Notes under the pieces: generated by a model
The model's database searches: none
Told to the model about the DNA's origin: nothing
Seen by the model: the letters and a program-made list of their open reading frames with translations, nothing else
Origin: Escherichia coli
GTDB taxonomy: Bacteria > Pseudomonadota > Gammaproteobacteria > Enterobacterales > Enterobacteriaceae
Length of the DNA stretch: 64,000 nt
Direction: 5' to 3' (one strand)
Assembly (NCBI RefSeq): GCF_036507355.1
Contig: NZ_AP027877.1
Position numbers and translations under genes: made by a program
Shown: one piece after another, positions 1 through 64,000 of the stretch
Numbering within the stretch: the stretch's first letter is position 1
How the letters are laid out: the number at the start of each line of letters is the position of its first letter

Positions 1-152
1 GCGTGGACATCCCACTGGGCATGATTAGTCAGTATCTTCCCAAACAATTTGAACGCATTCAGTCCGGGGAATTATCAGCAATACCGCATCAGCTGATTAT
101 GGATAAAATTTATGATGTTTTGCGCGCCTATCGCTACGGCTGTGCGGAATAA
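1..152 (+). CDS. gatZ: GatZ (tagatose-bisphosphate aldolase non-catalytic subunit), C-terminal end; 5' partial at window edge
   Basis: Frame-3 translation ...[42 protein letters not shown] ends at TAA 150-152, directly upstream of gatA; position fits gat operon order. Confidence 0.8.
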
Positions 153-161
153 GGACGGTAT

Positions 162-614
162 ATGACTAACCTGTTTGTTCGTAGCGGAATTTCTTTTGTC
201 GATCGTAGCGAAGTTTTAACCCATATCGGTAATGAGATGCTCGCCAAAGGTGTGGTTCATGATACCTGGCCACAGGCATTAATTGCCAGAGAAGCAGAAT
301 TCCCTACCGGGATAATGCTTGAGCAGCACGCCATTGCAATACCGCATTGTGAGGCGATTCATGCTAAGTCGTCAGCCATTTATCTGTTAAGGCCAACAAA
401 TAAAGTTCATTTTCAGCAAGCGGATGATGATAATGACGTGGCGGTATCGTTGGTTATTGCGTTGATTGTGGAAAATCCGCAGCAGCAATTGAAACTTTTA
501 CGCTGTTTATTTGGCAAGTTACAACAGCCCGATATCGTCGAGACACTAATCACTCTTCCTGAAACCCAGTTAAAGGAATACTTCACAAAGTATGTTTTAG
601 ATTCAGACGAATAA
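162..614 (+). CDS. gatA: PTS galactitol-specific EIIA component
   Basis: 150-aa ORF with RBS aaggacgg upstream; sequence and length match GatA; followed by gatB/gatC. Confidence 0.9.
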   Translation: MTNLFVRSGISFVDRSEVLTHIGNEMLAKGVVHDTWPQALIAREAEFPTGIMLEQHAIAIPHCEAIHAKSSAIYLLRPTNKVHFQQADDDNDVAVSLVIALIVENPQQQLKLLRCLFGKLQQPDIVETLITLPETQLKEYFTKYVLDSDE

Positions 615-644
615 ATCCCTCTGTAACAATAAAAAGGACTATTT

Positions 645-929
645 ATGAAACGCAAGATTATTGTCGCTTGCGGAGGCGCGGTTGCGACCTCTACGATGGC
701 GGCGGAAGAAATTAAAGAGTTGTGTCAGAGTCATAATATTCCTGTTGAATTAATCCAGTGTCGGGTTAATGAAATAGAAACCTATATGGATGGTGTGCAT
801 TTGATATGTACCACTGCCAGGGTGGATCGTAGTTTTGGCGATATTCCGTTAGTTCACGGCATGCCTTTTGTTTCTGGTGTCGGTATCGAAGCATTACAAA
901 ATAAAATTCTGACTATCTTACAGGGGTGA
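645..929 (+). CDS. gatB: PTS galactitol-specific EIIB component
   Basis: 94-aa [19 protein letters not shown]... with active-site Cys-containing motif; operon context. Confidence 0.9.
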
Positions 930-932
930 CCT

Positions 933-2288
933 ATGTTTTCAGAAGTCATGCGTTATATTCTCGACCTCGGCCCTACGGTGATGCTGCCGATTGTCATCAT
1001 AATTTTTTCTAAAATATTAGGCATGAAGGCAGGCGATTGCTTTAAAGCGGGTCTGCATATCGGGATTGGCTTTGTTGGCATTGGCCTTGTGATTGGCTTA
1101 ATGCTGGATTCCATTGGCCCGGTGGCGAAAGCGATGGCGGAAAATTTCGACCTGAATCTGCATGTGGTCGATGTCGGCTGGCCGGGCTCTTCACCAATGA
1201 CCTGGGCGTCGCAAATTGCGCTGGTGGCGATTCCGATTGCGATTCTGGTTAACGTGGCGATGTTACTGACCCGTATGACGCGGGTGGTAAATGTTGATAT
1301 CTGGAATATCTGGCATATGACCTTCACCGGCGCGTTGCTGCATCTGGCAACCGGTTCATGGATGATAGGGATGGCGGGTGTGGTAATTCACGCGGCGTTT
1401 GTTTATAAGCTCGGCGACTGGTTTGCCCGCGATACCCGAAATTTCTTTGAGCTGGAAGGCATTGCTATTCCGCACGGTACGTCGGCGTATATGGGGCCGA
1501 TTGCGGTGCTGGTCGATGCCATTATCGAGAAAATCCCAGGTGTTAACCGAATTAAATTTAGCGCCGACGATATTCAGCGCAAATTTGGTCCGTTTGGCGA
1601 GCCTGTCACCGTGGGTTTTGTGATGGGGCTGATTATCGGCATCCTCGCGGGTTACGATGTCAAAGGTGTATTGCAGCTGGCGGTAAAAACGGCGGCGGTG
1701 ATGCTGCTAATGCCACGGGTGATTAAACCCATCATGGATGGTTTAACGCCCATCGCTAAGCAGGCCCGTAGTCGTTTACAGGCGAAGTTCGGCGGTCAGG
1801 AGTTCCTGATTGGCCTGGATCCCGCATTACTGCTGGGGCATACGGCGGTGGTATCGGCAAGCCTGATTTTTATTCCGCTCACCATTTTAATTGCTGTTTG
1901 TGTTCCGGGTAATCAGGTACTGCCGTTTGGCGATCTTGCAACTATCGGCTTCTTCGTGGCGATGGCGGTCGCGGTGCATCGTGGAAATCTGTTCCGCACC
2001 TTAATCTCGGGTGTCATCATTATGAGCATCACCCTGTGGATCGCGACGCAAACTATTGGTTTGCACACCCAACTGGCGGCTAATGCTGGGGCGTTAAAAG
2101 CCGGGGGTATGGTGGCTTCAATGGATCAGGGCGGTTCTCCCATTACCTGGTTACTGATTCAGGTTTTCTCCCCGCAAAATATTCCCGGTTTCATTATTAT
2201 CGGCGCAATTTATCTTACCGGTATTTTCATGACCTGGCGTAGAGCGCGTGGCTTTATTAAACAAGAGAAAGTCGTTCTCGCAGAATAA
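933..2288 (+). CDS. gatC: PTS galactitol-specific EIIC permease
   Basis: 451-aa polytopic membrane protein ORF immediately after gatB. Confidence 0.9.
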   Translation: MFSEVMRYILDLGPTVMLPIVIIIFSKILGMKAGDCFKAGLHIGIGFVGIGLVIGLMLDSIGPVAKAMAENFDLNLHVVDVGWPGSSPMTWASQIALVAIPIAILVNVAMLLTRMTRVVNVDIWNIWHMTFTGALLHLATGSWMIGMAGVVIHAAFVYKLGDWFARDTRNFFELEGIAIPHGTSAYMGPIAVLVDAIIEKIPGVNRIKFSADDIQRKFGPFGEPVTVGFVMGLIIGILAGYDVKGVLQLAVKTAAVMLLMPRVIKPIMDGLTPIAKQARSRLQAKFGGQEFLIGLDPALLLGHTAVVSASLIFIPLTILIAVCVPGNQVLPFGDLATIGFFVAMAVAVHRGNLFRTLISGVIIMSITLWIATQTIGLHTQLAANAGALKAGGMVASMDQGGSPITWLLIQVFSPQNIPGFIIIGAIYLTGIFMTWRRARGFIKQEKVVLAE

Positions 2289-2335
2289 TTTTTACCTGAG
2301 GGGGAGGTTATCCCCCTTAACAATCAGGAGTTTTT

Positions 2336-3376
2336 ATGAAATCAGTGGTGAATGATACTGATGGTATCGTGCGCGTTGCAGAAAGCGTCATTCCTGAAAT
2401 TAAACATCAGGATGAGGTGCGGGTAAAAATTGCCAGCTCGGGCTTATGTGGTTCCGATTTACCCAGGATATTTAAAAATGGTGCACATTATTATCCAATA
2501 ACGTTAGGCCATGAATTTAGCGGCTATATTGATGCGGTAGGATCCGGTGTTGATGATTTACACCCTGGCGATGCGGTTGCCTGTGTGCCGTTATTACCCT
2601 GTTTTACTTGTCCAGAGTGTTTGAAAGGGTTTTATTCCCAGTGCGCAAAATATGATTTTATTGGCTCACGGCGTGATGGAGGATTTGCCGAATATATTGT
2701 CGTTAAGCGAAAAAATGTCTTTGCTCTACCCACGGATATGCCTATTGAGGATGGGGCTTTTATTGAGCCGATTACCGTTGGCCTGCATGCTTTTCATTTA
2801 GCGCAAGGTTGTGAGAATAAAAACGTTATTATTATTGGTGCCGGAACCATTGGCCTGCTGGCTATTCAGTGCGCTGTCGCGCTGGGAGCAAAGAGTGTGA
2901 CGGCGATCGACATTAGCTCAGAAAAACTGTCACTGGCAAAATCTTTCGGTGCGATGCAAACATTTAACAGTAGCGAAATGAGCGCGCCGCAAATGCAGGG
3001 GGTTTTACGCGAGCTGCGCTTTAATCAGCTTATCCTCGAGACGGCTGGCGTACCGCAAACTGTCGAACTGGCGGTAGAGATTGCCGGTCCTCATGCCCAA
3101 CTGGCGCTGGTGGGCACGTTGCATCAGGATCTGCATTTAACATCGGCAACGTTTGGCAAAATATTGCGTAAAGAGTTGACGGTTATCGGCAGTTGGATGA
3201 ACTACTCCAGCCCTTGGCCAGGGCAGGAGTGGGAAACGGCGAGCCGGTTGCTGACAGAACGTAAGTTAAGCCTGGAGCCATTAATCGCTCACCGTGGAAG
3301 CTTTGAATGCTTCGCCCAGGCGGTGCGTGACATCGCTCGTAATGCTATGCCGGGCAAAGTGTTGCTCATTCCCTGA
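2336..3376 (+). CDS. gatD: galactitol-1-phosphate 5-dehydrogenase (Zn-dependent medium-chain dehydrogenase)
   Basis: 346-aa ORF with GHEFSG zinc-ADH motif and GAGTIGL Rossmann motif. Confidence 0.9.
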   Translation: MKSVVNDTDGIVRVAESVIPEIKHQDEVRVKIASSGLCGSDLPRIFKNGAHYYPITLGHEFSGYIDAVGSGVDDLHPGDAVACVPLLPCFTCPECLKGFYSQCAKYDFIGSRRDGGFAEYIVVKRKNVFALPTDMPIEDGAFIEPITVGLHAFHLAQGCENKNVIIIGAGTIGLLAIQCAVALGAKSVTAIDISSEKLSLAKSFGAMQTFNSSEMSAPQMQGVLRELRFNQLILETAGVPQTVELAVEIAGPHAQLALVGTLHQDLHLTSATFGKILRKELTVIGSWMNYSSPWPGQEWETASRLLTERKLSLEPLIAHRGSFECFAQAVRDIARNAMPGKVLLIP

Positions 3377-3475
3377 AACCGCGGGCCAGCGTGATGCTGG
3401 CCCGGTATTGTGCAAAACAGATCATTCACCAATGGTCCCCCTTCGTTTACACTAGCCACAATTGAATATGGGTAA

Positions 3476-4255
3476 ATGACGATGAATTCATTCGAGCGAA
3501 GGAATAAGATCATCCAATTAGTGAATGAACAGGGAACCGTGCTTGTTCAGGATCTGGCGGGAGTATTTGCTGCCTCGGAAGCGACAATCCGTGCCGATTT
3601 GCGCTTTCTCGAACAAAAAGGCGTGGTTACGCGCTTTCATGGCGGTGCGGCGAAAATAATGTCCGGTAATAGTGAAACCGAGACCCAGGAAGTCGGGTTT
3701 AAAGAGCGATTTCAGCTCGCCAGCGCGCCAAAAAACAGAATAGCGCAGGCGGCAGTCAAAATGATCCACGAAGGGATGACCGTTATTCTCGACAGCGGAA
3801 GTACGACAATGCTTATCGCCGAAGGATTAATGACCGCCAAAAATATCACGGTGATTACCAACAGTCTCCCGGCAGCGTTTGCCCTTTCCGAAAATAAAGA
3901 CATTACTCTGGTCGTCTGTGGTGGCACGGTCCGCCATAAAACGCGCTCGATGCATGGTTCCATTGCCGAGCGTTCATTGCAGGATATTAATGCCGATTTA
4001 ATGTTTGTCGGTGCTGATGGTATTGATGCGGTTAATGGTATTACGACCTTTAATGAAGGTTATTCGATTAGCGGGGCGATGGTCACCGCCGCAAATAAAG
4101 TGATTGCCGTTCTCGATTCATCGAAATTTAATCGTCGCGGTTTTAATCAGGTACTGCCAATCGAAAAAATTGACATTATTATTACCGATGATGCCGTGTC
4201 AGATGTGGATAAACTGGCATTGCAGAAGACACGGGTAAAATTAATTACGGTGTAG
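3476..4255 (+). CDS. gatR: DeoR-family transcriptional repressor of the gat operon; uninterrupted here
   Basis: 259-aa continuous ORF with N-terminal HTH and C-terminal sugar-binding DeoR domain; alternative ATG at 3482. Confidence 0.85.
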   Translation: MTMNSFERRNKIIQLVNEQGTVLVQDLAGVFAASEATIRADLRFLEQKGVVTRFHGGAAKIMSGNSETETQEVGFKERFQLASAPKNRIAQAAVKMIHEGMTVILDSGSTTMLIAEGLMTAKNITVITNSLPAAFALSENKDITLVVCGGTVRHKTRSMHGSIAERSLQDINADLMFVGADGIDAVNGITTFNEGYSISGAMVTAANKVIAVLDSSKFNRRGFNQVLPIEKIDIIITDDAVSDVDKLALQKTRVKLITV

Positions 4256-4305
4256 TATTGTTCTGTATGCCGGATAAGGTGTTTACACCGCATCCGGCAT
4301 TACGG
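4256..4305. repeat. REP (repetitive extragenic palindrome) element
   Basis: gccggataagg...gcatccggca palindromic REP-type sequence in gatR-yegS convergent intergenic region. Confidence 0.6.
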
Positions 4306-4336
4306 ATTCTCCCTGGTTCAAGAGAGAATAGTTTGA

Positions 4337-5236
4337 TTAACGCAATAATGGACAATCTGGTGGTAATCGACAACGCAACGCCGCCGGAAGTATTTCAATA
4401 TGGAAGTTTTGCCCACTCAACGGTTCGCCATCAAGATTAAAAGTGATTTCGTGTGGGGCTTGTATATCAAACCACGACGAAGCGCCTTCGATAATATTCG
4501 GGTTATCTTCGTCAGATTTTAAGGTTGATACGAGAGCCGGAAGAATTTCATCGCCGGTAAAAATGCGCAGTTGCAGCAAGCCATCGTTAATTAACGCGTT
4601 CGGGCACAATTGTTGACCGCCACCGGCCTGACGCCCGTTACCAATACCAATGACCAGGGCGTCACCTTGCCAGTGAAAGTTTTCACCGCGGATTTCACAA
4701 CGGTCCGGTTGCAGAGTATCCATGCGCATTAAGCCATGAATGATGTAAGAGACGCCACCCAGCGCGGCTTTTAATTTTTCCGGCGTTTCTGTGGTAATAC
4801 GCGTCCCAAATCCGCCTGTCGCCATATTAATAAAACAGGTTTGTTTGTTGACCTGCGCCATATCTATCGCAATGGCGTTACCGGCAATTGCCAGTTTCAG
4901 CGCCTTATCCAGTGCCTCAGGAATCCCTACACTGGTGGCAAAATCATTGGCGGTTCCTAATGGCAAAATTCCCAGCGCGGGTATGTCATCCCCCTCACAC
5001 TGAATCAACGCCGTAGAAACTTCATTAATGGTGCCATCGCCACCACCGGCAATCACCGTTGCGACGCCCAACTTCCGGGCCTCCTCTACATATCGTGCGG
5101 CATCGCCTTTCTCCCAGGTGACCCGCACATGGATCGTCATTCCTTCCTCACGCAACAGCATAATTGCTTCGCGCAATGGTAAATTGTCAGTACTTTTGCC
5201 ATTAAGAATCAGTAAGCTGGCGGGAAATTCTGCCAT
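4337..5236 (-). CDS. yegS: lipid kinase YegS (DAGK-family)
   Basis: 299-aa [19 protein letters not shown]... with GGDGT motif typical of diacylglycerol-kinase fold. Confidence 0.9.
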
Positions 5237-5626
5237 GATCGTATGTGCCTTTATGATTGGTCTGTAGATAGTGTAGAGCAGAAAAGAAAAGGTGGAGTCA
5301 GAACAGGATGAAAGTCGGAGGATAAATAGTCAGTTCAAGTATGGAGGATTCAGTGGTTACCACCAGGAGCTTGCAATGGGGACAGCGAATACTAACGGCA
5401 GCCACCGATAAATTTCAAAAAAGAGCATATACCTAATATTCAACTAAACAGTGGCATCTTCAATATAATATATTAAAGCCTCCATGGAGTTACCCGGAAG
5501 GGCCTCCATGTCCGTAATTCCTACTTATGTAGGAAATGTTGTACAGAACATTTATTATAATCCTATTCAATTATAATAATCATGCCATTATTATATTTAA
5601 ACACTAGAGAGTGTCGTTGGTATTTA

Positions 5627-5959
5627 ATGGGGGAAGGTGAGGTGAACAAGATAGCTGCTATATCATTAATTAGTGTTTTTCTTATGTCTGGTTGTGCTGT
5701 GCATAATGATGAGACAAGTATCGGTAAATTTGGTCTTGCATATAAAAGTAATATTCAGCGTAAACTCGATAATCAATACTACACCGAAGCCGAAGCTTCT
5801 TTAGCCAGGGGCAGAATTTCTGGTGCAGAAAATATAGTAAAAAATGATGCAGCCCATTTCTGTGTTACTCAGGGCAAAAAAATGCAGATAGTTGACCTGA
5901 AGACAGAAGGTGCAGGATTACATGGCGTCGCTCGTCTGACATTCAAATGTGGAGAGTGA
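5627..5959 (+). CDS. yegR: YegR, small putative lipoprotein of unknown function
   Basis: ORF with signal peptide and lipobox (LMSGC); start chosen at internal ATG (MGEGEV), upstream ORF extension unsupported. Confidence 0.6.
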   Translation: MGEGEVNKIAAISLISVFLMSGCAVHNDETSIGKFGLAYKSNIQRKLDNQYYTEAEASLARGRISGAENIVKNDAAHFCVTQGKKMQIVDLKTEGAGLHGVARLTFKCGE

Positions 5960-6117
5960 GAATATTTTTTGGTAAGCGCCAAACATGCGCGTTCTGGTTG
6001 TGCTTAGCCGGAACCTGTGCGAGCACGATGCCGTTACGTGAAAGGCATCGTGCTATGAAGGGAGATTCTATCGATGTGGTCAATGGAAGACGGTGACCAG
6101 GGATAGGGCTTATGCAT

Positions 6118-6204
6118 AAAAAATAAGCCCGTGTAAGGGAGATTACACAGGCTAAGGAGGTGGTTCCTGGTACAGCTAGCATTTTATGGGTTATGTTTTT
6201 CAGC
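6118..6204 (-). ncRNA. cyaR: CyaR (RyeE) Hfq-dependent small RNA
   Basis: Reverse complement of 6118-6204 reads GCUGAAAAACAUAACCCAUAAAAUGCUAGC...CACGGGCUUAUUUUUU, matching the CyaR sequence as I recall it, with terminal hairpin and U-tail. Confidence 0.85.
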
Positions 6205-6288
6205 GAAACGGATGATAACCTTAATAAATGCAGCTGTATGTGATCGGTTTCTAAGAATTTTCCATCCGGGAAAAATAATCGAAATTAA

Positions 6289-7650
6289 TCACTTACCGTG
6301 TGGGTTACGCGTGGTTTCCCCGGAGAAATTACGCATCAGCAGCGCGTAATTTAGCTCAAGATCCTGCGGCACCGGGAGCCACACAGTATAACCATCGCCT
6401 GGTGCTACCGGCATAGCTTCGCCTTTGGCGTTTTCCATGTGCTCAAGGGTAAAGTTAATGTTGCCTTGCGGCGTCATCAGCTCAAGGCTGTCGCCAACGG
6501 AGAATTTATTTTTCACCGCTACCGCCGCGAGGTCCCCCTTGCGCTCACCGGTAAACTCACCAACAAACTGCTGGCGGTCAGAAACTGAATAACCGTATTC
6601 GTAGTTCTGATAATCGTCGTGAGTATGACGACGCAGAAATCCTTCGGTGTAACCACGATGCGCCAGACCTTCCAGAGTTTCCAGCAGGCTGGTATCGAAC
6701 GGTTTTCCCGCAGCGGCGTCATCGATAGCTTTGCGGTAAACCTGTGCGGTGCGTGCGCAATAGTAGAAAGATTTAGTACGGCCTTCGATTTTCAGCGAAT
6801 GCACGCCCATTTTGGTCAGGCGTTCTACATGGGCGATGGCGCGCAGATCTTTCGAGTTCATGATGTAAGTGCCGTGCTCATCTTCAAACGCGGTCATATA
6901 CTCGCCCGGACGCTGGGCTTCTTCGATCATAAACACTTTGTCGGTTGGCGCGCCAATACCAAGCGTAGGCTCAACGTTTTGCACCGGAATCGGCTCGTAC
7001 TTGTGTACGATGTTGCCGACGTCATCTTCTTTACCTTCCTGTACGTTGTACTCCCAGCGGCAGGCATTGGTGCAGGTTCCCTGGTTCGGGTCGCGTTTGT
7101 TAATGTAGCCCGAGAGCAGGCAGCGACCGGAGTAGGCCATGCACAGTGCGCCGTGAACGAAGATCTCGATCTCCATATCCGGCACCTGATTGCGGATCTC
7201 TTCAATCTCTTCCAGCGACAGCTCGCGAGAGAGGATCACGCGGGTCAGGCCCATTTGCTGCCAGAATTTCACCGTCGCCCAGTTTACGGCGTTAGCCTGC
7301 ACCGAGAGGTGGATCGGCATTTCAGGGAAGTGCTCACGCACCAGCATAATCAGCCCTGGATCGGACATAATCAGCGCATCCGGCCCCATTTCCACCACCG
7401 GTTTCAGGTCACGGATAAAGGTTTTCAGCTTGGCGTTGTGCGGGGCAATGTTGACCACGACATAAAACTTTTTCCCCAGCGCGTGGGCTTCATTGATGCC
7501 GAGCTGAAGATTTTCGTGGTTGAATTCGTTGTTGCGCACACGCAGGGAGTAACGCGGCTGGCCCGCATAAACAGCATCTGCGCCATAAGCGAAAGCGTAA
7601 CGCATATTTTTCAGCGTTCCCGCCGGGGAAAGGAGTTCCGGTTTAAACAT
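6289..7650 (-). CDS. yegQ: U32-family peptidase YegQ
   Basis: 453-aa ORF MFKPELLSPAGTLKNMRYAFAYGADAVYAGQPRYSLR... characteristic of peptidase U32 family. Confidence 0.9.
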   Translation of the reverse strand: MFKPELLSPAGTLKNMRYAFAYGADAVYAGQPRYSLRVRNNEFNHENLQLGINEAHALGKKFYVVVNIAPHNAKLKTFIRDLKPVVEMGPDALIMSDPGLIMLVREHFPEMPIHLSVQANAVNWATVKFWQQMGLTRVILSRELSLEEIEEIRNQVPDMEIEIFVHGALCMAYSGRCLLSGYINKRDPNQGTCTNACRWEYNVQEGKEDDVGNIVHKYEPIPVQNVEPTLGIGAPTDKVFMIEEAQRPGEYMTAFEDEHGTYIMNSKDLRAIAHVERLTKMGVHSLKIEGRTKSFYYCARTAQVYRKAIDDAAAGKPFDTSLLETLEGLAHRGYTEGFLRRHTHDDYQNYEYGYSVSDRQQFVGEFTGERKGDLAAVAVKNKFSVGDSLELMTPQGNINFTLEHMENAKGEAMPVAPGDGYTVWLPVPQDLELNYALLMRNFSGETTRNPHGK

Positions 7651-7752
7651 AATTCTCTCGTTCTGATGACAGGTCAGATCCGCTTCACCTGATGAAGCGG
7701 TTAGGGGAGTGCCCCCACTTTAAGGGCGGGCATTGTAGCGCAATCGGCGGGT

Positions 7753-8049
7753 TTAGCTCCAGTGTAAATGTCTGGTGGCGTCCTGGTTTTGGTTAAGGAT
7801 ACGAATGACGATAATTTCCCCTGGTGATTGCAGGAAATAAATTACGTGGCGTTCAAAAGGAAGAACAAAAATACCTTCGCCTAATTCAGGTCTGGGCGTA
7901 CCTATATTATTGTTACTCAGAATCTGGAGAACGTCTGAAAGATGTTCCACATATCTGTCGGCTTGTGGTTCGCCGAAATGGTGATAACTGTAATACCAGA
8001 TGCCTTCTAAATCCTCATTGGCTTTTGGCATGAGTTTAATAATACGCAC
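7753..8049 (-). CDS. ParE/RelE-superfamily toxin
   Basis: 98-aa ORF immediately downstream of, and 1 nt from, an RHH antitoxin ORF; ParE-like sequence pattern (..IFY...I.IIRIL...). Confidence 0.75.
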   Translation of the reverse strand: MRIIKLMPKANEDLEGIWYYSYHHFGEPQADRYVEHLSDVLQILSNNNIGTPRPELGEGIFVLPFERHVIYFLQSPGEIIVIRILNQNQDATRHLHWS

Positions 8050-8050
8050 A

Positions 8051-8302
8051 TTATTTCCTTATCCCTGCTTTCACCTTCCGTAAAAACGCGTCCTTTTCCC
8101 ACGGCTGAGCTTCACCACTACTCAACCCTTCTGCAAGCATGTCACGTAACGCTTGCAGGCGAGACTCTGCTTGCTTTTCTCGAAGTAAGCGCAGTGACTC
8201 ACGGATCACTTCGCTTTGGGTGCGATAGTCGCCGGATTCAATTAAGGACTCGATAAATTCACGCAACTCATCGCCGAGATCAACCGTCATCGTTCTGGCC
8301 AT
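8051..8302 (-). CDS. ParD-like (RHH/COG3609-type) antitoxin
   Basis: 83-aa ORF MARTMTVDLGDELREFIESLIESGDYRTQSEVIRESLRLLRE..., typical ParD antitoxin; precedes toxin ORF. Confidence 0.75.
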   Translation of the reverse strand: MARTMTVDLGDELREFIESLIESGDYRTQSEVIRESLRLLREKQAESRLQALRDMLAEGLSSGEAQPWEKDAFLRKVKAGIRK

Positions 8303-8315
8303 GTTTATGCTCTCC

Positions 8316-8334
8316 TGTAAGTAAAAATCTTACA
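8316..8334 (-). promoter_or_regulatory. Inverted repeat TGTAAG-n7-CTTACA in promoter region of the ParDE-like operon (candidate autoregulatory operator)
   Basis: Perfect 6-bp inverted repeat about 15 bp upstream of antitoxin start. Confidence 0.4.
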
Positions 8335-8499
8335 TCAGTGTATGTCATAAACCGGATAGCGTCACGAAAGTATTAGAAGATATTTTGGCAGATGAACATG
8401 TTCAGGAGGATAAGCATGGAGATGTTAAACAAAGAAAGCACAATGAGTATTCATCAGTGTCCACTATTTTAATGGCGCAGGTAAATAAATAAGCGTTAT

Positions 8500-8537
8500 T
8501 TGGAAATAAAGCCGGACGCCAACAACCCACGCCCGGC
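8500..8537 (-). terminator. Rho-independent terminator downstream of yegP
   Basis: GC-rich hairpin GCCGGGCG...CGTCCGGC followed by TTTATTTCC on minus strand just after yegP stop. Confidence 0.5.
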
Positions 8538-8544
8538 ATCGTAA

Positions 8545-8877
8545 TTACGTATTGTCTTTCACCGTCTGGCTTGTGCCATTGGCTTTAACGGAGGCAATTC
8601 CGGTTTCACGAGATTGCGCGGTGGCATACATCTGGCTGGAGCCGATAATTTGATGATTGGCGGCTTTCAGATTGAAATAGAATTTGCCGTTGCTTGCCGT
8701 TTTTTTCTCATAGCGTTCTTCTTGCGGGCTGTTGCTACGCACCGACGCGATGCCCTTTTCCGCAGAGGCTTTTGAGGTATACAGCTCGCTGGTGAGGATA
8801 GTCTCACCATTGCCCGCTTTTAGCACAAACCGGAACTGATTATCACTGCTCTTACTGAGTTCAAACCAACCAGCCAT
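8545..8877 (-). CDS. yegP: YegP (UPF0339/DUF1508 tandem-domain protein)
   Basis: ORF with internal tandem duplication (…KASAEKGIASVRSN… / …AQSRETGIASVKAN…); start at ATG MAGWFEL with upstream RBS. Confidence 0.85.
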   Translation of the reverse strand: MAGWFELSKSSDNQFRFVLKAGNGETILTSELYTSKASAEKGIASVRSNSPQEERYEKKTASNGKFYFNLKAANHQIIGSSQMYATAQSRETGIASVKANGTSQTVKDNT

Positions 8878-9067
8878 AATGACTCCTTGATTGAAATTGC
8901 TTATCGAAAACAGCATCTAAAGGTGCTGTTTACCGATTAAAGTATGAGCGATTTTCTGATGCCTGCCAGGGCGGAGAGATAATGTCAGTTTGCTGACCAT
9001 GCGTGGGATAATGTTGCCGGATCTGGTCTGAACGCCATCTCCGGCTAACAAAATAATGTCGCTAAAA

Positions 9068-9790
9068 CTAAACGATGCGGCAGGCGTCGGCTTCCCAGCG
9101 GTAACCGACGCCGTAAACGGCGCGGATAAATGACTGTTCGGCGTCGAGAGATTCCAGCTTGCGGCGCAGGTTTTTAATGTGGCTGTCGATGGTGCGGTCG
9201 GTTACTACGCGGTAGTCGTCATAAAGATGATTGAGCAATTGCTCGCGGGAGAACACTTTTCCTGGTTCGTGAGAGAGCGTTTTCAGCAGACGAAATTCCG
9301 CAGGCGTCAGGTCAAGCATTTTACCGCGCCATGAAGCCTGAAAACGACCTTCGTCGATAATCAACGGGCTTTCAGCATCCTGTTGCTGCAACTCGCGCTG
9401 CGGTTTGCAACGGCGCAAAATGGTTTTGACGCGCGCTACCACTTCCCGTGGGCTGTACGGCTTACAGATATAATCATCTGCGCCAATCTCCAGTCCGAGC
9501 AGGCGGTCGATCTCTTCGATTTTTGCCGTGACCATCACGATAGGAATGTCAGAAAAACGACGAATTTCCCGGCACAGCGTCAAGCCATCGGTGCCAGGGA
9601 GCATCAGATCCAACAGGATCAGATCCGGTGGTGTCTGGCGCACATACGGCAGTACCTGATCGCCGTGGCTGATAAGCGTCGGCGCATAGCTCGCAGCACG
9701 CAGATAATCAATGAGCAACTGCCCCAGCTTCGGTTCATCTTCCACGATCAAAATACGCGGTGTGTTTTCGTCGATTGGTAACTCGGTCAT
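9068..9790 (-). CDS. baeR: OmpR-family response regulator BaeR
   Basis: 240-aa ORF with receiver domain (LIVEDEPKL...D) and winged-helix C-terminus; overlaps baeS stop. Confidence 0.9.
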
Positions 9791-11190
9791 ACTTCTCTCT
9801 GTAAATCCCGTTCCAGCGGTAACTCTACTGTAATGCTTACCCCGCCAAAAGGCGAATGGGCGGCAATAATGCGGCCATTATGTGCTTCAACAATGTTCAG
9901 GCAAATCGCCAGCCCCAGCCCGGAACCGCCGCTGGCGCGGTTGCGGGAACCTTCGGTGCGATAAAAACGTTCAAACAATTTTTGTAGCTGATCGTCACTG
10001 ACACCTGGCGCACTGTCGGCAAAGGTCAGGCGCACCGTTTTGTCGTGCTGCTCGGCAGAGATTTTCAGGCTGCCGCCGCTGTCAGTGTAGCGCAGGCTGT
10101 TTTCCAGTAAGTTATTGAATAACTGCATTAAACGGTCGCGATCGCCAAATACGGTGATACTGTCTGGCAGGGAAAATTGCAGTTTCAGGCCACGGCTGGC
10201 AAATCGTTCGCGAAATGCGCCGCCCGCCACTTCCAGCAGTGGGATCAAATCTACCGGTGCTTTTTGATAGGCGAGAGCGCCTTCATCAGACATCGACAAC
10301 TGATGGAGATCGTCAACCAGTTTGGTCAGTGTACCGACCTCCGCCTGTAAAGACGCCACCGTCTCCGGCGTGAATTTACGCACGCCATCCTGAATGGCTT
10401 CCAGTTCACCGCGCAGCACTGCTAATGGCGTACGCAGTTCGTGAGAAATATCGGCCATAAAATCGCGCCGCATTTGCTGGTTTTTCTCCAGCGTGCTGGC
10501 GAGCTGGTTGAAGTCTTGCGCCAGTTTGCCCAGTTCATCTTCACTGGTGGGCGTTACGCGGGTAGTGAAATCGCCCGCCGCCAGTTTGTGCGTGCCATCG
10601 ACAAGTCGTTTTACCGGTGCCAGTAAACCGCGCGCTAGCAGAAAAGTGGCGAGTGCCGCGAGTAACGTTGCCAGGGCGACAATCAGCCAGCTGGTTTGCC
10701 GTTGTTGTTTATCGAAATTGATATCAGTATTGCGGGTCAGCCGCTCAACGGGGGAGGCAATCACCGCGCCCACTTCCGCACCGTTGACCAGAATGGGTCG
10801 CCGTGTACCGTCAGGTGGAATCGGCGCTCGCGGACCAACCAGCACCTTGTTGTTTTGATCAACCACCCAGAACTGAGTACGCCAGCCGTGTGGTGGCATA
10901 CCCGGGCCGGGTTTATCTTCCGAATTATCGTGTTCAAATGAACGCAGGATCTGAAAGACAAAGCGATCATTGTTGCGCAGGAAGCGCCAGTTGCCATGCT
11001 GCGCATACTGCTCGCCAAGCGCATCACTTAACAGTTGTAATCGCTGTTCATTACCATGCTTGATGTAATCAATAAAGCCACGCTCAAAACTGATACGCAC
11101 CGCCCAGTGCATACTGATCAGCAAGACAATGCAGGTGGCGAAAATCGCCAGAAACAGTTTGCCGGTAATACCAGGTCGCCAGAACTTCAT
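9787..11190 (-). CDS. baeS: sensor histidine kinase BaeS
   Basis: 467-aa ORF with TM segments, H-box ([11 protein letters not shown]) and HATPase motifs; upstream of baeR. Confidence 0.9.
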
Positions 11191-12602
11191 TGCGCGCTCC
11201 TTTTTCGCCGCGAAATAGCTACATTTTGATGCGTATCGTTCGGCACTCTGGCAAAGATGAACGCCGGAAGGGCGATGATAAACGCCATGCTAAGCCAGGT
11301 GTACATAAAGACGGTTTGTGTGGTGCTGCTGTCGACGCTGACATGCTGCGAACCAAAAAGTCCCAGCAACAGCCCGGCGATGGTGACGCCGATACTCATC
11401 GACAATTGCATAATCATCGACAGCAGACTGTTGCCGCTGCTCGCCAGATTGTCCGGGAGATCTTTCAGCGTCAGGGTGTTCATGGAGGAGAAACGGGTCG
11501 AGTTGACCATCCCTTGTAAAAACAGGACGAACGGCAAAACGTAGTACCAGCCCAACAGAGCGGTAGTCATAAACAACAGGGTGACCAGCGACAGACCCAG
11601 CGTGGTCGCTACCAGTACCCGACGATAACCAAAGCGATTCACCACCTGTACAACAATCCGCTTCATCCCCATGCTGCCAAGCACCATCGGGATCATCATC
11701 AGTCCGGCATGAAACGGTGAGAAGCCAAGGCCAATTTGCAGGAAAACCGGTGTCATAAAGGGCAACATGCCACTGCCAATACGTCCGGCAAAGCTCCCCG
11801 CCAGGCCCAGCGAAAAGGTACGAGTACGGAACAGTTTCAGACTGAACAGGGCACGGTTGTTATTTCTGGCGTGCAGCAGATAAAGCACCAGTGCCACCAC
11901 GCCAACTGCGACCAGGCCAGCAATCGCCAGCGGCGATAAACCTGTACCTTTACTGCCGTCCAGCGCCAGGGTTAATACCGCCATGCCAACCGCCAGCAAC
12001 AGAAAGCCGGAGAGATCAAAGCGCCGCGTCTGCATGGTATAGTTCGGCATTAACATCAATGTGGCGATCGCACCAATAATTCCCACCGGAATGTTGATCA
12101 AAAAGATCCAGTGCCACGACGCGTACTCCACCAGCAGACCGCCAAGCGCCGGACCGAGCAGCGGACCGACCTGACCGGGTAACGTGACAAAGGTCATCGC
12201 CGCCATATATTGCTCGCGCGGTACGATTTTCATCACCGTCAACCTGCCGACCGGCACCATCATCGCACCGCCCACGCCCTGTAACGCGCGTGCCAGCAAC
12301 AGTTCGTTCAGCGTGCCGGAAAGCGCGCAAAACAGTGAACCGAGAGTAAACAGCATGATGGCGGTAAAGAAAATATTGCGCACGCCGACTTTGTCCGCCA
12401 GCCAGCCGCTGGCGGGCAGCATCACCGCCACGGTCAGTACATAAGAGACAATAACCATGTGCATATGCAACGGACTTTCCCCGAGGCTTTGCGCCATTGA
12501 GGGAAGGGCGGTGTTTACGATGGTGGTGTCCAGCGACTGCATAAAGAAGCCGAAAGCCACAATCCACAATTGCCAGCGGGTGCTGTCGGGAAGATCTGTC
12601 AT
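11187..12602 (-). CDS. mdtD: MFS transporter MdtD
   Basis: 471-aa 14-TM MFS-type ORF overlapping mdtC stop and baeS start. Confidence 0.9.
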
Positions 12603-15600
12603 TTACTCGGTTACCGTTTGTTTAGGTTTACGCGAAAAACGCAGCCGCAGACGGTCGAAAAAGAGATACACCACCGGCGTGGTATACAGCGTCAGGAGCT
12701 GGCTCATTACCAGACCGCCGACAATGGTGATCCCCAATGGTTGGCGCAACTCCGAGCCGTCACCGCCCGACAACACCAGCGGCAGCGCGCCAAACAGCGC
12801 CGCCAGGGTAGTCATCATAATCGGGCGAAAACGCAGCAGACAGGCCTGGAAAATAGCTTCCTGCGGCGTCAGGTTACCGTGCCGTTGGGCTTCGAGCGCA
12901 AAATCGACCATCATAATGGCGTTTTTCTTCACGATGCCGATTAATAGCATGATCCCTATCAGGGCGATTAGGCTGAACGGGGCATTGAACAGCTCCAGCG
13001 CCAGCAGCGCTCCAACGCCCGCCGAGGGCAGGGTGGAGAGAATCGTCAGCGGATGTACGTAACTCTCGTAAAGGATACCCAGCACGATATACACCGTAGC
13101 GATGGCGGCGATAATCAGGATCACCTGCGAGTTCATCGTCTCCTGGAACACCTGCGCCGTGCCGGCAAAACTACCGCGCACCGTCGAAGGCACACCAAGC
13201 TGGGTCATTGCGCGATCGATCGCCGCACTGGCGTCCGAGAGCGATTTTCCGGTCGGCAGGTTGAACGAGATGGTCGAGGCCGCCGATAATCCCTGATGAT
13301 TCACCGACAGCGGGGCATTCGCCGGTTGCCATTTAGCGAAATACGACAGCGGGATCGCTTTGCCTTCGTTATTGATAACGAACATTTTTTCCAGCGCGCT
13401 GATGTCCTGGGTATAGCGCGGATCCACTTCCATCACCACTTTATACTGGTTCATCGGCTGGTAAATGGTCGAGATTTGCCGCTGACCGAAGGCGTTATTT
13501 AACAGACTGTTGGCGGCCTGTACGTCGATTCCCAGCCGTGCCATGGTGTCGCGGTCGTAAACCAGATTCATCTCCGCGCCGTTATCTTGCTGATCGGAGT
13601 TCACGTCCGCCAGTTCCGGCAACGTCGCCAGTTTTTTGCGGATTTTCGGCTCCCATTCGCGCAGTGCCGCCAGGTCGTCGGATAACAACGTGTACTGGTA
13701 GCTGGCGTTCGACTGACGCCCACCAACGCGAATATCCTGTACCGCCATCAGGAACAGATTCGCCCCCGGTTCTTTCGCCAGCTTCACGCGCAGACGGTCG
13801 ATAATTTGCTGCGCCGTTTCGCTGCGTTCGTCGCGTGGCTTGAGGGTGATAAACATCATCCCGCTGTTCACTCGCGAACCGCCGGTAAATCCGGTGACAT
13901 TATCCACTGCCGGATCGTCACGGATAATTTTCATGAAATCCTGCAACTTACCGCGCATCGCCTGAAACGAAATACTCTGATCCGCCTGAATCCCGCCCAT
14001 CAACACGCCAGTGTCCTGCTCCGGGAAGAAGGTTTTCGGGATCGAGATATATAGCCAGATATTCAGCGCAATGGTGCCAAGCAGCACCACGCCCACCAGA
14101 CGGGTATGATTGAGCACCCATTTCAGTGACTTGCCGTAGCCTTGTTGCAGGGCTACCAACATGCGACCAAAACCACGTAGTCGCTTTTGCTCGCGCGGCT
14201 TGCTGGCTTTCAGCATCCAGCCACACATCATCGGCGTTAGCGTCAGGGAAACCAGCAACGAAATACCAATGGCGACAGAAAGCGTTACGGCAAACTCGCG
14301 TAACAGACGCCCCGGCAATCCGCCCATCAACAGCAGCGGCAGGAACACCGCCACCAGTGACAGACTCATCGACAGCACCGTAAAACCGACTTCGCGAGTA
14401 CCTTGTAGCGCGGCCTGTAGTGGTTTCATCCCCGCTTCCAGATGACGGGCAATGTTTTCCAGCACCACGATGGCGTCATCCACCACAAAGCCTGTGGCGA
14501 TGGTGAGCGCCATTAACGACAGGTTATTGAGACTGAATCCGCACAGGTACATCGCCGCAAACGTACCAATCAGCGAAACCGGCACCGCAACGGCGGGAAT
14601 AATAGTGGCGCGACCCGAGCGCAGGAATAAAAACACCACCAGAATCACCAGCGCCACCGAGATAATCAGCGTTTGCTCGACTTCTTCCAGCGAGGCGCGA
14701 ATGGTGGGGGAGCGATCCTGAGCAATTTGCAGATCAATCGCCGCCGGAATGGTTTCCTGCAACTCCGGTAATTTTGCCCGGATGCTGTCAACCGTCTGGA
14801 TAATATTGGCTTCCGGCAGCTTGCGGATCATCAGCAAAATAGCCGGTTTGGCGTTGGTCATCCCGGCGTTGCGCACATCCTGCACTGAGTCGGTCACCGT
14901 CGCCACATCGCCCAGACGAACCGCGCCGCCGTTGTTGTAGTGAATAATCAGCGGCTGATATTCAGCGGCGGTTTTCAGTTCATCGTTGGTCTGGATCTGC
15001 CAGCGGTGAGTGCCATCTTCCAGCGCCCCCTGCGGTTTACGCACGTTGGCATTGCTGATGGCAGTGCGTACGTCGTCCAGCGACACGCCCTGATTAAACA
15101 GCGCCTGCGGGTTCAGCCCGACGCGCACGGCGGGCAGCGAGCTGCCGCCGACATCGACATCACCGACGCCGTCGATTTGCGAAATCGTCGGAGCCAGCTG
15201 CGTCGAGGCGAAATCGTACAATTCACCCTGCGAATAAGTATCGGAGGTTAGCGTCAGGATCATAATTGGCGCATCCGACGGGTTCGCTTTGCGATAAGTC
15301 GGGCGGCTGGGCATCCCACTGGGCAGCAGACTTTGTGCGGCGTTGATCGCCGCCTGCACATCACGCGCCGCACCGTTGATATCCCGGTCAAAATCAAACT
15401 GCAAAATAATACGCGTGCTGCCGAGCGAACTGCTGGAGGTCATTTCACTGACCCCGGCAATGCGCCCAAGTGAACGCTCCAGCGGCGTGGCAACGGAAGA
15501 CGCCATTGTCTCCGGCGACGCACCGGGCAGCGAGGCGCTGACCATAATCACCGGAAAATCGACCTGCGGCAGCGGGGCGACCGGCAGCATACGGAAACCC

Positions 15601-15680
15601 AGTATGCCGCACAGGGTAATGGCGACCGACAGTAAAATCGTCGCCACCGGGCGGTAAATGAAGAGGGCAAAAAACTTCAC
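12603..15680 (-). CDS. mdtC: RND multidrug efflux transporter subunit MdtC
   Basis: 1025-aa RND permease ORF. Confidence 0.9.
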
Positions 15681-18600
15681 TTACGCCTCCTCTTCATGGC
15701 GAGCAAAGCGACTTTTGGTCCACAATGCAAGGCGGTCGAACAGCAGATAAATCACTGGCGTGGTAAACAGCGTCAGTACCTGGCTGACAACCAGACCACC
15801 GACCATACCAATGCCTAACGGACGACGCAGTTCCGCGCCGACCCCGGTACTCAACATCAGCGGCAGCGCGCCAAGCAGAGCCGCCAGGGTGGTCATCAGG
15901 ATCGGACGAAAACGCAACAGACAAGCCTGGTAGATTGCATCGCGCGGCGACATGCCTTGCTCGCGCTCAGCAGCCAGCGCGAAGTCGATCATCATGATGG
16001 CGTTCTTCTTCACGATACCGATCAGCAAAATAATGCCGATAATCGCAATCACATCCAGTTCGCTACCGGCAATCATTAACGCCAGCAGGGCGCCAACACC
16101 TGCCGTGGGTAGCGTCGAGAGAATGGTGATCGGGTGAATAAAGCTCTCGTACAGAATGCCGAGCACGATATACATCGCCACCACCGCCGCGACAATCAGC
16201 CAGACAGTGCTGCCCAGCGCCGACTGGAAGGCGAGGGTGCTGCCCTGGAACTGCGTGGTGATATCCACCGGCAGATTCAGCGTCTTTTCGGTGTCCATAA
16301 TCGCCTGCACCGCATCGCCCAGCGAATAGTTATCTGGCACGTTAAAAGAGATGGTCGTTACCGGGAACTGATCCAGATGGTTGATGGAAAGCGGCGCAAA
16401 ACGCTGTTCAACTTTGGCAATTGAGCTTAACGGCACCACGCCGCCGTCGCTGCTGGTCAGGCGAATGGTATCCAGCGCCGCGAGGCCTGGGGTATTTTCG
16501 GTATTGTGCTCCAGCACTACGCGATACTGGTTAGCCTGAGTATAAATAGTGGAAATCAGTCGCTGACCAAACGCGTTGTACAGGGCGTTATCGACATCCG
16601 CCATGCTGATCCCCAGACGGCTGGCGCTGTCGCGATCAACATTGACATACGCCACCAGCCCTTTGTCCTGCCAGTCGCTGGAGACATCAGAAATCTGTGG
16701 CAGCTGCTGGAGTTTTTCCATCAACTGTGGCACCCAGGTACTGAGCGCATCTAGTGACGTGGCCTGCAAGGTAAACTGGTACTGGGTGCGGCTGACCTGA
16801 GTATCGATGGTCAGGTCCTGCGTTGGTTGCAGGAAGAGATCGACGCCCGGCACTTTATCCACCGCCGTTTGCAGACGGGCGATGACTTTTTGCACTCGAT
16901 CATCACGTTCATCCAACGGTTTGAGGTTGATCTGCAAACGCGCACTGTTCAGCGACGGGTTAGTGCCATCAACGCCAACAAATGAGGTCAGATTTTGCAC
17001 TGCCGGATCCTGCAAAATCACGTCCGCGACCTGGCGTTGCCGCTGGGCCATATTGGCAAAGGAGCTGGATTGCGGTGCCTGCAAAGTGCCCTGAATAATG
17101 CCGTTATCCTGTACCGGGAAGAAACCTTTCGGAATGAACATCCACAATAGAACGCTAAGCAGCAGCGTGCTGAGCGCCACGCTTAAGGTCAGCCACGGAT
17201 GATTCAGCACTTTCGCAAGTCCCTGACCATAGGCGGCGATTATCCTGTCGAACATTTTTTCCGAGGCACGGGAGAAGCGGTTCTGTTTACGCAACGACTC
17301 CTGGCTGAGCATCCGTGCGCACATCATCGGTGTCAGGGTTAGCGACACCACGGCTGAGATTAAAATCGCTACCGCCAGGGTAATAGCAAATTCGCGGAAC
17401 AGTCGCCCGACGATATCGCCCATAAACAGCAGTGGGATCAACACCGCAATCAGCGAGAAGGTCAGCGAGATAATGGTAAAGCCGATTTCACCTGCGCCTT
17501 TGAGCGCCGCCGCCAACGGTTTTTCGCCTTTTTCGATATAGCGGGAAATATTTTCGATCACCACGATGGCGTCATCGACCACGAACCCGGTGGCGATAGT
17601 TAACGCCATCAGCGTCAGGTTATTGATTGAAAAATCGAGAAACACCATAACCGCAAAAGTGCCGATTAACGACAGCGGCACGGCAACACCGGGAATGATG
17701 GTCGCCGGAATATTGCGCAAAAACAGGTAGATAATCATGACTACCAGCGCGATAGCCATCATCAGCTCAAACTGGGTATCGTCGACGGATGCGCGGATAT
17801 TGGTGGTGCGGTCAGAAAGTACCGTCACCTTCACCGATTTCGGCAGACTCTCGGTAAGCTGCGGCAGCATCTGCCGAATACTGTCGGCGGTAGAGATAAT
17901 GTTAGCACCAGGCTGGCGCTGAACATTCATCACAATAGCCTGTTCTTTATTCGCCCACGCCCCAAGCCAGCCGTTTTCGGCCCCTTGTTCAACGGTTGCG
18001 ACATCACCAAGACGAATCGGCGCGCCGTTCTGGTAGGCGATGATTAGCTGGCGATACTCTTCGGCGGATTGCATCTGGTCGTTAGCGGAAAGCGTGACCG
18101 CGCGGGAAGGGCCGTCGAGGCTACCTTTGGCTGAGTTAACGTTAGCACCGGTAATGGCGGTGCGCACGGTTTCGCTGGTCAGGCCGAGGGCGGCAATCGC
18201 CTGGGCGTTAAGTTTGACGCGAACAGCCGGACGCTGGCCGCCGGAAAGCGTCACCAGGCCGACGCCGGAAATCTGCGAGATTTTCTGCGCGACGCGGGTT
18301 TCCACCATATCTTCCACTTGCGTCATCGGCATGGCTGTTGAGGTGACGGCGAGCGTCATGATCGGCGGATCTGCCGGGTTCACTTTGCTGTAAACCGGCG
18401 GGTTAGGCAGATCGCTCGGCAACAAGTTGGTCGCAGCGTTAATCGCGGCCTGTACTTCCTGCTCGGCGACATCCAGCGGTAATGTTAGCTGGAACTGCAA
18501 AGTGATAACTGACGCACCGCCGGAACTTTGCGACGACATCTGTTTCAGACCAGACATCTGCCCGAACTGGCGTTCGAGCGGCGCGGTAACGGCAGAGGTC

Positions 18601-18803
18601 ATGACATCCGGGCTGGCACCTGGGTAGAGCGTGACCACCTGAATGGTCGGATAGTCCACTTCCGGCAGCGCCGAAACGGGCAGGGCGCGATAACCGATAA
18701 TCCCGGCGAGTAAGATCGCCACCATCAGCAGCGTGGTGGCCACAGGACGCATAATAAACAGGCGCGACGGGCCGCCTGTGCTGCTCGGAGGTAACACCTG
18801 CAT
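15681..18803 (-). CDS. mdtB: RND multidrug efflux transporter subunit MdtB
   Basis: 1040-aa RND permease ORF directly upstream of mdtC. Confidence 0.9.
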
Positions 18804-20050
18804 CAGGAGCGTGCTCCTTTTTTCGCGTATTCGCGGCTGGTGGCTTTCTCTTCCGGAGTGGTGGCGCTCTGGGCTTCCACCACTTCCACTTTCGCCCCTT
18901 CGGTCAGGCGATCAATGCCGTCTGTCACCACGCGATCGCCCGCAGAAATACCTGCGCGGATCACCACTTTCTGACTGTCCTGAATGCCCGGCGTCACCAG
19001 ATGTTTGCTGACCTTGTTTTCGCTATTCAGCACCCAGACAAAATGGCCTTCATTGCCCATTTGCAGGGCGGCGGTGGGGATCACTACGGCGTTTTGTTCG
19101 GTGTCGACTAACATGCGCGCGTTAACAAACTGATTGGGAAACAGCGCATCATCCTGATTATTAAAGCGTGCTTTCACTTTAATCGTACCGGTAGTGGCAT
19201 CGATTTGGTTATCGAGACTTAACAGCGTGCCTTCACTTAATTTCTTCGAGTTGGTGCGATCCCAGGCTTCTACCACCAGCGGTTTCCCGGCTTTTTGCGC
19301 CTGCATAACGGTAGTGATATCGCTTTCCGGCAGGGTAAAGACTAAATCGATAGGATGCGTCTGGGTGATCACCACAATTCCGGTGGTATCACCACTGGAG
19401 ATTTGGTTACCGACATCAACCTGCTTGAGACCAACGCGACCATCGACTGGTGCGGTGATGCGGCTCCAGTCGAGTTGCAGCTGTGCGCTGGCGACGCTTG
19501 CTTCATCAGCCTTAATGGTGCCTTCGGTTTCACTGACCAGCGCTTGTTGGGCATCCAGTTCCTGACGAGATACGAGATTGGTTTTTACCAGTTGTTGATA
19601 ACGCGCCAGGTCACGGCGGGCGTTGGCAAGCGTGGCTTTATCTTTTGCCAGTTGGCCCTGGGCTTGTGCTAATGCAACTTTGAACTGGCTGGGGTCAATT
19701 TCTGCCAGTAAATCGCCTGCTTTGACCTGCTGGCCTTCCTGGAAATGTAACGCCATCAGTTGACCGTCCACGCGGCTACGCACCGTAACAGTATTAGCAG
19801 CGGTAATAGTGCCAAGCCCGGTGAGGTAACGCGGAACTGCCTGTTCTACGGCGGTCGCCGCCTGAACCGGGGCTAATGGGCCGGAACGCATACCACGGCG
19901 ACCACCCGCTGGCGATTGCTGCGCTTGTTTCGTCGCCCCTGGGGCTGCACTCTGGGAGTCATTGCGGCCTTGCCAGAACCAGAATGCGGCGATGGCGGCG
20001 ATAACCACCACGATTACGATTACCCAACGGGATTTATAACTGCCTTTCAT
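18803..20050 (-). CDS. mdtA: RND efflux membrane fusion protein MdtA
   Basis: Membrane-fusion-protein ORF; start set at ATG ([12 protein letters not shown]...) with upstream RBS, giving 415 aa; the longer six-frame ORF extension is unsupported. Confidence 0.85.
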
Positions 20051-20103
20051 CGTTAAGAGTTTCTCTTCCTGAAACGTTTCGCGGAATGATACTAGTGTAG
20101 CCA

Positions 20104-20121
20104 GCCAATAAGGGAGAAAAA
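20104..20121 (-). promoter_or_regulatory. BaeR box upstream of mdtA
   Basis: Minus-strand sequence TTTTTCTCCCTTATTGGC closely matches the BaeR-binding consensus TTTTTCTCCATDATTGGC, about 55 bp upstream of mdtA start. Confidence 0.6.
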
Positions 20122-20289
20122 TGGAGGAATTATGAAACACTATCGGGAATCGTCTGAATGGCGGGCACATTTGCGAGCACGCATCCAGTAATAACACAGG
20201 AAACTATTTTATCTACGCGTTAGCGATAGACTGCTTGCATGGCGAAAGGAGGTAAGCCGACGATTTCAGCGGGACGCTGAAACGGGAAA

Positions 20290-20440
20290 GCCCCTCCCGA
20301 GGAAGGGGCCATAAATAAGGAAAGGGTCATGATGAAGATACTCATCATCGTGGCGCTCTTAGTGATTAGCTACCCAGCATACTAAGACTACCAGGGCGGG
20401 GGAAACCCCGCTCTACCCTCACTCCTGAAAGTATGCCTTC
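20290..20440 (-). ncRNA. sib: Sib-family antisense sRNA (antitoxin) overlapping ibs copy 1; boundaries approximate
   Basis: By family knowledge Sib RNAs are about 140 nt and fully antisense to ibs; minus-strand hairpin GGCCCCTTCCTCGGGAGGGGC+TTTCCC at 20291-20320 is a candidate terminator. Confidence 0.45.
20329..20385 (+). CDS. ibs: Ibs-family type I toxin peptide (MMKILIIVALLVISYPAY)
   Basis: 18-aa hydrophobic peptide ORF with MMK start and RBS aagg, inside Sib/Ibs repeat unit. Confidence 0.8.
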   Translation: MMKILIIVALLVISYPAY

Positions 20441-20636
20441 ACGTTCAGAATGTCAATCCGCAGGCTTTGCAGTCTGCGATCCTGCCAGCAAATATTCTTT
20501 GCGAGACGTTACGCAATAATCACAGAGGAAACTATTTTGTTCACGCGTTAGCGATAGACTGAATTCAGGGCGAAAGGAGGTAAGCCGACGATTTCAGCGG
20601 GACGCTGAAACGGGAAAGCCCCTCCCGAGGAAGGGG

Positions 20637-20648
20637 CCTTAAATAAGG
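20637..20648 (+). repeat. attL core: 12-bp direct repeat CCTTAAATAAGG flanking the island
   Basis: Identical 12-mer at 20637-20648 and 30686-30697; left copy ends the sib half-unit, right copy directly precedes the ibs RBS. Confidence 0.7.
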
Positions 20649-20721
20649 TAAGTTGCACATTTAAAATCTCTTTAATTATCAATAAACTACAATGTATAGG
20701 TCATTATTAGTCAAAATAAAA

Positions 20722-21621
20722 TCATTTGTTGATTTCAATTTTGTCCCATTCTCTCCCTCGGCTATCCCTATACCGCGCCGCCATTGAATCTGATTTATGT
20801 CCGAGAAGACGTTGAGCAAACTTATCGCCAATCTGATTCCGGTATAGCCTCGCCGACAGGCTACGCAGTTCATGGAATGTTGGTGGGTCTCCATCAAATG
20901 AGAGTCCAGATGCATTTCTCGCCTTTGTAAAATACTTCGATACTGTTTTCGGGGAAAGCGGTTCGTGATGCGTTGAGGCGATTATAGTTTCACTGCCGCT
21001 GGCCTCCCTGCATTTCTGTAGTGTATCAGCCAATGAGATATTGAGCGCGTCAATCGTTAGCATCAGCGGAATGGCGAGCTTAGCCCCTGTTTTACCCTGT
21101 TCAATGTGAAGATGGTTGTCGTTTATGTCTGACCATTTCATTCTGCACAAATCGCCGACTCTCTGCCCTGTAACGACAGCCGAATCCATCGCCAGTCTTA
21201 GCCAGATTGGGAGAGGTTCGGCTGCATGGTAAATCGCGACATACTCATTAGCTGTCAGCCTTGAGCGCCTTACTTCTGACTTTGCTGTGCGGGTTGCTGT
21301 TACCGGATTCGTTTCCACATGCCCCTCGGCTATTGCCTCACGAAAAACGTCAACAAGGGTTGACCTGATTAATTTTGCGGAAGCCGCTTTACCTTCTGCT
21401 ACGTAGGTGTTTAGCATTGCTGCCACCTCTTTCGTTGATATGTCAGCGAGCGGTTTGTCCGGCAATTTTCTTCGGATTGCCCTGATTTTGCTGGCGTAGT
21501 CGAGTAGAGTTTTCGTCCTGATCCCCCTCTCGCTGAGGATTGTTTCATATCGGTCAAGCCACGCATGAAGAGTGATTACGTCAGCGCCTTTAATCCTGTC
21601 TATCAGTGAGGTAGCCTGAGT
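20722..21621 (-). pseudogene. int: Tyrosine recombinase (phage integrase), N-terminally truncated
   Basis: Catalytic-domain motifs present (…HELRSLSARLY…LLGHKSDSMAARYRD…); reading frame continues upstream of the annotated start to 21621 (…SLIDRIKGADVITLHAWLDRYETILSERGIRTKTLLDYASKIRAIRRKLPDKPL) and is cut by an IS3-family fragment. Confidence 0.75.
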
Positions 21622-22120
21622 TTAACGGACACTCCTTCCTGAAATAGAATGGCATCAGAAGGAGCTAATAATGAGCAGAAAAACCCAACGTTACTCTAAA
21701 GAGTTCAAAGCCGAAGCTGTCAGAACGGTTCTTGAAAATCAACTTTCGATCAGTGAAGGCGCTTCCCGATTATCTCTTCCTGAAGGCACTTTAGGACAAT
21801 GGGTTACCGCCGCCAGAAAAGGGCTCGGTACTCCTGGTTCCCGCACGGTGGCTGAACTGGAATCTGAAATTCTGCAACTGCGTAAGGCGTTAAATGAAGC
21901 TCGCCTTGAGCGAGATATATTAAAAAAAGCAACGTATTTTGCACAGGAGTCGCTGAAAAATACGCGTTAATCGAACAATGGCGACAACAATTTCCCATTG
22001 AAGCGATGTGTCAGGTATTTGGTGTATCCAGGAGCGGTTATTACAACTGGGTACAGCATGAACCCTCAGACAGAAAACAAAGTGATGAGCGGCTAAAACT
22101 GGAGATTAAGGTGGCACATA
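21610..22120 (+). mobile_element. IS3-family element, 5' fragment only (orfA plus first about 38 codons of orfB)
   Basis: orfA 21671-21970 plus orfB N-terminus MCQVFGVSRSGYYNWVQ... in -1 frame, homology lost after about 22118; boundaries approximate. Confidence 0.6.
21671..21970 (+). CDS. IS3-family transposase OrfA (HTH)
   Basis: 99-aa ORF MSRKTQRYSKEFKAEAVRTVLE...ERDILKKATYFAQE, typical IS3 OrfA with leucine zipper and A-run slippery site near 3' end. Confidence 0.8.
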   Translation: MSRKTQRYSKEFKAEAVRTVLENQLSISEGASRLSLPEGTLGQWVTAARKGLGTPGSRTVAELESEILQLRKALNEARLERDILKKATYFAQESLKNTR

Positions 22121-22149
22121 CGGTAACAAGCCGATACATGCCACACGCA

Positions 22150-22756
22150 TTACTCACCCTCTTTGATGCGAATGCCAGCGGCGCGTGGCACATTAACTTC
22201 CACGATGCGCACTGTTGGTTTGTACATCTCAATCGCTGTCAGCCAGTCAGCTCCTGTCATGCGCTTTTCCGCATCGCCATTAGTCCACTGAACCGGTACA
22301 CCAATAGCCTTCATCGCGATTTCTATTTCCCCGGCAATGGCGCTTTTTCCGCAACCAGTAAAACCAGAAACAACGACAAGAACTTCACCTTTGGCTGGTT
22401 TTATTTCCCGTGCTTCCAGTTCTGCAATGCGCTTACTTCCATCCGCGATTACTCCCTCGTAATATTCACGCTGCTCGTTGAGTTTTGATTTTGCTGCTTC
22501 AAGCTCAACTCTCAGCTTCCCTACCGTTAGCGCAATATCCTCGTTCTCCTGGTCACGGGATTTGATGTATTGCTGGTTTCTTTCCCGTTCATCCAGAAGC
22601 GCCAGCACGGTTGCCGGATTAGCCTTGGCAACAAAATCACGGACTGGCTTACAATCAATCTCAGCAATGGGTTGATACGATGTGTATCCATGCTGTCTTG
22701 TATAACTACCGTGACGAATAACGAAAAAATCACCATTTATTTTTTTAGCCTGCCAC
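22150..22756 (-). pseudogene. Phage-derived protein fragment with P-loop-like motif (GFTGCGKS); 5' end interrupted by IS1
   Basis: Reading frame runs into IS1 terminal bases at 22757; annotated start codon lies inside IS1. Confidence 0.5.
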
Positions 22757-22771
22757 GGTAATGACTCCAAC

Positions 22772-23275
22772 TTATTGATAGTGTTTTATGTTCAGATAAT
22801 GCCCGATGACTTTGTCATGCAGCTCCACCGATTTTGAGAACGACAGCGACTTCCGTCCCAGCCGTGCCAGGTGCTGCCTCAGATTCAGGTTATGCCGCTC
22901 AATTCGCTGCGTATATCGCTTGCTGATTACGTGCAGCTTTCCCTTCAGGCGGGATTCATACAGCGGCCAGCCATCCGTCATCCATATCACCACGTCAAAG
23001 GGTGACAGCAGGCTCATAAGACGCCCCAGCGTCGCCATCGTGCGTTCACCGAATACGTGCGCAACAACCGTCTTCCGGAGCCTGTCATACGCGTAAAACA
23101 GCCAGCGCTGGCGCGATTTAGCCCCGACATAGCCCCACTGTTCGTCCATTTCCGCGCAGACGATGACGTCACTGCCCGGCTGTATGCGCGAGGTTACCGA
23201 CTGCGGCCTGAGTTTTTTAAGTGACGTAAAATCGTGTTGAGGCCAACGCCCATAATGCGGGCTGTTGCCCGGCAT
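22772..23275 (-). CDS. insB: IS1 InsB
   Basis: 167-aa InsB ORF overlapping insA (frameshift fusion partner). Confidence 0.95.
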
Positions 23276-23469
23276 CCAACGCCATTCATGGCCATATCAA
23301 TGATTTTCTGGTGCGTACCGGGTTGAGAAGCGGTGTAAGTGAACTGCAGTTGCCATGTTTTACGGCAGTGAGAGCAGAGATAGCGCTGATGTCCGGCGGT
23401 GCTTTTGCCGTTACGCACCACCCCGTCAGTAGCTGAACAGGAGGGACAGCTGATAGAAACAGAAGCCAC
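23194..23469 (-). CDS. insA: IS1 InsA
   Basis: 91-aa [43 protein letters not shown]... Confidence 0.95.
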
Positions 23470-23548
23470 TGGAGCACCTCAAAAACACCATCATACACTA
23501 AATCAGTAAGTTGGCAGCATCACCGCCTGCCACGGTAATGACTCCAAC

Positions 23549-24052
23549 TTATTGATAGTGTTTTATGTTCAGATAATGCCCGATGACTTTGTCATGCAGC
23601 TCCACCGATTTTGAGAACGACAGCGACTTCCGTCCCAGCCGTGCCAGGTGCTGCCTCAGATTCAGGTTATGCCGCTCAATTCGCTGCGTATATCGCTTGC
23701 TGATTACGTGCAGCTTTCCCTTCAGGCGGGATTCATACAGCGGCCAGCCATCCGTCATCCATATCACCACGTCAAAGGGTGACAGCAGGCTCATAAGACG
23801 CCCCAGCGTCGCCATCGTGCGTTCACCGAATACGTGCGCAACAACCGTCTTCCGGAGCCTGTCATACGCGTAAAACAGCCAGCGCTGGCGCGATTTAGCC
23901 CCGACATAGCCCCACTGTTCGTCCATTTCCGCGCAGACGATGACGTCACTGCCCGGCTGTATGCGCGAGGTTACCGACTGCGGCCTGAGTTTTTTAAGTG
24001 ACGTAAAATCGTGTTGAGGCCAACGCCCATAATGCGGGCTGTTGCCCGGCAT
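23549..24052 (-). CDS. insB: IS1 InsB (copy 2)
   Basis: Identical to copy 1 InsB. Confidence 0.95.
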
Positions 24053-24246
24053 CCAACGCCATTCATGGCCATATCAATGATTTTCTGGTGCGTACCGGGT
24101 TGAGAAGCGGTGTAAGTGAACTGCAGTTGCCATGTTTTACGGCAGTGAGAGCAGAGATAGCGCTGATGTCCGGCGGTGCTTTTGCCGTTACGCACCACCC
24201 CGTCAGTAGCTGAACAGGAGGGACAGCTGATAGAAACAGAAGCCAC
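23971..24246 (-). CDS. insA: IS1 InsA (copy 2)
   Basis: Identical to copy 1 InsA. Confidence 0.95.
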
Positions 24247-24296
24247 TGGAGCACCTCAAAAACACCATCATACACTAAATCAGTAAGTTGGCAGCA

Positions 24297-25112
24297 TCAC
24301 CCTTCCTTGATTCTTTTTTCTTCTGCTATTCTGGCTTGCTCTTTTGCTTCAGCCTCGCGCCGGATTCGTTCAGCCTCCTCCTGTGCTTTTCTGCGTTCTG
24401 CTTCAATTGCTGCCTGCTTTTCTCTTTCAGCTCGTTCTGCTGCCTCTTTTGCTTCGCGCTGTGCTCTCTGCTCGGCTTCAATGCGTTCACGCTCTGCACG
24501 TTCCGCTGCGGCCTTAGCTTCTGCTTCTCGCCTTGCTGCTGCTTCAATTTCGGCTTTTGCCTTTGCTTCGGCTTCAGCTCTGGCTTTCTCTTCAGCTTCT
24601 CTTTTTAAGCGTTCTTCATGCTCTCGCTTTTCCTGCTCCGCTTTGAGTCTTGCCTCTTCTCTTTGGCGGTCAAATTCGCGATCCATCAAAATCGCTATTT
24701 CATGGTCAGACTCAATTTGCTTTGCGAGAGCTTCAGCTGCTGCCTTAGCTTCTTCTTCGGCTTTAATCCGCGCCTGTTCTTCCTCATAATCAGTAAGAGG
24801 CTGGCGCGCCTTGGCTTTCAGTTCATCAAGGCGATCGCGCACTGTCTTGCGGTTGGCATCAATTAGCTTTGGAATTTCCTTCAGTTCAGCAACAAGGTCT
24901 TTGCCAAGACCATCGAGATATGTTTTCGTCTGCGCAACTTTATACGCCAGAGAAGCGATCTCCTTTCTGCCCTTTGCCGTTGTGATATCAGGCACAAAGG
25001 ACATAACTTCACGTTCAACCTTTTGAAGGATTTCTTCAATCTGGTCGGCAGACTGAAATACAGTCATTGCATTTGCTTTTTCAATAACAACTAAATCTGT
25101 TACTTCACTCAT
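24297..25112 (-). CDS. Phage-associated coiled-coil protein with long K/E/A/R-rich repeat region; 3' end abuts IS1, stop codon created at junction
   Basis: ATG with strong RBS ggagga at 25112; low-complexity EAKAKAE/RREAEAK repeats; frame terminates using IS1 terminal bases. Confidence 0.55.
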   Translation of the reverse strand: MSEVTDLVVIEKANAMTVFQSADQIEEILQKVEREVMSFVPDITTAKGRKEIASLAYKVAQTKTYLDGLGKDLVAELKEIPKLIDANRKTVRDRLDELKAKARQPLTDYEEEQARIKAEEEAKAAAEALAKQIESDHEIAILMDREFDRQREEARLKAEQEKREHEERLKREAEEKARAEAEAKAKAEIEAAARREAEAKAAAERAERERIEAEQRAQREAKEAAERAEREKQAAIEAERRKAQEEAERIRREAEAKEQARIAEEKRIKEG

Positions 25113-25246
25113 ATATCCTCCATCAAAAAAATTGCCCTCACATCGGAGGGCAAAGAAGATTTCCAATAATCAGAACAAGTCGGCTCCTGTTTAGTTACGA
25201 GCGACATTGCTCCGTGTATTCACTCGTTGGAATGAATACACAGTGC

Positions 25247-25450
25247 TTATTCGCGAGCTTTGAGCATTGCGTCTGCAAACTTATATGCAGCGCTTGCTGC
25301 ATAATTAACAGCTCCATCAGAATCATTATCGATAATCGATGGATTGCTAATCATTGCTTGCATAGCCTTAGCAGCGAAGTAATCACGTAATGTCGCATCA
25401 CTTGCCATTTCTGGGCGTTTGATATCTGCTTCATAAAACTCGCACATCAT
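25247..25450 (-). CDS. Small hypothetical phage protein (67 aa)
   Basis: ORF with ATGATG start overlapping stop of an upstream fragment; no family assigned. Confidence 0.4.
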   Translation of the reverse strand: MMCEFYEADIKRPEMASDATLRDYFAAKAMQAMISNPSIIDNDSDGAVNYAASAAYKFADAMLKARE

Positions 25451-25617
25451 TCACCTCCCAGAGCCTTGCTGATTGCTGCAAGACCTTTATTAACAGCTCC
25501 ATACCATTCTGGATATGTTGTCGTTGTTCTATTTTTGGATTGCTTAAGTAATAACTGAAGTGCTTCGAGAAGGTCAGGTGCTGCCGCTATTAGATTGGCA
25601 TCTTCAATACATTGAAC
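25451..25617 (-). pseudogene. C-terminal fragment of a phage gene truncated by IS3-family element
   Basis: In-frame coding sequence ...DANLIAAAPDLLEALQLLLKQSKNRTTTTYPEWYGAVNKGLAAISKALGGE with stop overlapping next ATG; upstream continuation replaced by IS end at 25618. Confidence 0.4.
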
Positions 25618-25674
25618 TGAATCGCCACGGGTTTAACAGACACCTCAGAGTCATTTAAGATGGCTTAAAGAGAG

Positions 25675-25959
25675 GTGCCCATGAGCGGTAAGCGTTATCC
25701 CGAAGAGTTTAAAATTGAAGCAGTCAAACAGGTTGTTGATCGCGGTTATTCTGTTGCCAGCGTTGCAACACGTCTCGATATCACCACCCACAGCCTTTAC
25801 GCCTGGATAAAGAAGTACGGTCCGGATTCTTCCGCTAATAAAGAACAGTCAGATGCTCAGGCCGAGATCCGCCGTCTCCAGAAAGAGCTGAAGCGGGTTA
25901 CCGACGAACGGGACATATTAAAAAAAGCCGCGGCGTACTTCGCAAAGCTGTCCGACTGA
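25675..25959 (+). CDS. IS3-family transposase OrfA
   Basis: 94-aa MPMSGKRYPEEFKIEAVKQVV... HTH plus leucine zipper. Confidence 0.85.
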   Translation: MPMSGKRYPEEFKIEAVKQVVDRGYSVASVATRLDITTHSLYAWIKKYGPDSSANKEQSDAQAEIRRLQKELKRVTDERDILKKAAAYFAKLSD

Positions 25960-26015
25960 GGTACGCCTTTATCCGTGACAACACCTGTTGCTGGCCTGTT
26001 CGCCTGCTCTGTCGG

Positions 26016-26828
26016 GTGCTGGATGTTCATCCCAGTGGTTTTTACGCCTGGCTTCAGCAGCCGCATTCACAACGCCATCAGGCAGACCTGAGGCTGACAG
26101 GGCAGATTAAACAGTTCTGGCTGGAATCGGGATGCGTCTATGGTTATCGCAAAATCCATCTGGATCTGCGGGACAGCGGGCAACAGTGCGGAGTGAACAG
26201 AGTCTGGCGACTGATGAAACGTGTCGGGATAAAGGCTCAGGTCGGATACCGGAGCCCGCGGGCACGTAAAGGCGAGGCCAGTATCGTGTCGCCCAACAGG
26301 CTCCAGCGACAGTTCAATCCGGATGCTCCGGATAAGCGTTGGGTAACGGACATAACCTACATCAGGACCCACGAAGGCTGGCTGTATCTTGCCGTGGTTG
26401 TTGATCTGTTCTCACGCAAAATTATCGGCTGGTCCATGCAATCCCGGATGACAAAGGACATTGTCCTGAACGCACTGCTGATGGCTGTATGGCGCCGTAA
26501 TCCCCAAAAACAGGTGCTGGTTCATTCGGATCAGGGCAGTCAGTACACAAGCCATGAGTGGCAGTCGTTCCTGAAATCACACGGCCTGGATGGCAGCATG
26601 AGCCGTCGCGGTAACTGCCATGATAATGCGGTTGCAGAAAGCTTTTTCCAGTTGTTGAAACGCGAACGGATAAAGAAAAAGATCTACGGAACGCGGGAAG
26701 AAGCCCGCAGCGATATTTTTGATTACATCGAAATGTTTTATAACAGTAAGCGTCGGCATGGTTCCAGCGATCAGATGTCACCGACAGAATATGAAAACCA
26801 GTATTATCAACGGCTCGGAAGTGTCTAG
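26016..26828 (+). CDS. IS3-family transposase OrfB (DDE integrase domain); produced as OrfAB via -1 frameshift
   Basis: 270-aa ORF in -1 frame relative to orfA with DDE-type motifs (…WVTDITYI…HSDQGSQYTS…NAVAESFF…); frame continues back to slippery site. Confidence 0.85.
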   Translation: MLDVHPSGFYAWLQQPHSQRHQADLRLTGQIKQFWLESGCVYGYRKIHLDLRDSGQQCGVNRVWRLMKRVGIKAQVGYRSPRARKGEASIVSPNRLQRQFNPDAPDKRWVTDITYIRTHEGWLYLAVVVDLFSRKIIGWSMQSRMTKDIVLNALLMAVWRRNPQKQVLVHSDQGSQYTSHEWQSFLKSHGLDGSMSRRGNCHDNAVAESFFQLLKRERIKKKIYGTREEARSDIFDYIEMFYNSKRRHGSSDQMSPTEYENQYYQRLGSV

Positions 26829-26847
26829 ATTATCCGTGGCGATTCAA

Positions 26848-27236
26848 TATTGGCCTGATAATTGAAATTGATGACTCAGTATTCAATAATGCATCTAAAT
26901 TCGTAGGTGGTGTTGTTATTCTTGATAATCTAGTTTGTGAATGTAAGACCTATCTCAAAAGAATCGCTTTAAGTCGTATTAGCGGAAGTACTTTTGGCGC
27001 ATTCAACGGAACAGGTCTTACAATTAACGGAGCAAGAGAGATTTACATGGTAAACTCTGGTGGTCATTATAGTAATGACAATGCTATTCACTTAATCAAT
27101 GTGCGTAATAGTGTTTTTTCTGGCAGTAGTTTTACTAACGCTGTGAACTCATGTCTTCTTTTAGATGATTGTCACGACTTAACATTTACCAGTGTGAATG
27201 CTGGTTTTGTAGAGGTATACGAATAATGGCCAACAT
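26848..27236 (+). pseudogene. 3' fragment of a tailspike/beta-helix-like phage gene, truncated by the IS3-family element
   Basis: In-frame translation ...GGVVILDNLVCECKTYLKRIALSRISGSTFGAFNGTGLTINGAREIYMVNSGGHYSNDNAIHLINVRNSVFSGSSFTNAVNSCLLLDDCHDLTFTSVNAGFVEVYE* starts at IS boundary with no start codon. Confidence 0.5.
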
Positions 27237-27534
27237 AACCCCAAAGTATGGGTTCAACATATCAACAGGGTGCACAGGTATTATTTTAGTAGGTTGCACC
27301 AGTGCAGGTAATAGTATTGCAAACATAACTGGTGGCGGTTATGTAGATGGTAGCACTAGAGTATTAGCATGTAATGGCATGCCTGATTCAGTTATTGTTC
27401 TCCGTGGGTCTACTGCGGAGCGCCCTACAGCACCAGTCAGTGGGCAGATGTATTATGATACAACGCTAGGTCTTCCAATATGGTATAACGGCACAGCTTC
27501 ATCATGGCAGCGAGCTGATGGAACAAATACTTGA
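27229..27534 (+). CDS. Small tail-fibre-like protein (102 aa), function unknown
   Basis: ATG overlapping stop of preceding fragment (TAATGG); Gly/Thr/Ser-rich; ends near gtr module. Confidence 0.4.
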   Translation, partial: ANITPKYGFNISTGCTGIILVGCTSAGNSIANITGGGYVDGSTRVLACNGMPDSVIVLRGSTAERPTAPVSGQMYYDTTLGLPIWYNGTASSWQRADGTNT

Positions 27535-27579
27535 TTAATTTATGGCGCATCAATATAAAGTATCGATGCGCCATAATAA

Positions 27580-29067
27580 TCACTGACAAATGTTTTTGTC
27601 AAAATCAACTACAATAATATCATCATATGAGTATAAGTTATATTCATATGCTCTTTTAATCTTTGCGGTTGAGCAAAAGGTTTTTTCATTTAACACACTT
27701 GCAATGTTTGTATTCCCAGGGTGTTTAAAGTAAACTCCAACTCTATTCATATAAGGGAATGGCCAATCCCAATTATAGAAATACTCTGGGAAAAATCTAG
27801 ATATTAACGGGTAATTATTTCGTGCGTTTACAAAAACATCATTGTCTTTCTTTTTACCATTAAAAATAAGTATCTGATTTGTTTTTCCGCTTAACTCGAA
27901 AGCATCATTTTTAATCTGATGAAACAGAACTGTGGTTATGTTTTTTTCTTCTGTCATTGCATTTGTGTATGAACATAAAAAACCAAAAACATAAATCAGA
28001 GGAATTACAAGTATATATGTTATTGAATTTTTTGTTTCTCGCGAGAAAAGATAAACAATCATGAATAAGAACAACATCGTAGCAGAAAAACCGATCATCA
28101 CTCTTGGGGCGTCGATGTGATGCTGAAGTGGTAATAGAGTAGCAAAAGACAATATCAAAGCTGTTACTGGCGATGTTATTGTAATTAAAAAATTAATAAT
28201 ACCAGTAATACTTTTATTAGGTATTAATTTCTTTAGCGCGATAAATGTCGTCATTGCAATGAAAAATAAAAATATTACTATAAACGCAACTCGTCCTGAT
28301 TCCCCAAAAATACCACTAGATATTGAATGAAGATAAAATTTTAAGTTTTCATATATAACTGAAAAAATGCCTTCAGTTTTAATTGATGGGTGATCCGGGT
28401 CCCCAACAACAGTTAAAAATAAAGGAATAACCACCAAAAAATATAATGCAACACCTATAACTAATGATACCGTCTTTTCTATGAGGTAAGTTAATAGATG
28501 TCTGTTACTATCTGAGTTAAAGTACATGTAAACATATTTACACAGAATAATAACCAGCATGAAATTTAATGATGCTTGGTATATAGACAATATAAATAAT
28601 GTTAACAGGGCGGCAAAAGAAATATTTAAAATTGTCTTTTTGAAATTAAATATTACAACTGAGAATGACAATGCAATACTCATGAACATCGGTAAAACAT
28701 CAAAGCGATACATTGCATTTTCAATTAAAAATGGGCTTGATAAAATACCAAGAGGAACCAACAGTCCAATAAATTTATTATCTGTCGATATAAACATCCT
28801 GCTAAAAAAATACAGGCAAACAGATATCAAAAATACTGATAATATTGCAGGAAATGGGAATAAGTCCGTTATGTGCATGTTGAAATTCAATGCAATCATC
28901 AACATTTCAGCCAAAGGTCTACCATCCCTAGCCCATCCAGTATACCCCCATATAGCTCTTCCCTGATCATCTACATAATGAATATTTGCCATGATGATGG
29001 GGGTGAAATATATAAAAACAGATATCAAGAACCAATGGAAAGGTGTTTTGTTTTTATTTGCAATCAT
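27580..29067 (-). CDS. GtrC-like type-specific O-antigen glucosyltransferase (polytopic membrane protein)
   Basis: 495-aa ORF, multiple TM helices, strongly AT-rich, immediately downstream of gtrB with overlapping stop/start. Confidence 0.7.
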
Positions 29068-29983
29068 TTTTCTGATCCTTTAAAACATATCTTGGGCGCT
29101 GCTTAACTTCAATATAAATACGTCCTATGTACTCTCCAAGTACACCAATACCAATTAGTTGTACGCCGCCAAGAAACAATATTGATACAAGAATTGAAGG
29201 GTATCCAGGTACATTATTACCAAAAATCAATTTATCAATTATCATCCATGAACCGTATGTAAATGATATACATGCAATAAATAACCCAATATAGGTCCAC
29301 ATGCGAAGCGGGAAAGTAGAAAAGCTAGTGATCCCTTCCAGCGCCAAGTTCCATAGCTTCCATCCATTGAACTTTGTGCTTCCTGCAACGCGTTCTGCTC
29401 GCGCATATTCTACGACATCGGTTCGACCACCAACCCAGCTCAGCACACCCTTCATAAACAGGTTTCGTTCTGGCATGAGCTTAATGTTTTCTACTACTTC
29501 GCGAGACATGAGCCGGAAGTCGCCAACATTCTCTTCTATCTGAGGGTTGCTGATTTTGTTATGAAGTTTATAGAACCACTCAGCAGATTTACGCTTCAGC
29601 CTGCTGTCAGTGGAGCGGTCAGAGCGTTTAGCCAGAACCATATCTGCACCGGCCTGCCATTTCTCTATCAAGTGAGGAATAACTTCGATAGGGTCTTGCA
29701 GATCAACGTCAATCGGGATAATTGCCTCCCCGGTAGCATGGTCCAGACCTGCGAACAGGGCGGGTTCTTTGCCGAAGTTACGTGTGAACGACAGCGAAAC
29801 CACAAGCGGGTCGGCAACAGCAAGCTCGTTGATAATTGATTCTGTAGCGTCTTTGCTGCCATCGTTTATGAAGACTATCTCGACTTCATGCTGCTGAAGC
29901 CCTTCAAATTCGCGCACGGTTTTATAAAAAATAGGTATCGTGGCCTCTTCGTTAAAGACCGGAACGACTAAAGAAATTTTCAT
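29054..29983 (-). CDS. gtrB: GtrB bactoprenol glucosyltransferase (GT2 family)
   Basis: 309-aa [16 protein letters not shown]...[10 protein letters not shown]...C-terminal TM helices; matches conserved GtrB. Confidence 0.9.
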
Positions 29984-30342
29984 TTCGCATCCCTAAAGAC
30001 AATGAACTTTGAATAGATGAAACCGCACACCAGGCTGATGGCGGAGAAGGTGACAAGAGTTATCATCGGGGGAAGTGCGCATCTATCAGCAGCCCATCCA
30101 ACAGTAGCACTGAGTGTTCCCATGAACCCGACATATAACATGTAGCGCATCGTTGTAGTTGATGCTTTGAATGTGAATTTTGCATTCGCGAAGAAGCTAA
30201 AACTCACAGCCACAACGAAACCTGCGAAGTTTGCCAGAGCCTGATTGGTATGCGCGGCATAGATACATACACCAAAAACCACCCAGTGTATAAGTGTGTT
30301 CAGCACACCAATCGAGGTGTACCTTGCAAATATATTTAACAT
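29980..30342 (-). CDS. gtrA: GtrA flippase (small 4-TM protein)
   Basis: 120-aa [31 protein letters not shown]...; overlaps gtrB start. Confidence 0.9.
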
Positions 30343-30685
30343 TTATTTAATCAATGAGTTCTGAAAGGTATGAAGTCTATCATCCAAGTCTCAATCGATC
30401 GATACTTGCGGTAGTTGATGAGGAAAACTCTGGTACACAAAGCTTTGCACTGGACTGCAAGGTGTTGTGCTTCTCTGGAGTGCGACATGTTTGATAACAA
30501 AAAATTAGCGCAAGAAGACAAAAAATCACCTTGCGCTAATGCTCTGTTACAGGTCACTAATACCATCTAAGTGGTTGATTCATAGTGACTGGATATGTTG
30601 TGTTTTGTCGCATTTTGCAGTCTATTATTTAACCGCGAATTCGTGTAATGCGATGATTTTTAAGTGATTAATATTATTTTGTCAT

Positions 30686-30697
30686 CCTTAAATAAGG
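30686..30697 (+). repeat. attR core: 12-bp direct repeat CCTTAAATAAGG
   Basis: Identical to 20637-20648; followed by aaagggtcATGATG of ibs. Confidence 0.7.
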
Positions 30698-30705
30698 AAA
30701 GGGTC

Positions 30706-30762
30706 ATGATGAAGTGGATCATCATCGTGGTGCTCTTAGTCATAAGCTTCCCGGCTTACTAA
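30706..30762 (+). CDS. ibs: Ibs-family type I toxin peptide (MMKWIIIVVLLVISFPAY), right half of the unit split by the island
   Basis: 18-aa hydrophobic ORF; upstream repeat-unit sequence replaced by island DNA. Confidence 0.75.
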   Translation: MMKWIIIVVLLVISFPAY

Positions 30763-30994
30763 GACTACCAGGGCGGGGGAAACCCCGCTCTACCCTCACT
30801 CCTGAAAGTATGCCTTCACGATAAGATTGTCAATCTGCAGGCTTTGCAGTCTGCGATCCTGCCAGCAAATATTCTTTGCGAGTCGTTACGCAATAATCAC
30901 AGAGGGAACTATTTTGTTCACGCGTTAGCGATAGACTGCATTCAGGGCGAAAGGAGGTAAGCCGACGATTTCAGCGGGACGCTGAAACGGGGAA

Positions 30995-31145
30995 CCCTCT
31001 CCCGGAGAAGAGGGCTTTTAATAAGGAAAGGGTTATGATGAAGCACGTCATCATACTGGTGATACTCTTAGTGATTAGCTTCCAGGCTTACTAAGAACAC
31101 CAGGGGGAGGGGGAAACCTCTCCCTAACCCTCACTCCTGAAATTA
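30995..31145 (-). ncRNA. sib: Sib-family antisense sRNA overlapping ibs copy 3; boundaries approximate
   Basis: Same unit architecture as 20290-20440, with hairpin gggaaccctctcccggagaagagggc upstream of the ibs RBS. Confidence 0.4.
31035..31094 (+). CDS. ibs: Ibs-family type I toxin peptide (MMKHVIILVILLVISFQAY)
   Basis: 19-aa hydrophobic ORF within complete repeat unit 3. Confidence 0.8.
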   Translation: MMKHVIILVILLVISFQAY

Positions 31146-31314
31146 TGTCACTCCGCCCTTAGTGTCAATCGACGGCTCTCCGTTCTTGCGAGGCGAATAG
31201 CAAAATTTTCTGCGCCGCCGGGACTAATTCTGAAAGTTTCTTCGTTTGCTCTTATTTCATTATTGCAGTCGGTATGATACCGGACCTTAATAATTCTCTA
31301 AGAAAGGATTTCTT

Positions 31315-31974
31315 ATGAGCGAACAAATCACGTTTGCCACCAGCGATTTTGCCAGTAACCCGGAACCACGTTGCCCCTGCATTCTGCTGCTGGATGTATC
31401 TGGCTCGATGAGCGGCAGACCTATTAATGAACTTAACGCCGGATTGGTTACCTTTCGTGATGAACTGCTTGCTGATCCGCTGGCTTTAAAAAGAGTGGAA
31501 CTCGGCATTGTGACGTTCGGCCCGGTGCATGTGGAACAACCCTTTACCAGCGCCGCTAACTTTTTCCCGCCCATCCTGTTTGCCCAGGGCGATACACCAA
31601 TGGGGGCCGCCATTACCAAAGCCCTGGATATGGTTGAAGAGAGGAAACGTGAGTACCGCGCAAATGGTATTTCGTATTATCGCCCGTGGATTTTCCTGAT
31701 CACCGATGGCGCTCCAACCGATGAGTGGCAGGCTGCCGCCAACAAAGTGTTTCAGGGGGAAGAAGATAAGAAGTTTGCCTTCTTTTCCATCGGTGTTCAG
31801 GGGGCGGATATGAAGACGCTGGCCCAAATCAGCGTCCGTCAGCCTTTGTCTCTGCAGGGATTACAATTCCGTGAACTGTTTAGCTGGTTATCCAGTTCGC
31901 TGCGTTCGGTTTCCCGCTCCACGCCGGGAACGGAAGTTGTGCTGGAAGCGCCAAAAGGCTGGACGTCAGTGTGA
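31315..31974 (+). CDS. yegL: von Willebrand factor A (vWA) domain protein YegL
   Basis: 219-aa ORF with MIDAS motif (DVSGSMSG); overlaps yegK start. Confidence 0.85.
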
Positions 31975-32732
31975 GCTGGCGTCTGGTTTATGCATCCGCT
32001 GTTGGAACGTCGCACATTAGCGCTGATTTACCTTGTCAGGATGCCTGCCAGATGCAGGTTGCCTGGCTAAATGACCAGCAGCCATTACTGGTGATGTTCC
32101 TTGCTGATGGCGCAGGTAGCGTTTCGCAGGGAGGAGAAGGCGCGAAGCTCGCCGTCAATGAAGCGATGGCGTTTATGGTGCAAAAAGTACAGGACGGTGA
32201 ATTGGGGCTTAATGATGTCCTCGCCACAAATATGGTACTGACCATTCGTCAACGACTTTTTGCCGAGGCAGAAGCCAAAGCATTAGCAGTTCGCGATTTT
32301 GCCTGCACGTTTCTGGGATTGATTTCATCGGCTAACGGCACATTGATTATGCAAATTGGCGACGGCGGTGTAGTGGTGGATTTTGGTCACGGTCTGCAAT
32401 TACCGCTTACGCCGATGGTGGGTGAATATGCCAATATGACGCATTTCATTACCGATGAAGATGCCGTTTCCAGACTGGAAACTTTCACCAGCACTGAGCG
32501 TGTGCATAAAGTTGCAGCATTTACGGATGGTATCCAGCGACTGGCGTTAAATATGTTGGATAATTCTCCGCATGTGCCTTTCTTTACCCCTTTTTTCAAT
32601 GGACTGGCGGCAGCAACGCAGGAACAGCTCGATTTATTACCTGAATTGTTAAAGCAGTTTTTGTCCAGCCCGGCGGTAAACGAGCGTACCGATGATGATA
32701 AAACGTTGGCACTGGCGCTGTGGTTACCATGA
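31971..32732 (+). CDS. yegK: PP2C-family Ser/Thr phosphatase YegK
   Basis: 253-aa ORF with PP2C-like motifs (…LADGAGS…DGG…); overlaps yegI start. Confidence 0.8.
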
Positions 32733-34669
32733 AACCCACTTTATATACTGCTACTGGTGAGTGCGTTACGCCAGGCCGTGAACTGGGCAAAGGTGGCGAA
32801 GGCGCGGTTTATGATATCAATGAGTTTGTCGATAGCGTCGCCAAGATTTATCACACGCCGCCACCCGCCTTAAAACAGGACAAACTTGCCTTTATGGCTG
32901 CGACAGCTGACGCGCAGTTGTTGAATTATGTCGCCTGGCCGCAGGCAACGCTTCACGGTGGACGAGACGGAAAAGTTATCGGTTTTATGATGCCAAAAGT
33001 TTCTGGTAAAGAACCGATTCATATGATCTATAGCCCGGCACATCGTCGCCAGAGTTACCCTCATTGTGCGTGGGATTTTCTACTCTATGTTGCGCGCAAT
33101 ATTGCTTCATCTTTTGCTACGGTTCACGAGCACGGGCACGTCGTGGGGGACGTAAACCAGAACAGCTTTATGGTAGGTCGCGACAGCAAAGTGGTGTTGA
33201 TCGATAGTGACTCTTTTCAGATTAACGCCAATGGCACACTGCATTTATGCGAAGTCGGCGTGTCGCATTTTACGCCGCCAGAGCTACAAACCTTGCCATC
33301 ATTTGTCGGTTTTGAACGTACCGCGAATCACGATAATTTTGGCCTTGCGTTGCTGATTTTTCACGTCTTGTTTGGTGGGCGGCATCCTTATTCTGGTGTG
33401 CCGCTTATCTCTGATGCGGGTAATGCGCTGGAGACGGATATTGCCCATTTCCGTTATGCCTACGCGTCAGATAATCAGCGACGTGGTTTAAAACCGCCGC
33501 CACGATCTATTCCGCTGTCGATGTTACCGGGCGATGTTGAAGCCATGTTTCAGCAGGCATTCACGGAAAGTGGCGTGGCAACGGGGCGTCCGACGGCTAA
33601 AGCGTGGGTAGCGGCACTGGACTCTCTACGCCAACAGTTAAAGAAATGTACCGTTTCAGCAATGCATGTTTACCCCGCTCATTTGACTGACTGCCCGTGG
33701 TGTACGCTGGATAATCAAGGCGTTATCTATTTTATTGATCTCGGCGAAGAGGTCATTACCACCGGCGGTGATTTTGTGCTGGCGAAAGTCTGGGCGATGG
33801 TGATGGCGTCAGTAGCGCCGCCAGCATTGCAACTGCCATTACCCGATCATTTCCAACCGACTGGCAGGCCGCTTCCTTTAGGCCTGTTACGGCGCGAATA
33901 CATCATTCTGATTGAGATCGCACTGTCAGCGTTATCGCTGTTGCTTTGCGGCCTTCAGGCAGAACCGAGTTATATTATTTTGGTTCCTGTGCTGGCGGCT
34001 ATCTGGATTATTGGCAGTCTGACAAGCAAAGCGTACAAAGCAGAAGTTCAGCAACGCCGTGAGGCATTTAATCGCGCGAAAATGGACTATGACCATTTAG
34101 TCAGCCAGAGCCAACAGTTGGGCGGGCTGGAAGGTTTTATCGCCAAACGGACGATGCTCGAAAAAATGAAGGACGAAATTCTCGGGTTACCGGAAGAAGA
34201 AAAACGTGCTCTGGCAGCACTTCACGACACTGCAAGGGAACGGCAGAAGCAGAAGTTTCTGGAGGGATTTTTTATTGATGTTGCCTCTATTCCCGGCGTT
34301 GGCCCTGCGCGTAAAGCGGCGTTACGATCTTTTGGTATTGAAACAGCCGCGGATGTTACCCGTCGTGGGGTTAAGCAAGTTAAAGGGTTTGGTGATCATC
34401 TGACCCAGGCGGTTATCGACTGGAAAGCGAGCTGTGAACGCCGTTTTGTGTTCAGGCCGAACGAAGCGGTAACGCCTGCAGACAGACAAGCGGTAATGAC
34501 TAAAATGGCCGCCAAACGACATCGGCTGGAATCGACGTTGACTGTCGGCGCGACAGAGTTGCAGCGATTCCGCCTTCATGCTCCAGCACGGACCATGCCG
34601 TTGATGGAACCGTTACGTCAGGCGGCAGAAAAACTGGCTCAGGCGCAGGCTGATTTAAGCCGTTGCTGA
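32729..34669 (+). CDS. yegI: Eukaryotic-like Ser/Thr protein kinase YegI
   Basis: Kinase-like N-terminal domain (GKGGEGAVY..., HGDVNQNSF..., DSDSF) plus long C-terminal extension; ATG at 32729 (GTG alternative at 32720). Confidence 0.8.
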   Translation: MKPTLYTATGECVTPGRELGKGGEGAVYDINEFVDSVAKIYHTPPPALKQDKLAFMAATADAQLLNYVAWPQATLHGGRDGKVIGFMMPKVSGKEPIHMIYSPAHRRQSYPHCAWDFLLYVARNIASSFATVHEHGHVVGDVNQNSFMVGRDSKVVLIDSDSFQINANGTLHLCEVGVSHFTPPELQTLPSFVGFERTANHDNFGLALLIFHVLFGGRHPYSGVPLISDAGNALETDIAHFRYAYASDNQRRGLKPPPRSIPLSMLPGDVEAMFQQAFTESGVATGRPTAKAWVAALDSLRQQLKKCTVSAMHVYPAHLTDCPWCTLDNQGVIYFIDLGEEVITTGGDFVLAKVWAMVMASVAPPALQLPLPDHFQPTGRPLPLGLLRREYIILIEIALSALSLLLCGLQAEPSYIILVPVLAAIWIIGSLTSKAYKAEVQQRREAFNRAKMDYDHLVSQSQQLGGLEGFIAKRTMLEKMKDEILGLPEEEKRALAALHDTARERQKQKFLEGFFIDVASIPGVGPARKAALRSFGIETAADVTRRGVKQVKGFGDHLTQAVIDWKASCERRFVFRPNEAVTPADRQAVMTKMAAKRHRLESTLTVGATELQRFRLHAPARTMPLMEPLRQAAEKLAQAQADLSRC

Positions 34670-34681
34670 GCCAGTTTTCAA

Positions 34682-36034
34682 TTAACGAAACACCACTTCC
34701 GCCCAGCGTGCTAGCCCGGCGGTGACGGAGCCAAAGTCATCGCCACCTGCAATCGGAATGCCCGGCAACTGTTCTGTCAGCGCTTTTTTAATCAGCGGAG
34801 AACGGGCGCTTCCGCCGGTCAGGTAGATAACGTCCGGTTTTTCCTGGGCGTTATCCAGGGCCAGTTGCACCTGTTCCAGAATCCGCGTCAGTGGCTGGCT
34901 GAGGGCGCTTTCCAGCCCTTGCTGGCTAATCAGCGTAGCCAGTTCATCGCTGATAAACGGCAGTGAGGCGCGGGTTTCCGCTACGCTTGAAAGCGCAATT
35001 TTGCTCTCTTCTGCGCTACGCACCAGGCGATAACTTAAACGCTGACGCCAGACTTTCTGTAACAGGGCCACTTTTTCCGGTTCGCGGGCATCGCGTACCA
35101 GATCGTTAAGCAGACGACCGTTGGCACTACTGTAGAAATCACTCTGCGCAGGAACGTCGTTGATGGCAACCGCATTCCACCACGGCAGAATCGGCAGGGC
35201 GATGCCTTTTTCGGTTTCGCCACCCATACCCAGTAACGGCATCAGGTTTTTAAACGCCAGCGCGATATCCAGATCGTTACCGCCAATACGGCAACCACTG
35301 TGACCCAGCAGGCTGGCTTCACGATCGAGACGCGAACGCCACTGCGGCCCCATCAGCAGCAATGAACAGTCAGTCGTACCACCGCCGATATCCACCACCA
35401 GCACCCGTTTTTCTTCCTGCAAGGAGGCTTCGTAATCCAGCCCAGCCGCGACCGGCTCGTACTGGAATACCACGTCCCTGAATCCGGCACGCTTCGCCGC
35501 GCGTTCCAGAATCCCTTGCGCCTGGGCGTTTGCTTCATCGCCGCCCAGCCCCTGGAAGTTGATCGGGCGACCAATCACCGCCTGAGTAATCGCTTCTGGC
35601 AGCTGCGCCTGCGCCTGCTGGCGAATGTGCAACATCATTGCGCAGACCAGATCCTCAAACAGCGCTACCTGCTGCGGTTTTAAGCCGCTGGCACCGAGGA
35701 ACGATTTTGGTGATTTCACAAACCACACTTCTTCTGGATCATCAATGTACTGTGCCAGTGAGGAAAGACCGAACTGCACGCTTTTCGCCGTAACATCGAT
35801 ATCTTCTTCGCGGTTATAACGAATCGCCCGACGCAACAGCGCCTGCGTTTCATCGTCGTCTGCCGGAACATCATGATGGCGGTACAGCCATTCGCTTACC
35901 GCTTCACGCGTTGGCGCGCAAAGCATTGAAGGCAGCAGCGTGCTGTCGTTTTCCATTTTTAGCAAGTGTGGTTTACCGTCACGCATGACCGCCACTGAAC
36001 AGTTTGCTGTACCGTAATCAAAACCAATAAACAC
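34682..36034 (-). CDS. yegD: Hsp70/actin-fold chaperone-like protein YegD
   Basis: ORF with FIGFDYGTANCSVAV N-terminal ATPase motif; GTG start at 36034 gives 450 aa. Confidence 0.85.
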   Translation of the reverse strand: MFIGFDYGTANCSVAVMRDGKPHLLKMENDSTLLPSMLCAPTREAVSEWLYRHHDVPADDDETQALLRRAIRYNREEDIDVTAKSVQFGLSSLAQYIDDPEEVWFVKSPKSFLGASGLKPQQVALFEDLVCAMMLHIRQQAQAQLPEAITQAVIGRPINFQGLGGDEANAQAQGILERAAKRAGFRDVVFQYEPVAAGLDYEASLQEEKRVLVVDIGGGTTDCSLLLMGPQWRSRLDREASLLGHSGCRIGGNDLDIALAFKNLMPLLGMGGETEKGIALPILPWWNAVAINDVPAQSDFYSSANGRLLNDLVRDAREPEKVALLQKVWRQRLSYRLVRSAEESKIALSSVAETRASLPFISDELATLISQQGLESALSQPLTRILEQVQLALDNAQEKPDVIYLTGGSARSPLIKKALTEQLPGIPIAGGDDFGSVTAGLARWAEVVFR

Positions 36035-36167
36035 GAAATAATCCCCATGCCGGTGAAGAAGGGGCGTGACTTTAGCGAAATGTTGCCGTCGCGACAACCG
36101 GAATATGAAAGCAAAGCGCAGCGTCTGAATAACGTTTATGCTGAAAGCGGATGAATAAGGAGATGCG

Positions 36168-37016
36168 ATGTATACCCTGAACTGGCAGCCGCCGTATGAC
36201 TGGTCGTGGATGTTGGGATTTCTCGCCGCCCGTGCAGTGAGTGGTGTGGAAACGGTCGCTGACGATTATTATGCCCGTAGTCTGGCGGTGGGCGAATATC
36301 GCGGCGTGGTGACTGCTATTCCGGATATAGCCCGCCATACTCTGCACATAAATTTAAGTGCAGATTTAGAACCCGTTGCCGCTGAGTGTCTGGCGAAAAT
36401 GAGCCGCCTGCTTGATCTGCAATGTAACCCGCAGATTGTTAACGGTGCGTTGGGCAAGTTAGGCGCGGCGCGGCCCGGATTGCGTTTACCCGGCAGTGTT
36501 GATGCTTTTGAGCAGGGCGTGCGGGCGATTTTAGGCCAACTGGTGAGCGTGGCGATGGCGGCAAAATTGACTGCCAAAGTGGTACAGCTTTATGGCGAAC
36601 GGCTGGATGATTTTCCGGAGTATATCTGCTTCCCCACGCCTCAGCGGCTGGCAGCAGCAGACCCGCAGGCATTAAAAGCGTTAGGTATGCCGTTGAAACG
36701 GGCAGAGGCGCTGATTCATCTGGCAAATGCGGCGCTGGAGGGCACCTTACCAATGACAATACCGGGCGATGTGGAGCAGGCGATGAAAACGCTGCAAACT
36801 TTTCCGGGTATCGGGCGCTGGACGGCGAATTATTTTGCTTTGCGTGGCTGGCAGGCGAAAGATGTTTTCCTGCCGGATGATTATCTGATTAAACAGCGAT
36901 TTCCGGGAATGACACCGGCGCAAATCCGCCGTTATGCCGAGCGCTGGAAGCCCTGGCGTTCTTATGCGCTGTTGCATATCTGGTATACGGAAGGCTGGCA
37001 ACCAGACGAAGCATGA
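36168..37016 (+). CDS. alkA: 3-methyladenine DNA glycosylase II
   Basis: 282-aa ORF MYTLNWQPPYDWSWMLGFLAARAVSGVE...HhH-GPD fold. Confidence 0.9.
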   Translation: MYTLNWQPPYDWSWMLGFLAARAVSGVETVADDYYARSLAVGEYRGVVTAIPDIARHTLHINLSADLEPVAAECLAKMSRLLDLQCNPQIVNGALGKLGAARPGLRLPGSVDAFEQGVRAILGQLVSVAMAAKLTAKVVQLYGERLDDFPEYICFPTPQRLAAADPQALKALGMPLKRAEALIHLANAALEGTLPMTIPGDVEQAMKTLQTFPGIGRWTANYFALRGWQAKDVFLPDDYLIKQRFPGMTPAQIRRYAERWKPWRSYALLHIWYTEGWQPDEA

Positions 37017-37110
37017 CGTTGGTCGCCGGATGCGGTGCGAGCGCCTTATCCGGCCTGGGGAATGAGCGATTTGTAGGCATGATAAGACGCGTTAGCGTCG
37101 CATCAGACGA
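37017..37110. repeat. REP/BIME element
   Basis: gccggatgcggtg...gccttatccggcc and cgtcttatcatgcctac-type palindromes in alkA-dgcE convergent intergenic region. Confidence 0.6.
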
Positions 37111-37124
37111 TGGGGAAGCACGCC

Positions 37125-40100
37125 TCAGTTAATCGCGAAATAACTACTATTCACCAGCAAATCCAGCGGTTGGGCATCGGCAATCACCTCACCATAAATC
37201 AGATCGACGCCGATGCCAGAAAGCGTATCCATCACTAAGGGTAAAACGACTGGCCCGGCGATGGTTTTCATCCCGAGTCGCTGAGCGTGCCCCTGAATAA
37301 TCGTAATCAGCATCTCATCCATCAAATTACCCTGCACGTTGGCGCATAACTCATCATCGAGTAGCAGGTAATCTGCCATATTCGCTTTCAGCGAGTTGAA
37401 GATTTGTAGATCGCGGCCCACCTGACTGAATATGATCCGACATCCCCCCAGCCGCAGTTTTTGCACGCTTTCTGCGTGATCTAAAATCGCTTCAGCCGGA
37501 ATAATCAGATGTAATAACCGTGGTGGTAGAGGGCTATTTTCCAGCTGCTCAAGCAGGTCATTCACCAGCATGGCGCTACTCAAACCGGCAACGGAAAGGG
37601 GGAGGGCGATGCTTATGCCTTTACTGGCAACCGCTTTTGCGGCCTGCTGGAAAAATTCGTGGAATACCCGGCGGTCAAGAGCATGGCTAAGCGCCGGATC
37701 GCTGAAGCTACGACGAAATGTTTGTTCATCAATAATCTCGCCTTCGCAACTCCAGAGCTTAAGTGAAATCAGCCACAAATTACGCGCTTCCGGGATCCGT
37801 GGCGAAGCGACACCGTGGGCGAGCATCATCAACTGATTCTCTTTAATCATCCGCCACTGTTCATCAAGCGACATCGCCGCCCGTTCGCTATGTGCGGCAG
37901 CTTGCTGCGGTTCGTAAACCGTCACCCGGCCCCGGCCACCATTTTTGGAGGCATAACAGGCGATATCAGCCTGCGACATCACTTCTGCCGCCTGATGATT
38001 GTTGTCATCGATCAAGGTAATCCCGGCGCTGGCACCTACCCGATGTACCCGGCCTTCCCATATAAAGTGATAGTCATTCACAGCACTGATAATACGTGTA
38101 GCGATAAAACGAGCGCTTTCAACATTGCAGTCTGGCAGCAGCAGACCAAATTCATCACCGCCGAGCCGCGCCAGCACGTCACTGGAGCGCAGCATACTCA
38201 GCATCAACGACGCCAGTTCGTGCAGCAAAGCGTCGCCCGCCGCATGCCCGGCGCTGTCATTCACCGCTTTAAAGCGATCAAGATCGATAAACACCAGTGC
38301 ATGTCGCTGATGCGTACTGTTTACCGTTTGCAGCAGGATACGCAGTTGTTTCTCAAAACTGGCGCGGTTGGCGAGATGCGTCAGTGCATCATGGGAGGCG
38401 CTGTAGCTCAGCTGGCGCAGCATTTTGCGTGATTCGGTGACGTCCTGAATCACCAGAACCGAGCCTATATTGCTGCCGTCCAGAGTACTTAACGGCGTAA
38501 TACTGTAATGCACGTCGTAGCTGCCGCCGCTCCGGCAGTGCAATACCACATCTTGTTCAATCGCGGAACGTGAGGTGTCGGCACTGTAAATGTTCTCCAT
38601 TAATGGTCCGTTGTCGCCAAAAGTAATATGCAACACCGTCAGGAGCGGAACACCTAATGCTTCTTCCTGCGTCCAGCCGCTCATCTTCTCCGCCACTGGA
38701 TTCATAAAGGTAATTTTCATCGCCATATCAATACAGACCACGGCTTCACCGATGGAATCAAGCGTAATGTGCAGGCGCTCTTTTTCCTGAAACAATGCCT
38801 CGTTAAGCTGTTTAACCTCGGTCATATCCATATTAATGCCGAGCAGACGTTCGACTTCGCCTTCTTTATTCAGTACCCGGTTGGCGAGGGCGCGGATATG
38901 GCGGATGCCATCTTTCACAGCAATGCGAAATTCCAGCTTAAAGGGCGAGCGTGATTGCAACGAATCACGAATCACTTTTTCGGCGTGTTGGCGATCTTCC
39001 GGCAATACACACTCGTACCACACCTGCCAGTTCGGTTTGATATGCGGAGGAATTTCATATAGCTCGAACATCCGCTTATCCCAGCTAAAAATATTCGGCT
39101 TCAGCTCCCACTCCCAGATGCCAATCCCGCCCGCTTCGTTAGCCAGCGTGATGCGCTCCATCAGTTGCTGATTGACCTGTTCGGTGCGTTTTAGCTCGTT
39201 AATGTCTTCAATCTGAGCGATAAAATAGAGCGGCGTGCCATCCGTGTGGCGCACCAGAGAGACGGCAAGCAACGCCCAGACAACATCGCCATTGCGGTTG
39301 TAGTAACGTTTTTCCATTGAATAAGTGTTTATTTCACCGCTTATCAGCTTTTCAACCTGTTGGAGATCTTTATTGAGATCCTCCGGCCAGGTCAGTTGCT
39401 GAAAGGTGAGTCCGCGCAGCTCTTCCTGACTGTAACCGAGAAACTGGCAGAGTGCTTTGTTGGATTGCAGCCATTGTCCCTCGGTGCCCACTAACGCCAT
39501 GCCGATAGCGGAATATTCCATCGCGTTTCGAAAGCGGGTTTCGCTTTCGGAAATGTGTTTGCGTTCCGCACGAAAGGCATACATCACCATGGTCATGATG
39601 TTGGCGGGCAGCAGGATCAGCAAAAACGGTAGCCACGGCATATGGCTCATCAGGTATGTACGCGGCGTAGCAAGCAGGGAGGGATCCGCGGCCATCATCA
39701 GCGACACCATCATCACCGTGGTAAGGAAGATCAAAAAGGCTTCCATTCGTGGCAGGCGCACGGCGCTCCACATCAACAGCACAATAATGAAAGTAAAAGG
39801 CCACGGCAGATACAGCATCGAAAGCCAGCTTAACGTCAGTGTGATGGCTAACGTGAGCAGCGACTCAAAAAGCAACCGTGGGTTGCGATGGCGCAGCAGA
39901 TAGTGTGGTTTAAATAACAATCCCAGCGGCACCAGTGCCAGAGCGCCGATGGATTCTGACAGTACCCATATCAAAAATGCCCTGAGAGGATCGTCTCCGG
40001 GCGTCAGCAGGACAACCAGAACACCCCCCAACAGAGGTGGAACAATGGCGCTGCCGAGTGCCAGACGCAGCCAGTCAGCCAGATTTTGCAAGGGGTTATA

Positions 40101-40442
40101 CCACGGCAGCAATTTACGTAGCAGCACTGCCCCGACCACGGCTTCAACAATATTGATGGTCGTCCAGGTCATGTTCAGCGAGCTGGTGGAAAAAAGCAGG
40201 ATGGATGCGGCGATATTTCCCAGCGAACAACTCAGCGCAATTCCCGGCCACATGCGCCCGGCATGGCGATAAAACGCCACCATCATGATGGACGTCGGGA
40301 ACCACAGTGGGGCGAGTTGGGTGCCAAACTGCGAAAGCTCAAGCGAGAAAAGGGTAAAGATAAACGAGACTAAACCTAAACTGACCAGGTGAAGCAGCGG
40401 GTGGGGCAGGGCAATTAATACATGCTGTGATTGTTTGCTCAT
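37125..40442 (-). CDS. dgcE: Diguanylate cyclase DgcE (YegE): MASE1-PAS-GGDEF-degenerate EAL
   Basis: 1105-aa ORF; GGDEF motif present (RLGGDEFGLLL); ATG start with RBS. Confidence 0.9.
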   Translation of the reverse strand: MSKQSQHVLIALPHPLLHLVSLGLVSFIFTLFSLELSQFGTQLAPLWFPTSIMMVAFYRHAGRMWPGIALSCSLGNIAASILLFSTSSLNMTWTTINIVEAVVGAVLLRKLLPWYNPLQNLADWLRLALGSAIVPPLLGGVLVVLLTPGDDPLRAFLIWVLSESIGALALVPLGLLFKPHYLLRHRNPRLLFESLLTLAITLTLSWLSMLYLPWPFTFIIVLLMWSAVRLPRMEAFLIFLTTVMMVSLMMAADPSLLATPRTYLMSHMPWLPFLLILLPANIMTMVMYAFRAERKHISESETRFRNAMEYSAIGMALVGTEGQWLQSNKALCQFLGYSQEELRGLTFQQLTWPEDLNKDLQQVEKLISGEINTYSMEKRYYNRNGDVVWALLAVSLVRHTDGTPLYFIAQIEDINELKRTEQVNQQLMERITLANEAGGIGIWEWELKPNIFSWDKRMFELYEIPPHIKPNWQVWYECVLPEDRQHAEKVIRDSLQSRSPFKLEFRIAVKDGIRHIRALANRVLNKEGEVERLLGINMDMTEVKQLNEALFQEKERLHITLDSIGEAVVCIDMAMKITFMNPVAEKMSGWTQEEALGVPLLTVLHITFGDNGPLMENIYSADTSRSAIEQDVVLHCRSGGSYDVHYSITPLSTLDGSNIGSVLVIQDVTESRKMLRQLSYSASHDALTHLANRASFEKQLRILLQTVNSTHQRHALVFIDLDRFKAVNDSAGHAAGDALLHELASLMLSMLRSSDVLARLGGDEFGLLLPDCNVESARFIATRIISAVNDYHFIWEGRVHRVGASAGITLIDDNNHQAAEVMSQADIACYASKNGGRGRVTVYEPQQAAAHSERAAMSLDEQWRMIKENQLMMLAHGVASPRIPEARNLWLISLKLWSCEGEIIDEQTFRRSFSDPALSHALDRRVFHEFFQQAAKAVASKGISIALPLSVAGLSSAMLVNDLLEQLENSPLPPRLLHLIIPAEAILDHAESVQKLRLGGCRIIFSQVGRDLQIFNSLKANMADYLLLDDELCANVQGNLMDEMLITIIQGHAQRLGMKTIAGPVVLPLVMDTLSGIGVDLIYGEVIADAQPLDLLVNSSYFAIN

Positions 40443-40759
40443 TACCGCTTTATCCGCAAGGCCAGGTCGCCAGTATTCGTTTCTGTGTTTATGCTAGTAC
40501 AAAAGTTTTACATTTTATATGCGAATTGCTCATAAAGTGACGTAAAGGCGGATAATTTGCGCAACTGCGTATAACATTTTTTACCTTGTATAAAACTGAT
40601 CAACGTAATTTGCCACCGGGAATTCTTCGTCAACAATTAACTCTGAGCGCGCGGCAACGCTATTCGACTGGTATCAGGCGGATGAAATCCCTATAATTGC
40701 CGCGTTTGGCGCTTCGTCGCCCCCTTCCTAACATCCAGGTTAATCAGGTCGCTAAATAT

Positions 40760-41401
40760 ATGACTGATCAGTCTCATCAGTGCGTCATTATCGGTATCGC
40801 TGGCGCATCGGCTTCCGGCAAGAGTCTTATTGCCAGTACCCTTTATCGTGAATTACGTGAGCAAGTCGGTGATGAACACATCGGCGTAATTCCCGAAGAC
40901 TGCTATTACAAAGATCAAAGCCATCTGTCGATGGAAGAACGCGTTAAGACCAACTACGACCATCCCAGTGCGATGGATCACAGCCTGCTGCTTGAGCATT
41001 TACAAGCGTTGAAACGCGGCTCGGCAATTGACCTGCCGGTTTACAGCTATGTTGAACATACGCGTATGAAAGAAACGGTGACGGTTGAGCCGAAGAAGGT
41101 CATCATTCTCGAAGGCATTTTGTTGCTGACGGATGCACGTTTGCGTGACGAACTTAACTTCTCCATTTTCGTTGATACCCCGCTGGATATCTGCCTGATG
41201 CGCCGCATCAAGCGTGACGTTAACGAGCGTGGGCGTTCAATGGATTCCGTGATGGCGCAATATCAAAAAACCGTGCGCCCGATGTTCCTGCAATTCATTG
41301 AGCCTTCTAAACAATATGCGGACATTATCGTGCCGCGCGGCGGGAAAAACCGCATCGCGATCGATATATTGAAAGCGAAAATAAGTCAGTTCTTTGAATA
41401 A
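40760..41401 (+). CDS. udk: uridine/cytidine kinase
   Basis: P-loop [11 protein letters not shown]; start set at ATG ([12 protein letters not shown]) giving 213 aa. Confidence 0.9.
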
Positions 41402-41492
41402 GCTTGATAAATTGTGTACCGTTCAGTGATAACCTGGTATGCCCTTGACGTAATTGGCGTTAAGGGAGTGATGCGCGAAAGGAGAAAATGCC

Positions 41493-42074
41493 ATGCGTCT
41501 GTGTGACCGAGATATTGAAGCTTGGCTTGATGAAGGCCGTTTGTCGATCAACCCACGTCCGCCAGTGGAGCGTATTAACGGCGCGACGGTGGATGTACGC
41601 CTGGGCAATAAATTTCGTACCTTCCGTGGTCACACGGCAGCGTTTATCGATCTGAGCGGTCCCAAAGATGAAGTGAGCGCCGCGCTTGACCGCGTGATGA
41701 GCGATGAGATCGTTCTCGACGAGGGCGAGGCGTTCTATCTTCACCCAGGAGAGCTGGCGCTGGCGGTGACGCTGGAGTCGGTGACGCTGCCAGCCGATCT
41801 GGTGGGCTGGCTGGACGGGCGTTCCTCTTTGGCGCGTCTGGGGCTGATGGTGCACGTCACCGCGCACCGCATCGATCCGGGCTGGTCTGGCTGCATTGTG
41901 CTGGAGTTCTACAACTCCGGTAAGCTGCCGCTGGCGCTGCGTCCGGGCATGTTAATTGGTGCGCTGAGCTTTGAGCCGCTTTCCGGCCCGGCGGCGCGAC
42001 CTTACAACCGCCGTGAAGATGCGAAATATCGCAACCAGCAGGGCGCGGTAGCCAGCCGAATCGATAAAGACTAA
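41493..42074 (+). CDS. dcd: dCTP deaminase
   Basis: 193-aa [22 protein letters not shown]... Confidence 0.9.
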
Positions 42075-42095
42075 TTCAGGCCCATTGAGGATACC

Positions 42096-43949
42096 ATGAG
42101 ACGATTTCTGACGACGCTGATGATACTCCTGGTCGTGCTGGTGGCCGGGTTATCTGCGTTAGTGTTGCTGGTGAATCCGAATGATTTCCGCGACTATATG
42201 GTCAAGCAAGTTGCTGCACGTAGCGGTTATCAATTGCAGCTCGACGGGCCACTGCGTTGGCACGTCTGGCCGCAACTTAGTATCCTCTCCGGGCGAATGT
42301 CTCTCACCGCCCAGGGCGCGAGCCAGCCACTGGTTCGCGCCGACAACATGCGCCTGGACGTGGCGCTTTTACCACTACTGAGTCATCAACTGAGCGTTAA
42401 GCAGGTGATGCTAAAAGGGGCAGTGATCCAACTGACGCCGCAGACGGAAGCGGTGCGCAGTGAAGACGCTCCGGTTGCACCGCGCGACAATACCTTGCCG
42501 GATCTGTCAGACGATCGCGGATGGTCGTTTGATATATCCAGTCTTAAGGTGGCGGACAGCGTTCTGGTGTTCCAGCATGAAGATGACGAGCAGGTGACAA
42601 TCCGCAATATCCGCCTGCAAATGGAACAAGATCCCCAACATCGTGGCTCATTTGAGTTCTCCGGGCGGGTTAATCGCGATCAGCGCGATCTCACGATATC
42701 CCTTAACGGTACGGTGGATGCTTCTGATTATCCGCATGATTTAACGGCTGCTATTGAACAAATTAACTGGCAGTTGCAGGGTGCCGATTTACCAAAACAA
42801 GGTATTCAGGGGCAGGGGAGTTTCCAGGCCCAGTGGCAGGAGTCACATAAACGCCTTTCATTTAACCAAATCAGCTTGACCGCCAATGACAGTACGCTGA
42901 GCGGGCAAGCACAGGTTACGCTGACAGAGAAACCGGAATGGCAGCTGAGGCTGCAATTCCCGCAACTGAATCTTGACAACCTCATCCCGCTTAATGAAAC
43001 AGCGAATGGTGAAAACGGTGCCGCGCAGCAGGGGCAGAGCCAATCAACGTTGCCGCGCCCGGTCATTTCTTCGCGTATTGATGAACCGGCCTATCAGGGA
43101 CTGCAAGGCTTTACGGCTGATATTTTGTTGCAGGCCAGTAACGTGCGCTGGCGCGGAATGAATTTTACAGATGTTGCCACGCAAATGACCAACAAGTCGG
43201 GTTTGCTGGAAATTACTCAACTGCAGGGCAAACTTAACGGTGGACAGGTTTCACTGCCGGGCACGCTGGACGCGACATCAATAAATCCGCGGATAAACTT
43301 CCAGCCACGGCTGGAAAACGTTGAGATTGGTACCATTCTGAAGGCGTTTAACTATCCGATTTCGTTGACCGGAAAAATGTCACTGGCTGGTGATTTCTCC
43401 GGTGCTGACATAGATGCCGACGCATTCCGCCACAACTGGCAAGGACAGGCACATGTCGAAATGACCGACACGCGCATGGAAGGGATGAACTTCCAGCAGA
43501 TGATTCAGCAAGCGGTAGAACGTAATGGTGGTGATGTGAAGGCCGCTGAAAACTTGGATAACGTGACGCGTCTTGACCGCTTTACCACCGATTTGACGTT
43601 GAAGGATGGCGTCGTGACGTTAAACGACATGCAAGGTCAATCGCCTGTGCTGGCGTTGACAGGGGAAGGCATGTTGAATCTGGCAGATCAAACCTGCGAC
43701 ACCCAGTTTGATATTCGGGTCGTGGGTGGCTGGAACGGGGAAAGCAAACTGATTGATTTCCTCAAAGAAACGCCAGTACCGCTGCGGGTTTATGGCAACT
43801 GGCAGCAACTCAATTACAGTCTGCAAGTGGATCAGTTACTGCGCAAACATCTACAGGACGAAGCGAAACGTCGCCTGAATGACTGGGCCGAGCGGAATAA
43901 AGATTCCCGCAATGGCAAAGATGTGAAGAAGTTGCTGGAGAAGATGTAG
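42096..43949 (+). CDS. asmA: outer-membrane assembly protein AsmA
   Basis: 617-aa ORF with N-terminal TM anchor. Confidence 0.9.
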   Translation: MRRFLTTLMILLVVLVAGLSALVLLVNPNDFRDYMVKQVAARSGYQLQLDGPLRWHVWPQLSILSGRMSLTAQGASQPLVRADNMRLDVALLPLLSHQLSVKQVMLKGAVIQLTPQTEAVRSEDAPVAPRDNTLPDLSDDRGWSFDISSLKVADSVLVFQHEDDEQVTIRNIRLQMEQDPQHRGSFEFSGRVNRDQRDLTISLNGTVDASDYPHDLTAAIEQINWQLQGADLPKQGIQGQGSFQAQWQESHKRLSFNQISLTANDSTLSGQAQVTLTEKPEWQLRLQFPQLNLDNLIPLNETANGENGAAQQGQSQSTLPRPVISSRIDEPAYQGLQGFTADILLQASNVRWRGMNFTDVATQMTNKSGLLEITQLQGKLNGGQVSLPGTLDATSINPRINFQPRLENVEIGTILKAFNYPISLTGKMSLAGDFSGADIDADAFRHNWQGQAHVEMTDTRMEGMNFQQMIQQAVERNGGDVKAAENLDNVTRLDRFTTDLTLKDGVVTLNDMQGQSPVLALTGEGMLNLADQTCDTQFDIRVVGGWNGESKLIDFLKETPVPLRVYGNWQQLNYSLQVDQLLRKHLQDEAKRRLNDWAERNKDSRNGKDVKKLLEKM

Positions 43950-43956
43950 GTTACCA

Positions 43957-44035
43957 GGTGACCTGTCCTGTAGGCCTGATAAGACGCGTAAAGCGTCGCA
44001 TCAGGCGTTCGCGGCGGCACCATTATATTCTGAAT
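43957..44035. repeat. REP/BIME element downstream of asmA
   Basis: cctgtaggcctgataagacgcg...cgtcgcatcaggcg REP consensus. Confidence 0.7.
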
Positions 44036-44199
44036 ATGTAAGATCGAAGGCTGTTCCGTTCACTTGATGTTCCTCACTACTATGGAACGCTCAAGCCGGT
44101 GAACGTGCCAGGGTGGCTCAATCGCCACCACCCTGGCAACCCGGGCTCCCGGCGGTAAATCGCCGCTGGCGCGGTTCCCTCATCTTATTCCTTTCGGCT

Positions 44200-45620
44200 A
44201 TCGGGTACGGGCGCGAGGTAACATATATGGACGCTCCCGGAATGCAATGCTTTCTTCAGTTATGTAATAAAACGGGTAGGTGCAGCCATATATCCGGTTT
44301 CTGATGGGATTTTTATCCCGAACCATGATGAAATCCGCCAGGCAGGTACCAATCATCCTCTACGGGCTAACTTGCCCTTGTTACCTCTCGGTGTATCCTG
44401 CCTGCGGTCTTACCTGTTTTGCCATCTTCTGAAGTCACCTGCACCTACCAGGACGTTAACTTTTTTTCAGCACCTCGTCAGATTGACTGACCTTGTGTCA
44501 GGCGAGCTGCCGAGGTTGATATTCAGTATTGTGTGACAACATTGACCACATGCTCCTCGCTGTTTTTGCCGCCATGGCGACAACAGCTACATTGTAGTGC
44601 TTCCGCTCAAGGAGTCCCTGAAGCCAGGAATTCTCCTCAACCGCGCCGTTTCGGTTGACCCAGGCGGTAAGTGCGCGTGCGCCGTGAACCAGCAGGTATC
44701 GGAAATATCCATCTCCACGTTTGCTGATCCCTCCCAGTTGCTGTTTCCCGCCGCTGGAATGTTCCTTTGGTGTCAGCCCCAGCCATGAAGCGAACTGCTT
44801 TGCGGTACTGAATTGTCGGGCATTACCCACTGCTGCTACCACATAAGTGGCCGTTAGCATGCCAACCCCCGGGATTTTGGCCATTCTCTGGCAGGCTTCC
44901 TGCGTTCTATACCAGGAGGCCAGAGCTTCTTCTACCTGTTTAACTTGTTCTTCAAGTTCCCGGATATGTTTAGACTGTCTGTAGATGCTGGTTCTGACAA
45001 AGGGAGATAAACCATTTTCGCTATCCTCCAGAATGGCTGGCAGCTCACGGGTTAAATGGCTTTGTCCGGCCGCAATCGTAATACCAAACTCAGCAAGTGT
45101 GGCTCTTAAACTATTGGCACAGGCAATCCGCTCACGGATAAGTATTCCCCGTTCAGTGTGTAACGCTAAAACGGCCTGCTGCTCTTCGGTTTTTATCTGA
45201 ACAAAACGCATATTCGGACGGGTTACCGCTTCGCAGATTGCTTCAGCATCTGCTGCATCCGTCTTGTTCGTTTTCACATAAGGCTTCACATACTGCGGAG
45301 GTATGAGTTTTACCTCATGACCATAGCGGGTGAATAATCGCGCAAAATAATGACTGGATGAGCAGGCTTCCATGCCAATCAGACAAGGTTCCAGTTGAAT
45401 CACAAACTGAACAAACTTAGCCCGGGTGAGCTTTTTACGCAAAATAGTATGGCCTTCATGATCGACACCATGAAGCTGAAAAACGTTCTTTGCCAGGTCG
45501 ATACCAAGAGTTGATACTTTCATGTGGACGCTCCTAATTTTTCAGGACGTATTGCAACGATCCAGTCTGGTACTTTGATACCGTAAAATCTGGAGCGTCC
45601 ATCTCATTATCCCTTCCCTG
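44200..45620 (-). mobile_element. IS110-family (IS1111-like) insertion sequence; ends approximate
   Basis: Single DEDD-type transposase ORF, no obvious long terminal IRs; 11-bp inverted copies of ATGGACGCTCC at 44227-44237 and 45588-45598; long 3' non-coding region. Confidence 0.6.
44498..45523 (-). CDS. IS110-family transposase/recombinase (DEDD type)
   Basis: 341-aa ORF MKVSTLGIDLAKNVFQLHG...MEACSSSHYFAR...DAADAEAICEA...RPNMRFVQIKT..., pattern typical of IS110/IS1111 transposases. Confidence 0.85.
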   Translation of the reverse strand: MKVSTLGIDLAKNVFQLHGVDHEGHTILRKKLTRAKFVQFVIQLEPCLIGMEACSSSHYFARLFTRYGHEVKLIPPQYVKPYVKTNKTDAADAEAICEAVTRPNMRFVQIKTEEQQAVLALHTERGILIRERIACANSLRATLAEFGITIAAGQSHLTRELPAILEDSENGLSPFVRTSIYRQSKHIRELEEQVKQVEEALASWYRTQEACQRMAKIPGVGMLTATYVVAAVGNARQFSTAKQFASWLGLTPKEHSSGGKQQLGGISKRGDGYFRYLLVHGARALTAWVNRNGAVEENSWLQGLLERKHYNVAVVAMAAKTARSMWSMLSHNTEYQPRQLA

Positions 45621-45788
45621 TAAAACGCGCCCTCAGCCCACATCCATGTGGGCTGCCCCGGCCTACAGGAAACGATTCGGCGATTTACAGCCGGACCCCC
45701 CCCGCTGTAATGTCCATGTACCACAGACAACGCTTCATTGCTGAAGTTATAAGGCGTTACGCAGCATCGGGTAAAATGACCGATACCA

Positions 45789-47372
45789 TCACACCTCGTA
45801 CTCCATCTCGCCATCCTTACGCAGCGGTATAATCTGCACCTTCTGCACGCGATGGCTTTCTACCTGCAACGTTTTAAGCAAATAATCCCCCACCTGAACT
45901 TCTTCGCCAGGTTTTGGAATACGCTGCAAATACTCCATCAACAGCCCGGCAATGGTGTGATATTCACGTTTTTCATCCAGCGGCAGCGGCACATATTGCA
46001 CCAGATCCTCCAGCGGCATATGACCATTCGCCGTCCAGGAACCGTCCGCATTCTTCTGAATATCATGTCGGGCGTCGATCTCTTCCACTTCGTTCGGTAA
46101 GTTACCGGCAATGGTTTCAGTGACGTCACTTAATGTCACAATCCCTTCCACCGAGCCAAACTCATCCACCACAAAAGCAAAGTGCGTGCGGGCATTACGG
46201 AACTGCTCCAGGGCAGGTAACAACGGCAAGGTTTCCGGGAACACCAGCGGCTGGCGAATCAACACCCGCAGGTTGAGCGGTTCGCCGCGCAGTGATTGTT
46301 GTAACAGGTCGATAACGTGAACAACACCGAGCAAATCTTCTGCGTCATCACCGTCGGTAACCACCAGCCGCGTATGCTGATTTCGCTCCAGCAACTGGCG
46401 GATTTCTTCTTCCGGCGCGTTGAGATCGATATGCTCAATATCGTGGCGCGACGTCATAATGCTGCTGACGGTACGCTGGTTAAGATTAAGTACCCGCTCA
46501 ATCATCCGCCGTTCCTGCGGATTAAAGATCTGCTGGTTACCATGATCCACCAGCATGGACGCGGTTTCGGCGTCCAGTTCCGCATCTTCTTTTTGCCCGC
46601 TAAGCAGGCGCATTACCGCTTCGGTAGTCCGCTGGCGCAGCGTCTGGTTAGCGGAAAGAAAACGTCGCCGGTTAAAGATAGCCAACTGATTGAGCGCCTC
46701 GATCATCACCGAGAAACCAATGGCAGCGTACAGGTAGCCTTTCGGAATGACGAAGCCGAAACCTTCTGCCACCAGGCTAAAGCCAATCATCAACAGGAAG
46801 CTTAAGCAGAGAATAACGATGGTCGGGTGACTGTTAACAAATTGCGTTAACGGCTTGCTGGCCATCAACATCAGGCTGATAGCGATAACCACGGCGGCCA
46901 TCATGACCAGTAAATGGTCGACCATCCCGACGGCGGTAATCACTGAGTCGAGTGAGAAGATGGCGTCCAGTACCACAATTTGTGTCACCACCCCCCAGAA
47001 CTTCGCACCTTTGCGTTGTGTGGGATTATTGCTGTCTTTCCCTTCCAGCCGTTCGTTCAGCTCCATCGTGGCTTTGAACAACAGGAAGAAACCACCAAAC
47101 AGCATGATTAAGTCGCGGGCGCTAAAGGTAAACGAGCGGAAGCTGAACAGCGGTTGAGTCAGGGTGACCAGCCAGGAGATTGACGCCAGCAGTAACAGGC
47201 GCATTAACATCGCCAGCAGCAGCCCGGTAACCCGTGCGCGGTCGCGCTGCTTCGGCGGTAGTTTTTCGGCGAGGATGGCAATAAAGACCAGGTTATCAAT
47301 GCCGAGGACCAGTTCGATCACAATCAGCGTGATTAACCCGGCCCAGATAGACGGATCGGCAATCCATTCCAT
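45789..47372 (-). CDS. yegH: TerC-family membrane protein with CBS and CorC/HlyC domains (YegH)
   Basis: Start set at [13 protein letters not shown] (527 aa); integral membrane N-terminus plus CBS pair. Confidence 0.85.
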
Positions 47373-47840
47373 AGTAAGTACAAAACCTATTCGTTGTATG
47401 ACAAATGTCACAATTCGATCATGGATAAATCGGGGCAAAAATGCAATGTTGCAGCACTATTTATCTCATATTATTTGAGGACAATAACCTCACATTATCC
47501 CTGAATTAAAAGTGGTAATAATAAAACATTATTTAAGAAATATCGCATGTGGAGACGCAATATTAAATATTGTCAACCTAAAGAAACTCCTAAAAACCAT
47601 ATTGAATGACACTTAATATAATTCTTAAAAATAGCCAATTGCCGAATTGTTACCTTGCCTGCTATTCCGTTAGCTGTAACACTTCCTCCTGCATTATTGG
47701 AGAGCCAATATTCAATTACCATAATGTCACCTTATATTCGGAAGTTAATTTCCGCAATAACCCTTTCTCATCAACGACTGTATGTTGAGAGGGTTTTAAA
47801 AATTAAGCTAAATCAGTGTATTGGTAGCTAAAAAGCCAGG

Positions 47841-47852
47841 GGCGGTAGCGTG
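47841..47852 (+). promoter_or_regulatory. ops element (GGCGGTAGCGTG) within JUMPstart in the wza leader
   Basis: Exact match to the RfaH-recruiting ops consensus GGCGGTAGnnTG about 180 bp upstream of wza. Confidence 0.75.
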
Positions 47853-48030
47853 TCTGGATGCCTGAAAGACCAGTCTGAATTATTCTGTCAATAGCCTGCG
47901 GATGAAATCAATTTTTTTAGGACTGATGCCAGTTAAATTTTTATTCAATTAACTGCAAGGTAAATGTGCATGGCGACATTGCTATTAATAGTGCACAGGA
48001 TAATTACTCTGCCAAAGTGATAAATAAACA

Positions 48031-49170
48031 ATGATGAAATCCAAAATGAAATTGATGCCATTATTGGTGTCAGTAACCTTGATAAGCGGTTGCACAGTAC
48101 TTCCGGGCAGCAATATGTCGACGATGGGCAAAGACGTCATCAAACAGCAGGACGCTGATTTCGATCTCGACAAAATGGTGAATGTTTATCCGTTGACCCC
48201 GCGCCTGATTGATCAATTACGTCCACGACCCAACGTAGCGCGCCCCAATATGACGCTGGAAAGTGAGATCGCGAATTACCAGTATCGCGTCGGGCCGGGC
48301 GACGTTCTGAATGTCACCGTCTGGGATCACCCGGAACTCACCACGCCAGCCGGTCAGTACCGCAGCTCCAGCGACACCGGCAACTGGGTACAGCCTGACG
48401 GCACTATGTTTTACCCGTATATCGGCAAGGTTCACGTAGTCGGGAAAACGCTCGCTGAAATCCGCAGTGATATTACCGGGCGCTTAGCGACGTACATCGC
48501 TGACCCGCAAGTGGACGTTAATATCGCCGCCTTCCGCTCACAAAAGGCCTATATCTCCGGACAGGTGAATAAATCCGGTCAACAGGCGATCACCAACGTA
48601 CCACTGACCATTCTCGACGCCATCAACGCCGCAGGTGGCCTGACCGACACCGCTGACTGGCGCAACGTGGTGTTAACACACAATGGTCGTGAAGAACGCA
48701 TTTCTTTGCAGGCGCTGATGCAAAACGGCGACCTCAATCAGAACCGACTGCTTTATCCCGGCGATATTCTCTACGTGCCGCGTAATGATGATCTGAAAGT
48801 GTTTGTGATGGGGGAAGTGAAGAAACAGAGCACCCTGAAAATGGACTTTAGCGGCATGACCCTGACCGAAGCCCTGGGCAATGCTGAAGGCATCGACATG
48901 ACCACCTCCAACGCCAGCGGCATCTTTGTCATTCGTCCGCTGAAAGGCGAGGGCGGGCGTAACGGCAAGATTGCCAATATCTACCAGCTGGATATGTCCG
49001 ATGCCACGTCGCTGGTGATGGCGACAGAATTCCGCCTGCAACCTTATGACGTGGTGTATGTCACCACCGCCCCGGTTTCCCGCTGGAACCGTCTGATCAA
49101 TCAGTTGCTGCCAACTATTAGCGGTGTCCGTTACATGACGGATACAGCCAGCGACATTCATAACTGGTAA
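48031..49170 (+). CDS. wza: outer-membrane polysaccharide export lipoprotein Wza
   Basis: 379-aa ORF with lipobox LISGC. Confidence 0.9.
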
Positions 49171-49175
49171 TCGTC

Positions 49176-49619
49176 ATGTTTAACAACATATTAGTTGTCT
49201 GTGTCGGCAATATTTGCCGTTCCCCGACGGCGGAACGCTTACTGCAACGTTATCACCCGGAACTGAAAGTGGAGTCCGCTGGACTCGGCGCGCTGGTCGG
49301 TAAGGGCGCTGATCCTACCGCTATCAGCGTCGCCGCAGAACATCAACTGTCTCTGGAAGGCCACTGTGCACGACAAATCAGCCGCCGCCTGTGTCGCAAC
49401 TATGACCTGATTTTGACCATGGAAAAGCGCCATATCGAACGCTTATGCGAGATGGCACCTGAGATGCGCGGCAAAGTGATGCTGTTTGGTCACTGGGATA
49501 ACGAATGTGAAATCCCCGATCCGTATCGCAAAAGCCGGGAAACGTTTGCAGCGGTGTACACATTACTTGAACGGTCTGCCCGCCAGTGGGCGCAGGCATT
49601 GAACGCAGAGCAGGTATAA
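49176..49619 (+). CDS. wzb: low-molecular-weight protein-tyrosine phosphatase Wzb
   Basis: 147-aa ORF with CVGNICRS P-loop motif. Confidence 0.9.
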   Translation: MFNNILVVCVGNICRSPTAERLLQRYHPELKVESAGLGALVGKGADPTAISVAAEHQLSLEGHCARQISRRLCRNYDLILTMEKRHIERLCEMAPEMRGKVMLFGHWDNECEIPDPYRKSRETFAAVYTLLERSARQWAQALNAEQV

Positions 49620-49621
49620 GA

Positions 49622-51784
49622 ATGACAGAAAAAGTAAAACAACATGCCGCTCCGGTAACGGGCAGTGATGAAATCGATATTGGTCGCCTGGTCGGCACCG
49701 TCATTGAAGCGCGCTGGTGGGTGATTGGCATCACCGCTGTATTTGCCCTCTGTGCCGTGGTTTACACCTTCTTCGCCACGCCGATTTATAGTGCCGACGC
49801 ACTGGTACAAATCGAGCAAAGCAGCGGCAATTCGTTAGTGCAGGACATTGGTTCGGCATTAGCCAACAAACCGCCTGCATCGGACGCCGAGATCCAGTTG
49901 ATTCGTTCGCGTCTGGTGCTTGGTAAAACGGTGGACGATCTCGACCTCGATATTGCGGTGAGCAAAAACACGTTCCCGATTTTCGGTGCGGGCTGGGATC
50001 GTTTGATGGGACGTCAGAACGAGACGGTGAAAGTGACCACCTTTAACCGCCCGAAAGAGATGGCGGATCAGGTGTTTACGCTTAATGTGCGGGACAACAA
50101 AAACTACACCCTGAGCAGCGACGGCGGCTTTAGCGCCCGTGGGCAAGCGGGTCAGATGCTGAAAAAAGAAGGCGTCACGCTGATGGTTGAAGCCATTCAC
50201 GCCAGCCCGGGCAGTGAGTTTACCGTCACCAAATACTCCACGCTGGGGATGATCAACCAACTGCAAAACAGCCTGACGGTAACGGAGAACGGCAAAGACG
50301 CAGGCGTACTGAGCCTGACTTATACCGGTGAAGATCGCGAACAGATCCGCGACATTCTTAACAGCATCGCCCGTAACTATCAGGAACAAAATATTGAGCG
50401 CAAATCGGCGGAAGCGTCGAAAAGCCTCGCTTTCCTCGCGCAACAGTTACCGGAAGTACGTAGCCGCCTCGATGTTGCCGAAAACAAACTGAATGCCTTC
50501 CGTCAGGATAAAGATTCTGTTGATCTGCCGCTGGAAGCGAAAGCGGTGCTCGATTCGATGGTGAACATCGACGCGCAGTTGAACGAACTGACCTTTAAAG
50601 AGGCGGAAATCTCCAAGCTGTACACCAAAGTTCACCCGGCGTACCGCACGCTGCTGGAGAAACGTCAGGCGCTGGAAGACGAAAAAGCCAAACTTAATGG
50701 TCGCGTAACGGCGATGCCGAAAACCCAGCAGGAAATTGTCCGTCTGACCCGCGATGTCGAGTCTGGTCAGCAGGTCTATATGCAACTGCTGAATAAAGAG
50801 CAGGAGCTGAAAATCACCGAAGCCAGCACCGTCGGCGATGTGCGCATTGTTGACCCGGCAATCACCCAGCCTGGCGTGCTAAAACCGAAGAAAGGGCTGA
50901 TTATCCTCGGCGCGATTATCCTTGGCCTGATGCTCTCTATCGTGGGTGTGCTGCTGCGCTCGTTGTTTAATCGCGGCATCGACAGCCCGCAGGTGCTGGA
51001 AGAACACGGTATCAGCGTCTATGCCAGCATCCCGTTGTCGGAATGGCAGAAAGCGCGCGATAGCGTCAAAACCATCAAAGGGATTAAACGCTATAAACAG
51101 AGCCAGCTACTGGCGGTGGGGAATCCAACCGATCTGGCGATTGAAGCCATCCGCAGTCTGCGTACCAGTTTGCACTTCGCGATGATGCAGGCGCAGAACA
51201 ATGTGTTGATGATGACCGGGGTTAGCCCGTCAATCGGTAAAACCTTTGTCTGTGCCAACCTGGCGGCGGTGATCAGTCAGACCAATAAACGGGTGTTGTT
51301 GATCGACTGCGATATGCGCAAAGGCTACACCCACGAGCTGTTGGGCACCAATAACGTCAATGGCCTGTCGGAAATTCTGATTGGTCAGGGCGATATTACT
51401 GCTGCTGCTAAACCCACTTCGATTGCCAAATTTGACCTGATCCCGCGCGGTCAGGTACCGCCAAATCCTTCTGAACTGTTGATGAGCGAACGCTTTGCCG
51501 AACTGGTGAACTGGGCGAGTAAAAACTACGACCTGGTGTTGATTGATACGCCGCCGATTCTGGCAGTGACCGATGCGGCAATTGTTGGTCGTCATGTCGG
51601 AACCACGTTAATGGTGGCGCGATATGCGGTCAACACATTGAAAGAAGTGGAAACCAGTCTGAGCCGCTTTGAGCAAAACGGTATTCCGGTGAAAGGGGTG
51701 ATTCTGAACTCCATCTTCCGCCGCGCCAGCGCGTATCAGGATTATGGCTATTACGAATACGAATATAAGTCGGATGCGAAATAA
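49622..51784 (+). CDS. wzc: tyrosine autokinase / polysaccharide co-polymerase Wzc
   Basis: Start at ATG MTEKVKQ (720 aa); Walker A, C-terminal Tyr-rich tail YQDYGYYEYEYKSD. Confidence 0.9.
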   Translation: MTEKVKQHAAPVTGSDEIDIGRLVGTVIEARWWVIGITAVFALCAVVYTFFATPIYSADALVQIEQSSGNSLVQDIGSALANKPPASDAEIQLIRSRLVLGKTVDDLDLDIAVSKNTFPIFGAGWDRLMGRQNETVKVTTFNRPKEMADQVFTLNVRDNKNYTLSSDGGFSARGQAGQMLKKEGVTLMVEAIHASPGSEFTVTKYSTLGMINQLQNSLTVTENGKDAGVLSLTYTGEDREQIRDILNSIARNYQEQNIERKSAEASKSLAFLAQQLPEVRSRLDVAENKLNAFRQDKDSVDLPLEAKAVLDSMVNIDAQLNELTFKEAEISKLYTKVHPAYRTLLEKRQALEDEKAKLNGRVTAMPKTQQEIVRLTRDVESGQQVYMQLLNKEQELKITEASTVGDVRIVDPAITQPGVLKPKKGLIILGAIILGLMLSIVGVLLRSLFNRGIDSPQVLEEHGISVYASIPLSEWQKARDSVKTIKGIKRYKQSQLLAVGNPTDLAIEAIRSLRTSLHFAMMQAQNNVLMMTGVSPSIGKTFVCANLAAVISQTNKRVLLIDCDMRKGYTHELLGTNNVNGLSEILIGQGDITAAAKPTSIAKFDLIPRGQVPPNPSELLMSERFAELVNWASKNYDLVLIDTPPILAVTDAAIVGRHVGTTLMVARYAVNTLKEVETSLSRFEQNGIPVKGVILNSIFRRASAYQDYGYYEYEYKSDAK

Positions 51785-51850
51785 CGACGCCTGCATTCGC
51801 ACCGCCCCGTAGGCCGGATAAGGCGCTCACGCCGCATCCGGCAAGCAAAC
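51785..51850. repeat. REP element
   Basis: gccggataaggcg...gcatccggc palindromic REP between wzc and wcaA. Confidence 0.6.
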
Positions 51851-51876
51851 CAGCTCATAAGCCGGGAGAACAACCT

Positions 51877-52716
51877 ATGAAAGACAATCCGCTGATCTCA
51901 ATCTATATGCCGACCTGGAACCGCCAACAACTGGCGATTCGGGCGATAAAATCGGTCCTGCGCCAGGACTACAGCAACTGGGAGATGATCATCGTGGATG
52001 ATTGCTCCACCTCCTGGGAACAACTGCAACAGTACGTCACCGCCCTCAACGATCCGCGTATTACCTACATTCACAACGACATTAACAGCGGGGCGTGCGC
52101 GGTACGTAACCAGGCGATTATGCTGGCGCAAGGGGAATACATCACCGGGATCGATGATGATGATGAATGGACACCCAACCGTCTGAGCGTCTTCCTCGCC
52201 CATAAACAGCAACTGGTCACTCACGCCTTTTTGTACGCTAACGACTACGTTTGCCAGGGCGAAGTCTATTCCCAACCAGCAAGTTTGCCGCTGTATCCCA
52301 AATCGCCGTACTCACGCCGCCTGTTCTATAAACGCAATATCATTGGCAATCAGGTCTTTACCTGGGCATGGCGTTTCAAAGAGTGTTTGTTCGATACCGA
52401 ACTGAAAGCGGCACAGGATTACGACATCTTCCTGCGGATGGTGGTGGAGTATGGCGAACCGTGGAAAGTGGAAGAAGCGACGCAGATCCTGCATATCAAT
52501 CACGGTGAAATGCAGATCACCTCGTCACCGAAAAAATTCTCCGGATACTTCCACTTTTACCGCAAGCACAAAGACAAATTTGACCGCGCCAGCAAAAAAT
52601 ATCAGCTGTTTACCCTCTACCAGATCCGCAATAAACGCATGACCTGGCGCACTTTGCTGACGCTGCTGTCGGTGCGTAACGGCAAACGTCTGGCTGATGG
52701 TATTCGGGGGCGCTAA
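51877..52716 (+). CDS. wcaA: colanic acid glycosyltransferase WcaA (GT2)
   Basis: 279-aa ORF, position in wca cluster. Confidence 0.85.
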   Translation: MKDNPLISIYMPTWNRQQLAIRAIKSVLRQDYSNWEMIIVDDCSTSWEQLQQYVTALNDPRITYIHNDINSGACAVRNQAIMLAQGEYITGIDDDDEWTPNRLSVFLAHKQQLVTHAFLYANDYVCQGEVYSQPASLPLYPKSPYSRRLFYKRNIIGNQVFTWAWRFKECLFDTELKAAQDYDIFLRMVVEYGEPWKVEEATQILHINHGEMQITSSPKKFSGYFHFYRKHKDKFDRASKKYQLFTLYQIRNKRMTWRTLLTLLSVRNGKRLADGIRGR

Positions 52717-52718
52717 AG

Positions 52719-53207
52719 ATGCTGGAAGATCTGCGCGCCAACAGCTGGAGTTTACGCCCGTGCTGCATGGTTCTTGCCTATCGTGTTGCTCATTTTTGTT
52801 CGGTGTGGCGCAAAAAGAACGTCCTCAACAATCTGTGGGCGGACCCGCTGCTGGTGCTGTATCGCATTATCACCGAATGCTTTTTCGGTTATGAAATCCA
52901 GGCAGCCGCAACCATTGGCCGCCGCTTTACTATCCATCACGGTTACGCCGTAGTGATCAATAAAAACGTGGTAGCGGGGGATGATTTTACCATTCGCCAC
53001 GGCGTCACTATCGGCAATCGTGGTGCCGATAACATGGCATGTCCACACATTGGCAACGGCGTCGAACTCGGTGCCAACGTCATTATTCTTGGTGATATCA
53101 CGCTTGGTAACAACGTCACCGTGGGTGCGGGCAGCGTGGTGCTCGACTCTGTCCCGGACAACGCGCTGGTGGTGGGAGAAAAAGCGAGAGTGAAGGTAAT
53201 TAAATGA
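52719..53207 (+). CDS. wcaB: colanic acid acetyltransferase WcaB (hexapeptide repeat)
   Basis: 162-aa ORF with left-handed beta-helix hexapeptide repeats. Confidence 0.85.
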   Translation: MLEDLRANSWSLRPCCMVLAYRVAHFCSVWRKKNVLNNLWADPLLVLYRIITECFFGYEIQAAATIGRRFTIHHGYAVVINKNVVAGDDFTIRHGVTIGNRGADNMACPHIGNGVELGANVIILGDITLGNNVTVGAGSVVLDSVPDNALVVGEKARVKVIK

Positions 53208-54421
53208 ATATTCTGCAATTTAATGTGCGACTGGCGGAAGGCGGGGCGGCAGGTGTGGCGTTAGATCTCCACCAGCGTGCGCTGCAACAGGGGCTAGCGT
53301 CACATTTTGTCTACGGTTACGGCAAAGGCGGCAAAGAGAGCGTCAGCCATCAGAACTATCCGCAGGTCATCAAACATACGCCGCGGATGACCGCGATGGC
53401 GAACATTGCCCTGTTTCGTCTGTTTAATCGCGATCTGTTTGGCAATTTCAATGAGTTATATCGCACCATTACTCGCACACCGGGTCCGGTGGTCCTGCAT
53501 TTTCATGTGCTGCACAGCTACTGGCTAAATCTTAAGAGCGTGGTGCGCTTTTGCGAAAAGGTGAAAAACCATAAACCGGACGTCACTCTGGTCTGGACGC
53601 TGCACGACCACTGGAGCGTTACCGGGCGCTGCGCCTTTACCGACGGTTGTGAAGGCTGGAAAACGGGCTGCCAGAAATGCCCGACCTTAAATAATTATCC
53701 GCCGGTGAAGATTGATCGCGCACACCAACTGGTGGCGGGCAAACGCCAGTTATTCCGTGAGATGCTGGCGCTGGGCTGTCAGTTTATTTCCCCCAGCCAG
53801 CATGTGGCTGATGCTTTCAATAGCCTGTACGGTCCAGGGCGTTGCCGGATTATCAATAACGGTATTGATATGGCAACCGAAGCGATTCTGGCGGACTTGC
53901 CTCCGGTGCGCGAAACCCAGGGCAAGCCGAAAATCGCGGTGGTGGCGCATGACCTGCGTTACGACGGCAAAACTAACCAGCAACTGGTGCGCGAGATGAT
54001 GGCGCTGGGCGACAAAATCGAACTGCATACCTTCGGTAAGTTCTCGCCGTTCACCGCTGGCAACGTGGTCAATCACGGCTTTGAAACCGACAAACGTAAG
54101 CTGATGAGCGCGCTCAATCAGATGGATGCGCTGGTGTTCAGTTCTCGTGTCGATAACTACCCACTGATTTTGTGTGAGGCGTTATCAATTGGCGTGCCGG
54201 TGATTGCCACCCATAGCGACGCGGCGCGTGAAGTGTTGCAAAAATCCGGCGGTAAAACCGTCAGCGAAGAAGAGGTGCTTCAACTGGTGCAGTTAAGCAA
54301 ACCGGAAATCGCGCAGGCGATATTGGGTACCACGCTGGCTGAGTTCAGCCAACGCAGCCGCGCGGCCTACAGTGGACAACAGATGCTGGAGGAGTATGTC
54401 AACTTCTATCAGAATCTGTAG
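53204..54421 (+). CDS. wcaC: colanic acid glycosyltransferase WcaC (GT1/GT4)
   Basis: 405-aa ORF. Confidence 0.85.
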   Translation: MNILQFNVRLAEGGAAGVALDLHQRALQQGLASHFVYGYGKGGKESVSHQNYPQVIKHTPRMTAMANIALFRLFNRDLFGNFNELYRTITRTPGPVVLHFHVLHSYWLNLKSVVRFCEKVKNHKPDVTLVWTLHDHWSVTGRCAFTDGCEGWKTGCQKCPTLNNYPPVKIDRAHQLVAGKRQLFREMLALGCQFISPSQHVADAFNSLYGPGRCRIINNGIDMATEAILADLPPVRETQGKPKIAVVAHDLRYDGKTNQQLVREMMALGDKIELHTFGKFSPFTAGNVVNHGFETDKRKLMSALNQMDALVFSSRVDNYPLILCEALSIGVPVIATHSDAAREVLQKSGGKTVSEEEVLQLVQLSKPEIAQAILGTTLAEFSQRSRAAYSGQQMLEEYVNFYQNL

Positions 54422-55613
54422 CTACCTGTTGCTGCCGCTGATTTACCTGCTGGTTAACGTCAAAATCGCCCAGCTTGGCGAAAGTTTTCCCATAACCATC
54501 GTCACTTTTTTACCTGTCTTGTTACTGCTGTTTTTAGAGCGCATCAGCGTTAAAAAATTGATGATTGCCCTGGGGATTGGTGCGGGACTCACGGCGTTTA
54601 ACTATCTGTTTGGTCAGTCGCTGGATGCCAGTAAATACGTCACTTCAACCATGCTGTTTGTCTATATTGTGATCATTATTGGCATGGTGTGGAGTATTCG
54701 TTTTAAAACAATTTCGCCACACAACCATCGCAAGATTTTACGTTTCTTTTATCTGGTGGTCGGGCTGGTGGTGGCGCTGGCGGCGATGGAGATGGCGCAA
54801 ATTATCCTCACCGGTGGCAGCAGTATTATGGAGTCGATTTCGAAATATCTGATTTACAGCAACAGCTATGTGCTGAATTTCATCAAATTCGGCGGCAAGC
54901 GCACGACAGCACTTTATTTCGAACCGGCATTTTTCGCTCTGGCATTAATCTCAATTTGGCTCAGCATCAAACAGTTTGGTATCAAAACGCCTAAAACCGA
55001 TGCTATGATTCTCGCAGGGATAATATTATCCGGATCGTTTTCAGGGGTTATGACCTTTATCCTGTTTTATTTGCTGGAGTGGGCATTTCAATATCTGAAT
55101 AAAGAGGCGATTAAGAAAAAGTTACCGTTAGCATTGATTTCTCTGGCTGTATTCCTGGTTGGTGTGGTAATTGCATTTCCTTATATTTCCACCCGTCTGG
55201 GCGATTTAGGTACGGAAGGATCGTCATCGTATTATCGTATTGTCGGTCCGCTGGTGATGGTCGGTTATTCTTTGACCCATATTGACGGTGTAGTCAGATT
55301 TGGCTCACTTTATGAATATGTCGCATCATTCGGAATATTTAACGGTGCGGATGTCGGAAAAACCATAGACAATGGTTTGTATCTGCTGATTATTTATTTT
55401 TCCTGGTTCGCGGTGTTTTTATCGCTGTGGTACATGGGGAAAGTGATAAAAATGATGATCAACGCTTTTGGTGATAACCGCAATTTTCGCGTGCAATTAT
55501 ATCTTTTTACTCCGGTGTCGCTGTTTTTTACCGGTTCGATATTTAGCCCAGAATATGCATTTTTAATCGTCTGTCCGTTTATTTTGCGAAAAGCGTTAAA
55601 TATTACGAGGTAA
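54396..55613 (+). CDS. wcaD: colanic acid polymerase WcaD
   Basis: Polytopic membrane ORF; start set at [13 protein letters not shown] (405 aa). Confidence 0.85.
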
Positions 55614-55623
55614 GAATAAGAAC

Positions 55624-56370
55624 ATGTTGCTTAGCATAATCACTGTCGCGTTTCGTAACCTCGAAGGGATAGTCAAAACACACGCCTCGCTGGCGCATCT
55701 GGCGCAGGCGGACGATATCAGCTTCGAATGGATTGTTGTCGATGGCGGTTCCAATGACGGCACCCGTGAGTACCTGGAAAATCTCAATGGTATCTATAAC
55801 CTACGCTTTATCAGCGAGCCAGATAACGGTATCTACGACGCCATGAACAAAGGCATTGCGATGGCACAAGGCAAGTTCGCGTTGTTTCTTAACTCGGGCG
55901 ATATTTTTCATCAGGATGCCGCAAATTTTGTCCGTAAGTTAAAAATGCAAAAAGATAACGTGATGATCACCGGCGATGCGCTGCTGGATTTTGGCGACGG
56001 GCATAAAATTAAGCGTAGTGCTAAACCGGGTTGGTATATTTATCACAGCCTGCCCGCCAGTCATCAGGCGATATTTTTCCCGGTATCCGGTTTGAAAAAA
56101 TGGCGTTATGACCTGGAATATAAAGTTTCTTCTGATTACGCGCTGGCAGCCAAAATGTATAAAGCCGGTTATGCATTTAAAAAACTCAATGGTCTGGTGT
56201 CTGAATTTTCTATGGGTGGGGTATCAACCACCAATAATATGGAATTGTGTGCTGACGCGAAAAAAGTCCAACGGCAAATATTACATGTGCCTGGCTTTTG
56301 GGCTGAATTATCCTGGCATTTACGCCAACGTACTACCTCAAAGACGAAAGCCTTATATAACAAAAGCTGA
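55624..56370 (+). CDS. wcaE: colanic acid glycosyltransferase WcaE (GT2)
   Basis: 248-aa ORF. Confidence 0.85.
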
Positions 56371-56385
56371 ATATAAGGGAAAACG

Positions 56386-56934
56386 ATGCAAGATTTAAGC
56401 GGTTTCTCGGTGCCGAAAGGGTTCCGGGGCAGCAATGCTATTAAAGTGCAATTGTGGTGGGCGGTACAGGCAACAATATTTGCCTGGTCGCCACAAGTAT
56501 TGTATCGCTGGCGGGCATTTTTATTACGTTTATTCGGCGCAAAAATAGGAAAAAATGTAGTTATTCGTCCGTCAGTAAAAATTACCTATCCGTGGAAATT
56601 AACCTTAGGTGATTACGCGTGGGTCGGCGATGACGTCAATTTATATACCCTCGGTGAAATAACCATTGGCGCACATTCGGTGATATCGCAAAAAAGTTAT
56701 TTATGCACCGGGAGCCACGACCATGCAAGTCAACATTTCACCATTAACGCCACGCCTATTGTGATTGGCGAGAAATGCTGGCTGGCAACCGATGTTTTTG
56801 TTGCCCCAGGCGTCACGATTGGCGACGGCACCGTCGTGGGTGCGCGAAGCAGTGTTTTTAAATCGCTTCCGGCAAATGTGGTTTGCCGGGGGAATCCCGC
56901 AGTGGTGATACGCAAACGCGTTGAAACTGAATAA
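56386..56934 (+). CDS. wcaF: colanic acid acetyltransferase WcaF (hexapeptide repeat)
   Basis: 182-aa ORF. Confidence 0.85.
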   Translation: MQDLSGFSVPKGFRGSNAIKVQLWWAVQATIFAWSPQVLYRWRAFLLRLFGAKIGKNVVIRPSVKITYPWKLTLGDYAWVGDDVNLYTLGEITIGAHSVISQKSYLCTGSHDHASQHFTINATPIVIGEKCWLATDVFVAPGVTIGDGTVVGARSSVFKSLPANVVCRGNPAVVIRKRVETE

Positions 56935-56961
56935 ATTCAAAAAAATACAGAGGAATAAGAC

Positions 56962-58083
56962 ATGTCAAAAGTCGCTCTCATCACCGGTGTAACCGGACAA
57001 GACGGTTCTTATCTGGCAGAGTTTCTGCTGGAAAAAGGTTACGAGGTGCATGGTATTAAGCGTCGCGCATCGTCATTCAACACCGAGCGCGTGGATCACA
57101 TTTATCAGGATCCGCACACCTGCAACCCGAAATTCCATCTGCATTATGGCGACCTGAGTGATACCTCCAACCTGACGCGCATTTTGCGTGAAGTGCAGCC
57201 GGATGAAGTGTACAACCTGGGCGCAATGAGCCACGTTGCGGTTTCTTTTGAGTCACCGGAATATACCGCTGACGTCGACGCGATGGGTACGCTGCGCCTG
57301 CTCGAGGCGATCCGCTTCCTCGGTCTGGAAAAGAAAACCCGTTTTTATCAGGCTTCCACCTCTGAACTGTATGGTCTGGTGCAGGAAATTCCGCAGAAAG
57401 AAACCACGCCGTTCTACCCGCGATCTCCGTATGCGGTCGCCAAACTGTACGCCTACTGGATCACCGTTAACTACCGCGAATCCTACGGCATGTACGCCTG
57501 TAACGGTATTCTCTTCAACCATGAATCCCCGCGCCGCGGCGAAACCTTCGTTACCCGCAAAATCACCCGCGCAATCGCCAACATCGCCCAGGGGCTGGAG
57601 TCGTGCCTGTACCTCGGCAATATGGATTCCCTGCGTGACTGGGGCCATGCCAAAGACTACGTAAAAATGCAGTGGATGATGCTGCAACAGGAACAGCCGG
57701 AAGATTTCGTTATCGCGACCGGCGTTCAGTACTCCGTGCGTCAGTTCGTGGAAATGGCGGCAGCACAGCTGGGCATCAAACTGCGCTTTGAAGGCACGGG
57801 CGTTGAAGAGAAGGGCATTGTGGTTTCCGTCACCGGGCATGACGCGCCGGGCGTTAAACCGGGCGATGTAATTATCGCCGTTGACCCGCGTTACTTCCGT
57901 CCGGCTGAAGTTGAAACGCTGCTCGGCGACCCGACCAAAGCGCACGAAAAACTGGGCTGGAAACCGGAAATCACCCTCAGAGAGATGGTGTCTGAAATGG
58001 TGGCTAATGACCTCGAAGCGGCGAAAAAACACTCTCTGCTGAAATCTCACGGCTACGACGTGGCGATCGCGCTGGAGTCATAA
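56962..58083 (+). CDS. gmd: GDP-mannose 4,6-dehydratase
   Basis: 373-aa ORF with [15 protein letters not shown]-binding motif. Confidence 0.95.
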
Positions 58084-58085
58084 GT

Positions 58086-59051
58086 ATGAGTAGACAACGC
58101 ATTTTTATTGCTGGCCATCGCGGGATGGTCGGTTCCGCCATCAGGCGGCAGCTCGAACAGCGCGGTGATGTGGAACTGGTATTACGCACCCGCGACGAGC
58201 TGAACCTGCTGGACAGCCGCGCCGTGCATGATTTCTTTGCCAGCGAACGTATTGACCAGGTCTATCTGGCGGCCGCGAAAGTGGGCGGCATTGTTGCCAA
58301 CAACACGTATCCGGCGGATTTCATCTATCAGAACATGATGATTGAGAGCAACATCATTCACGCCGCGCATCAGAACGACGTGAACAAACTGCTGTTTCTC
58401 GGATCGTCCTGTATCTACCCGAAACTGGCAAAACAGCCGATGGCAGAAAGCGAATTATTGCAGGGCACGCTGGAGCCGACCAACGAGCCTTACGCCATTG
58501 CCAAAATCGCCGGGATCAAACTGTGCGAATCTTACAACCGCCAGTATGGACGCGATTACCGCTCACTCATGCCGACCAACCTGTACGGGCCGCATGACAA
58601 CTTCCACCCGAGTAATTCGCATGTGATCCCTGCATTGCTGCGTCGCTTCCACGAGGCGACGGCACAGAATGCACCGGACGTGGTGGTATGGGGCAGCGGT
58701 ACACCGATGCGTGAGTTCCTGCACGTCGATGATATGGCGGCGGCGAGCATTCATGTCATGGAGCTGGCGCATGAAGTCTGGCTGGAGAACACCCAGCCGA
58801 TGCTGTCGCACATTAACGTCGGCACGGGCGTTGACTGCACTATCCGCGAGCTGGCGCAAACCATCGCCAAAGTGGTGGGTTACAAAGGTCGGGTGGTTTT
58901 TGATGCCAGTAAACCGGATGGTACGCCGCGCAAACTGCTGGATGTGACGCGCCTGCATCAGCTTGGCTGGTATCACGAAATCTCACTGGAAGCGGGGCTT
59001 GCCAGCACTTACCAGTGGTTCCTTGAGAATCAAGACCGCTTTCGGGGGTAA
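58086..59051 (+). CDS. fcl: GDP-L-fucose synthase
   Basis: 321-aa [22 protein letters not shown]... Confidence 0.95.
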
Positions 59052-59053
59052 TG

Positions 59054-59533
59054 ATGTTTTTACGTCAGGAAGACTTTGCCACGGTAGTGCGCTCCACACC
59101 GCTTGTCTCTCTCGACTTTATTGTCGAGAACAGTCGCGGCGAGTTTCTGCTTGGCAAAAGAACCAACCGCCCGGCGCAGGGTTACTGGTTTGTGCCGGGA
59201 GGGCGCGTGCAGAAAGACGAAACGCTGGAAGCCGCATTTGAGCGGCTGACGATGGCGGAACTGGGGCTGCGTCTGCCGATAACAGCAGGCCAGTTTTACG
59301 GTGTCTGGCAGCACTTTTATGACGATAACTTCTCCGGCACGGATTTCACCACTCACTATGTGGTGCTCGGTTTTCGCTTCAGAGTAGCGGAAGAAGAACT
59401 GTTACTGCCGGATGAGCAGCATGACGATTACCGCTGGCTGACGCTGGACGCACTGCTCACCAGTGACAATGTTCACGCTAACAGCCGCGCCTATTTTCTC
59501 GCTGAGAAGCGTGCCGGAGTACCCGGATTATGA
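59054..59533 (+). CDS. gmm: GDP-mannose mannosyl hydrolase (Nudix)
   Basis: Nudix-type ORF overlapping fcl stop; start ATG at 59051 or 59054. Confidence 0.85.
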
Positions 59534-60753
59534 AAATACTGGTCTACGGCATTAACTACTCGCCGGAGTTAACCGGCATCGGCAAATACACCGGAGAGAT
59601 GGTGGAATGGCTGGCGGCACAAGGTCATGAGGTGCGGGTTATTACCGCACCGCCTTACTACCCGCAGTGGCAGGTGGGCGAGAACTATTCCGCCTGGCGG
59701 TACAAACGAGAAGAGGGGGCCGCCACGGTGTGGCGCTGCCCGCTGTACGTGCCAAAACAGCCGAGCACCCTGAAACGCCTGTTGCATCTCGGCAGTTTTG
59801 CCGTCAGCAGTTTCTTTCCGCTGATGGCGCAACGTCGCTGGAAGCCGGATCGCATTATTGGTGTGGTGCCAACGCTGTTTTGCACGCCGGGAATGCGCCT
59901 GCTGGCGAAACTCTCTGGCGCGCGTACCGTGCTGCATATTCAGGATTACGAAGTGGATGCCATGCTGGGGCTGGGCCTTGCCGGAAAAGGTAAAGGCGGC
60001 AAAGTGGCACAGCTGGCAACGGCGTTCGAACGTAGCGGACTGCATAACGTCGATAACGTCTCTACGATTTCGCGCTCGATGATGAATAAAGCTATCGAAA
60101 AAGGCGTGGCGGCGGAAAACGTCATTTTCTTCCCAAACTGGTCGGAAATCGCCCGTTTTCAGCATGTTGCAGACGCCGATGTTGACGCCCTTCGTAACCA
60201 GCTTGGCCTGCCGGATAACAAAAAAATCATTCTTTACTCCGGCAATATTGGTGAAAAGCAGGGGCTGGAAAACGTTATTGAAGCCGCCGATCGTCTGCGC
60301 GATGAACCGCTGATTTTTGCCATTGTCGGGCAGGGCGGCGGCAAAGCGCGGCTGGAAAAAATGGCGCAGCAGCGTGGTCTGCGCAACATGCAACTTTTTC
60401 CGCTGCAATCGTATGACGCTTTACCCGCACTGCTGAAGATGGGCGATTGCCATCTGGTGGTGCAAAAACGCGGCGCGGCAGATGCCGTATTGCCGTCGAA
60501 ACTGACCAATATTCTGGCGGTAGGCGGTAACGCGGTGATTACCGCAGAGGCCCACACAGAACTGGGGCAGCTTTGCGAAACCTTTCGGGGCATTGCGGTT
60601 TGCGTAGAACCGGAATCGGTCGAGGCGCTGGTGGCGGGGATCCGTCAGGCGCTTCTGCTACCCAAACACAACACGGTGGCACGTGAATATGCCGAACGCA
60701 CGCTCGATAAAGAGAACGTGTTACGTCAATTTATAAATGATATTCGGGGATAA
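59530..60753 (+). CDS. wcaI: colanic acid glycosyltransferase WcaI (GT4)
   Basis: 407-aa ORF. Confidence 0.85.
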
Positions 60754-60755
60754 TT

Positions 60756-62192
60756 ATGGCGCAGTCGAAACTCTATCCAGTTGTGATGGCAGGTGGCTCC
60801 GGTAGCCGCTTATGGCCGCTTTCCCGCGTACTTTACCCCAAGCAGTTTTTATGCCTGAAAGGCGATCTCACCATGCTGCAAACCACCATCTGTCGCCTGA
60901 ACGGCGTGGAGTGCGAAAGCCCGGTGGTGATTTGCAATGAGCAGCACCGCTTTATTGTCGCGGAACAGCTGCGTCAACTGAACAAACTCACCGAGAACAT
61001 TATTCTCGAACCGGCAGGGCGTAACACTGCACCTGCCATTGCACTGGCGGCGCTGGCGGCAAAACGTCATAGCCCGGAGAGCGACCTGTTAATGCTGGTG
61101 CTGGCGGCGGATCATGTGATTGCCGATGAAGACGCGTTCCGTGCCGCCGTGCGTAATGCCATGCCGTATGCCGAAGCGGGCAAGCTGGTGACCTTCGGCA
61201 TTGTGCCGGATCTACCTGAAACCGGATATGGCTATATTCGTCGCGGTGAAGTGTCGGCGGGTGAGCAGGATACGGTGGCCTTTGAAGTGGCGCAGTTTGT
61301 CGAAAAACCGAATCTGGAAACCGCCCAGGCCTATGTGGCAAGCGGCGAATATTACTGGAACAGCGGTATGTTCCTGTTCCGCGCCGGACGCTATCTCGAA
61401 GAACTGAAAAAATATCGCCCGGATATCCTCGATGCCTGTGAAAAAGCGATGAGCGCCGTCGATCCGGATCTCGATTTTATTCGCGTGGATGAAGAAGCGT
61501 TTCTCGCCTGCCCGGAAGAGTCGGTGGATTACGCGGTCATGGAACGTACGGCAGATGCCGTTGTGGTGCCGATGGATGCGGGCTGGAGCGATGTCGGTTC
61601 CTGGTCTTCATTATGGGAGATCAGCGCCCACACCGCCGAGGGCAACGTTTGCCACGGCGATGTGATTAATCACAAAACTGAAAACAGCTATGTGTACGCC
61701 GAATCTGGCCTGGTCACCACCGTCGGGGTGAAAGATCTGGTGGTGGTGCAGACCAAAGATGCGGTGCTGATTGCCGACCGCAATGCGGTGCAGGATGTGA
61801 AAAAAGTGGTCGAGCAGATCAAAGCCGATGGTCGCCATGAGCATCGGGTACATCGCGAAGTCTATCGCCCGTGGGGCAAATATGACTCTATCGACGCGGG
61901 CGACCGCTACCAGGTGAAACGCATCACCGTGAAACCGGGCGAAGGCTTGTCGGTACAGATGCACCATCACCGCGCGGAACACTGGGTAGTGGTCGCGGGA
62001 ACGGCAAAAGTCACTATTGACGGTGATATCAAACTGCTTGGTGAAAACGAGTCCATTTATATTCCGCTGGGGGCGACGCACTGCCTGGAAAACCCGGGGA
62101 AAATTCCGCTCGATTTAATTGAAGTGCGCTCCGGCTCTTATCTCGAAGAGGATGATGTGGTGCGCTTCGCGGATCGCTACGGACGGGTGTAA
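60756..62192 (+). CDS. cpsB: mannose-1-phosphate guanylyltransferase
   Basis: 478-aa ORF with [12 protein letters not shown] nucleotidyltransferase motif and C-terminal cupin. Confidence 0.95.
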
Positions 62193-62330
<138 letters not shown>

Positions 62331-62384
62331 ATAAAATTGGCCGCTTCGGTCAGGGCCAACTATTGCCTGAAAAAGGGTAACGAT

Positions 62385-63755
62385 ATGAAAAAATTAACCT
62401 GCTTTAAAGCCTATGATATTCGCGGGAAATTAGGCGAAGAACTGAATGAAGATATTGCCTGGCGCATTGGTCGCGCCTATGGCGAATTTCTCAAACCGAA
62501 AACCATTGTGTTAGGCGGTGATGTCCGCCTCACCAGCGAAACCTTAAAACTGGCGCTAGCGAAAGGTTTACAGGATGCGGGCGTCGATGTGCTGGATATT
62601 GGCATGTCCGGCACCGAAGAGATCTATTTCGCCACGTTCCATCTCGGCGTGGATGGCGGCATCGAAGTTACCGCCAGCCATAACCCGATGGATTACAACG
62701 GCATGAAGCTGGTGCGCGAAGGGGCTCGCCCGATCAGCGGTGATACCGGACTGCGCGACGTCCAGCGCCTGGCAGAAGCCAACGACTTCCCTCCCGTTGA
62801 TGAAACCAAACGCGGTCGCTATCAGAAAATCAACCTGCGTGACGCTTACGTTGATCACCTGTTCGGTTATATCAATGTCAAAAACCTCACGCCGCTCAAG
62901 CTGGTGATTAACTCCGGGAATGGCGCAGCGGGTCCGGTGGTGGACGCCATCGAAGCCCGCTTTAAAGCCCTCGGCGCACCAGTGGAATTCATCAAAGTGC
63001 ACAACACGCCGGACGGCAATTTCCCCAACGGTATTCCTAACCCGCTACTGCCAGAATGCCGCGACGACACCCGCAATGCGGTCATTAAACACGGCGCGGA
63101 TATGGGCATTGCTTTTGATGGCGATTTTGACCGCTGTTTCCTGTTTGACGAAAAAGGGCAGTTTATCGAGGGCTACTACATTGTCGGCCTGTTGGCAGAA
63201 ACATTCCTCGAAAAAAATCCCGGCGCGAAGATCATCCACGATCCACGTCTCTCCTGGAACACCGTTGATGTGGTGACGGCCGCAGGCGGCACCCCGGTAA
63301 TGTCGAAAACCGGACACGCCTTTATTAAAGAACGTATGCGCAAGGAAGACGCCATCTACGGTGGCGAAATGAGCGCCCACCATTACTTCCGTGATTTTGC
63401 TTACTGCGACAGCGGCATGATCCCGTGGCTGCTGGTCGCCGAACTTGTGTGCCTGAAAGAGAAAACGCTGGGCGAACTGGTGCGCGACCGGATGGCAGCA
63501 TTTCCGGCAAGCGGTGAGATCAACAGCAAACTGGCGCACCCCGTTGAGGCGATTAATCGCGTCGAACAGCACTTTAGCCGCGAGGCGCTGGCGGTGGATC
63601 GCACCGATGGCATCAGCATGACCTTTGCCGACTGGCGCTTTAACCTGCGCTCCTCCAACACCGAACCGGTGGTGCGGTTGAATGTGGAATCGCGCGGTGA
63701 TGTGCCGCTGATGGAAGCGCGAACGCGAACTCTGCTGACGTTGCTGAACGAGTAA
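62385..63755 (+). CDS. cpsG: phosphomannomutase
   Basis: Start at [17 protein letters not shown] (456 aa); phosphohexomutase active-site TASHNP. Confidence 0.95.
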
Positions 63756-63799
63756 TGTCGGATCTTCCCTTACCCCATTGCGGGTAAGGGGCTAATAAC

Positions 63800-64000
63800 A
63801 GGAACAACGATGACAAATCTAAAAAAGCGCGAGCGAGCGAAAACCAATGCATCGTTAATCTCTATGGTGCAACGCTTTTCAGATATCACCATCATGTTTG
63901 CCGGACTATGGCTGGTTTGCGAAGTCAGCGGACTGTCATTCCTCTACATGCAACTGTTGGTGGCGCTGATTACGCTGGTGGTGTTCCAGATGTTGGGCGG
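63800..64000 (+). CDS. wcaJ: UDP-glucose:undecaprenyl-phosphate glucose-1-phosphate transferase WcaJ, N-terminal part (3' partial at window edge)
   Basis: ATG at 63800, MTNLKKRERAKTNASLISMVQRF... with TM helices; continues past window end. Confidence 0.75.

Follow-up and report, generated by a model that had tools for sequence, protein, structure and literature searches.

In a 64,000-nucleotide stretch of Escherichia coli DNA (contig NZ_AP027877.1 of assembly GCF_036507355.1; hereafter the window), two abutted copies of IS1 lie within a prophage remnant. With a probability that we put at about 0.8, they represent a genuine head-to-tail dimer, (IS1)2, made by the IS1 transposase and coupled to the IS1-mediated loss of ~3–4 kb of early-left genes. 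At positions 22748–24301, a 777-bp unit composed of the 9-mer GCCTGCCAC and a complete 768-bp IS1 is exactly duplicated in tandem, and the two units (22748–23524 and 23525–24301; repeat spacing 777) are identical. Copy 1, an IS1A-type element at 22757–23524 on the minus strand, has its IRR at the left end and its IRL at the right end. It is preceded by the left 9-mer GCCTGCCAC (22748–22756), and the same 9 bp (23525–23533) form the spacer that joins the IRL of copy 1 to the IRR of copy 2 in an IR-IR junction. The k-mer across this junction, IRL-GCCTGCCAC-IRR, reads CAGCATCACCGCCTGCCACGGTAATGACTCC. Copy 2 (23534–24301, minus strand) is intact, as is copy 1, and 100% identical to it. To its right stands a 9-mer unrelated to the spacer, CTTCCTTGA (24302–24310), which was not found elsewhere in the window, and no further IS1 copies were found there. 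The first-pass annotation had described two identical, directly oriented 768-bp IS1 copies 9 bp apart with a differing right flank, and its coordinates and sequences were confirmed.

The arrangement of the 9-mers is asymmetric, as GCCTGCCAC occurs on both sides of copy 1, whereas neither copy 2 nor the pair as a whole has matching 9-mers at its two outer sides. The repeated 9-mer may be a true target duplication or a product of dimerization, and the probability that 9 bp at a given place would match by chance is 3.8e-6. One edge of the duplication falls exactly at an IS1 terminus and the other 9 bp outside the opposite terminus, and identity beyond the 777-bp repeat amounts to 0 bases on both sides, which means that there is no microhomology. 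Because the edges coincide with an IS1 terminus and with the length of an IS1 target duplication, and do so without microhomology, they point to transposase chemistry rather than to slippage or misassembly.

Both copies have the structure expected of an intact IS1, including the 768-bp length, imperfect terminal inverted repeats of ~23 bp (in each copy, 18 of 23 positions are shared between IRR and IRL) and insA/insB' with a frameshift. A 91-aa open reading frame with matches to Pfam PF03811 and PF12759 (Zn_ribbon_InsA and HTH_Tnp_IS1) is insA, located at 23194–23469 in copy 1 and 23971–24246 in copy 2. The 167-aa open reading frame matching PF03400 (DDE_Tnp_IS1) is insB, whose frame spans 22772–23275 and 23549–24052, respectively. 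The A6C-type -1 frameshift motif TTAAAAAAC is present at 23212–23220 and 23989–23997. BLAST matches at ≥99% carry the annotation "IS1-like element IS1A family transposase", and target duplications of IS1 have been reported as 8 or 9 bp (PMC12428005, PMC12065110). The pair also has the arrangement of an (IS)2 dimer, with complete copies arranged head-to-tail, IRL abutting IRR and a short spacer derived from a flank. A junction promoter of the kind known from IS911, IS30, IS2 and IS21 was considered and rejected on a consensus scan, itself a weak test, which detected no promoter spanning the IRL-IRR junction. The sole promoter-like site in that scan was internal to IRL (CTGCCA-16-TATGAT) and the same in both copies.

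Both flanking reading frames are on the minus strand and each runs into IS1. On the left is an Ead/Ea22-like gene (22150–22756; PF13935, E = 2.8e-26) that is 5'-truncated, with ~59 nt (20 codons) gone from its start. An intact gene in L019 aligns with it up to and including GCCTGCCAC, after which the window continues into IS1. On the right is a coiled-coil gene of the early-left operon (24302–25112) that is 3'-truncated and retains 811 of 969 nt, with its frame now closing at a TGA (24297–24299) two codons into IS1. This gene has 98–99% identity over 808–811 nt to 322-aa genes in L001, L022, L024–L026 and L029, in which the position of the right 9-mer is 158 nt ahead of the stop, and the intact coiled-coil gene of E. 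coli ES3 reads CGTCCTTGA at that position. Two Logan short-read contigs, including one from run ERR3330519, also have this truncated 271-aa product among their called proteins. The first-pass annotation was correct in having both frames run into IS1 ends, since its P-loop fragment corresponds to a Walker-A-like GFTGCGKS inside the Ead/Ea22-like frame and its coiled-coil protein to the gene on the other side. Its remark that the frames would be out of register if joined is irrelevant, as they are not halves of one gene.

The left and right 9-mers are instead single-copy native sequence of two different lambdoid early-left operon genes. Comparison with related prophages, which the first-pass annotation had proposed as a means of recognizing deleted content, revealed that 2.7–4.2 kb separate the two flank points in these relatives and that the intervening genes are cIII, kil, a recombinase, SSB/Abc2 and small ORFs. 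Because the flanks belong to different genes that far apart in intact relatives, the prophage DNA between them is, judged by this comparison, lost from the window. This agrees with the earlier suggestion, drawn from the absence of a third 9-mer copy, of an adjacent deletion or a different rearrangement caused by IS1. DNA at one IS1 end is gone, the IS is kept and the repeat is missing on that side, a pattern for which an IS1-mediated adjacent deletion would account. Similarly, adjacent deletions by IS1/Tn9, which arise through intramolecular replicative transposition, remove the DNA beside an IS1 end and keep the IS, without a matching repeat there (PMC9330008, PMC11708052), so that the element is left without direct repeats (PMC9330008). 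In its classical form, however, such a deletion leaves one IS copy, and it would not on its own account for the second copy and the repeated 9-mer of the window. The consequence for the prophage is that its cIII/kil/recombination module is gone and two accessory genes are truncated, without an apparent gain of function. The remnant, which carries gtr (O-antigen modification) genes, is dispensable and decaying, and the significance of the event at this locus is very small.

We infer the chemistry and the order of events as follows. The 3'-OH of one IS1 end would have been linked to a position 9 bp beyond the opposite end of a different IS1 copy, a one-ended strand transfer of the kind that is the route to IS circles and IS-dimers in copy-out-paste-in elements. 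The product would be IRL-9 bp-IRR, in which the 9 bp are a copy of flanking sequence. Three histories differ in the partner and in the timing of the deletion. In scenario A, the partner would have been an earlier second IS1 in the same orientation within the coiled-coil gene, and joining of the inner ends would have deleted the interval in the same step, with the right 9-mer being a remnant of that insertion's target duplication. All three 9-mers would then be accounted for as target-duplication remnants. In scenarios B and C, the partner would have been a sister copy of a single IS1, and a separate adjacent deletion would have followed (B) or preceded (C) dimerization. A deletion after dimerization is thus only one of three histories of equal parsimony.

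Each history predicts a different arrangement in close relatives of the source strain. Under scenario A, some would have a second IS1 junction reading ...CTTCCTTGA|GGTAATGACTCC, with the cIII-kil-recombinase segment retained between two IS1 copies. Under scenario B, the sequence would read IS1-GCCTGCCAC-IS1-GCCTGCCAC-TTATCTTCACC, a dimer next to an intact 5' end of the Ea22-like gene, and under scenario C there would be a single IS1 with GCCTGCCAC on its left and CTTCCTTGA on its right. We would roughly assign about 40% to scenario A, about 40% to scenarios B and C together and 20% to other routes, ~10% of it to artefact and to rivals that do not involve transposase.

Comparable structures are known from other insertion sequences. 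As in (IS30)2, (IS21)2, (IS911)2, (IS2)2 and (IS256)2, the pair in the window consists of complete head-to-tail copies with abutted IRL and IRR and a flank-derived spacer of a few bp. In those dimers the spacer is 2–3 bp, whereas it is 9 bp in the window and 6–9 bp in other IS1 dimers, and no junction promoter is evident here. Dimers of this type form between direct copies, with deletion of the DNA between them, or between sister copies (PMC9333248), as does IS30 in its site-specific dimerization (PMC9333248), and flanking deletions are associated with them, as in the window. IS1 is absent from the elements with experimentally demonstrated IS-dimers in that source (PMC9333248), and it is listed among the circle-forming copy-out-paste-in families elsewhere (bioRxiv 10.1101/2023.06.07.543989). 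The two direct IS1 copies are also reminiscent of Tn9-like composite transposons, the arrangement from which scenario A would start, but the pair has no payload beyond its 9-bp spacer and no 9-bp duplication flanking it. The pair also resembles excised circles of IS1 itself, which have the same IRL-spacer-IRR junction with a flank-derived spacer. The circles are free and contain a single copy, whereas the junction in the window is chromosomal and lies between two copies. Such circles were reportedly obtained under transposase overproduction by Turlan and Chandler (in 1995), Sekine et al. (1997) and Shiga et al. (1999), with junction spacers of 6–9 bp said to have been found in the 1997 and 1999 studies.

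The pair in the window is not an isolated case. A survey with a query of 26+26 nt and a strict E-value, which replaced an 80-nt BLAST query without a spacer that was swamped by the IS1-(20–540 bp)-IS1 arrangements present in many E. coli records, identified 204 places with abutted IS1 ends among 5,426 complete E. coli genomes, of which 173 (~3%), represented by 178 records, contain them. In an evenly spaced sample of 60, the spacers were 8 bp (37), 9 bp (5), 7 bp (4) and 6 bp (3), so the 9-bp spacer of the window belongs to a minority class (~8% of the sampled natural dimers). An exact gapped-pattern scan of metagenome contigs revealed only three IS1-IS1 junctions, with spacers of 6, 8 and 9 bp, and the same type of scan found none in species-representative genomes or viral contigs. 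Flank asymmetry like that in the window occurs in L004, L009 and L042 and its mirror image in L006, L018 and L017, while L007 and L014 have fully symmetric triple flanks and L048 is an IS1 trimer. Identical dimers have been assembled at the same locus in related strains (for example AH02/AH04/CT01, and a ydiL-ydiB dimer in three strains), and many natural dimers have truncated neighbor genes. The spacer of the ydiL-ydiB dimer maps within the deleted K-12 interval, a single-locus observation with a chance expectation of ~5%.

Several of the parsed examples are heterodimers of differing IS1 variants, proof that two separate IS1 elements can end up abutted. For most of these heterodimers, an origin as recombinant copies was rejected, as the differences run along the whole element. 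Transposition of a dimer as a unit, which would equalize the outer flanks, was discarded both for the window and for every dimer without a flank match. Simple joining predicts that the spacer equals one of the outer flanks, and in seven of eight heterodimers and at two homodimer loci it matches neither; extra flank-changing events, or another route, would therefore be needed for these.

The survey bears on whether the pair is real. An assembler that expanded one genomic IS1 into two would produce copies that are 100% identical, as these are, and the searches yielded no other complete assembly of the locus. Neither the whole structure nor the joined flanks had a record with ≥80% coverage among the 5,426 complete E. 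coli genomes. No independent assembly spanning the dimer was found, and look-ups of the exact truncated coiled-coil product and of the gtr glucosyltransferase gave only drafts ending at IS elements. However, the usual error of assemblers with identical repeats is collapse rather than expansion, and an artefact would not be expected to set its boundaries exactly at one IS1 terminus and exactly 9 bp beyond the opposite one, without overlap or microhomology. This architecture also turns up in complete genomes at numerous unrelated loci, and related strains that were assembled independently have it too; we regard an artefact as very unlikely. Least probable, to the point of being nearly negligible, is a history independent of transposase, in which slippage during replication or an unequal exchange between sisters duplicated the 777-bp segment in tandem once an IS1-associated deletion had occurred. 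Bacterial genomes often acquire tandem duplications, and unequal exchange can expand an existing dimer and may be the source of the trimer L048, but the edges here lack microhomology, and their coincidence with an IS1 end and the target-duplication distance would have to be repeated in ~200 dimers with spacers of 6–9 bp.

A rival that overlaps with our preferred explanation is an ordinary two-ended transposition of a second IS1 into the 9 bp abutting a resident IS1, which would generate its own 9-bp duplication without any special dimer chemistry, the resident copy having lost its own duplication earlier or later by adjacent deletion. Copy 1 has GCCTGCCAC on both sides like a simple insertion, 9 bp is a canonical length of an IS1 duplication, and the product would be identical in sequence to that of one-ended joining. 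Nevertheless, the target would have to abut an IS end to the base at ~200 places in E. coli, which implies targeting of ends rather than random insertion, and the natural 6- and 7-bp spacers are outside the reported lengths of IS1 duplications. In addition, the L018 spacer consists of 7 bp from the 9-bp duplication next to it, and in L007 and L042 an 8-bp spacer adjoins a 9-bp flank copy. We consider this second insertion unlikely, if more credible than an artefact.

No description of abutted or tandem IS1 dimers emerged from phrase searches of the literature, in which the matches were IS10 tandem repeats or IS1 composite transposons. The pair in the window appears to be an instance of known IS biology, an ordinary transposase-made rearrangement, of a type that appears to be little described for IS1. 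Its exact IRL-9 bp-IRR junction is what one-ended strand transfer would be expected to produce, and the survey shows junctions of this type to be frequent and inherited in E. coli. Such dimers would be of relevance to pipelines for assembly and IS typing, in which a single IS per site is usually assumed. Tentatively, and at somewhat less than even odds, abutted IS1 dimers and occasional trimers may represent a widespread, largely undescribed in vivo product of IS1, with a spacer spectrum (6–9 bp, mode 8) closer to that of circle junctions than to 9-bp insertions and a dimer pathway like that of IS30, IS21 and IS911. If so, the inner spacer would preserve a trace of the original target as the outer ends remove neighboring DNA, and dimers would drive local gene loss in lineages that are rich in IS1 and undergoing genome reduction, among them the presumably Shigella-like source of the window. 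Potentially, if IS1 dimers are as reactive as those of IS30 and IS911, they may help to explain the bursts of IS1-linked deletions that accompany genome reduction in Shigella-like lineages.

Exact comparison confirmed to the base that the window carries two identical 768-bp IS1 copies in tandem (22757-23524 and 23534-24301), both with their genes on the minus strand and their right terminal inverted repeat (IRR) to the left of their left one (IRL) in window coordinates. The 9-bp spacer between them, GCCTGCCAC (23525-23533), is the same as the 9-mer directly left of copy 1 (22748-22756), a match with a chance of 3.8e-6 at a fixed position. The 9-mer directly right of copy 2, CTTCCTTGA (24302-24310), is unlike the spacer, as the first-pass annotation had reported, and exact comparison found neither it elsewhere in the window nor any further IS1 copy there. 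A 777-bp unit is thus duplicated exactly in tandem (repeat family D1, spacing 777), with 0 bases of extension on either side, so that the duplication edges are without microhomology. By its sequence each copy looks functional: its terminal inverted repeats agree at 18 of 23 positions, a 91-aa ORF has the zinc-ribbon and HTH domains of InsA, a 167-aa ORF has DDE_Tnp_IS1, and it carries the frameshift motif TTAAAAAAC.

The dimer lies within a heavily eroded prophage remnant of ~10 kb (~20.7-30.4 kb), which occupies the sib/ibs toxin-antitoxin locus, with mdtA at one end and the yegL side at the other; K-12 carries sibA/sibB there. SIB_RNA (RF00113) was found on the minus strand on the mdtA side (20314-20456) and in two copies, also on the minus strand, on the yegL side (30691-30833 and 31020-31168), and a shared ORF translation suggested an additional sib-like repeat at ~20548-20682; the phage may have integrated in or beside such a repeat. 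The remnant includes a truncated integrase (247-aa ORF, 20722-21465), an IS3-family fragment from 21671 that we take to be IS600-like, with orfA and a truncated orfB abutting the 3' end of an Ea22-like gene, and a second IS3-family element (25.6-26.9 kb; orfA 25675-25959, orfB 26016-26828), as well as a possible tail-fibre fragment, recognised by eye without a family match. At the far end is a gtrA-gtrB-gtr(type) O-antigen glucosylation cluster (27580-30342, minus strand) encoding proteins of 120 aa (gtrA, PF04138), 309 aa (gtrB, PF00535) and 495 aa (type-specific glucosyltransferase, PF14264), a module with which serotype-converting phages modify the O-antigen. Exact matches to the 495-aa glucosyltransferase are on record in only 16 contigs, all of them drafts.

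The two ORFs that flank the dimer, each encoded on the minus strand, are genes of a lambdoid prophage early-left (pL) operon. What had been described as a P-loop fragment proved to be an Ead/Ea22-like ORF (22150-22756; PF13935, E=2.8e-26) that carries GFTGCGKS and abuts the left IS1 end. Its identity to an intact homologue (L019) extends through GCCTGCCAC inclusive, beyond which the intact gene continues with TTATCTTCACC... for ~59 nt up to the start codon. The coiled-coil ORF on the right (24302-25112), whose frame had been seen to run into IS1, matches a 969-nt (322-aa) gene of many E. coli prophages at 98-99% identity over 808-811 nt; the homology begins at the IS1 boundary, where the intact ES3 gene reads CGTCCTTGA, and the 3' end of the window ORF is short by 158 nt relative to the 969-nt gene. 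As judged from these alignments, GCCTGCCAC and CTTCCTTGA are each single-copy sequence native to a different gene, and since the two ORFs are different genes, the earlier remark that they would be out of frame if joined has no bearing. The break points are 2.7-4.2 kb apart in three intact relatives with both genes (L026, L022 and L025), which carry between these points cIII, kil, a Rad52-like or ERF recombinase, SSB, the anti-RecBCD protein Abc2, DUF2737 and small ORFs. None of these genes lies between the window flanks, and the interval has therefore been lost; alignment to related prophages, which the first-pass annotation had proposed, thus both bore out the additional IS1-associated rearrangement it suspected and identified what was deleted.

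None of 5,426 complete E. coli genomes has the window structure, and other assemblies of the locus are all drafts that are broken at IS elements and end at the second IS3-family element. That absence from the complete genomes, taken with the gtr genes and the IS load, hints at a Shigella-like origin of the window. Two Logan short-read contigs, one of them from run ERR3330519, also have the right junction (IS1/coiled-coil). It is very unlikely that the dimer is an assembly artefact, as assembly software collapses identical repeats and does not multiply them, one edge of the duplication is exactly at an IS1 terminus and the other exactly 9 bp past the opposite terminus, and abutted IS1 architecture is common at other E. 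coli loci.

The extent of that architecture was surveyed with a 52-nt query, the last 26 nt of IS1 joined to its first 26 nt, at E<=1e-6, a cut-off at which a single 26-nt arm cannot score by itself. Abutted IS1 ends were found at 204 places (170 chromosomal, 34 plasmid) in 178 records from 173 of the 5,426 complete genomes (3.2%). Spacers in 60 records sampled at even intervals were of 8 bp (37), 9 bp (5), 7 bp (4) or 6 bp (3), with a few odd cases, and those of three metagenome junctions were 6, 8 and 9 bp; IS1 circle-junction spacers are likewise 6-9 bp. Related strains that were assembled separately have identical dimers at the same locus, which shows that dimers are heritable. Very short IS1-bounded segments are also common in E. 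coli: ~335 records have two head-to-tail IS1 ends within ~540 bp, most with 20-540 bp between them (e.g., 33 bp in BL21-derived strains).

Twenty-three junctions, representing 20 distinct loci, were fetched and parsed. One of these, L016 (E. coli H2, NZ_CP010163.1 ~3324705-3325549), was rejected as a true dimer; it is a 769-nt frameshifted IS1, 1 bp and an IRR-end IS1 fragment, adjoining an sHSP20 gene, and at least 14 further records have a similar arrangement that scores as an abutted junction. Among homodimers, the flank was repeated on every side in L014 (9/9/9) and L007 (9/8/9), and E. coli M21170 (L048, NZ_CP133919.1 ~327319-329640) has a perfect trimer, in which AACACATGG plus IS1 occurs three times before a final AACACATGG, with three identical 768-bp copies of a variant 68 nt different from the window IS1. 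The window's asymmetry recurred exactly in L004 and L009, and in mirror image in L006, L017 and L018, the spacer of the last matching 7 of 9 bp of the right-hand repeat. The spacer matched neither flank in L040 or in a ydiL-ydiB homodimer of three strains (L043-L045; 8 bp). Eight heterodimers joined clearly different IS1 variants (8-74 differences, in most cases over most or all of the element); one (L042) has the window's pattern (9/8), and the other seven (L005, L008, L010, L013, L015, L041 and L046; 9-74 differences, 6-9 bp spacers), from E. coli chromosomes, plasmids and one metagenome contig, match at neither flank.

The geometry of the window junction points to transposase chemistry, because the joining lies a target-duplication length beyond the opposite IS1 end and the spacer equals a flank: one IS1 end would have been joined to DNA that far outside the opposite end of the other copy. 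IS1 target duplications are of 8 or 9 bp (PMC12428005, PMC12065110), and IS1 is among the circle-forming copy-out-paste-in families (PMC9333248; bioRxiv 10.1101/2023.06.07.543989). In the "site-specific dimerisation" of IS30, inverted repeats of two direct copies are joined and the DNA between them is deleted, and it also occurs between sister copies after replication (PMC9333248). Three histories, each of three events, would yield the exact window sequence, and we do not rank A against B or C. In A, insertion of one IS1 into the Ea22-like gene would have duplicated GCCTGCCAC, and insertion of a second, in the same orientation, into the coiled-coil gene would have duplicated CTTCCTTGA; joining the IRR of the second to a site 9 bp beyond the first one's IRL would then delete the interval and leave the observed flanks in a single step. 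In B, one insertion would be followed by sister-copy dimerisation, giving three 9-mers as in L014 and L007, and by deletion of the DNA adjacent to the outer IRL, an event classical for IS1 that leaves no direct repeat (PMC9330008). In C, the insertion would be followed first by the adjacent deletion and then by a dimerisation using the left flank.

The heterodimers show that two different IS1 elements can end up side by side, as in A, and the triple-flank homodimers and the trimer show single-element dimerisation, the first step of B. An ordinary two-ended IS1 insertion exactly into the 9 bp abutting a resident end is possible and would give the same sequence, but one-ended joining is a better fit to the spacers of 6-7 bp, the 9/8/9 case and the 7-of-9 case found at other loci. 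Neither-flank dimers, notably seven of the eight heterodimers, are predicted by no simple joining or insertion model, and would need further flank-changing events or some other route. The 8-bp spacer of the ydiL-ydiB dimer is found at one place in K-12 ydiM (L049, position 5523), correctly oriented and inside the interval lost by the three strains; this match, at a single locus, has a chance of ~5%. This suggests that a spacer can be a surviving piece of the original target, with deletions spreading outward on both outer sides.

The window structure, a tandem dimer made by IS1 together with an IS1-associated loss of DNA from a dead prophage, belongs to known IS biology, and we saw no sign of a new function at it. 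A consensus scan, a weak test, found no promoter assembled across the IS1-IS1 junction and only the internal IRL site CTGCCA-16-TATGAT, the same in each copy. The elements shown to form dimers are IS21, IS30, IS2, IS3, IS150, IS1470, IS911, IS256 and IS1655, a list from which IS1 is absent (PMC9333248). Phrase searches of the literature for tandem or dimeric IS1 returned no description of abutted IS1 dimers, the matches dealing with IS10 or IS1 composite transposons, and one laboratory-evolution study involving IS1 speaks of IS amplification "through tandem duplication" but gives no detail in its main text (PMC12065110). Abutted dimers are thus documented for other IS families and apparently not for IS1, whose spacers (9 bp in the window, 6-9 bp among IS1 dimers) are longer than the 2-3 bp of classical IS-dimers. 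The only broader lead is that IS1 dimers were common in our survey and have a characteristic spacer spectrum of 6-9 bp.

Follow-up and report, generated by a model that had tools for sequence, protein, structure and literature searches.

An IS1-truncated copy of the Sf6 gene 33/phi80 agt/D3 orf53 family in an Escherichia coli prophage remnant, and the possible role of the intact protein

The 64,000-nucleotide stretch of Escherichia coli DNA analyzed here (the window) carries, at 24297-25112 on the minus strand, an open reading frame that is a 3′-truncated pseudogene and encodes an incomplete protein. The gene family behind it is already known, with Sf6 gene 33, HK544_037, phi80 agt (alias mog), Pseudomonas phage D3 orf53 and PHROG 1376 among its members. 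Our preferred reading, which we consider rather probable, joins this IS1-truncated family pseudogene to an intact protein that serves as an accessory factor of phage recombination modules, on the RecBCD/DNA-end axis.

The truncated gene and its IS1 boundary

The locus comprises the following features, given in window coordinates:

22150-22755, minus strand: 5′-truncated Ead/Ea22-like gene (PF13935), natural stop kept
22757-23524, minus strand: IS1 copy A, identical to copy B at 768 of 768 positions
23534-24301, minus strand: IS1 copy B, 768 bp, whose terminal inverted repeat abuts the broken gene and gives the stop codon
24297-25112, minus strand: truncated copy of Sf6 gene 33/phi80 agt/D3 orf53, 271 aa plus stop
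24302-25112, minus strand: native sequence of the ORF, with the DNA match to HK544 ending exactly at 24302
24302-24767, minus strand: middle motif DHEIAILMDREFDR, then the E/A/R/K-rich long helix (aa 116-270)
24768-25112, minus strand: conserved N-terminal domain (aa 1-115), made up of two short helices and the beginning of the long one
25116-25121, minus strand: Shine-Dalgarno-like GGAGGA 5′ of the ATG, read from the sequence
25123-25153, minus strand: intrinsic terminator-like hairpin and T-run directly 5′ of the gene, matching the annotated tL2A of Sf6

The ORF called by the first-pass annotation is real, running from an ATG at 25112 to a stop at 24297-24299 over 271 aa behind the GGAGGA, and its setting is the prophage remnant described there, with an integrase fragment, IS elements and gtr genes. 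It is indeed a phage gene in a decayed prophage, encoding a long charged helical protein. That annotation had missed that the ORF is incomplete, its last codons and stop coming from IS1.

Homology to HK544, Sf6 and Stx phages stops exactly at the IS1 boundary (24301), and both the TGA stop (24297-24299) and the last two bases of the Gly271 codon are of IS1 origin. Against Sf6 gp33 (322 aa), 269 of the 271 ORF residues are identical, with only the last two differing; DNA identity to HK544 is 98.6%, and the ORF matches PHROG 1376 at an E-value of 6e-83. Intact homologues are 322 aa long and finish with their own conserved C-terminal domain and stop. Because homology ends at IS1, which supplies the TGA, the conserved C-terminal ~50 aa are missing from the ORF: its helix is broken off ~15 residues short of the helix end, and the C-terminal ~45-aa domain is absent. 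The locus is therefore classed as a truncated pseudogene of the family. The N-domain retains the family-invariant residues D42, G48, R49, K63, G70 and K78, as well as D85, R88, L95, P105, E110 and R115. With its Sf6-type homologues (the Sf6 gene 33 protein AAQ12223, HK544_037 and those of mEp043 and CUS-3) the window copy shares 98-99% DNA identity, the tL2A terminator and the start site, but unlike them it is without the last ~52 codons and the downstream operon (cIII, kil and rec genes) and ends in IS1.

The two IS1 copies differ in their flanks. Copy A lies within a 9-bp direct repeat, GCCTGCCAC, at 22748-22756 and 23525-23533, and was therefore inserted flush against copy B. Copy B is flanked by GCCTGCCAC and CTTCCTTGA with no target duplication; as these flanks differ, it marks a deletion or rearrangement junction. 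No other piece of the gene 33 operon was found anywhere in the 64-kb window, and a context search of complete E. coli genomes, which returned many IS matches, gave none with the same arrangement. In an intact lambdoid phage the gene is driven from pL, after ral and the tL2 terminator, and lies just 5′ of cIII, kil and the recombination module. An IS1-associated deletion probably took the last ~52 codons of the gene together with the next 2-4 kb, including cIII, kil, the recombinase, the anti-RecBCD gene and more. What is left of the gene was thereby joined, with IS1 in between, to the 3′ end of an Ead/Ea22-like gene from the distal part of the same operon. The second, identical IS1 then inserted beside the first.

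As far as the sequence tells, the stump at 24297-25112 is most likely unexpressed or non-functional, since pL and N are absent, a terminator stands before the start codon and the C-terminal domain is gone. Neither pL nor N occurs in what remains of the DNA from the gene to the IS3-family element at 25651. The module downstream of the ORF is gone, with IS1 in its place, so that the ORF no longer sits in an early pL operon just 5′ of a recombination module. It is very unlikely that the host still produces an active 271-aa protein, say from an IS promoter reading outward, and keeps it for its own benefit. The open frame, the intact ribosome-binding site and the retention of the N-domain and most of the helix would fit such a product, but the conserved C-terminal domain is lost, the terminator is directly upstream, no promoter-like site was found on the coding strand of the retained upstream segment, the surrounding island is pieced together from gene fragments bounded by IS elements, and the exact 271-aa protein was found on just two assembly contigs, both under 2 kb.

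The neighboring ORF (22150-22756), which the first-pass annotation had linked to this one as the P-loop part of a single ATPase-coiled-coil protein, is the remnant of a different gene. It matches PF13935 at 93.3 bits (cut-off 27; E 2.6e-26), passing the Pfam cut-off as a member of the Ead/Ea22-like family (lambda ea22, phiV10p48), and is 94% identical to phiV10p48 over 162 aa, reaching the natural C-terminus. Unlike phiV10p48, the window copy is 5′-truncated by IS1 and its first 39 native residues are part of a different N-terminal module; the apparent TTG start and ‘MESL’ are IS1 terminal repeat. The Walker-A-like GFTGCGKS sits in the C-terminal 80 aa, with no Walker B and no NTPase-domain match, the best (AAA_16, APS kinase and similar; E 0.01-0.05) being far below cut-offs. 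Profile searches of the two fragments, as that annotation had proposed, return PHROG 1376 for the ORF and PF13935 rather than an ATPase for its neighbor.

The idea that the two ORFs are one SMC- or exclusion-type ATPase-coiled-coil protein split by IS1, which could draw on their shared minus strand with only IS1 copies between them and on the Walker-A-like motif with its sub-threshold kinase/AAA matches, is refuted, because the tandem IS1 pair replaces 2-4 kb of intervening phage genes. Intact homologues of the upstream gene end in a C-terminal domain and stop of their own, the downstream ORF follows phiV10p48 to its natural end, the P-loop-like module is just ~80 aa, and in intact phages the two are separate genes 2-4 kb apart with at least four genes between. 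For the exclusion, defense or structural role also suggested earlier, no evidence was found.

Architecture of the family and its charged helix

A search with the N-domain returned 4984 clusters at E ≤ 1e-3 and 3503 at E ≤ 1e-10, and about 10% of complete E. coli genomes carry a member. No Pfam model exists for the family; the ORF has no Pfam, NCBIfam or PADLOC match, and PHROG 1376 is labeled ‘unknown function’. The databases thus offer no validated function, in line with the first-pass annotation. Across family alignments A1, A2 and A4 a three-part architecture is conserved, with an N-terminal helical head, an E/A/R/K-rich helix and a conserved ~45-aa C-terminal mini-domain in the intact protein. 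The ~115-aa N-domain of the ORF carries the family motifs VPDxxTxKGR, SKTYLDGxGK and RxPLTxWE. Among 37 members the E/A/R/K linker varies from 133 to 241 aa, and the C-terminal domain (HRxxIN...GxxExxAK..V.AIA.G.I....I.Y) is found in 35 of the 37 when aligned.

The more distant members share this plan. phi80 (Lula) Agt/Mog (YP_007947961) is 322 aa long, shows 51% full-length identity to Sf6 gp33 (E 1e-64), and has the same three parts at the head of a rec module. The N-domain of D3 Orf53 is 55% identical to that of the window ORF (E 2e-38), and the protein has the same architecture, including the C-terminal motif, with its gene immediately 5′ of erf-exo; unlike the Sf6-type proteins, it has an extra ~60-aa insertion after the N-domain.

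The first-pass annotation had described a globular N-terminal region of about 100 aa. A distinct region of ~115 aa does exist, but it is not predicted to be a separate globule: in AlphaFold2 models, made for the whole protein and for the N-domain (pLDDT 92.9), short helices at residues 12-20 and 22-38 pack on the base of a very long helix that begins at residue 46. Likewise, of the ~170 aa of near-perfect K/E/A/R heptads described there, a segment of ~155 aa rich in E, A, R and K is confirmed and the heptads are not, as hydrophobic periodicity is absent at both 3.5 (z +0.7) and 7 residues (z -0.9). Hydrophobic residues make up ~1 per 20 aa of the charged segment, and median hydrophobic a/d occupancy in the best register is 0.125, which is not that of a canonical heptad coiled coil. 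The accompanying GAAGC/GCTTC signature in the DNA is real, with 12 copies of GCTTC in 24302-24800 against 0.7 expected from the window-wide frequency. This excess is due to GAA-GCN (Glu-Ala) codons on the coding strand; Tandem Repeats Finder reports only a weak 6-nt period with 61% matches.

In composition (E 29%, A 26%, R 18% and K 12% over aa 150-285 of an intact homologue), the charged segment resembles ER/K single α-helix domains or TolA domain II, and as in both its length differs among homologues. Like ER/K helices it has almost no hydrophobic residues and an excess of opposite-charge pairs at i+3/i+4 (76 against 49.7 ± 5.1 expected; z +5.2). Unlike them, it contains 26% alanine with a periodicity of 11/3 residues (z +4.4), which could make a small-residue seam for pairing. 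If continuous, the helix of the intact protein could, on the model, reach ~37 nm. A hairpin implied by a break in the AlphaFold2 model at residues 183-192 was given no weight, pLDDT there being 47 and the segment containing no helix-breaking residues.

Most members are named ‘cell envelope biogenesis protein TolA’ by NCBI, a misleading name that arises because the charged segment resembles TolA domain II in its E/A/K-rich composition. That the family is in fact a TolA-like cell-envelope protein is almost certainly wrong, given that there is no membrane anchor (maximum Kyte-Doolittle 19-residue mean of 1.03 for Sf6 gp33; family median 1.01), no match to TolA or any other Pfam/NCBIfam model and so no TolA domain III, a phage-borne gene placed in the early left operon beside recombination genes, and PDB sequence matches confined to charged helices of other proteins, zuotin and Mediator among them.

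A resemblance of the N-domain to DUF1351 (PF07083)/Gp157 was considered. This candidate was dropped when neither five N-domains and five C-domains, searched at E ≤ 10, nor the 37 members gave a match to these Pfam families; what the family shares with DUF1351 is an analogous gene position only. A Foldseek search against the PDB gave nothing at E < 1, a structure search of BFVD returned family members only, and sequence and profile searches of the PDB produced compositional matches to charged helices only.

Gene order in phage recombination modules

The family gene almost always directly precedes a recombinase gene of the RecT, Erf or Sak4 type. One scan of viral contigs covered near-identical E. 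coli-type loci only, and another took D3 Orf53 as its reference. Among 80 E. coli-type loci, cIII is the next gene in 79 and abc2 is present in 67, while an Ea22-like gene follows on the same strand 2.0-4.1 kb downstream in 33. The genes between gene 33 and the Ea22-like gene are cIII, kil, a recombinase and abc2, in agreement with annotated genomes. The first-pass annotation had suggested looking for intact homologues with the coiled-coil and P-loop parts contiguous; at this spacing they are two separate genes. Of 80 Pseudomonas-type loci, 36 have a RecT gene and 5 an Erf gene 11-14 nt downstream. In another 22 a YqaJ exonuclease stands at about +770 nt; the gap before it was scanned in one of these and holds Erf there, as it does in annotated D3. 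An AAA_24/Sak4 gene follows at a distance of 150-180 nt in two others. [quoted passage not shown]

Individual phages follow the same scheme. The order is gene-gamL-recT/bet-exo in phi80 and Klebsiella phage Mulock, gene-bet in Acinetobacter phage TCUAN1, and orf53-erf-exo in D3. phi80 agt directly precedes gamL-recT-exo, whereas the Sf6-type allele is followed by cIII-kil, next by erf, sak4 or recT, and then by abc2. The family gene occupies the position that gam has in gam-bet-exo type modules. Many E. coli-type phages carry it alongside abc2 or gam, so that the family does not simply substitute for these genes. lambda Gam, phi80 GamL, P22 Abc2 and Mu Gam show no sequence or fold similarity to the family protein, which has three times their length and is often encoded alongside one of them. 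The searched passages of a 2025 survey of lambdoid Rec modules make no mention of the family.

A possible role of the intact protein on the RecBCD/DNA-end axis

Genetic information on the intact protein comes from phi80 and D3. In GenBank NC_021190, phi80 agt is annotated as ‘anti-toxin for Gam; Mog (modifier of Gam)’ and gamL as ‘toxic without Mog’. D3 orf53 was shown in Pseudomonas to be one of three redundant factors that license Gabija targeting, a phenotype common to Orf53, Mu Gam and Exo-Erf; it acts in trans and also on other phages, a recB defect gives the same phenotype, and the effect has been put down to the exclusion of RecBCD from DNA ends (Hong et al. 2025, PMC12407980). The two hints partly diverge, with restraint of Gam in phi80 versus RecBCD-antagonist-like action in D3. 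Under our preferred reading of an accessory factor, the intact protein would either keep RecBCD off phage DNA ends itself or tune a phage Gam-type RecBCD inhibitor, and its charged helix may act as a rigid spacer between the two terminal domains.

A more far-reaching claim, which we hold tentatively, is that the intact family is an unrecognized and very widespread rod-shaped (up to ~35-40 nm) phage factor controlling RecBCD access to DNA ends, with DNA ends, RecBCD or Gam-type inhibitors as the putative binding partners of the N-terminal head and the small C-terminal domain. If this is true, the family would explain why Gabija-like end-sensing defenses see some phages, and the stump in the window, having the head and most of the rod, could keep partial activity.

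Two other explanations of the gene order and genetics have to be weighed. The family could be a structural tether or mediator for recombinase and exonuclease that recruits the SSAP to the replisome, the nucleoid or DNA ends and is not directly related to RecBCD. The tight, often near-overlapping linkage to three unrelated SSAP families and the AlphaFold2 picture of a rod-like spacer between two small domains are consistent with this, as is the filling of the same slot in Firmicute phages by other unknown proteins (DUF1351, Gp157 and Mu Gam-like; PMC8093625). We nevertheless find it doubtful, in that D3 orf53 licenses Gabija independently of Exo-Erf (PMC12407980) and a single near-identical allele occurs alongside SSAPs of different types, which speaks against a specific partner among them. 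Alternatively, the family could be an antitoxin or chaperone for Gam-type RecBCD inhibitors with no activity of its own on RecBCD or DNA ends, as the wording of the phi80 annotations for agt and gamL and the adjacency of the gene to gamL in phi80 and Mulock would suggest. This we judge unlikely: most members are without a recognized Gam or GamL, for example the D3-type and the Sf6/HK544 types with abc2, and D3 orf53 alone suffices in trans for Gabija licensing (PMC12407980).

For the locus itself, the finding is mainly corrective: IS1 has left the ORF as a dead-end fragment, the split-ATPase reading is wrong, and the public name ‘TolA’ is an artefact of composition. Of greater interest than the locus is the family from which the fragment comes, with its thousands of clusters and a gene placed almost always immediately 5′ of the gene for a phage recombinase, of whichever family. 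Gam toxicity in phi80 and Gabija licensing in D3 are two independent genetic hints that place it in the contest over RecBCD and DNA ends, and the intact Sf6 or phi80 protein may turn out to be a new component of the recombination and anti-RecBCD modules of phages.

Truncation of a phage gene by IS1

The window ORF is almost certainly an IS1-truncated copy of a known phage gene, the family of Sf6 gene 33, phi80 agt and D3 orf53 (PHROG 1376). The features of the locus are as follows.

ATG 25112 to TGA 24297-24299, minus strand: window ORF, 271 aa, with GGAGGA just 5′ of the ATG
25153-25132 plus T-run: tL2A-like terminator, directly 5′ of the window ORF start
22757-23524: IS1 copy A, same orientation as copy B and identical to it at 768/768 positions
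23534-24301: IS1 copy B, same orientation as copy A, with unlike flanks

A longer, TTG-initiated version of the ORF, to 25166, appears in a mechanical ORF listing; the start annotated for every phage homologue corresponds to ATG 25112. The product consists of a conserved N-terminal part of ~115 aa and an E/A/R/K-dominated segment, and its residues 1-269 are identical to the 322-aa gene 33 protein of Shigella phage Sf6. DNA identity of the region to phage HK544 (98.6%), Sf6 and an Stx1a phage stops exactly at 24302-24304. The IS1 terminal inverted repeat (GGTGATGCTGCCAACTTACTGAT, minus strand) runs leftwards from 24301, and the stop codon with the final two bases of codon 271 lies inside it. 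Elsewhere within the 64-kb window we found none of the rest of the HK544/Sf6-type operon (gene 33-type 3′ end, cIII, kil, erf, abc2). The gene was already known from many phage genomes and has names in phi80 and D3; the ORF is a nearly identical but damaged copy of it, and the locus is one of ordinary IS-mediated prophage decay. Judged from its sequence, the window copy is most likely inert, since the conserved C-terminal domain is lost, the upstream segment kept in the window (which runs to an IS3-family element at 25651) lacks pL and N, the terminator precedes the start, and no coding-strand promoter-like site was found in that segment.

The two IS1 copies form a direct tandem (22748-24301), are 100% identical and have 9 bp between them (GCCTGCCAC). 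These 9 bp recur on the other side of copy A (22748-56 and 23525-33), an ordinary target duplication showing that copy A inserted directly at the end of copy B. The flanks of copy B are unlike and mark a junction formed by deletion or rearrangement; the two outer flanks of the tandem do not match either.

Other remnants surround the locus. Upstream of the window ORF (25247-25450 and 25445-25618 region) is a 67-aa ORF matching the C-terminal part of PHROG 2201 alone (profile positions 156-215 of 226); the DNA beside it is 94% identical to phage APC_JM3.2, and this stretch, cut by the IS3-family element at ~25651, is probably another gene stump. Three copies of the SIB RNA (ibs/sib toxin-antitoxin; 20314-20456, 30691-30833 and 31020-31168) flank a ~10-kb island of an integrase fragment, IS elements, phage gene stumps and a gtr cluster, which suggests prophage integration within or beside the sib repeats that lie upstream of mdtA. 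The O-antigen glucosylation cluster (27580-30342) has the order gtrA-gtrB-gtr (type-specific, 495 aa). Identity of its gtrA and gtrB to the counterparts in known serotype-converting phages of Shigella and E. coli is just ~81%, so the cluster may represent a separate gtr variant.

The Ea22-like neighbour and gene order in intact phages

The first-pass annotation had proposed that the window ORF and an adjacent P-loop fragment (GFTGCGKS) are the remains of one ATPase-coiled-coil protein. This is contradicted both by the identity of the neighbour and by the separation of the two genes in intact phages. ORF 22150-22770, in which IS1 sequence supplies the first four residues and the apparent TTG start, matches Ead_Ea22 (Pfam PF13935, E 2.6e-26). 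Over residues 40-201 it aligns at 94% identity with phiV10p48 residues 71-232, reaching the natural C-terminus of that protein, so that GFTGCGKS belongs to a C-terminal module of ~80 aa in a complete Ea22-type protein. Kinase/AAA matches of the module were all sub-threshold.

In intact phage loci the homologues are two unrelated genes, neighbours in one leftward operon but far apart within it, with eight genes between them in APC_JM3.2 and ten in the Stx1a phage (cIII, kil, gam, bet and exo among these). Across 80 E. coli-type loci, cIII is directly downstream of the gene 33-type gene in 79, with kil in 77, abc2 in 67 and a recombinase in 43, the last count being those recognised by our own reference set. 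An Ea22-like gene follows 2.0-4.1 kb downstream (median 2.8 kb) in 33/80, on the same strand in all 29 checked (those of the 33 matching the APC_JM3.2 Ea22 reference). The window arrangement therefore reflects deletion of the interval and no split gene.

The Walker-A-like GFTGCGKS of the Ea22-like stump is perfect, and the C-terminal ~80 aa around it (22150-22400) are too few to make up an NTPase domain; this module has its own PHROG (11761) and is 94% conserved in phiV10p48. An IS600-like (IS3 family) element at 21671-22125, with orfA intact and orfB truncated after ~40 codons, adjoins the 3′ end of the stump, which thus has IS sequence on either side.

A three-part family with a charged helix

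The GAAGC/GCTTC signature reported for the charged region is real, with 12 occurrences of GCTTC between 24302 and 24800 where 0.7 would be expected. Tandem Repeats Finder detected a weak 6-nt period and nothing else, and this period reflects Glu-Ala codon pairs. The heptad-like repeats described for the same segment were not borne out: within the E/A/R/K core, which covers aa 150-285 of the intact protein, about one residue in 20 is hydrophobic, with no periodicity at 3.5 (z +0.7) or 7 residues (z −0.9) and a median a/d occupancy of 0.125 in the best register. Opposite-charge i+3/i+4 pairs are in excess (76 versus 49.7 ± 5.1, z +5.2) and alanine shows an 11/3-residue periodicity (z +4.4), a signature like that of ER/K-type single helices and TolA domain II and unlike that of a heptad coiled coil. 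The alanine stripe might mediate pairing. AlphaFold2 models the intact protein with helices 46-183 and 190-295; a hairpin at the break between them was not adopted, given its low confidence (pLDDT 47) and the lack of a helix breaker there. If continuous, the charged helix would be ~37 nm long, and the linker varies from 133 to 241 aa in 37 homologues, as expected of a spacer.

Alignments divide the family into three conserved parts: an N-domain (invariant D42, G48, R49, K63, G70, K78, D85, R88, L95, P105, E110 and R115), the variable helix, and a ~45-aa C-terminal domain (HRxxIN...GxxExxAKxxVxAIAxGxIxxVxIxY) present in 35/37 aligned members. In the confident N-domain model (pLDDT 92.9), two helices (12-20 and 22-38) rest on the base of the long one, and structure searches with this model returned no informative neighbour. 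The family alignments separate a subtype with a short conserved DHE(I/M)ALLMNxxFDR motif after the N-domain (Sf6, phi80) from one with a ~60-aa insertion there, carrying conserved W..EF...A...K and ExAEL.RLR (D3, TCUAN1). In phage CUS-3 (CUS-3 locus, 1290-2259) the same gene is frameshift-split into 116-aa and 214-aa ORFs, which is why each half has a PHROG of its own (17211 and 21365).

An N-domain search gave 4984 50%-identity clusters at E ≤ 1e-3 and 3503 at E ≤ 1e-10, with phage hosts including Escherichia, Shigella, Salmonella, Klebsiella, Yersinia, Erwinia, Pseudomonas, Acinetobacter, Vibrio, Shewanella and Aeromonas; the Sf6-type allele occurs in 529/5426 complete E. coli genomes. The family matches no model in Pfam, NCBIfam or PADLOC, and PHROG 1376 is annotated 'unknown function'. 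Most members are named 'cell envelope biogenesis protein TolA' at NCBI, a compositional artefact, as the family has neither membrane anchor nor TolA domain and its genes sit in phage early operons.

Recombination modules and a possible role

Across hosts the family gene heads a recombination module. The order is orf53, erf, YqaJ exonuclease in D3; gene, gamL, recT/bet, exo in phi80 and Klebsiella phage Mulock; gene, bet in Acinetobacter phage TCUAN1; erf, exo, small ORF, gene in Vibrio phage phiV208; and gene, cIII, kil, then erf, sak4, recT or gam-bet-exo in Sf6, HK544, APC_JM3.2 and Stx phages. Among 80 Pseudomonas-type loci, the family gene is followed after 11-14 nt by RecT in 36. Erf is next in at least 27, 5 directly and 22 via a YqaJ exonuclease at ~+770 nt, where Erf in the gap is supported by one scanned locus and the annotated D3; AAA_24/Sak4 lies 150-180 nt downstream in 2. 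[quoted passage not shown] Tight linkage of the gene thus extends to three recombinase superfamilies that are unrelated to each other, and compared with lambda gam-bet-exo the gene fills the gam slot in many modules.

Functional evidence comes from two homologues. In phi80 (GenBank NC_021190), agt, whose product shares 51% full-length identity with Sf6 gp33, is annotated 'anti-toxin for Gam; Mog (modifier of Gam)', and the next gene, gamL, 'toxic without Mog'. D3 orf53, with an N-domain 55% identical to that of the window ORF, is one of three redundant factors, with Exo-Erf and gp66, that make phage DNA a Gabija target; in trans it re-sensitised escape mutants of D3 and JBD30, it lowered the transduction of a plasmid on which it was carried, and Gabija escape requires host RecB; the authors concluded that licensing factors keep linear DNA ends free of RecBCD (Hong et al. 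2025, PMC12407980). Passages of a 2025 survey of lambdoid Rec modules give the anti-RecBCD types as Gam, GamL, Abc2 and Mu Gam, and the gene 33 family is not mentioned in those passages. The intact protein could thus be a recombination-module accessory on the RecBCD/DNA-end axis, a reading to which we give an even chance. It would either exclude RecBCD from phage ends or modulate the phage's Gam-type inhibitor, with the charged helix serving as a rigid spacer joining the two terminal domains. The interest of the locus lies in this parent family, which is large, without a Pfam model, mis-named and open to experiment.

Follow-up and report, generated by a model that had tools for sequence, protein, structure and literature searches.

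The gtr clusters of the Shigella flexneri phages SfI, SfII, SfIV, SfV and SfX share the gene order gtrA-gtrB-gtr(type), with a third gene of low GC content, and they are found at the attR end of the prophage beside tail genes. Related sets are the gtrABC operon of phage P22, which accounts for the O:1 factor, and yfdG-yfdH-yfdI of Escherichia coli K-12, located on CPS-53, a cryptic-prophage remnant that has kept only its gtr end. Such modules are textbook biology, and the understanding of O-antigen modification is not changed by the locus described here, which is a complete three-gene operon of phage origin, gtrA-gtrB-gtrC, of this ordinary and well-understood type. It was found in a stretch of 64,000 nucleotides of E. 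coli DNA, referred to as the window. The original prediction of a gtrA-gtrB module with a type-specific gtr gene was borne out, with three ORFs on the minus strand and Pfam matches in agreement:

27580-29067, minus strand: gtrC, type-specific transferase gene; 495 aa, predicted GT-C fold; exact protein WP_338388274.1
29054-29983, minus strand: gtrB; 309 aa, bactoprenol (undecaprenyl-phosphate, Und-P) glucosyltransferase of the GT2 type; ORF and PF00535
29980-30342, minus strand: gtrA; 120 aa, small membrane protein, proposed Und-P-glucose flippase; ORF and PF04138

The genes overlap by 4 nt (gtrA/gtrB) and 14 nt (gtrB/gtrC). Their GC contents are 0.45 for gtrA, 0.44 for gtrB and 0.31 for gtrC, compared with 0.51 for the whole window. 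Precomputed Pfam assignments of identical proteins are PF04138 (GtrA_DPMS_TM), PF00535 (Glycos_transf_2) and PF14264 (Glucos_trans_II), respectively; as the E-values of homology are near 0, none of the three is a chance ORF. A Shigella origin of the DNA, considered in view of its IS load, was dropped, as the exact proteins of the window, together with their context, are present in E. coli assemblies.

The high conservation that had been claimed for the first two proteins is evident. GtrA belongs to the class of four-helix membrane proteins of about 120 aa and is 78-96% identical to its counterparts from P22, SfI, SfII, SfIV, SfV, HF4s and K-12 (85-86% for the Shigella clusters, 96% for YfdG). 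GtrB, a GT2 enzyme, is 85-90% identical to the characterised GtrB proteins of Shigella (86-88%), P22 and K-12 (85%), and 100% identical to WP_000703625.1 of O17-lineage genomes; its relatives also include the polyprenyl-phosphate sugar transferases ArnC and PgfS. Among the NCBIfam models, none was found for GtrA or for the 495-aa protein.

The third protein had been described as an AT-rich polytopic protein in the type-specific slot, a description that agrees with the GC content of its gene and with about 10-11 hydrophobic helices, which are joined by a C-terminal soluble domain of about 120 aa; two cysteines of that domain, C465 and C494, are near-invariant and hint that it may be periplasmic. 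Glucos_trans_II is matched by residues 26-333 at E=5e-27, which covers positions 5-317 of the 317 in the model, and the family-invariant residues D33, D34, R37, P51, P71, D123, Y163 and Q164, as seen in an alignment of 51 relatives, are all kept. By this full-length profile match and these residues the protein is a member of PF14264, the family of GtrII and of transferases like GtrC of P22. P22 GtrC was also the best hit when the 495-aa ORF was searched against the characterised Gtr transferases, the identity being just 25.7% (26%) over 443 aa. GtrI, GtrII, GtrIV and GtrV of Shigella have no detectable pairwise similarity to it, nor has YfdI of K-12 (443 aa), which is unrelated. In an exhaustive search 1,217 relatives scored E<=1e-3, of which the closest was 40% identical; a word-indexed search yielded, apart from the 90% cluster of the protein itself, only relatives of at most 28%, the neighbours at 40% and 37% being reached by the exhaustive search.

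Because a PDB sequence search with a 51-sequence profile found no solved relative, the fold was taken from a predicted model, which is of the GT-C type (pLDDT 94.7). Sequence identity to polyprenyl-phosphate-sugar transferases of the GT-C superfamily (ALG12/ALG3/ALG6/ALG9, PMTs, ArnT, PglB/AglB/STT3, AftB and PimE) is 8-13%, and the C-terminal domain is different from theirs. The 'family II' GtrC proteins of Salmonella (BTP1 type) are O-antigen acetyltransferases, with an acyltransferase-type domain in place of the glucosyltransferase domain. Assignment of the 495-aa protein to this group was rejected; Glucos_trans_II is its sole Pfam domain, and the predicted fold is GT-C. Other E. coli alleles have the same length and differ from that of the window by 2 and 6 residues; the differences to the O17-lineage allele, I129M and S281L, are both at variable alignment columns. 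Given the equal length and the few changes at variable columns, the protein is not disrupted, and its ORF is whole.

That the type-specific gene is the variable part of the module, as had been stated of such systems, is seen directly in the comparison with the O44 strain 042, whose set, by the account of Wang et al. 2007 cited in PMC10304059, consists of GtrA, GtrB and WbbG:

27522-29063, minus strand: variable cassette, not shared with O44 strain 042, whose gtr module is otherwise 97% identical

In blastn, positions 29064-30631, that is gtrAB with the upstream region, match 042 at 97.1%; beyond them there is a weak 73% patch at 27451-27521. The break falls exactly at the end of gtrB, and the third gene of 042, encoding 491 aa with no Pfam match, is unrelated (BLASTP E>1 against the 495-aa protein). 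The polytopic low-GC third gene is thus swapped for an unrelated one in the same slot. Both sets would serve the O77-group backbone. The 042 set lies in a prophage between ybhC and ybhB; the window module occupies a different chromosomal site and a different decayed phage, whereas ST69 and O17 strains hold the window-type module in the same prophage and at the same site as 042.

The phage context of the window module is that of a degraded prophage:

20637-20648, no strand assigned: attL core CCTTAAATAAGG; K-12 homology stops at 20652
20649-30685, no strand assigned: degraded prophage carrying the module, about 10 kb; absent from K-12; PHROG matches
20722-21465, minus strand: truncated tyrosine integrase (C-terminal part); phrog_7244, phrog_1 integrase
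26831-27223 and 27271-27534, plus strand: two tandem C-terminal tailspike fragments identified by blastx; cut upstream by an IS3-family element
27540-27576, no strand assigned: hairpin with a 12-bp stem directly after the gtrC stop, separating gtrC from the convergent tailspike remnant
30686-30697, no strand assigned: attR core CCTTAAATAAGG, a 12-bp exact direct repeat of 20637-20648; K-12 homology restarts at 30689

The prophage is inserted in a Sib/Ibs repeat between mdtA and yegL, and the gtr module forms its attR end; the corresponding site is tRNA-thrW in the Shigella phages and argW in CPS-53. Besides gtrCBA, the prophage consists of the truncated integrase, an IS600-like fragment, two IS1, a few phage ORFs, the IS3-family element and the tailspike fragments. 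With the attR core 344 bp upstream of gtrA, the tailspike fragments next to gtrC and the integrase fragment at the opposite end, the gtr genes occupy the att-proximal prophage end beside tail genes, as in Shigella. The integrase fragment is 97% identical to integrases adjoining mdtA in other E. coli, for instance RM14723. Searched as DNA against phage genomes, the tail-fragment region had chance Bacillus matches only, and it was blastx against tailspikes of related loci that resolved its identity: the fragments match a Salmonella P22-like prophage with the same gtrC at residues 349-479 of its tailspike (80%) and PSS-11 at residues 500-588 of its tailspike (57%). The operon is convergent to the tailspike, as in P22 and P22-like carriers, and the remnant probably stems from a P22-like temperate phage.

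The region upstream of gtrA contains the following elements:

30343-30631, minus strand: conserved upstream regulatory region, 99% identical to O17-lineage genomes
30374-30382, minus strand: inferred extended -10, TGaTAGACT, aligned to the mapped P22 promoter
30397-30402, minus strand: inferred promoter -35, TCGATC, aligned to the mapped P22 promoter
30397-30400: single GATC within the upstream region, position -58
30498-30539, minus strand: GC-rich hairpin with T-run, TTAGCGCAAG...CTTGCGCTAATTTTTTG, upstream of the promoter, putatively a terminator-like insulator; shared with CFSAN061770

Conservation with SfII and the other Shigella clusters and with K-12 extends over positions -125 to -1. 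The core promoter aligns with the P22 gtr promoter mapped by Broadbent et al. (PMC2909390), whose mapped start site was followed for placement; the 'promoter' feature of the P22 GenBank record disagrees with that site. A consensus scan called neither a promoter upstream of gtrA nor a terminator after gtrC. The hairpin behind gtrC was read directly from the sequence; a terminator is annotated at the corresponding position in P22. In the Salmonella P22 and LT2_I gtr operons expression is phase-variable, and the same ON/OFF behaviour within a clone would lead to heterogeneous modification here. The one GATC does overlap the inferred -35 at the position of GATC4 of P22, but the P22 switch requires, upstream of the promoter, four GATC in two pairs (13 bp apart) and three OxyR half-sites, of which A and C are overlapped by the pairs (PMC2909390). 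This set is absent from the window, where GATC is present at -58 only, compared with -135, -122, -71 and -58 in P22, and upstream of -70 the sequence is unrelated to that of P22. Furthermore, in gtrLT2_II of Salmonella, which likewise has one GATC, no OxyR site can be recognised, and an absence of phase variation was predicted for it (PMC2909390). P22-type phase variation was consequently rejected and heterogeneous modification is highly improbable; expression would probably proceed from a constitutive promoter of the SfII/K-12 type and not under a Dam/OxyR switch of the P22 type.

Which O-antigen is served may be approached from the distribution of gtrC. The same gene, at >=99.5% identity, is present in 34 of 5,426 complete E. 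coli genomes, and at least 31 of the 34 have the wzy-wzx genes of O17/O44/O73/O77/O106, the overlap being counted in the first 60 entries of a list of 93 genomes with these genes. Two further carriers from one lineage, PSS-11 and GF66.2, are not of the O77 group; their cluster belongs to the O176 family, and its wzy is frameshifted. GN06156 was left without a cluster assignment. Since many of these genomes are clonal (ST69) or are duplicate records, few lineages stand behind the association. Among the carriers are K12a, which is the O17:H18 reference strain, O77g strains of ST69, ST130 and ST925 (PMC13248637) and MS14387, an ST69 O17:H18 strain (PMC10024524); the gene is missing from the O44 strain 042. 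Each carrier has a single gtrAB locus. In the window's own strain, the O-antigen cluster lies outside the window; the exact CpsG of the window is followed by galF and O77-group glycosyltransferase genes in 23 of the 23 contigs read, which suggests an O77-group cluster in the host. A strain devoid of O-antigen, which would have told against the original prediction, is not indicated by this linkage, the linked cluster being probably of the O77 group.

As in the homologous systems of Shigella and Salmonella, GtrB would transfer glucose from UDP-glucose to undecaprenyl phosphate at the cytoplasmic face of the membrane, and GtrA would shift the resulting Und-P-glucose to the periplasmic face. There, the GT-C enzyme, with its conserved Asp33-Asp34 loop after the first transmembrane helix, would put glucose on one specific residue of the O-unit, prior to ligation of the O-antigen to lipid A-core. 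By analogy, glucose would thus be the sugar added to the O-antigen by the window module. The acceptor, as far as distribution indicates, would be the Man-Man-Man-GlcNAc backbone of O17/O44/O73/O77/O106, that is a mannose backbone compared with the rhamnose backbone of Shigella, and the product most likely the O17 antigen, namely O77 with one glucose side-branch. The serotype would be changed and, by analogy with other such modules, the cell might be protected from phages whose receptor is the unmodified O-antigen.

Gtr-added glucose has been proposed as the sole difference between the types of the O77 group, of whose gtr sets that of O44 is the only one located so far (PMC7685785, PMC10304059); in papers from 2019, 2023 and 2026 the side-branch transferases other than the O44 set are still proposed or unidentified. 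The O17 antigen carries one Glc branch (PMC10304059). Its reference strain K12a (NZ_CM144236.1, O17_K12a) has gtrC at 99.7% identity in the one place where gtrAB is found, so that its only gtr locus is this allele, a count that rests on gtrAB places and leaves room for an orphan transferase elsewhere in that genome. A literature search found no paper assigning this gtrC to O17. On this evidence we consider it likely that gtrA-gtrB-gtrC is an active, expressed module, probably of the O17 type. Somewhat better than even are the chances of the narrower claim that the 495-aa protein is the O17-determining glucosyltransferase, a marker to split 'O77g', and that it recognises Man-Man-Man-HexNAc in the O77 group, O176 and some Salmonella; such an acceptor would explain the travel of the cassette between at least three phage backbones and integration sites. 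The 'uncharacterised modification' of the original prediction stands to the extent that the enzyme has no characterised close relative, but its distribution points to the chemically known O17 glucose branch.

Two other readings bear on this assignment. The operon might be whole but without effect, a fossil in a dead prophage whose host is of another O-type, rough, confined to unpolymerised O-units, or does not transcribe the genes. The surroundings are indeed heavily decayed (truncated int, at least three IS insertions, tailspike stubs), the host cluster lies outside the window, PSS-11 and GF66.2 combine the same gtrC with a frameshifted wzy, and the consensus scan called no promoter. However, all three ORFs and 289 bp upstream are whole and 99% identical to other carriers despite that decay, which suggests selection; furthermore, linkage points to an O77-group cluster, and the promoter region matches functional operons of the SfII and P22 types. 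A silent operon is thus unlikely. Less probable still is an active enzyme of other linkage, which might form one of the two branches of O73 or O106, add a serologically silent glucose, or act, with no role in serogroup, on the mannose backbone common to O77-group, O176 and Salmonella O-antigens. It would be in line with the occurrence of gtrC with an O176-family cluster and in a Salmonella P22-like prophage, and with most carriers having been typed only in silico as 'O77g' (PMC13248637). Against it stand the sole gtr locus of the O17 reference strain, which holds gtrC, together with the exactly one Glc branch of O17, and the finding that no carrier has a second gtrAB locus, as would be expected for two-branch types. 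The O17-type reading is accordingly preferred.

O17, O44, O73, O77 and O106 share one O-antigen cluster and are indistinguishable by it from genome sequence. If the assignment is true, in-silico typing would gain a marker in the gtrC allele that goes with the O17 reference strain, with the O44-type gene in the same slot adding contrast. The practical gain is modest. The O77g group includes uropathogenic ST69 and an emerging Shiga-toxin lineage; the ST69 lineage was behind the 2025 French HUS outbreak. In addition, gtrC offers a defined target for studying the effects of a single glucose branch on susceptibility to phage, amoebae and antibody. As a side observation, gtrC is not confined to E. 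coli, being present also in a Salmonella P22-like prophage.

The gtr module is genuine and intact, an ordinary Gtr set whose three genes overlap by 4 nt (gtrA/gtrB) and 14 nt (gtrB/gtrC):

29980-30342, minus strand: gtrA, 120-aa ORF, Pfam GtrA_DPMS_TM, GC 0.45
29054-29983, minus strand: gtrB, 309-aa ORF, Pfam Glycos_transf_2, GC 0.44
27580-29067, minus strand: gtrC, 495-aa ORF, Pfam Glucos_trans_II, GC 0.31

The families are those precomputed for identical proteins in public assemblies; in our own Pfam scan the 495-aa protein matched Glucos_trans_II at E=5e-27. The GC content of the window is 0.51 overall. Since ORF coordinates, GC values and Pfam families all agree, the original prediction of three genes with an AT-rich third member was exact. 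Its identification as a Gtr module is likewise correct: in a direct comparison with Gtr proteins extracted from SfI, SfII, SfIV, SfV, HF4s, P22 and K-12 CPS-53, GtrA is 78-96% and GtrB 85-90% identical to the characterised counterparts.

The similarity search proposed there for the 495-aa protein matched, among the characterised Gtr transferases, only P22 GtrC (25.7% identity over 443 aa); direct comparison with GtrI, GtrII, GtrIV, GtrV, YfdI and HF4s GtrC gave nothing significant. Among 50,697 phage genomes searched by tblastn, the best matches (about 25-26% identity) were Enterobacter phages and P22-like Salmonella phages, and no Shigella phage was matched. When 1.84 billion cluster representatives were searched exhaustively with HMMER, 1,217 relatives reached E<=1e-3, of which the closest are only 40% and 37% identical. 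The former lies within a gtrA-gtrB-gtrC set adjoining a tailspike gene, and the latter downstream of a gtrB-like GT2 gene, on a contig on which neither gtrA nor phage genes were called. Aligned with 50 relatives, the 495-aa protein has all of the invariant residues D33, D34, R37, P51, P71, D123, Y163 and Q164; the Asp-Asp pair is located directly past the first hydrophobic helix. The protein departs from the commonest gtrC allele by two substitutions, I129M and S281L, each in a variable column of the alignment.

E. coli 042, an O44 strain, shares with ST69 and O17 carriers of this gtrC a Mu/SfV-like prophage located between ybhC and ybhB. Its GtrA is identical to that of the window and gtrAB is 97% identical; homology breaks at window position 29064, inside the last codons of gtrB. 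In the identical slot behind gtrAB is found:

L030:9835-11310 (042 locus): O44-type third gene, 491 aa, WP_000038425.1, annotated 'hypothetical protein'

No Pfam match is recorded for this protein, nor is it similar to the 495-aa protein. A metagenome contig (L023) encodes the window's exact GtrA, a 305-aa GtrB and a 491-aa third protein without Pfam match, which appears to be the O44-type gene of 042.

Of 5,426 complete E. coli genomes, exactly 34 have the gtrC gene, with >=99.5% identity in every case; many of these carriers are clonal or duplicate records. Among them are 'O17_K12a', the O17:H18 reference strain, and seven strains of the O77 group (serogroups O17, O44, O73, O77 and O106, with a common O-antigen cluster) of ST69, ST130 or a phylogroup G lineage close to ST130 (PMC13248637), as well as MS14387, an ST69 O17:H18 strain (PMC10024524), and EC6868, also ST69. 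With wzy-wzx of PGAP annotation 'O17/O44/O73/O77/O106 family' as query, the O77-group genes were found in 93 genomes, and the 60 matches listed include at least 31 of the 34 carriers; the others are PSS-11 and GF66.2, with an O176-family cluster, and GN06156. At the sensitivity of blastn, every carrier has a single gtrAB locus. The O77-group types have a common backbone and are distinguished by the glucose that gtr sets add to it; of these sets, that of O44 alone has been located (PMC7685785); O17 has one glucose branch only, and the side-branch transferases other than the O44 set were unidentified as of 2023 (PMC10304059). Our literature search found no paper assigning this gtrC allele. From the carriers, the single locus, the swap in 042 and the published glucose differences, the most parsimonious reading is that the module would be the O17-type cassette. 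The suggestion of an uncharacterised modification holds only for the enzyme itself; the genome comparisons favour the known O17 side branch. The interest is modest and concerns mainly genome-based serotyping of the O77 group.

The host O-antigen cluster sits past the window end, and the host is probably of the O77 group, as judged from linked alleles. The window's YegI allele is rare (8 contigs only) and marks a lineage; every such contig extending that far carries the gtr module at the sib site, the Sib/Ibs repeat between mdtA and yegL. The window's exact CpsG occurs on 23 of 23 contigs read, each with galF and then O77-group glycosyltransferase genes at 99.9-100% identity. The last 11.6 kb of the window are 99.974% identical to these contigs, and the last approximately 2.4 kb about 97% identical to PSS-11.

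PSS-11 and GF66.2 represent one lineage with the gtr module in a P22-like prophage, as shown for PSS-11. Their O176-family cluster comprises gne, galF, two glycosyltransferases, manC, manB, a frameshifted wzy and wzx, and its proteins are distant homologues of those of the O77 group (glycosyltransferases 26-36%, Wzx 45% identity). The backbone of O176 is probably Man-Man-Man-GalNAc. Both O176 and the O77 group contain several D-Man residues, which a bifunctional transferase adds (review). The gtrC allele also occurs in a Salmonella P22-like prophage; together with the O176-family carriers, this suggests that the enzyme recognises a mannose motif and not the full unit of one serogroup. The annotation marks the O176-family wzy as frameshifted in both independently sequenced strains (GF66.2, L037:17954-19284; PSS-11, L038:18485-19815); if real, the frameshift would leave these strains with unpolymerised O-units.

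In the accepted mechanism, the Und-P-Glc formed by GtrB is flipped by GtrA, and from it the type-specific enzyme glucosylates the O-unit in the periplasm (PMC7685785). The invariant residues of the 495-aa protein fit this scheme. By homology, GtrB would make Und-P-Glc, GtrA would flip it, and the 495-aa enzyme would transfer glucose onto the O-unit on the periplasmic side.

The 289 bp 5' of gtrA are 99% identical to other carriers, and -125 to -1 is conserved with the SfII and K-12 operons. Since a generic consensus scan did not call a promoter at gtrA, we infer a putative one by alignment with P22, whose gtr transcription start is mapped 33 bp downstream of GATC4 (PMC2909390): a -35 element TCGATC at 30397-30402 and an extended -10 element TGaTAGACT at 30374-30382. 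While P22 has four GATC sites (-135, -122, -71 and -58), only the last (-58) is found here; therefore, the Dam/OxyR phase-variation architecture of P22 is absent upstream of gtrA.

The window follows the E. coli chromosome (baeSR-mdtDCBA, yegL-pphC-yegI, colanic acid cluster), with an insertion of about 10 kb relative to K-12 between mdtA and the ibs/sib genes. It is flanked by the 12-bp direct repeat CCTTAAATAAGG (20637-20648 and 30686-30697). A truncated integrase is followed in the insert by an IS600-like fragment and two IS1, then by a few phage ORFs and an IS3-family element, and finally by two C-terminal tailspike stubs and gtrCBA. The layout int...tail-gtrC-gtrB-gtrA-attR is that of P22- and SfV-type prophages, but here it is heavily decayed save for the gtr end. 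The insertion point is a genuine attachment site, because a lambdoid prophage whose integrase is 97% identical occupies this position beside mdtA in other E. coli, e.g., RM14723; a type I toxin-antitoxin repeat thus serves as phage attachment site. The att core lies directly upstream of an ibs toxin ORF and close to the 3' end of a Sib gene, with about 342 bp of K-12-like sequence on each side of the insert. Other features are as follows:

20314-20456, 30691-30833 and 31020-31168: Sib RNA genes (Rfam RF00113, 136-150 bits)
21600-24246: IS600-like fragment and two IS1 copies, prophage remnant
24297-25166, minus strand: 289-aa phage protein, phrog_1376, function unknown
25675-26828: complete IS3-family element (orfA 25675-25959, orfB 26016-26828)
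26831-27223, plus strand: tailspike fragment 1, 80% identical to the tailspike end of a Salmonella P22-like prophage
27271-27534, plus strand: tailspike fragment 2, 57% identical to the PSS-11 tailspike end
44498-45523: IS110-family transposase between asmA and yegH

The three complete Sib antitoxin RNA genes compare with two in K-12 (sibA, sibB). Two different tailspike fragments follow one another between the IS3-family element and gtrC, as if the tailspike/gtrC junction had recombined repeatedly and left a scar. The IS load of the window is high for E. coli. At 31315-34669, yegL, pphC (yegK) and yegI are contiguous and overlapping without yegJ, which in K-12 lies between yegI and pphC. The phrog_1376 protein contains a long Glu/Ala/Lys/Arg-rich, coiled-coil-like repeat region, which gives rise to the strongest AT- and GC-skew excursion of the neighbourhood.

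Follow-up and report, generated by a model that had tools for sequence, protein, structure and literature searches.

The gtr promoter in the attR region of a decayed Escherichia coli lambdoid prophage lacks the P22-type Dam/OxyR switch signature

The gtrABC operon in the window (the whole 64,000-bp stretch of Escherichia coli DNA analyzed) is preceded by a core promoter of the kind found in phage P22, and all other sequence features that define the Dam/OxyR phase-variation switch are missing. The claim in the earlier note that no obvious Dam/OxyR switch lies upstream of gtrA is thereby borne out. Its further claim, that this copy is probably not phase-variable by that mechanism, is supported by the absence of the signature together with matching experimental precedents in Salmonella. 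The promoter is of an ordinary, already documented non-phase-variable type that is embedded in a prophage attR. Judging from its sequence and by analogy with these precedents, it is very likely that the operon would be transcribed uniformly from an extended -10 sigma-70 promoter insulated by the tI terminator, with no heritable ON/OFF state.

The single GATC and the core promoter

Because gtrA is on the minus strand (30342..29980), positions 30343-30685 constitute its upstream interval. A scan of this interval found exactly one GATC, at 30397-30400, and a recount gave the same result, in agreement with the single site in about 340 bp that had been reported earlier. The nearest GATCs past the interval are located at 30717 (within an ibs ORF) and 30855. 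The density in the window (244 sites per 64,000 bp) does not differ from that of shuffled sequence, and 1.31 sites are expected in 343 bp (Poisson P(<=1) = 0.62). The count of one is by itself uninformative, since chance predicts about as many. The GATCs of P22 are at -135, -122, -71, and -58 from the gtrA ATG, and the window GATC is at -58, equal to the offset of P22 GATC-4. In this comparison it is the position of the lone GATC, not the count, that carries the information, and by homology the site is the conserved -35 counterpart of GATC-4 rather than a random site. A pairing of the window GATC with P22 GATC-3, obtained by affine-gap pairwise alignment, was rejected because in the ungapped register the -35, the -10, and the ATG distance all agree.

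The features assigned to the core promoter are as follows.

30397..30402, minus strand: -35 hexamer TCGATC, which holds the sole GATC; homolog of P22 GATC-4 at the same offset in the MAFFT alignment
30374..30382, minus strand: extended -10 TGaTAGACT (P22: TGcTACACT), assigned by homology; fits the P22 transcription start 33 nt downstream of GATC-4
30367, minus strand: predicted gtr transcription start, from homology with the mapped P22 start
30370..30407 (-65..-28), minus strand: most conserved upstream block (core promoter footprint), with 98% mean identity among 48 sequences

Relative to the mapped P22 start, GATC-1 to GATC-4 are located at -110, -97, -46, and -33 (Broadbent et al., 2010, PMC2909390), and the -35 encompasses GATC-4 (Davies et al., 2013, PMC3688519). 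Given that P22 GATC-4 is at -33 from the start and -58 from the ATG, the start in the window would be at -25 from the ATG. As in P22 gtr, the window has a -35 TCGATC overlapping GATC-4 and a conserved extended -10 of the form TGnTAnACT at the same offsets, and on alignment this core promoter is homologous to the P22 gtr promoter. The conservation was calculated from an alignment of the window and 47 related upstream regions drawn from 80 viral contigs (48 sequences), in which the first 30 nt of gtrA have 89% identity and the flanks have 54-82%. Among the 72 related viral loci that have the core promoter, 71 keep the -35 GATC, and the exception has the SfV-type TCGACC. Identical copies of the gtrA-proximal 110 nt are present in at least 12 viral contigs. 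The promoter is assigned from this homology and conservation, and we infer its start and activity from the experiments in P22 and Salmonella.

A generic sigma-70 scan gave no match at the proposed gtr promoter (7/12 hexamer matches), because the hexamers are too degenerate and the extended -10 is outside its model. The one promoter-like scan match, at 30685..30656 (minus strand), falls within the AT-rich P arm on the upstream side of tI and was attributed to chance (1 found versus 2.5 expected). The lone GATC is also within a perfect 10-bp palindrome, ATCGATCGAT (30394-30403), that overlaps the -35; either ATCGATCGAT or ATCGATCAAT is common to most relatives.

Missing OxyR half-sites and paired GATCs

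The Dam/OxyR phase-variation switch is known from P22 gtr and from Salmonella gtr families I-III (PMC2909390). Its signature includes four GATCs arranged as two pairs (at -110/-97 and -46/-33 relative to the transcription start, with paired sites 13 bp apart start-to-start) and three OxyR half-sites, A, B, and C, that form alternative AB and BC sites. Neither arrangement is found upstream of gtrA in the window. Counterparts of GATC-1, GATC-2, and GATC-3 are absent upstream of the window gtrA, and the whole 64-kb window contains no GATC-N9-GATC and no P22-type four-GATC signature. None of 80 related viral loci has the P22-type signature, and the P22 positive control scored positive.

Half-sites were scored out of 10 against the OxyR consensus ATAGnTnnnAnCTAT, with a spacing of 32 nt. 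In the P22 register, the A, B, and C positions of the window score 4, 4, and 6, compared with 8, 10, and 8 in P22, and the best in-register triple scores 14, compared with 26. The best half-site pair in the interval reaches 12/20, whereas the AB and BC sites of P22 both score 18/20. Half-site C is represented by a remnant.

30398..30412, minus strand: degenerate OxyR(C) half-site remnant ACCGCAAGTATCGAT, 6/10 versus 8/10 in P22, with TACC in place of GATC-3

Unlike P22, the window thus lacks GATC-1, GATC-2, and GATC-3 as well as half-sites A and B, and its C is degraded. The scan of half-sites and GATC spacing that the earlier note had proposed as a check is therefore in line with what it had claimed. 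In a window-wide scan for three half-sites, the top candidate of the region scored 16; it is out of the P22 register, is driven by the C-remnant and the ATAG of the -10, and was rejected as a switch.

The 12/20 pair consists of the C-remnant and the -10 region at 32-nt spacing and ranks in the top 0.1% of the window. Homology with the P22 promoter accounts for this score, although weak binding may still be conceivable given how degenerate the OxyR motif is. A reduced switch similar to that of agn43 could be built on this pair, with OxyR at the two half-sites acting against methylation of the single -35 GATC and producing ON/OFF states without A and B. The location of this highly conserved GATC inside both the C-remnant and the -35 would be compatible with such a device. 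However, the pair is well below those of P22, and the B half-site required for the repressing BC site scores just 4/10. Moreover, the Salmonella operon SCB67_I, with a promoter pared down to the -10 and the GATC-4-bearing -35, did not phase-vary (PMC3688519), and a BC-only construct of P22 was locked OFF and did not switch (PMC2909390). The agn43 (flu) gene itself shares with the window a GATC near the promoter and OxyR as a candidate factor, but its three GATCs all fall inside one strong OxyR tetramer site that lies downstream of the promoter, whereas the window has one GATC and no credible full site. A reduced switch of this type is considered very improbable.

The upstream regions of P22, SfII, SfV, the E. 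coli phage HF4s, and one E. coli chromosome with the same layout were compared with the window using MAFFT. The core promoter is common to all, whereas the P22 upstream module is not shared by the window. Approximately 80 bp of P22 DNA between a sib-like block and the core promoter have no counterpart in the window, and in P22 this extra block carries half-sites A and B and GATC-1 to GATC-3. These patterns suggest that the OxyR/GATC module was inserted, or deleted, between the sib-like element and the core promoter that P22 and the window have in common. The P22 sib-like block (about -205..-155 from gtrA) is related to the lambda-like sib-distal hairpin (TGCAAAGCCTTGCAAACCGATGCAAAG; window 30420-30464) and sits about 80 bp farther from gtrA than the window block. 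The proximal ~110 nt of the window align throughout with SfII, SfV, and HF4s, which have an identical -10 block and the same int-attP-gtrA layout; P22 gtr likewise adjoins attP and lies downstream of int. The -35 GATC is present in SfII and HF4s, whereas SfV has TCGACC and hence no GATC. The att arms and integrases of these three phages are of the P22/SfV type, unlike those of the window, which are of the HK022/lambda type.

A switch located farther upstream, as the earlier note had considered, is ruled out because the attR core (30686-30697) marks the limit of the phage DNA, beyond which (past 30697) there is host ibs/sib DNA. With no P22 module present, OxyR would lack paired alternative methylation-sensitive sites, and no heritable ON/OFF methylation pattern would be expected. 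Phase variation may also arise from slipped-strand pairing at repeats, inversion of the promoter, or a different regulator that is sensitive to methylation. In 27580-30705, however, homopolymers are at most 7 nt long and tandem repeats (unit of 2-8, at least four copies) are absent. Apart from the tI hairpin, there is no inverted repeat close to the promoter, and the promoter is not flanked by one. No positive evidence for such mechanisms was found, and their involvement appears scarcely credible.

Among the gtr operons of Salmonella, 16 of 59 lack the signature (PMC3688519). The gtr operon LT2_II has one GATC and no OxyR site, and phase variation was absent when tested (PMC2909390). Phase variation was also absent in gtr SCB67_I, where just the -10 and a -35 holding GATC-4 are left (PMC3688519); as published, these retained elements are exactly those of the window. 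Promoters of this non-phase-variable class gave uniform reporter expression (PMC2909390, PMC3688519). By its sequence, the window promoter falls into the same class (one or two GATCs at most and no OxyR motifs, whether or not the conserved -35 and -10 are kept). It resembles LT2_II, all of the GtrC family IV operons, and SCB67_I in having one GATC, or only GATC-4, and no recognizable OxyR sites, but it differs from them in host genus and GtrC family.

The attR end of the prophage and its ibs/sib insertion site

By homology, positions 30343-30697 represent one end (attR) of a decayed lambdoid prophage (approximately 20637-30697) that carries gtrABC as lysogenic-conversion cargo. The remnant spans about 10 kb between two 12-bp cores, and its interior (20700-27580) is badly degraded. 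The features of the remnant and its host junction are as follows.

20637..20648: attL core CCTTAAATAAGG; an HK022-like P' arm and the truncated integrase gene come next
20722-21465, minus strand: truncated integrase gene with the N-terminal arm-binding part missing (PF00589, PF22022, PF02899)
22150-22770: Ead/Ea22-like ORF
22772-23275 and 23549-24052: transposase ORFs of two identical IS1 copies, 777 bp apart
26016-26828: IS3-family transposase ORF
27169-27534: tail-fibre C-terminal fragment
30431..30497, minus strand: lambda-like sib region (distal part) with a hairpin at 30436-30470 (lambda identity, alignment, and fold)
30498..30540, minus strand (gtr strand): tI-type rho-independent terminator, with the hairpin at 30540..30504 and the U-run at 30503..30498
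30545..30596, plus strand: Int arm-type sites P1 AGGTCACTAAT and P2 ATAGTGACTG of the attP P arm, mapped from lambda 'int 1' and 'int 2'
30686..30697: attR core CCTTAAATAAGG, the phage/host junction at which HK022 attP homology ends and ibs/sib begins
30691..30833, minus strand: host Sib antisense RNA gene (Rfam RF00113, 140 bits, E=5e-30; K-12 sibB/ibsB annotation)
30706-30762, plus strand: ibs toxin ORF, overlapped by the Sib gene

The segment 30431-30631 has 91% identity to lambda 27470-27669, which spans the annotated Int sites 1 and 2, and 30497-30689 has 93% identity to the HK022 'sib transcription processing site' and attP. The components of a lambda/HK022-type attachment site (arm sites, sib/tI, and a repeated core near int) are all present. 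As in the P arms of lambda and HK022, the tI hairpin and the arm sites P1 and P2 are conserved; unlike in those phages, the core is CCTTAAATAAGG and attB is inside an ibs/sib repeat. The tI element has a strong hairpin and a U6 tract, with an RNA fold of -46.2 kcal/mol (z=-3.85; 146-nt region), and its inverted repeat was found as well. A generic terminator scan gave no match at tI because the loop exceeds 8 nt. According to these alignments, most of the 30343-30685 interval is an att site and not a promoter, with about 110 bp that are gtr-specific. The '340 bp promoter region' of the earlier note was thus loosely drawn, as 30431-30697 consists of phage sib/tI, the attP P arm, and the attR core.

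The prophage sits inside one copy of an ibs/sib type I toxin-antitoxin repeat. The crossover is between the Sib terminator hairpin, which is now at attL, and the Shine-Dalgarno sequence and ATG of ibs, which are at attR; the attL core is preceded by host Sib-terminator sequence, and the ibs ORF at 30706-30762 has lost its native upstream region. Between mdtA and yegL, the window has ibs/sib units with three ibs toxin ORFs (20329-20385, 30706-30762, and 31036-31095). In comparison, K-12 MG1655 has two (ibsA and ibsB). An equivalent Sib-core-P' arm-integrase junction is found in 84 of 5,426 complete E. coli genomes. A literature search for ibs/sib as a prophage integration site returned only irrelevant papers, and no description of this attB was found.

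Since the copy of Sib at attR (minus strand, 30833 to 30691) is left without its terminator, its transcript should run on for about 190 nt to tI, and a Sib-to-tI chimeric RNA of about 336 nt is predicted. Read-through from the host Sib promoter past tI may then partly drive or modulate gtr expression. Sib is transcribed toward gtrA, the terminator hairpin of K-12 Sib is beyond the crossover point, and a strong terminator is absent ahead of tI. However, the tI hairpin is strong and has its U6 tract, and the sib structure would send read-through RNA to processing. In addition, the gtr promoter is intact and identical to those of many phages integrated elsewhere, and read-through would alter only the level of expression without making a switch. 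A contribution of this kind is rather unlikely; instead, the upstream tI terminator would insulate gtr from host Sib transcription.

The gtrABC operon and its predicted expression

The operon consists of three ORFs, each of which is full length.

29980..30342, minus strand: gtrA, 120 aa, bactoprenol-glucose flippase; PF04138 (GtrA_DPMS_TM), E=2e-13
29054..29983, minus strand: gtrB, 309 aa, bactoprenol glucosyltransferase (GT2); PF00535 (Glycos_transf_2), E=3e-30
27580..29067, minus strand: gtrC, 495 aa, serotype-specific glucosyltransferase of a rare family; PF14264 (Glucos_trans_II), E=5e-27

The order of GtrA (PF04138), GtrB (GT2), and a GtrC-type protein (PF14264) next to an att site, with the genes overlapping or adjacent, is that of an O-antigen glucosylation operon of temperate phages, and attR is 344 bp upstream of the operon. 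GtrA of the window has 77-94% identity to phage GtrA proteins (77.5% amino acid identity to that of P22). GtrC is a near-orphan encoded by an AT-rich gene. It has one close cluster at 90% identity (373 sequences), in which, among the members listed, the named ones are from E. coli except for one Salmonella entry. The next relatives beyond this cluster have 25-28% identity and are from uncultured or metagenomic sources.

Copies of the operon and promoter with 99.2% identity are present in 33-34 complete E. coli genomes, and in the E. coli copy with this identity the sole upstream GATC is likewise at -58. In these genomes, the module of gtrABC, promoter, sib, and P1/P2 (window 27580-30631) is located at the lambda attB side, as part of a prophage that carries baseplate genes. 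One example is E. coli CFSAN061770, in which the module adjoins ybhB-bioA. The homology at the lambda attB side stops about 55 bp short of the core. These copies indicate that the cargo/P-arm module is mosaic and has been joined to differing att cores and integrases.

The state of the prophage raises the possibility that gtrABC is a silent relic, for which regulation would be moot. Only about 10 kb are left, with two IS1 copies, an IS3-family element, a truncated integrase gene, and tail-fibre fragments. Silence of the operon is, however, difficult to reconcile with the full-length gtr ORFs, with the near-identity of the operon and promoter across the E. coli genomes above, or with the identity of the proximal 110 nt among viral contigs, and a silent relic seems quite improbable.

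In the gtr direction (minus strand), the order is host ibs/sib, the attR core, the HK022/lambda-type P arm with its Int arm sites, and tI (30540..30498). These are followed by a spacer of about 90 bp, the -35 (30402..30397), the -10 (30382..30374), a predicted start at about 30367, and the gtrA ATG at 30342. Most likely, the sigma-70 extended -10 promoter would be unregulated. Alternatively, the retained -35 GATC may work on its own, with Dam methylation tuning promoter strength and the Sib-to-tI transcript adding host input. This proposal is based on the retention of the GATC in 71 of the 72 E. coli and Shigella gtr promoters compared even though the rest of the Dam/OxyR switch is gone, and on the intrinsic P22 promoter being weaker in a dam mutant (PMC2909390). 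Such tuning might depend on the transient hemimethylated state that follows replication or on Dam levels. If true, gtr expression would be coupled to methylation and possibly heterogeneous without OxyR. There is an outside chance of such tuning, and uniform transcription without a switch is the preferred explanation.

Although the wider importance of this locus is small, the comparisons indicate that the E. coli/Shigella clade of gtr promoters is uniformly without the Salmonella-type epigenetic switch while the core promoter is conserved. This agrees with published remarks that S. flexneri gtr operons are not known to phase-vary, evidence of phase variation being lacking according to the authors (PMC3688519). 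Two side observations, the location of a prophage att site within a type I toxin-antitoxin repeat and the rarity of the GtrC family, are of mild interest for mobile-element biology. For annotators, O-antigen glucosylation by this operon would be expected to be uniform rather than confined to a phase-variable subpopulation, which may bear on serotyping, phage resistance, and vaccine-antigen stability in the strains that carry it.

Follow-up and report, generated by a model that had tools for sequence, protein, structure and literature searches.

What becomes of a toxin gene and its antisense RNA when an insertion parts the two halves of the unit they share? The question is raised by a stretch of Escherichia coli DNA (64,000 nucleotides of contig NZ_AP027877.1, hereafter the window) in which one copy of a type I toxin-antitoxin repeat, consisting of an ibs gene and the opposing Sib RNA gene, is found in two pieces on either side of an island.

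The sib/ibs locus and its split unit

The intergenic region between mdtA and yegL in the window is the sib/ibs locus of E. coli and holds three units. The Rfam SIB_RNA model (RF00113) matches it three times on the minus strand, at 20314-20456, 30691-30833 and 31020-31168, with scores of 136-150 bits. Unit 1, proximal to mdtA, is intact and provided the reference for an unbroken unit. Its Sib gene, which yields the first of the Rfam matches, spans 20285-20420 on the minus strand, the ends being set by homology to RefSeq K-12 sibB, and its ibs ORF (20329-20385, plus strand) translates to MMKILIIVALLVISYPAY followed by a stop. Unit 3, proximal to yegL and of the sibA type, is also intact, with Sib at 30990-31132 on the minus strand (149.5 bits with the Rfam model; alignment to K-12 sibA) and an ibs ORF at 31035-31094 on the plus strand, whose product is MMKHVIILVILLVISFQAY up to the stop. 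Elsewhere in the window, Rfam models match CyaR/RyeE (6121-6206, minus strand), JUMPstart (47814-47852, plus strand) and the algC RNA motif (62331-62380, plus strand), an arrangement that fits the E. coli neighbourhood cyaR...mdtA-sib-yegL...wza/wca.

The middle unit is split. Alignments showed that its upstream part, a left half-unit at 20444-20648 that ends in attL, follows the repeat through a 12-bp sequence, CCTTAAATAAGG (20637-20648), and diverges right after it. The same 12 bp are found again at 30686-30697, where the other half begins. There, the match to the sib/ibs repeat upstream of the ibs ATG amounts to these 12 bp and 8 additional nt (30698-30705), and sequences further left belong to the island. 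Joining 20648 to 30698 restores a unit colinear with K-12 sibB/ibsB, the alignment containing no insertions or deletions. The first-pass annotation of this DNA had placed island sequences upstream of the ibs ORF at 30706-30762 and had described the left half-unit as devoid of an ibs ORF. Both statements are borne out, the former to the base, with the island edge 8 nt away, and the latter by the point at which the repeat match stops.

The ibs ORF of the split unit (30706-30762, plus strand) is itself intact. It runs from ATGATGAAGTGG to TACTAA, encodes the 18 residues MMKWIIIVVLLVISFPAY before the stop and is preceded by a Shine-Dalgarno sequence, thus displaying the short hydrophobic ORF (18-19 aa) and the Shine-Dalgarno that are features of Ibs/Sib modules; it has been separated from its own promoter and from ~55 nt at the start of the 5′ UTR. 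The identity of the peptide is supported by a draft assembly in which the identical 18-aa gene call, at the same junction, matches Pfam family PF13956 (Ibs_toxin). Opposite to the ORF, the antisense Sib promoter and 5′ body are present (RF00113, 30691-30833, 140.1 bits). The Sib 3′ terminator hairpin is not contiguous with the split gene and lies 10 kb away (20613-20642). The ibs promoter, start and 5′ UTR are likewise detached from the ORF, with 20593-20594 as the counterpart of the mapped ibsC/D +1 position. Judged by its sequence, the split copy is a broken member of the Ibs/Sib family, having lost two of the defining features tested, the contiguous Sib terminator and the contiguous ibs promoter.

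The full-length RF00113 match at 30691-30833 could be mistaken for an intact small RNA gene. This reading was rejected upon running the model on K-12, where the matches (976-1124 and 1311-1453) are offset from the annotated sibA (1012-1155) and sibB (1347-1482). In K-12, the model extends from the −35 TTGACA box to the CCUUAUU sequence (positions −36 to ~+107) and ends ~30 nt before the annotated Sib 3′ end, leaving out the terminator hairpin. Since RF00113 gives a full-length match without the terminator, automated annotation will call the split Sib gene intact. A full-length SIB_RNA match is thus no proof of an intact gene, which represents a practical annotation trap.

The prophage remnant and its attachment site

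The island separating the two halves (20649-30685; 10,037 bp) is recognizable as a degraded lambdoid prophage remnant of the HK022 type. Adjoining attL is a gene for a tyrosine integrase close to HK022 Int (20725-21609, minus strand). The gene is truncated, corresponding to residues 63-357 of HK022 Int (95.6% identity by tblastn; 95% over 247 aa, residues 111-357, by BLASTP), and its N-terminal part was lost to an IS element. The interior (21610-27579) is riddled with insertion sequences, comprising fragments of the IS3 family and two tandem IS1 copies besides phage ORFs of unknown function and a fragment of a virion protein gene. The IS1 pair (22748-23524 and 23525-24301) is a perfect 777-bp tandem duplication in head-to-tail orientation (768 bp + 9 bp). 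The right part of the island is occupied by a gtrC-gtrB-gtrA operon for O-antigen glucosylation (27580-30342, minus strand), which reads away from attR. The operon was identified from the annotation of 99% identical E. coli DNA and from NCBIfam and PHROG matches, and its products match the Pfam families GtrA_DPMS_TM, Glycos_transf_2 and Glucos_trans_II. A Shigella origin, which the load of insertion sequences might suggest, is not supported, since the exact GtrC sequence of the island exists as an E. coli RefSeq protein. Adjoining gtrC, the segment 27169-27534 (plus strand) matches a phage virion structural protein (phrog_20787) and is likely what is left of the tailspike or tail gene normally found ahead of gtr operons. 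A 71-aa ORF (30351-30566, minus strand), which overlaps the hairpin region of the tI terminator (see below) and has no match in NCBIfam or PHROG, is probably not a gene. The attR-gtr arrangement is common to three draft assemblies; among the complete E. coli genomes of the collection, none contained the whole island. The split is fixed, IS elements having removed the N-terminus of int and most of the prophage genome.

Both junctions have the structure of attachment sites. The attL core (20635-20655) is composed of a B arm, GGCCTTA, a 7-bp overlap, AATAAGG, and a C′ arm, TAAGTTG, the last being identical to its counterpart in HK022 attP. In the attR core (30684-30704), the same overlap is flanked by C (ATCCTTA) and B′ (AAAGGGT), and the 12-bp direct repeat is at 30686-30697. 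An HK022-type P′ arm (20649-20724, minus strand; 95% identity to HK022) extends from attL, and a P arm of the lambda/HK022 type (30431-30690) from attR. When attP is rebuilt by placing the right end of the island before its left end, the resulting sequence is ~93% identical to HK022 attP in both arms. The core-type sites, C ATCCTT[A/T] and C′ TAAGTTG, are common to HK022 and the island, and the only wholesale difference resides in the overlap, which is AGGTGAA in HK022 and AATAAGG, identically at attL and attR, here. The attB within the sib unit, GGCCTTA-AATAAGG-AAAGGGT, is flanked by the Sib terminator hairpin on one side and the ibs Shine-Dalgarno sequence on the other. Its half-sites, GGCCTTA and AAAGGGT (reverse complement ACCCTTT), fit the CTT(T/A) pattern of HK022, and GGCCTTAAATAAGGAAAGGGT would be the matching host partner for an attP with the AATAAGG overlap.

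The canonical AGGTGAA overlap and the torS-torT attB of HK022 are absent, the site here being between mdtA and yegL; on these grounds, the element is best described as a site-affinity variant and not HK022 itself. HK022 attB is a 21-bp B-O-B′ sequence in which O may be any sequence, provided that it is the same in both partners (PMC7736782). The Int protein of a prophage at the sib site of strain MFDS1001074 is 98% identical to that of Stx1a phages inserted at the canonical AGGTGAA site. Because integrases this similar are found at two sites, we infer that the overlap, rather than the protein, sets the new site, and that the element would be the natural equivalent of a site-affinity mutant, in which HK022 Int is retargeted by a 7-bp overlap change. 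The existence of ~90 independent occupied sites indirectly supports the ability of Int to recombine AATAAGG sites.

We are thus fairly confident that the DNA preceding the ibs ORF is the attR junction of a degraded lambdoid prophage lying in the middle unit, and that conservative site-specific recombination severed both ibs and Sib. An HK022-type Int, acting on sites with the AATAAGG overlap, would have moved the attachment site from torS-torT into a sib/ibs unit. Convergent transcription of ibs and Sib through the same ~140 bp means that a single crossover is enough to sever the two. It would have left the ibs promoter, start and ~55 nt of 5′ UTR at attL along with the Sib terminator hairpin, and the ibs Shine-Dalgarno and ORF at attR along with the Sib promoter and the first ~110 nt of Sib.

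The many IS1 and IS3-family copies in the island and the tandem-repeat nature of the locus could point to an IS-mediated rearrangement, or to homologous recombination between sib repeats, as the origin of the split in place of integrase action. Such an origin is hardly credible and, on the structure of the junctions, can be regarded as effectively refuted. The two junctions are exact HK022-type attL and attR sites sharing a 7-bp overlap; when rejoined, they give a perfect attB and a perfect attP, and neither is abutted by an IS end. Moreover, the same junctions exist in ~90 other genomes, in one of them with a near-complete lambdoid prophage.

Recurrence was assessed with junction-spanning queries against 5,426 complete E. 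coli genomes, in which the attL-type junction was found 84 times and the attR-type junction 91 times. These counts, added to the three SIB_RNA scores of 136-150 bits, argue that the matches at the locus are not due to chance. At every occupied locus inspected, the insertion was between mdtA and yegL, with the AATAAGG overlap and the same core sites, in independent genomes. At the same sib site, NZ_CP148427.1 (4,167,000-4,216,900) harbours a lambdoid prophage of near full length that encodes NleG, and NZ_CP106929.1 a remnant carrying espJ, nleG and cif. Cargo thus varies from one prophage at the site to another, the remnant in the window carrying gtrABC and the others genes for type III secretion effectors. 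In NZ_CP010134.1 (E. coli D1), attR (4,885,204) and attL (3,438,699) are 1.45 Mb apart in opposite orientation, pointing to a large inversion or rearrangement by way of the prophage. Neither isolated phages, where the best attP matches were to HK022 and mEp235 (both with the AGGTGAA overlap), nor IMG/VR or JGI metagenome contigs (0 exact matches) yielded a free attP with the AATAAGG overlap. Likewise, a search of the literature for prophage integration at ibs, sib, yegL or mdtA returned no description of this attachment site.

The B arm is polymorphic, the split unit having GGCCTTA (20635-20641) and unit 1 GGCCATA (20307-20313). As an exact 43-mer, the empty attB with GGCCTTA occurs in at least 4,434 of the 5,426 genomes, and the GGCCATA allele, known from K-12 sibB, in 2,271. 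The occupied sites that were sampled all had the T allele. Since T makes a better CTT half-site of the HK022 type, this allele may decide which units are targeted. The idea that the T had been donated by the phage was discarded, given the number of genomes (at least 4,434) with an uninterrupted T allele.

Predicted fate of the Sib and ibs transcripts

According to the first-pass annotation, the outcome hinges on where the ibs promoter and Sib terminator are located, the copy being either promoterless or giving rise to an altered Sib RNA that reads into the island. The positions of the Sib and ibs ends were taken from Han 2010 (PMC2943612), from a 2026 paper on sibD (PMC12956327) and from RefSeq K-12. 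The K-12 annotation and the published end-mapping place both signals in the left half. By homology, the Sib terminator and the ibs start fall in that half and not within 30698-30800, the retained right-hand segment in which, according to the first-pass annotation, all signals would have to map for its reading to be refuted. The two proposed outcomes would thus apply at once, as far as the transcripts can be predicted.

The Sib promoter of the split unit (30805-30833, minus strand) is identical to that of K-12 sibB and consists of a −35 TTGACA (30833-30828), a 17-nt spacer and a −10 TACTTT (30810-30805); a 35-bp minimal promoter suffices for expression of sibD (PMC12956327). The retained 5′ part of Sib is 112 nt long (30686-30797, minus strand), and its first nucleotide, 30797, matches the K-12 sibB start (GAGGGTAGAGCGGGG). 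In RefSeq K-12, sibA and sibB both end in a GC-rich hairpin, ...GGGAGGGGCUUUCC, upstream of the ibs Shine-Dalgarno, and the 3′ primers and probe used for SibC and SibD end in the same hairpin (Han 2010, PMC2943612). The corresponding 3′ end in the window (GGCCCCUUCCUCGGGAGGGGCUUUCC; 20613-20648, minus strand; hairpin 20613-20642, RNAfold −19.3 kcal/mol) is orphaned and now lies downstream of int and the P′ arm. RACE analysis of SibD yielded a full length of 145 nt and only ~10% of transcripts in a 3′-truncated form (PMC12956327). As the full-length form dominates, most Sib transcripts should cross the junction.

The first terminator that such transcripts would encounter is a lambda-type tI terminator, the hairpin of the sib retroregulator (30499-30539, minus strand), with stems at 30530-30539 and 30505-30514, a U6 tract at 30499-30504 and a folding energy of −27.6 kcal/mol (RNAfold). 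The surrounding segment, 30431-30631, is 91% identical to the tI region of lambda (27470-27669). In alignments with the lambda hairpin and with the feature annotated as "Transcription terminator tI" in phage O276, the stems are invariant; the conserved hairpin and U tract that characterize tI/sib in the P arm of lambda, on the int-sense strand, are thus present. (The name shared by the lambda sib site and the host antitoxin RNA Sib is coincidental.) Read-through from Sib should therefore stop at tI, ~190 nt into the island. The predicted product is a chimeric RNA of ~300 nt (30496-30797, minus strand) joining the 5′ part of Sib to the P arm of attR and to tI; it is deduced from the Sib promoter, the absence of the native terminator and the fact that tI is the first terminator downstream. 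This RNA would start at an unaltered promoter, lack the native terminator with its ProQ-binding hairpin and run through the P arm; it would keep full complementarity to ibs and have a different 3′ hairpin. The change may matter because ProQ recognises the SibB terminator hairpin (PMC10168233). Since tI lies upstream of gtrA, it should shield gtrABC from Sib read-through.

Alternatively, Sib might be essentially unaffected, if the RNA ended or were processed at ~+110, following the AUGAUGA...UCAUCAU hairpin and CCUUAUUU, making the loss of the GC hairpin a minor event. A truncated species missing ~30 nt at the 3′ end, a minor form of ~110 nt, has indeed been described (PMC2943612; PMC12956327), SibC derivatives with heterologous terminators still repress ibsC (PMC2943612), and the Rfam model stops at the same point. 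The truncated form was, however, seen when Sib was highly expressed (Han 2010, PMC2943612) and, as mentioned, represents a tenth or so of SibD transcripts (~10%; PMC12956327). Furthermore, the AU-rich hairpin, followed by an interrupted U tract, was not picked up as terminator-like in our scan, and both the K-12 annotation and the RACE data (PMC12956327) set the main 3′ end after the GC hairpin. We thus view an unaffected Sib as rather unlikely and retain the chimeric RNA as the predicted product, although the split copy might still give rise to some of the ~110-nt form.

Turning to ibs, T7 templates place the +1 of ibsC and ibsD 60-65 nt upstream of the ATG, beyond the hairpin (Han 2010, PMC2943612). 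In a multiple alignment, the ibsC +1 (GCAGCATGGGGCTG) and the ibsD +1 (GTCAGCAGGGGGCTG) align to tTCAGCGGGACGCTG at 20593-20594 (plus strand). This predicted start is now orphaned, pointing into the P′ arm and the antisense strand of int. The start has been mapped for ibsC and ibsD only, and the promoter regions of ibsA/B-type units do not align with theirs. In the ibsA/B-type unit, the candidate −10 is a poor TAAGCC. Because of this, and because the mapped promoters cannot be aligned, native expression of ibs from an ibsA/B-type unit may already be very low. Whatever the mapping, no native ibs promoter can be present at attR, as only 8 host nt precede the ATG. The split ibs copy, having neither its native promoter nor its structured leader, is probably silent.

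A consensus promoter scan of the ibs strand near the junction gave no match. The same scan misses the native ibs promoter, so this absence of a strong match is uninformative. A looser scan of the plus strand (30629-30677), in the P arm facing ibs, returned only weak sites matching 8 of 12 positions: ATGCGA-18-TATTAT, ending at 30677, and TTAACC-17-TGnGATGAT, ending at 30657. Conceivably, a fortuitous or evolved promoter of this kind has re-wired ibs, producing an mRNA with a leader of 20-40 nt devoid of the native structured 5′ UTR. The two −10 elements do lie directly upstream of the gene, the TATTAT of the first site reads TGTTAT in HK022, and a phage-borne HK022 promoter without recognisable −10 and −35 elements is known to drive a flanking host gene (PMC6814406). 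Against this, the −35 elements of both sites are poor, the documented outward promoter of HK022 is in the P′ arm at attL and not in the P arm, and torT, on the attR side, is unaffected by HK022 (PMC6814406). In addition, such an mRNA would still be fully complementary to the Sib RNA made from the intact opposing promoter. We deem re-wiring unlikely and favour a promoterless ibs gene.

On the attL side, the outward promoter of HK022, which lies in the P′ arm, drives torS (PMC6814406). In the window, a scan picked out a minus-strand sequence in the P′ arm that resembles a promoter, ATGACC-18-GATAAT (20704 to 20675), and faces the orphan Sib terminator (20613-20642). A transcript from this site would run straight into the terminator and yield only a very short RNA. 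The orphan terminator would have come to lie just downstream of int and of an HK022-type outward promoter.

A broader scheme can be imagined, which we regard as a long shot. An HK022-type phage lineage, with several members carrying type III secretion effectors or gtr, would have gained an overlap targeting sib/ibs, and the exchange of 3′ ends would be functional. Two RNAs would be made in the lysogen, a new ~300-nt Sib-attR-tI species and a short one that starts in the P′ arm and ends at the Sib terminator. One of the toxin copies would be disarmed or re-wired. Constitutive Sib transcription across the P arm of attR would, with the host terminator behind int, change prophage excision or the expression of int. 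Which E. coli strains can be lysogenised at this site would depend on the common A/T polymorphism of the B arm.

Significance and comparison with known systems

These observations show that lambdoid prophages have repeatedly inserted into a type I toxin-antitoxin repeat, with ~1.6% of the complete E. coli genomes having this attachment site occupied. With ibs and Sib overlapping, a single crossover uncouples both genes at once. The locus offers a natural case of HK022 Int retargeting by a 7-bp overlap, a property exploited in genome engineering, and leads to the prediction of a chimeric host-phage small RNA, which is easily testable. In other respects, this is a tidy and fairly ordinary instance of a prophage rewiring a host locus, namely an HK022-family integration with a variant overlap and a new attB.

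HK022 integrates at an attB between torS and torT, as reportedly described by Yagil in 1989. The best-documented parallel is provided by the effect of HK022 on this locus (Carey et al. 2019, PMC6814406). The integrases are 95-96% identical, the P and P′ arms and the core-binding sites are the same, and in both cases a host gene is parted from its native promoter while phage signals are placed beside it. The two systems differ in the overlap and attB, AGGTGAA and torS-torT for HK022 versus AATAAGG and a sib/ibs repeat here. They also differ in that the target here is a convergent sense/antisense pair, so that a promoter and a terminator are both displaced. The effect on expression of the host genes is, in our case, a predicted one.

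The arrangement also evokes the retroregulation of lambda int by sib (tI), in which integration parts int from the sib site beyond attP. As in lambda, ~150-190 nt separate the conserved tI/sib hairpin of the P arm from the core, and in the prophage the hairpin is found at attR, away from int. Unlike in lambda, a host promoter, that of Sib, reads into tI from outside the prophage. As a result of the exchange, the host antitoxin RNA is predicted to gain a phage terminator, and int gains the Sib terminator of the host.

Phages and islands also integrate into the 3′ end of tRNA, tmRNA or small RNA genes, as seen with P4-type elements at tRNA genes, CP4-57 at ssrA and P2-like remnants at cyaR. Such elements usually carry a copy of the 3′ end of the gene, so that the RNA is restored. 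Here too, recombination took place in the 3′ portion of a small RNA gene, but the shared sequence is limited to 12 bp and does not bring back the terminator hairpin.

Finally, K-12 sibB/ibsB (Fozo 2008; Han 2010, PMC2943612) is near-identical to each half of the split unit: to the right half over the Sib promoter, Sib positions +1 to +112 and the ibs ORF with its Shine-Dalgarno, and to the left half over the ibs 5′ UTR and the Sib terminator. The 18-aa Ibs peptide of the window differs from that of K-12 ibsB at two residues and the B arm reads GGCCTTA instead of GGCCATA, whereas the halves that adjoin in K-12 are 10 kb apart here.
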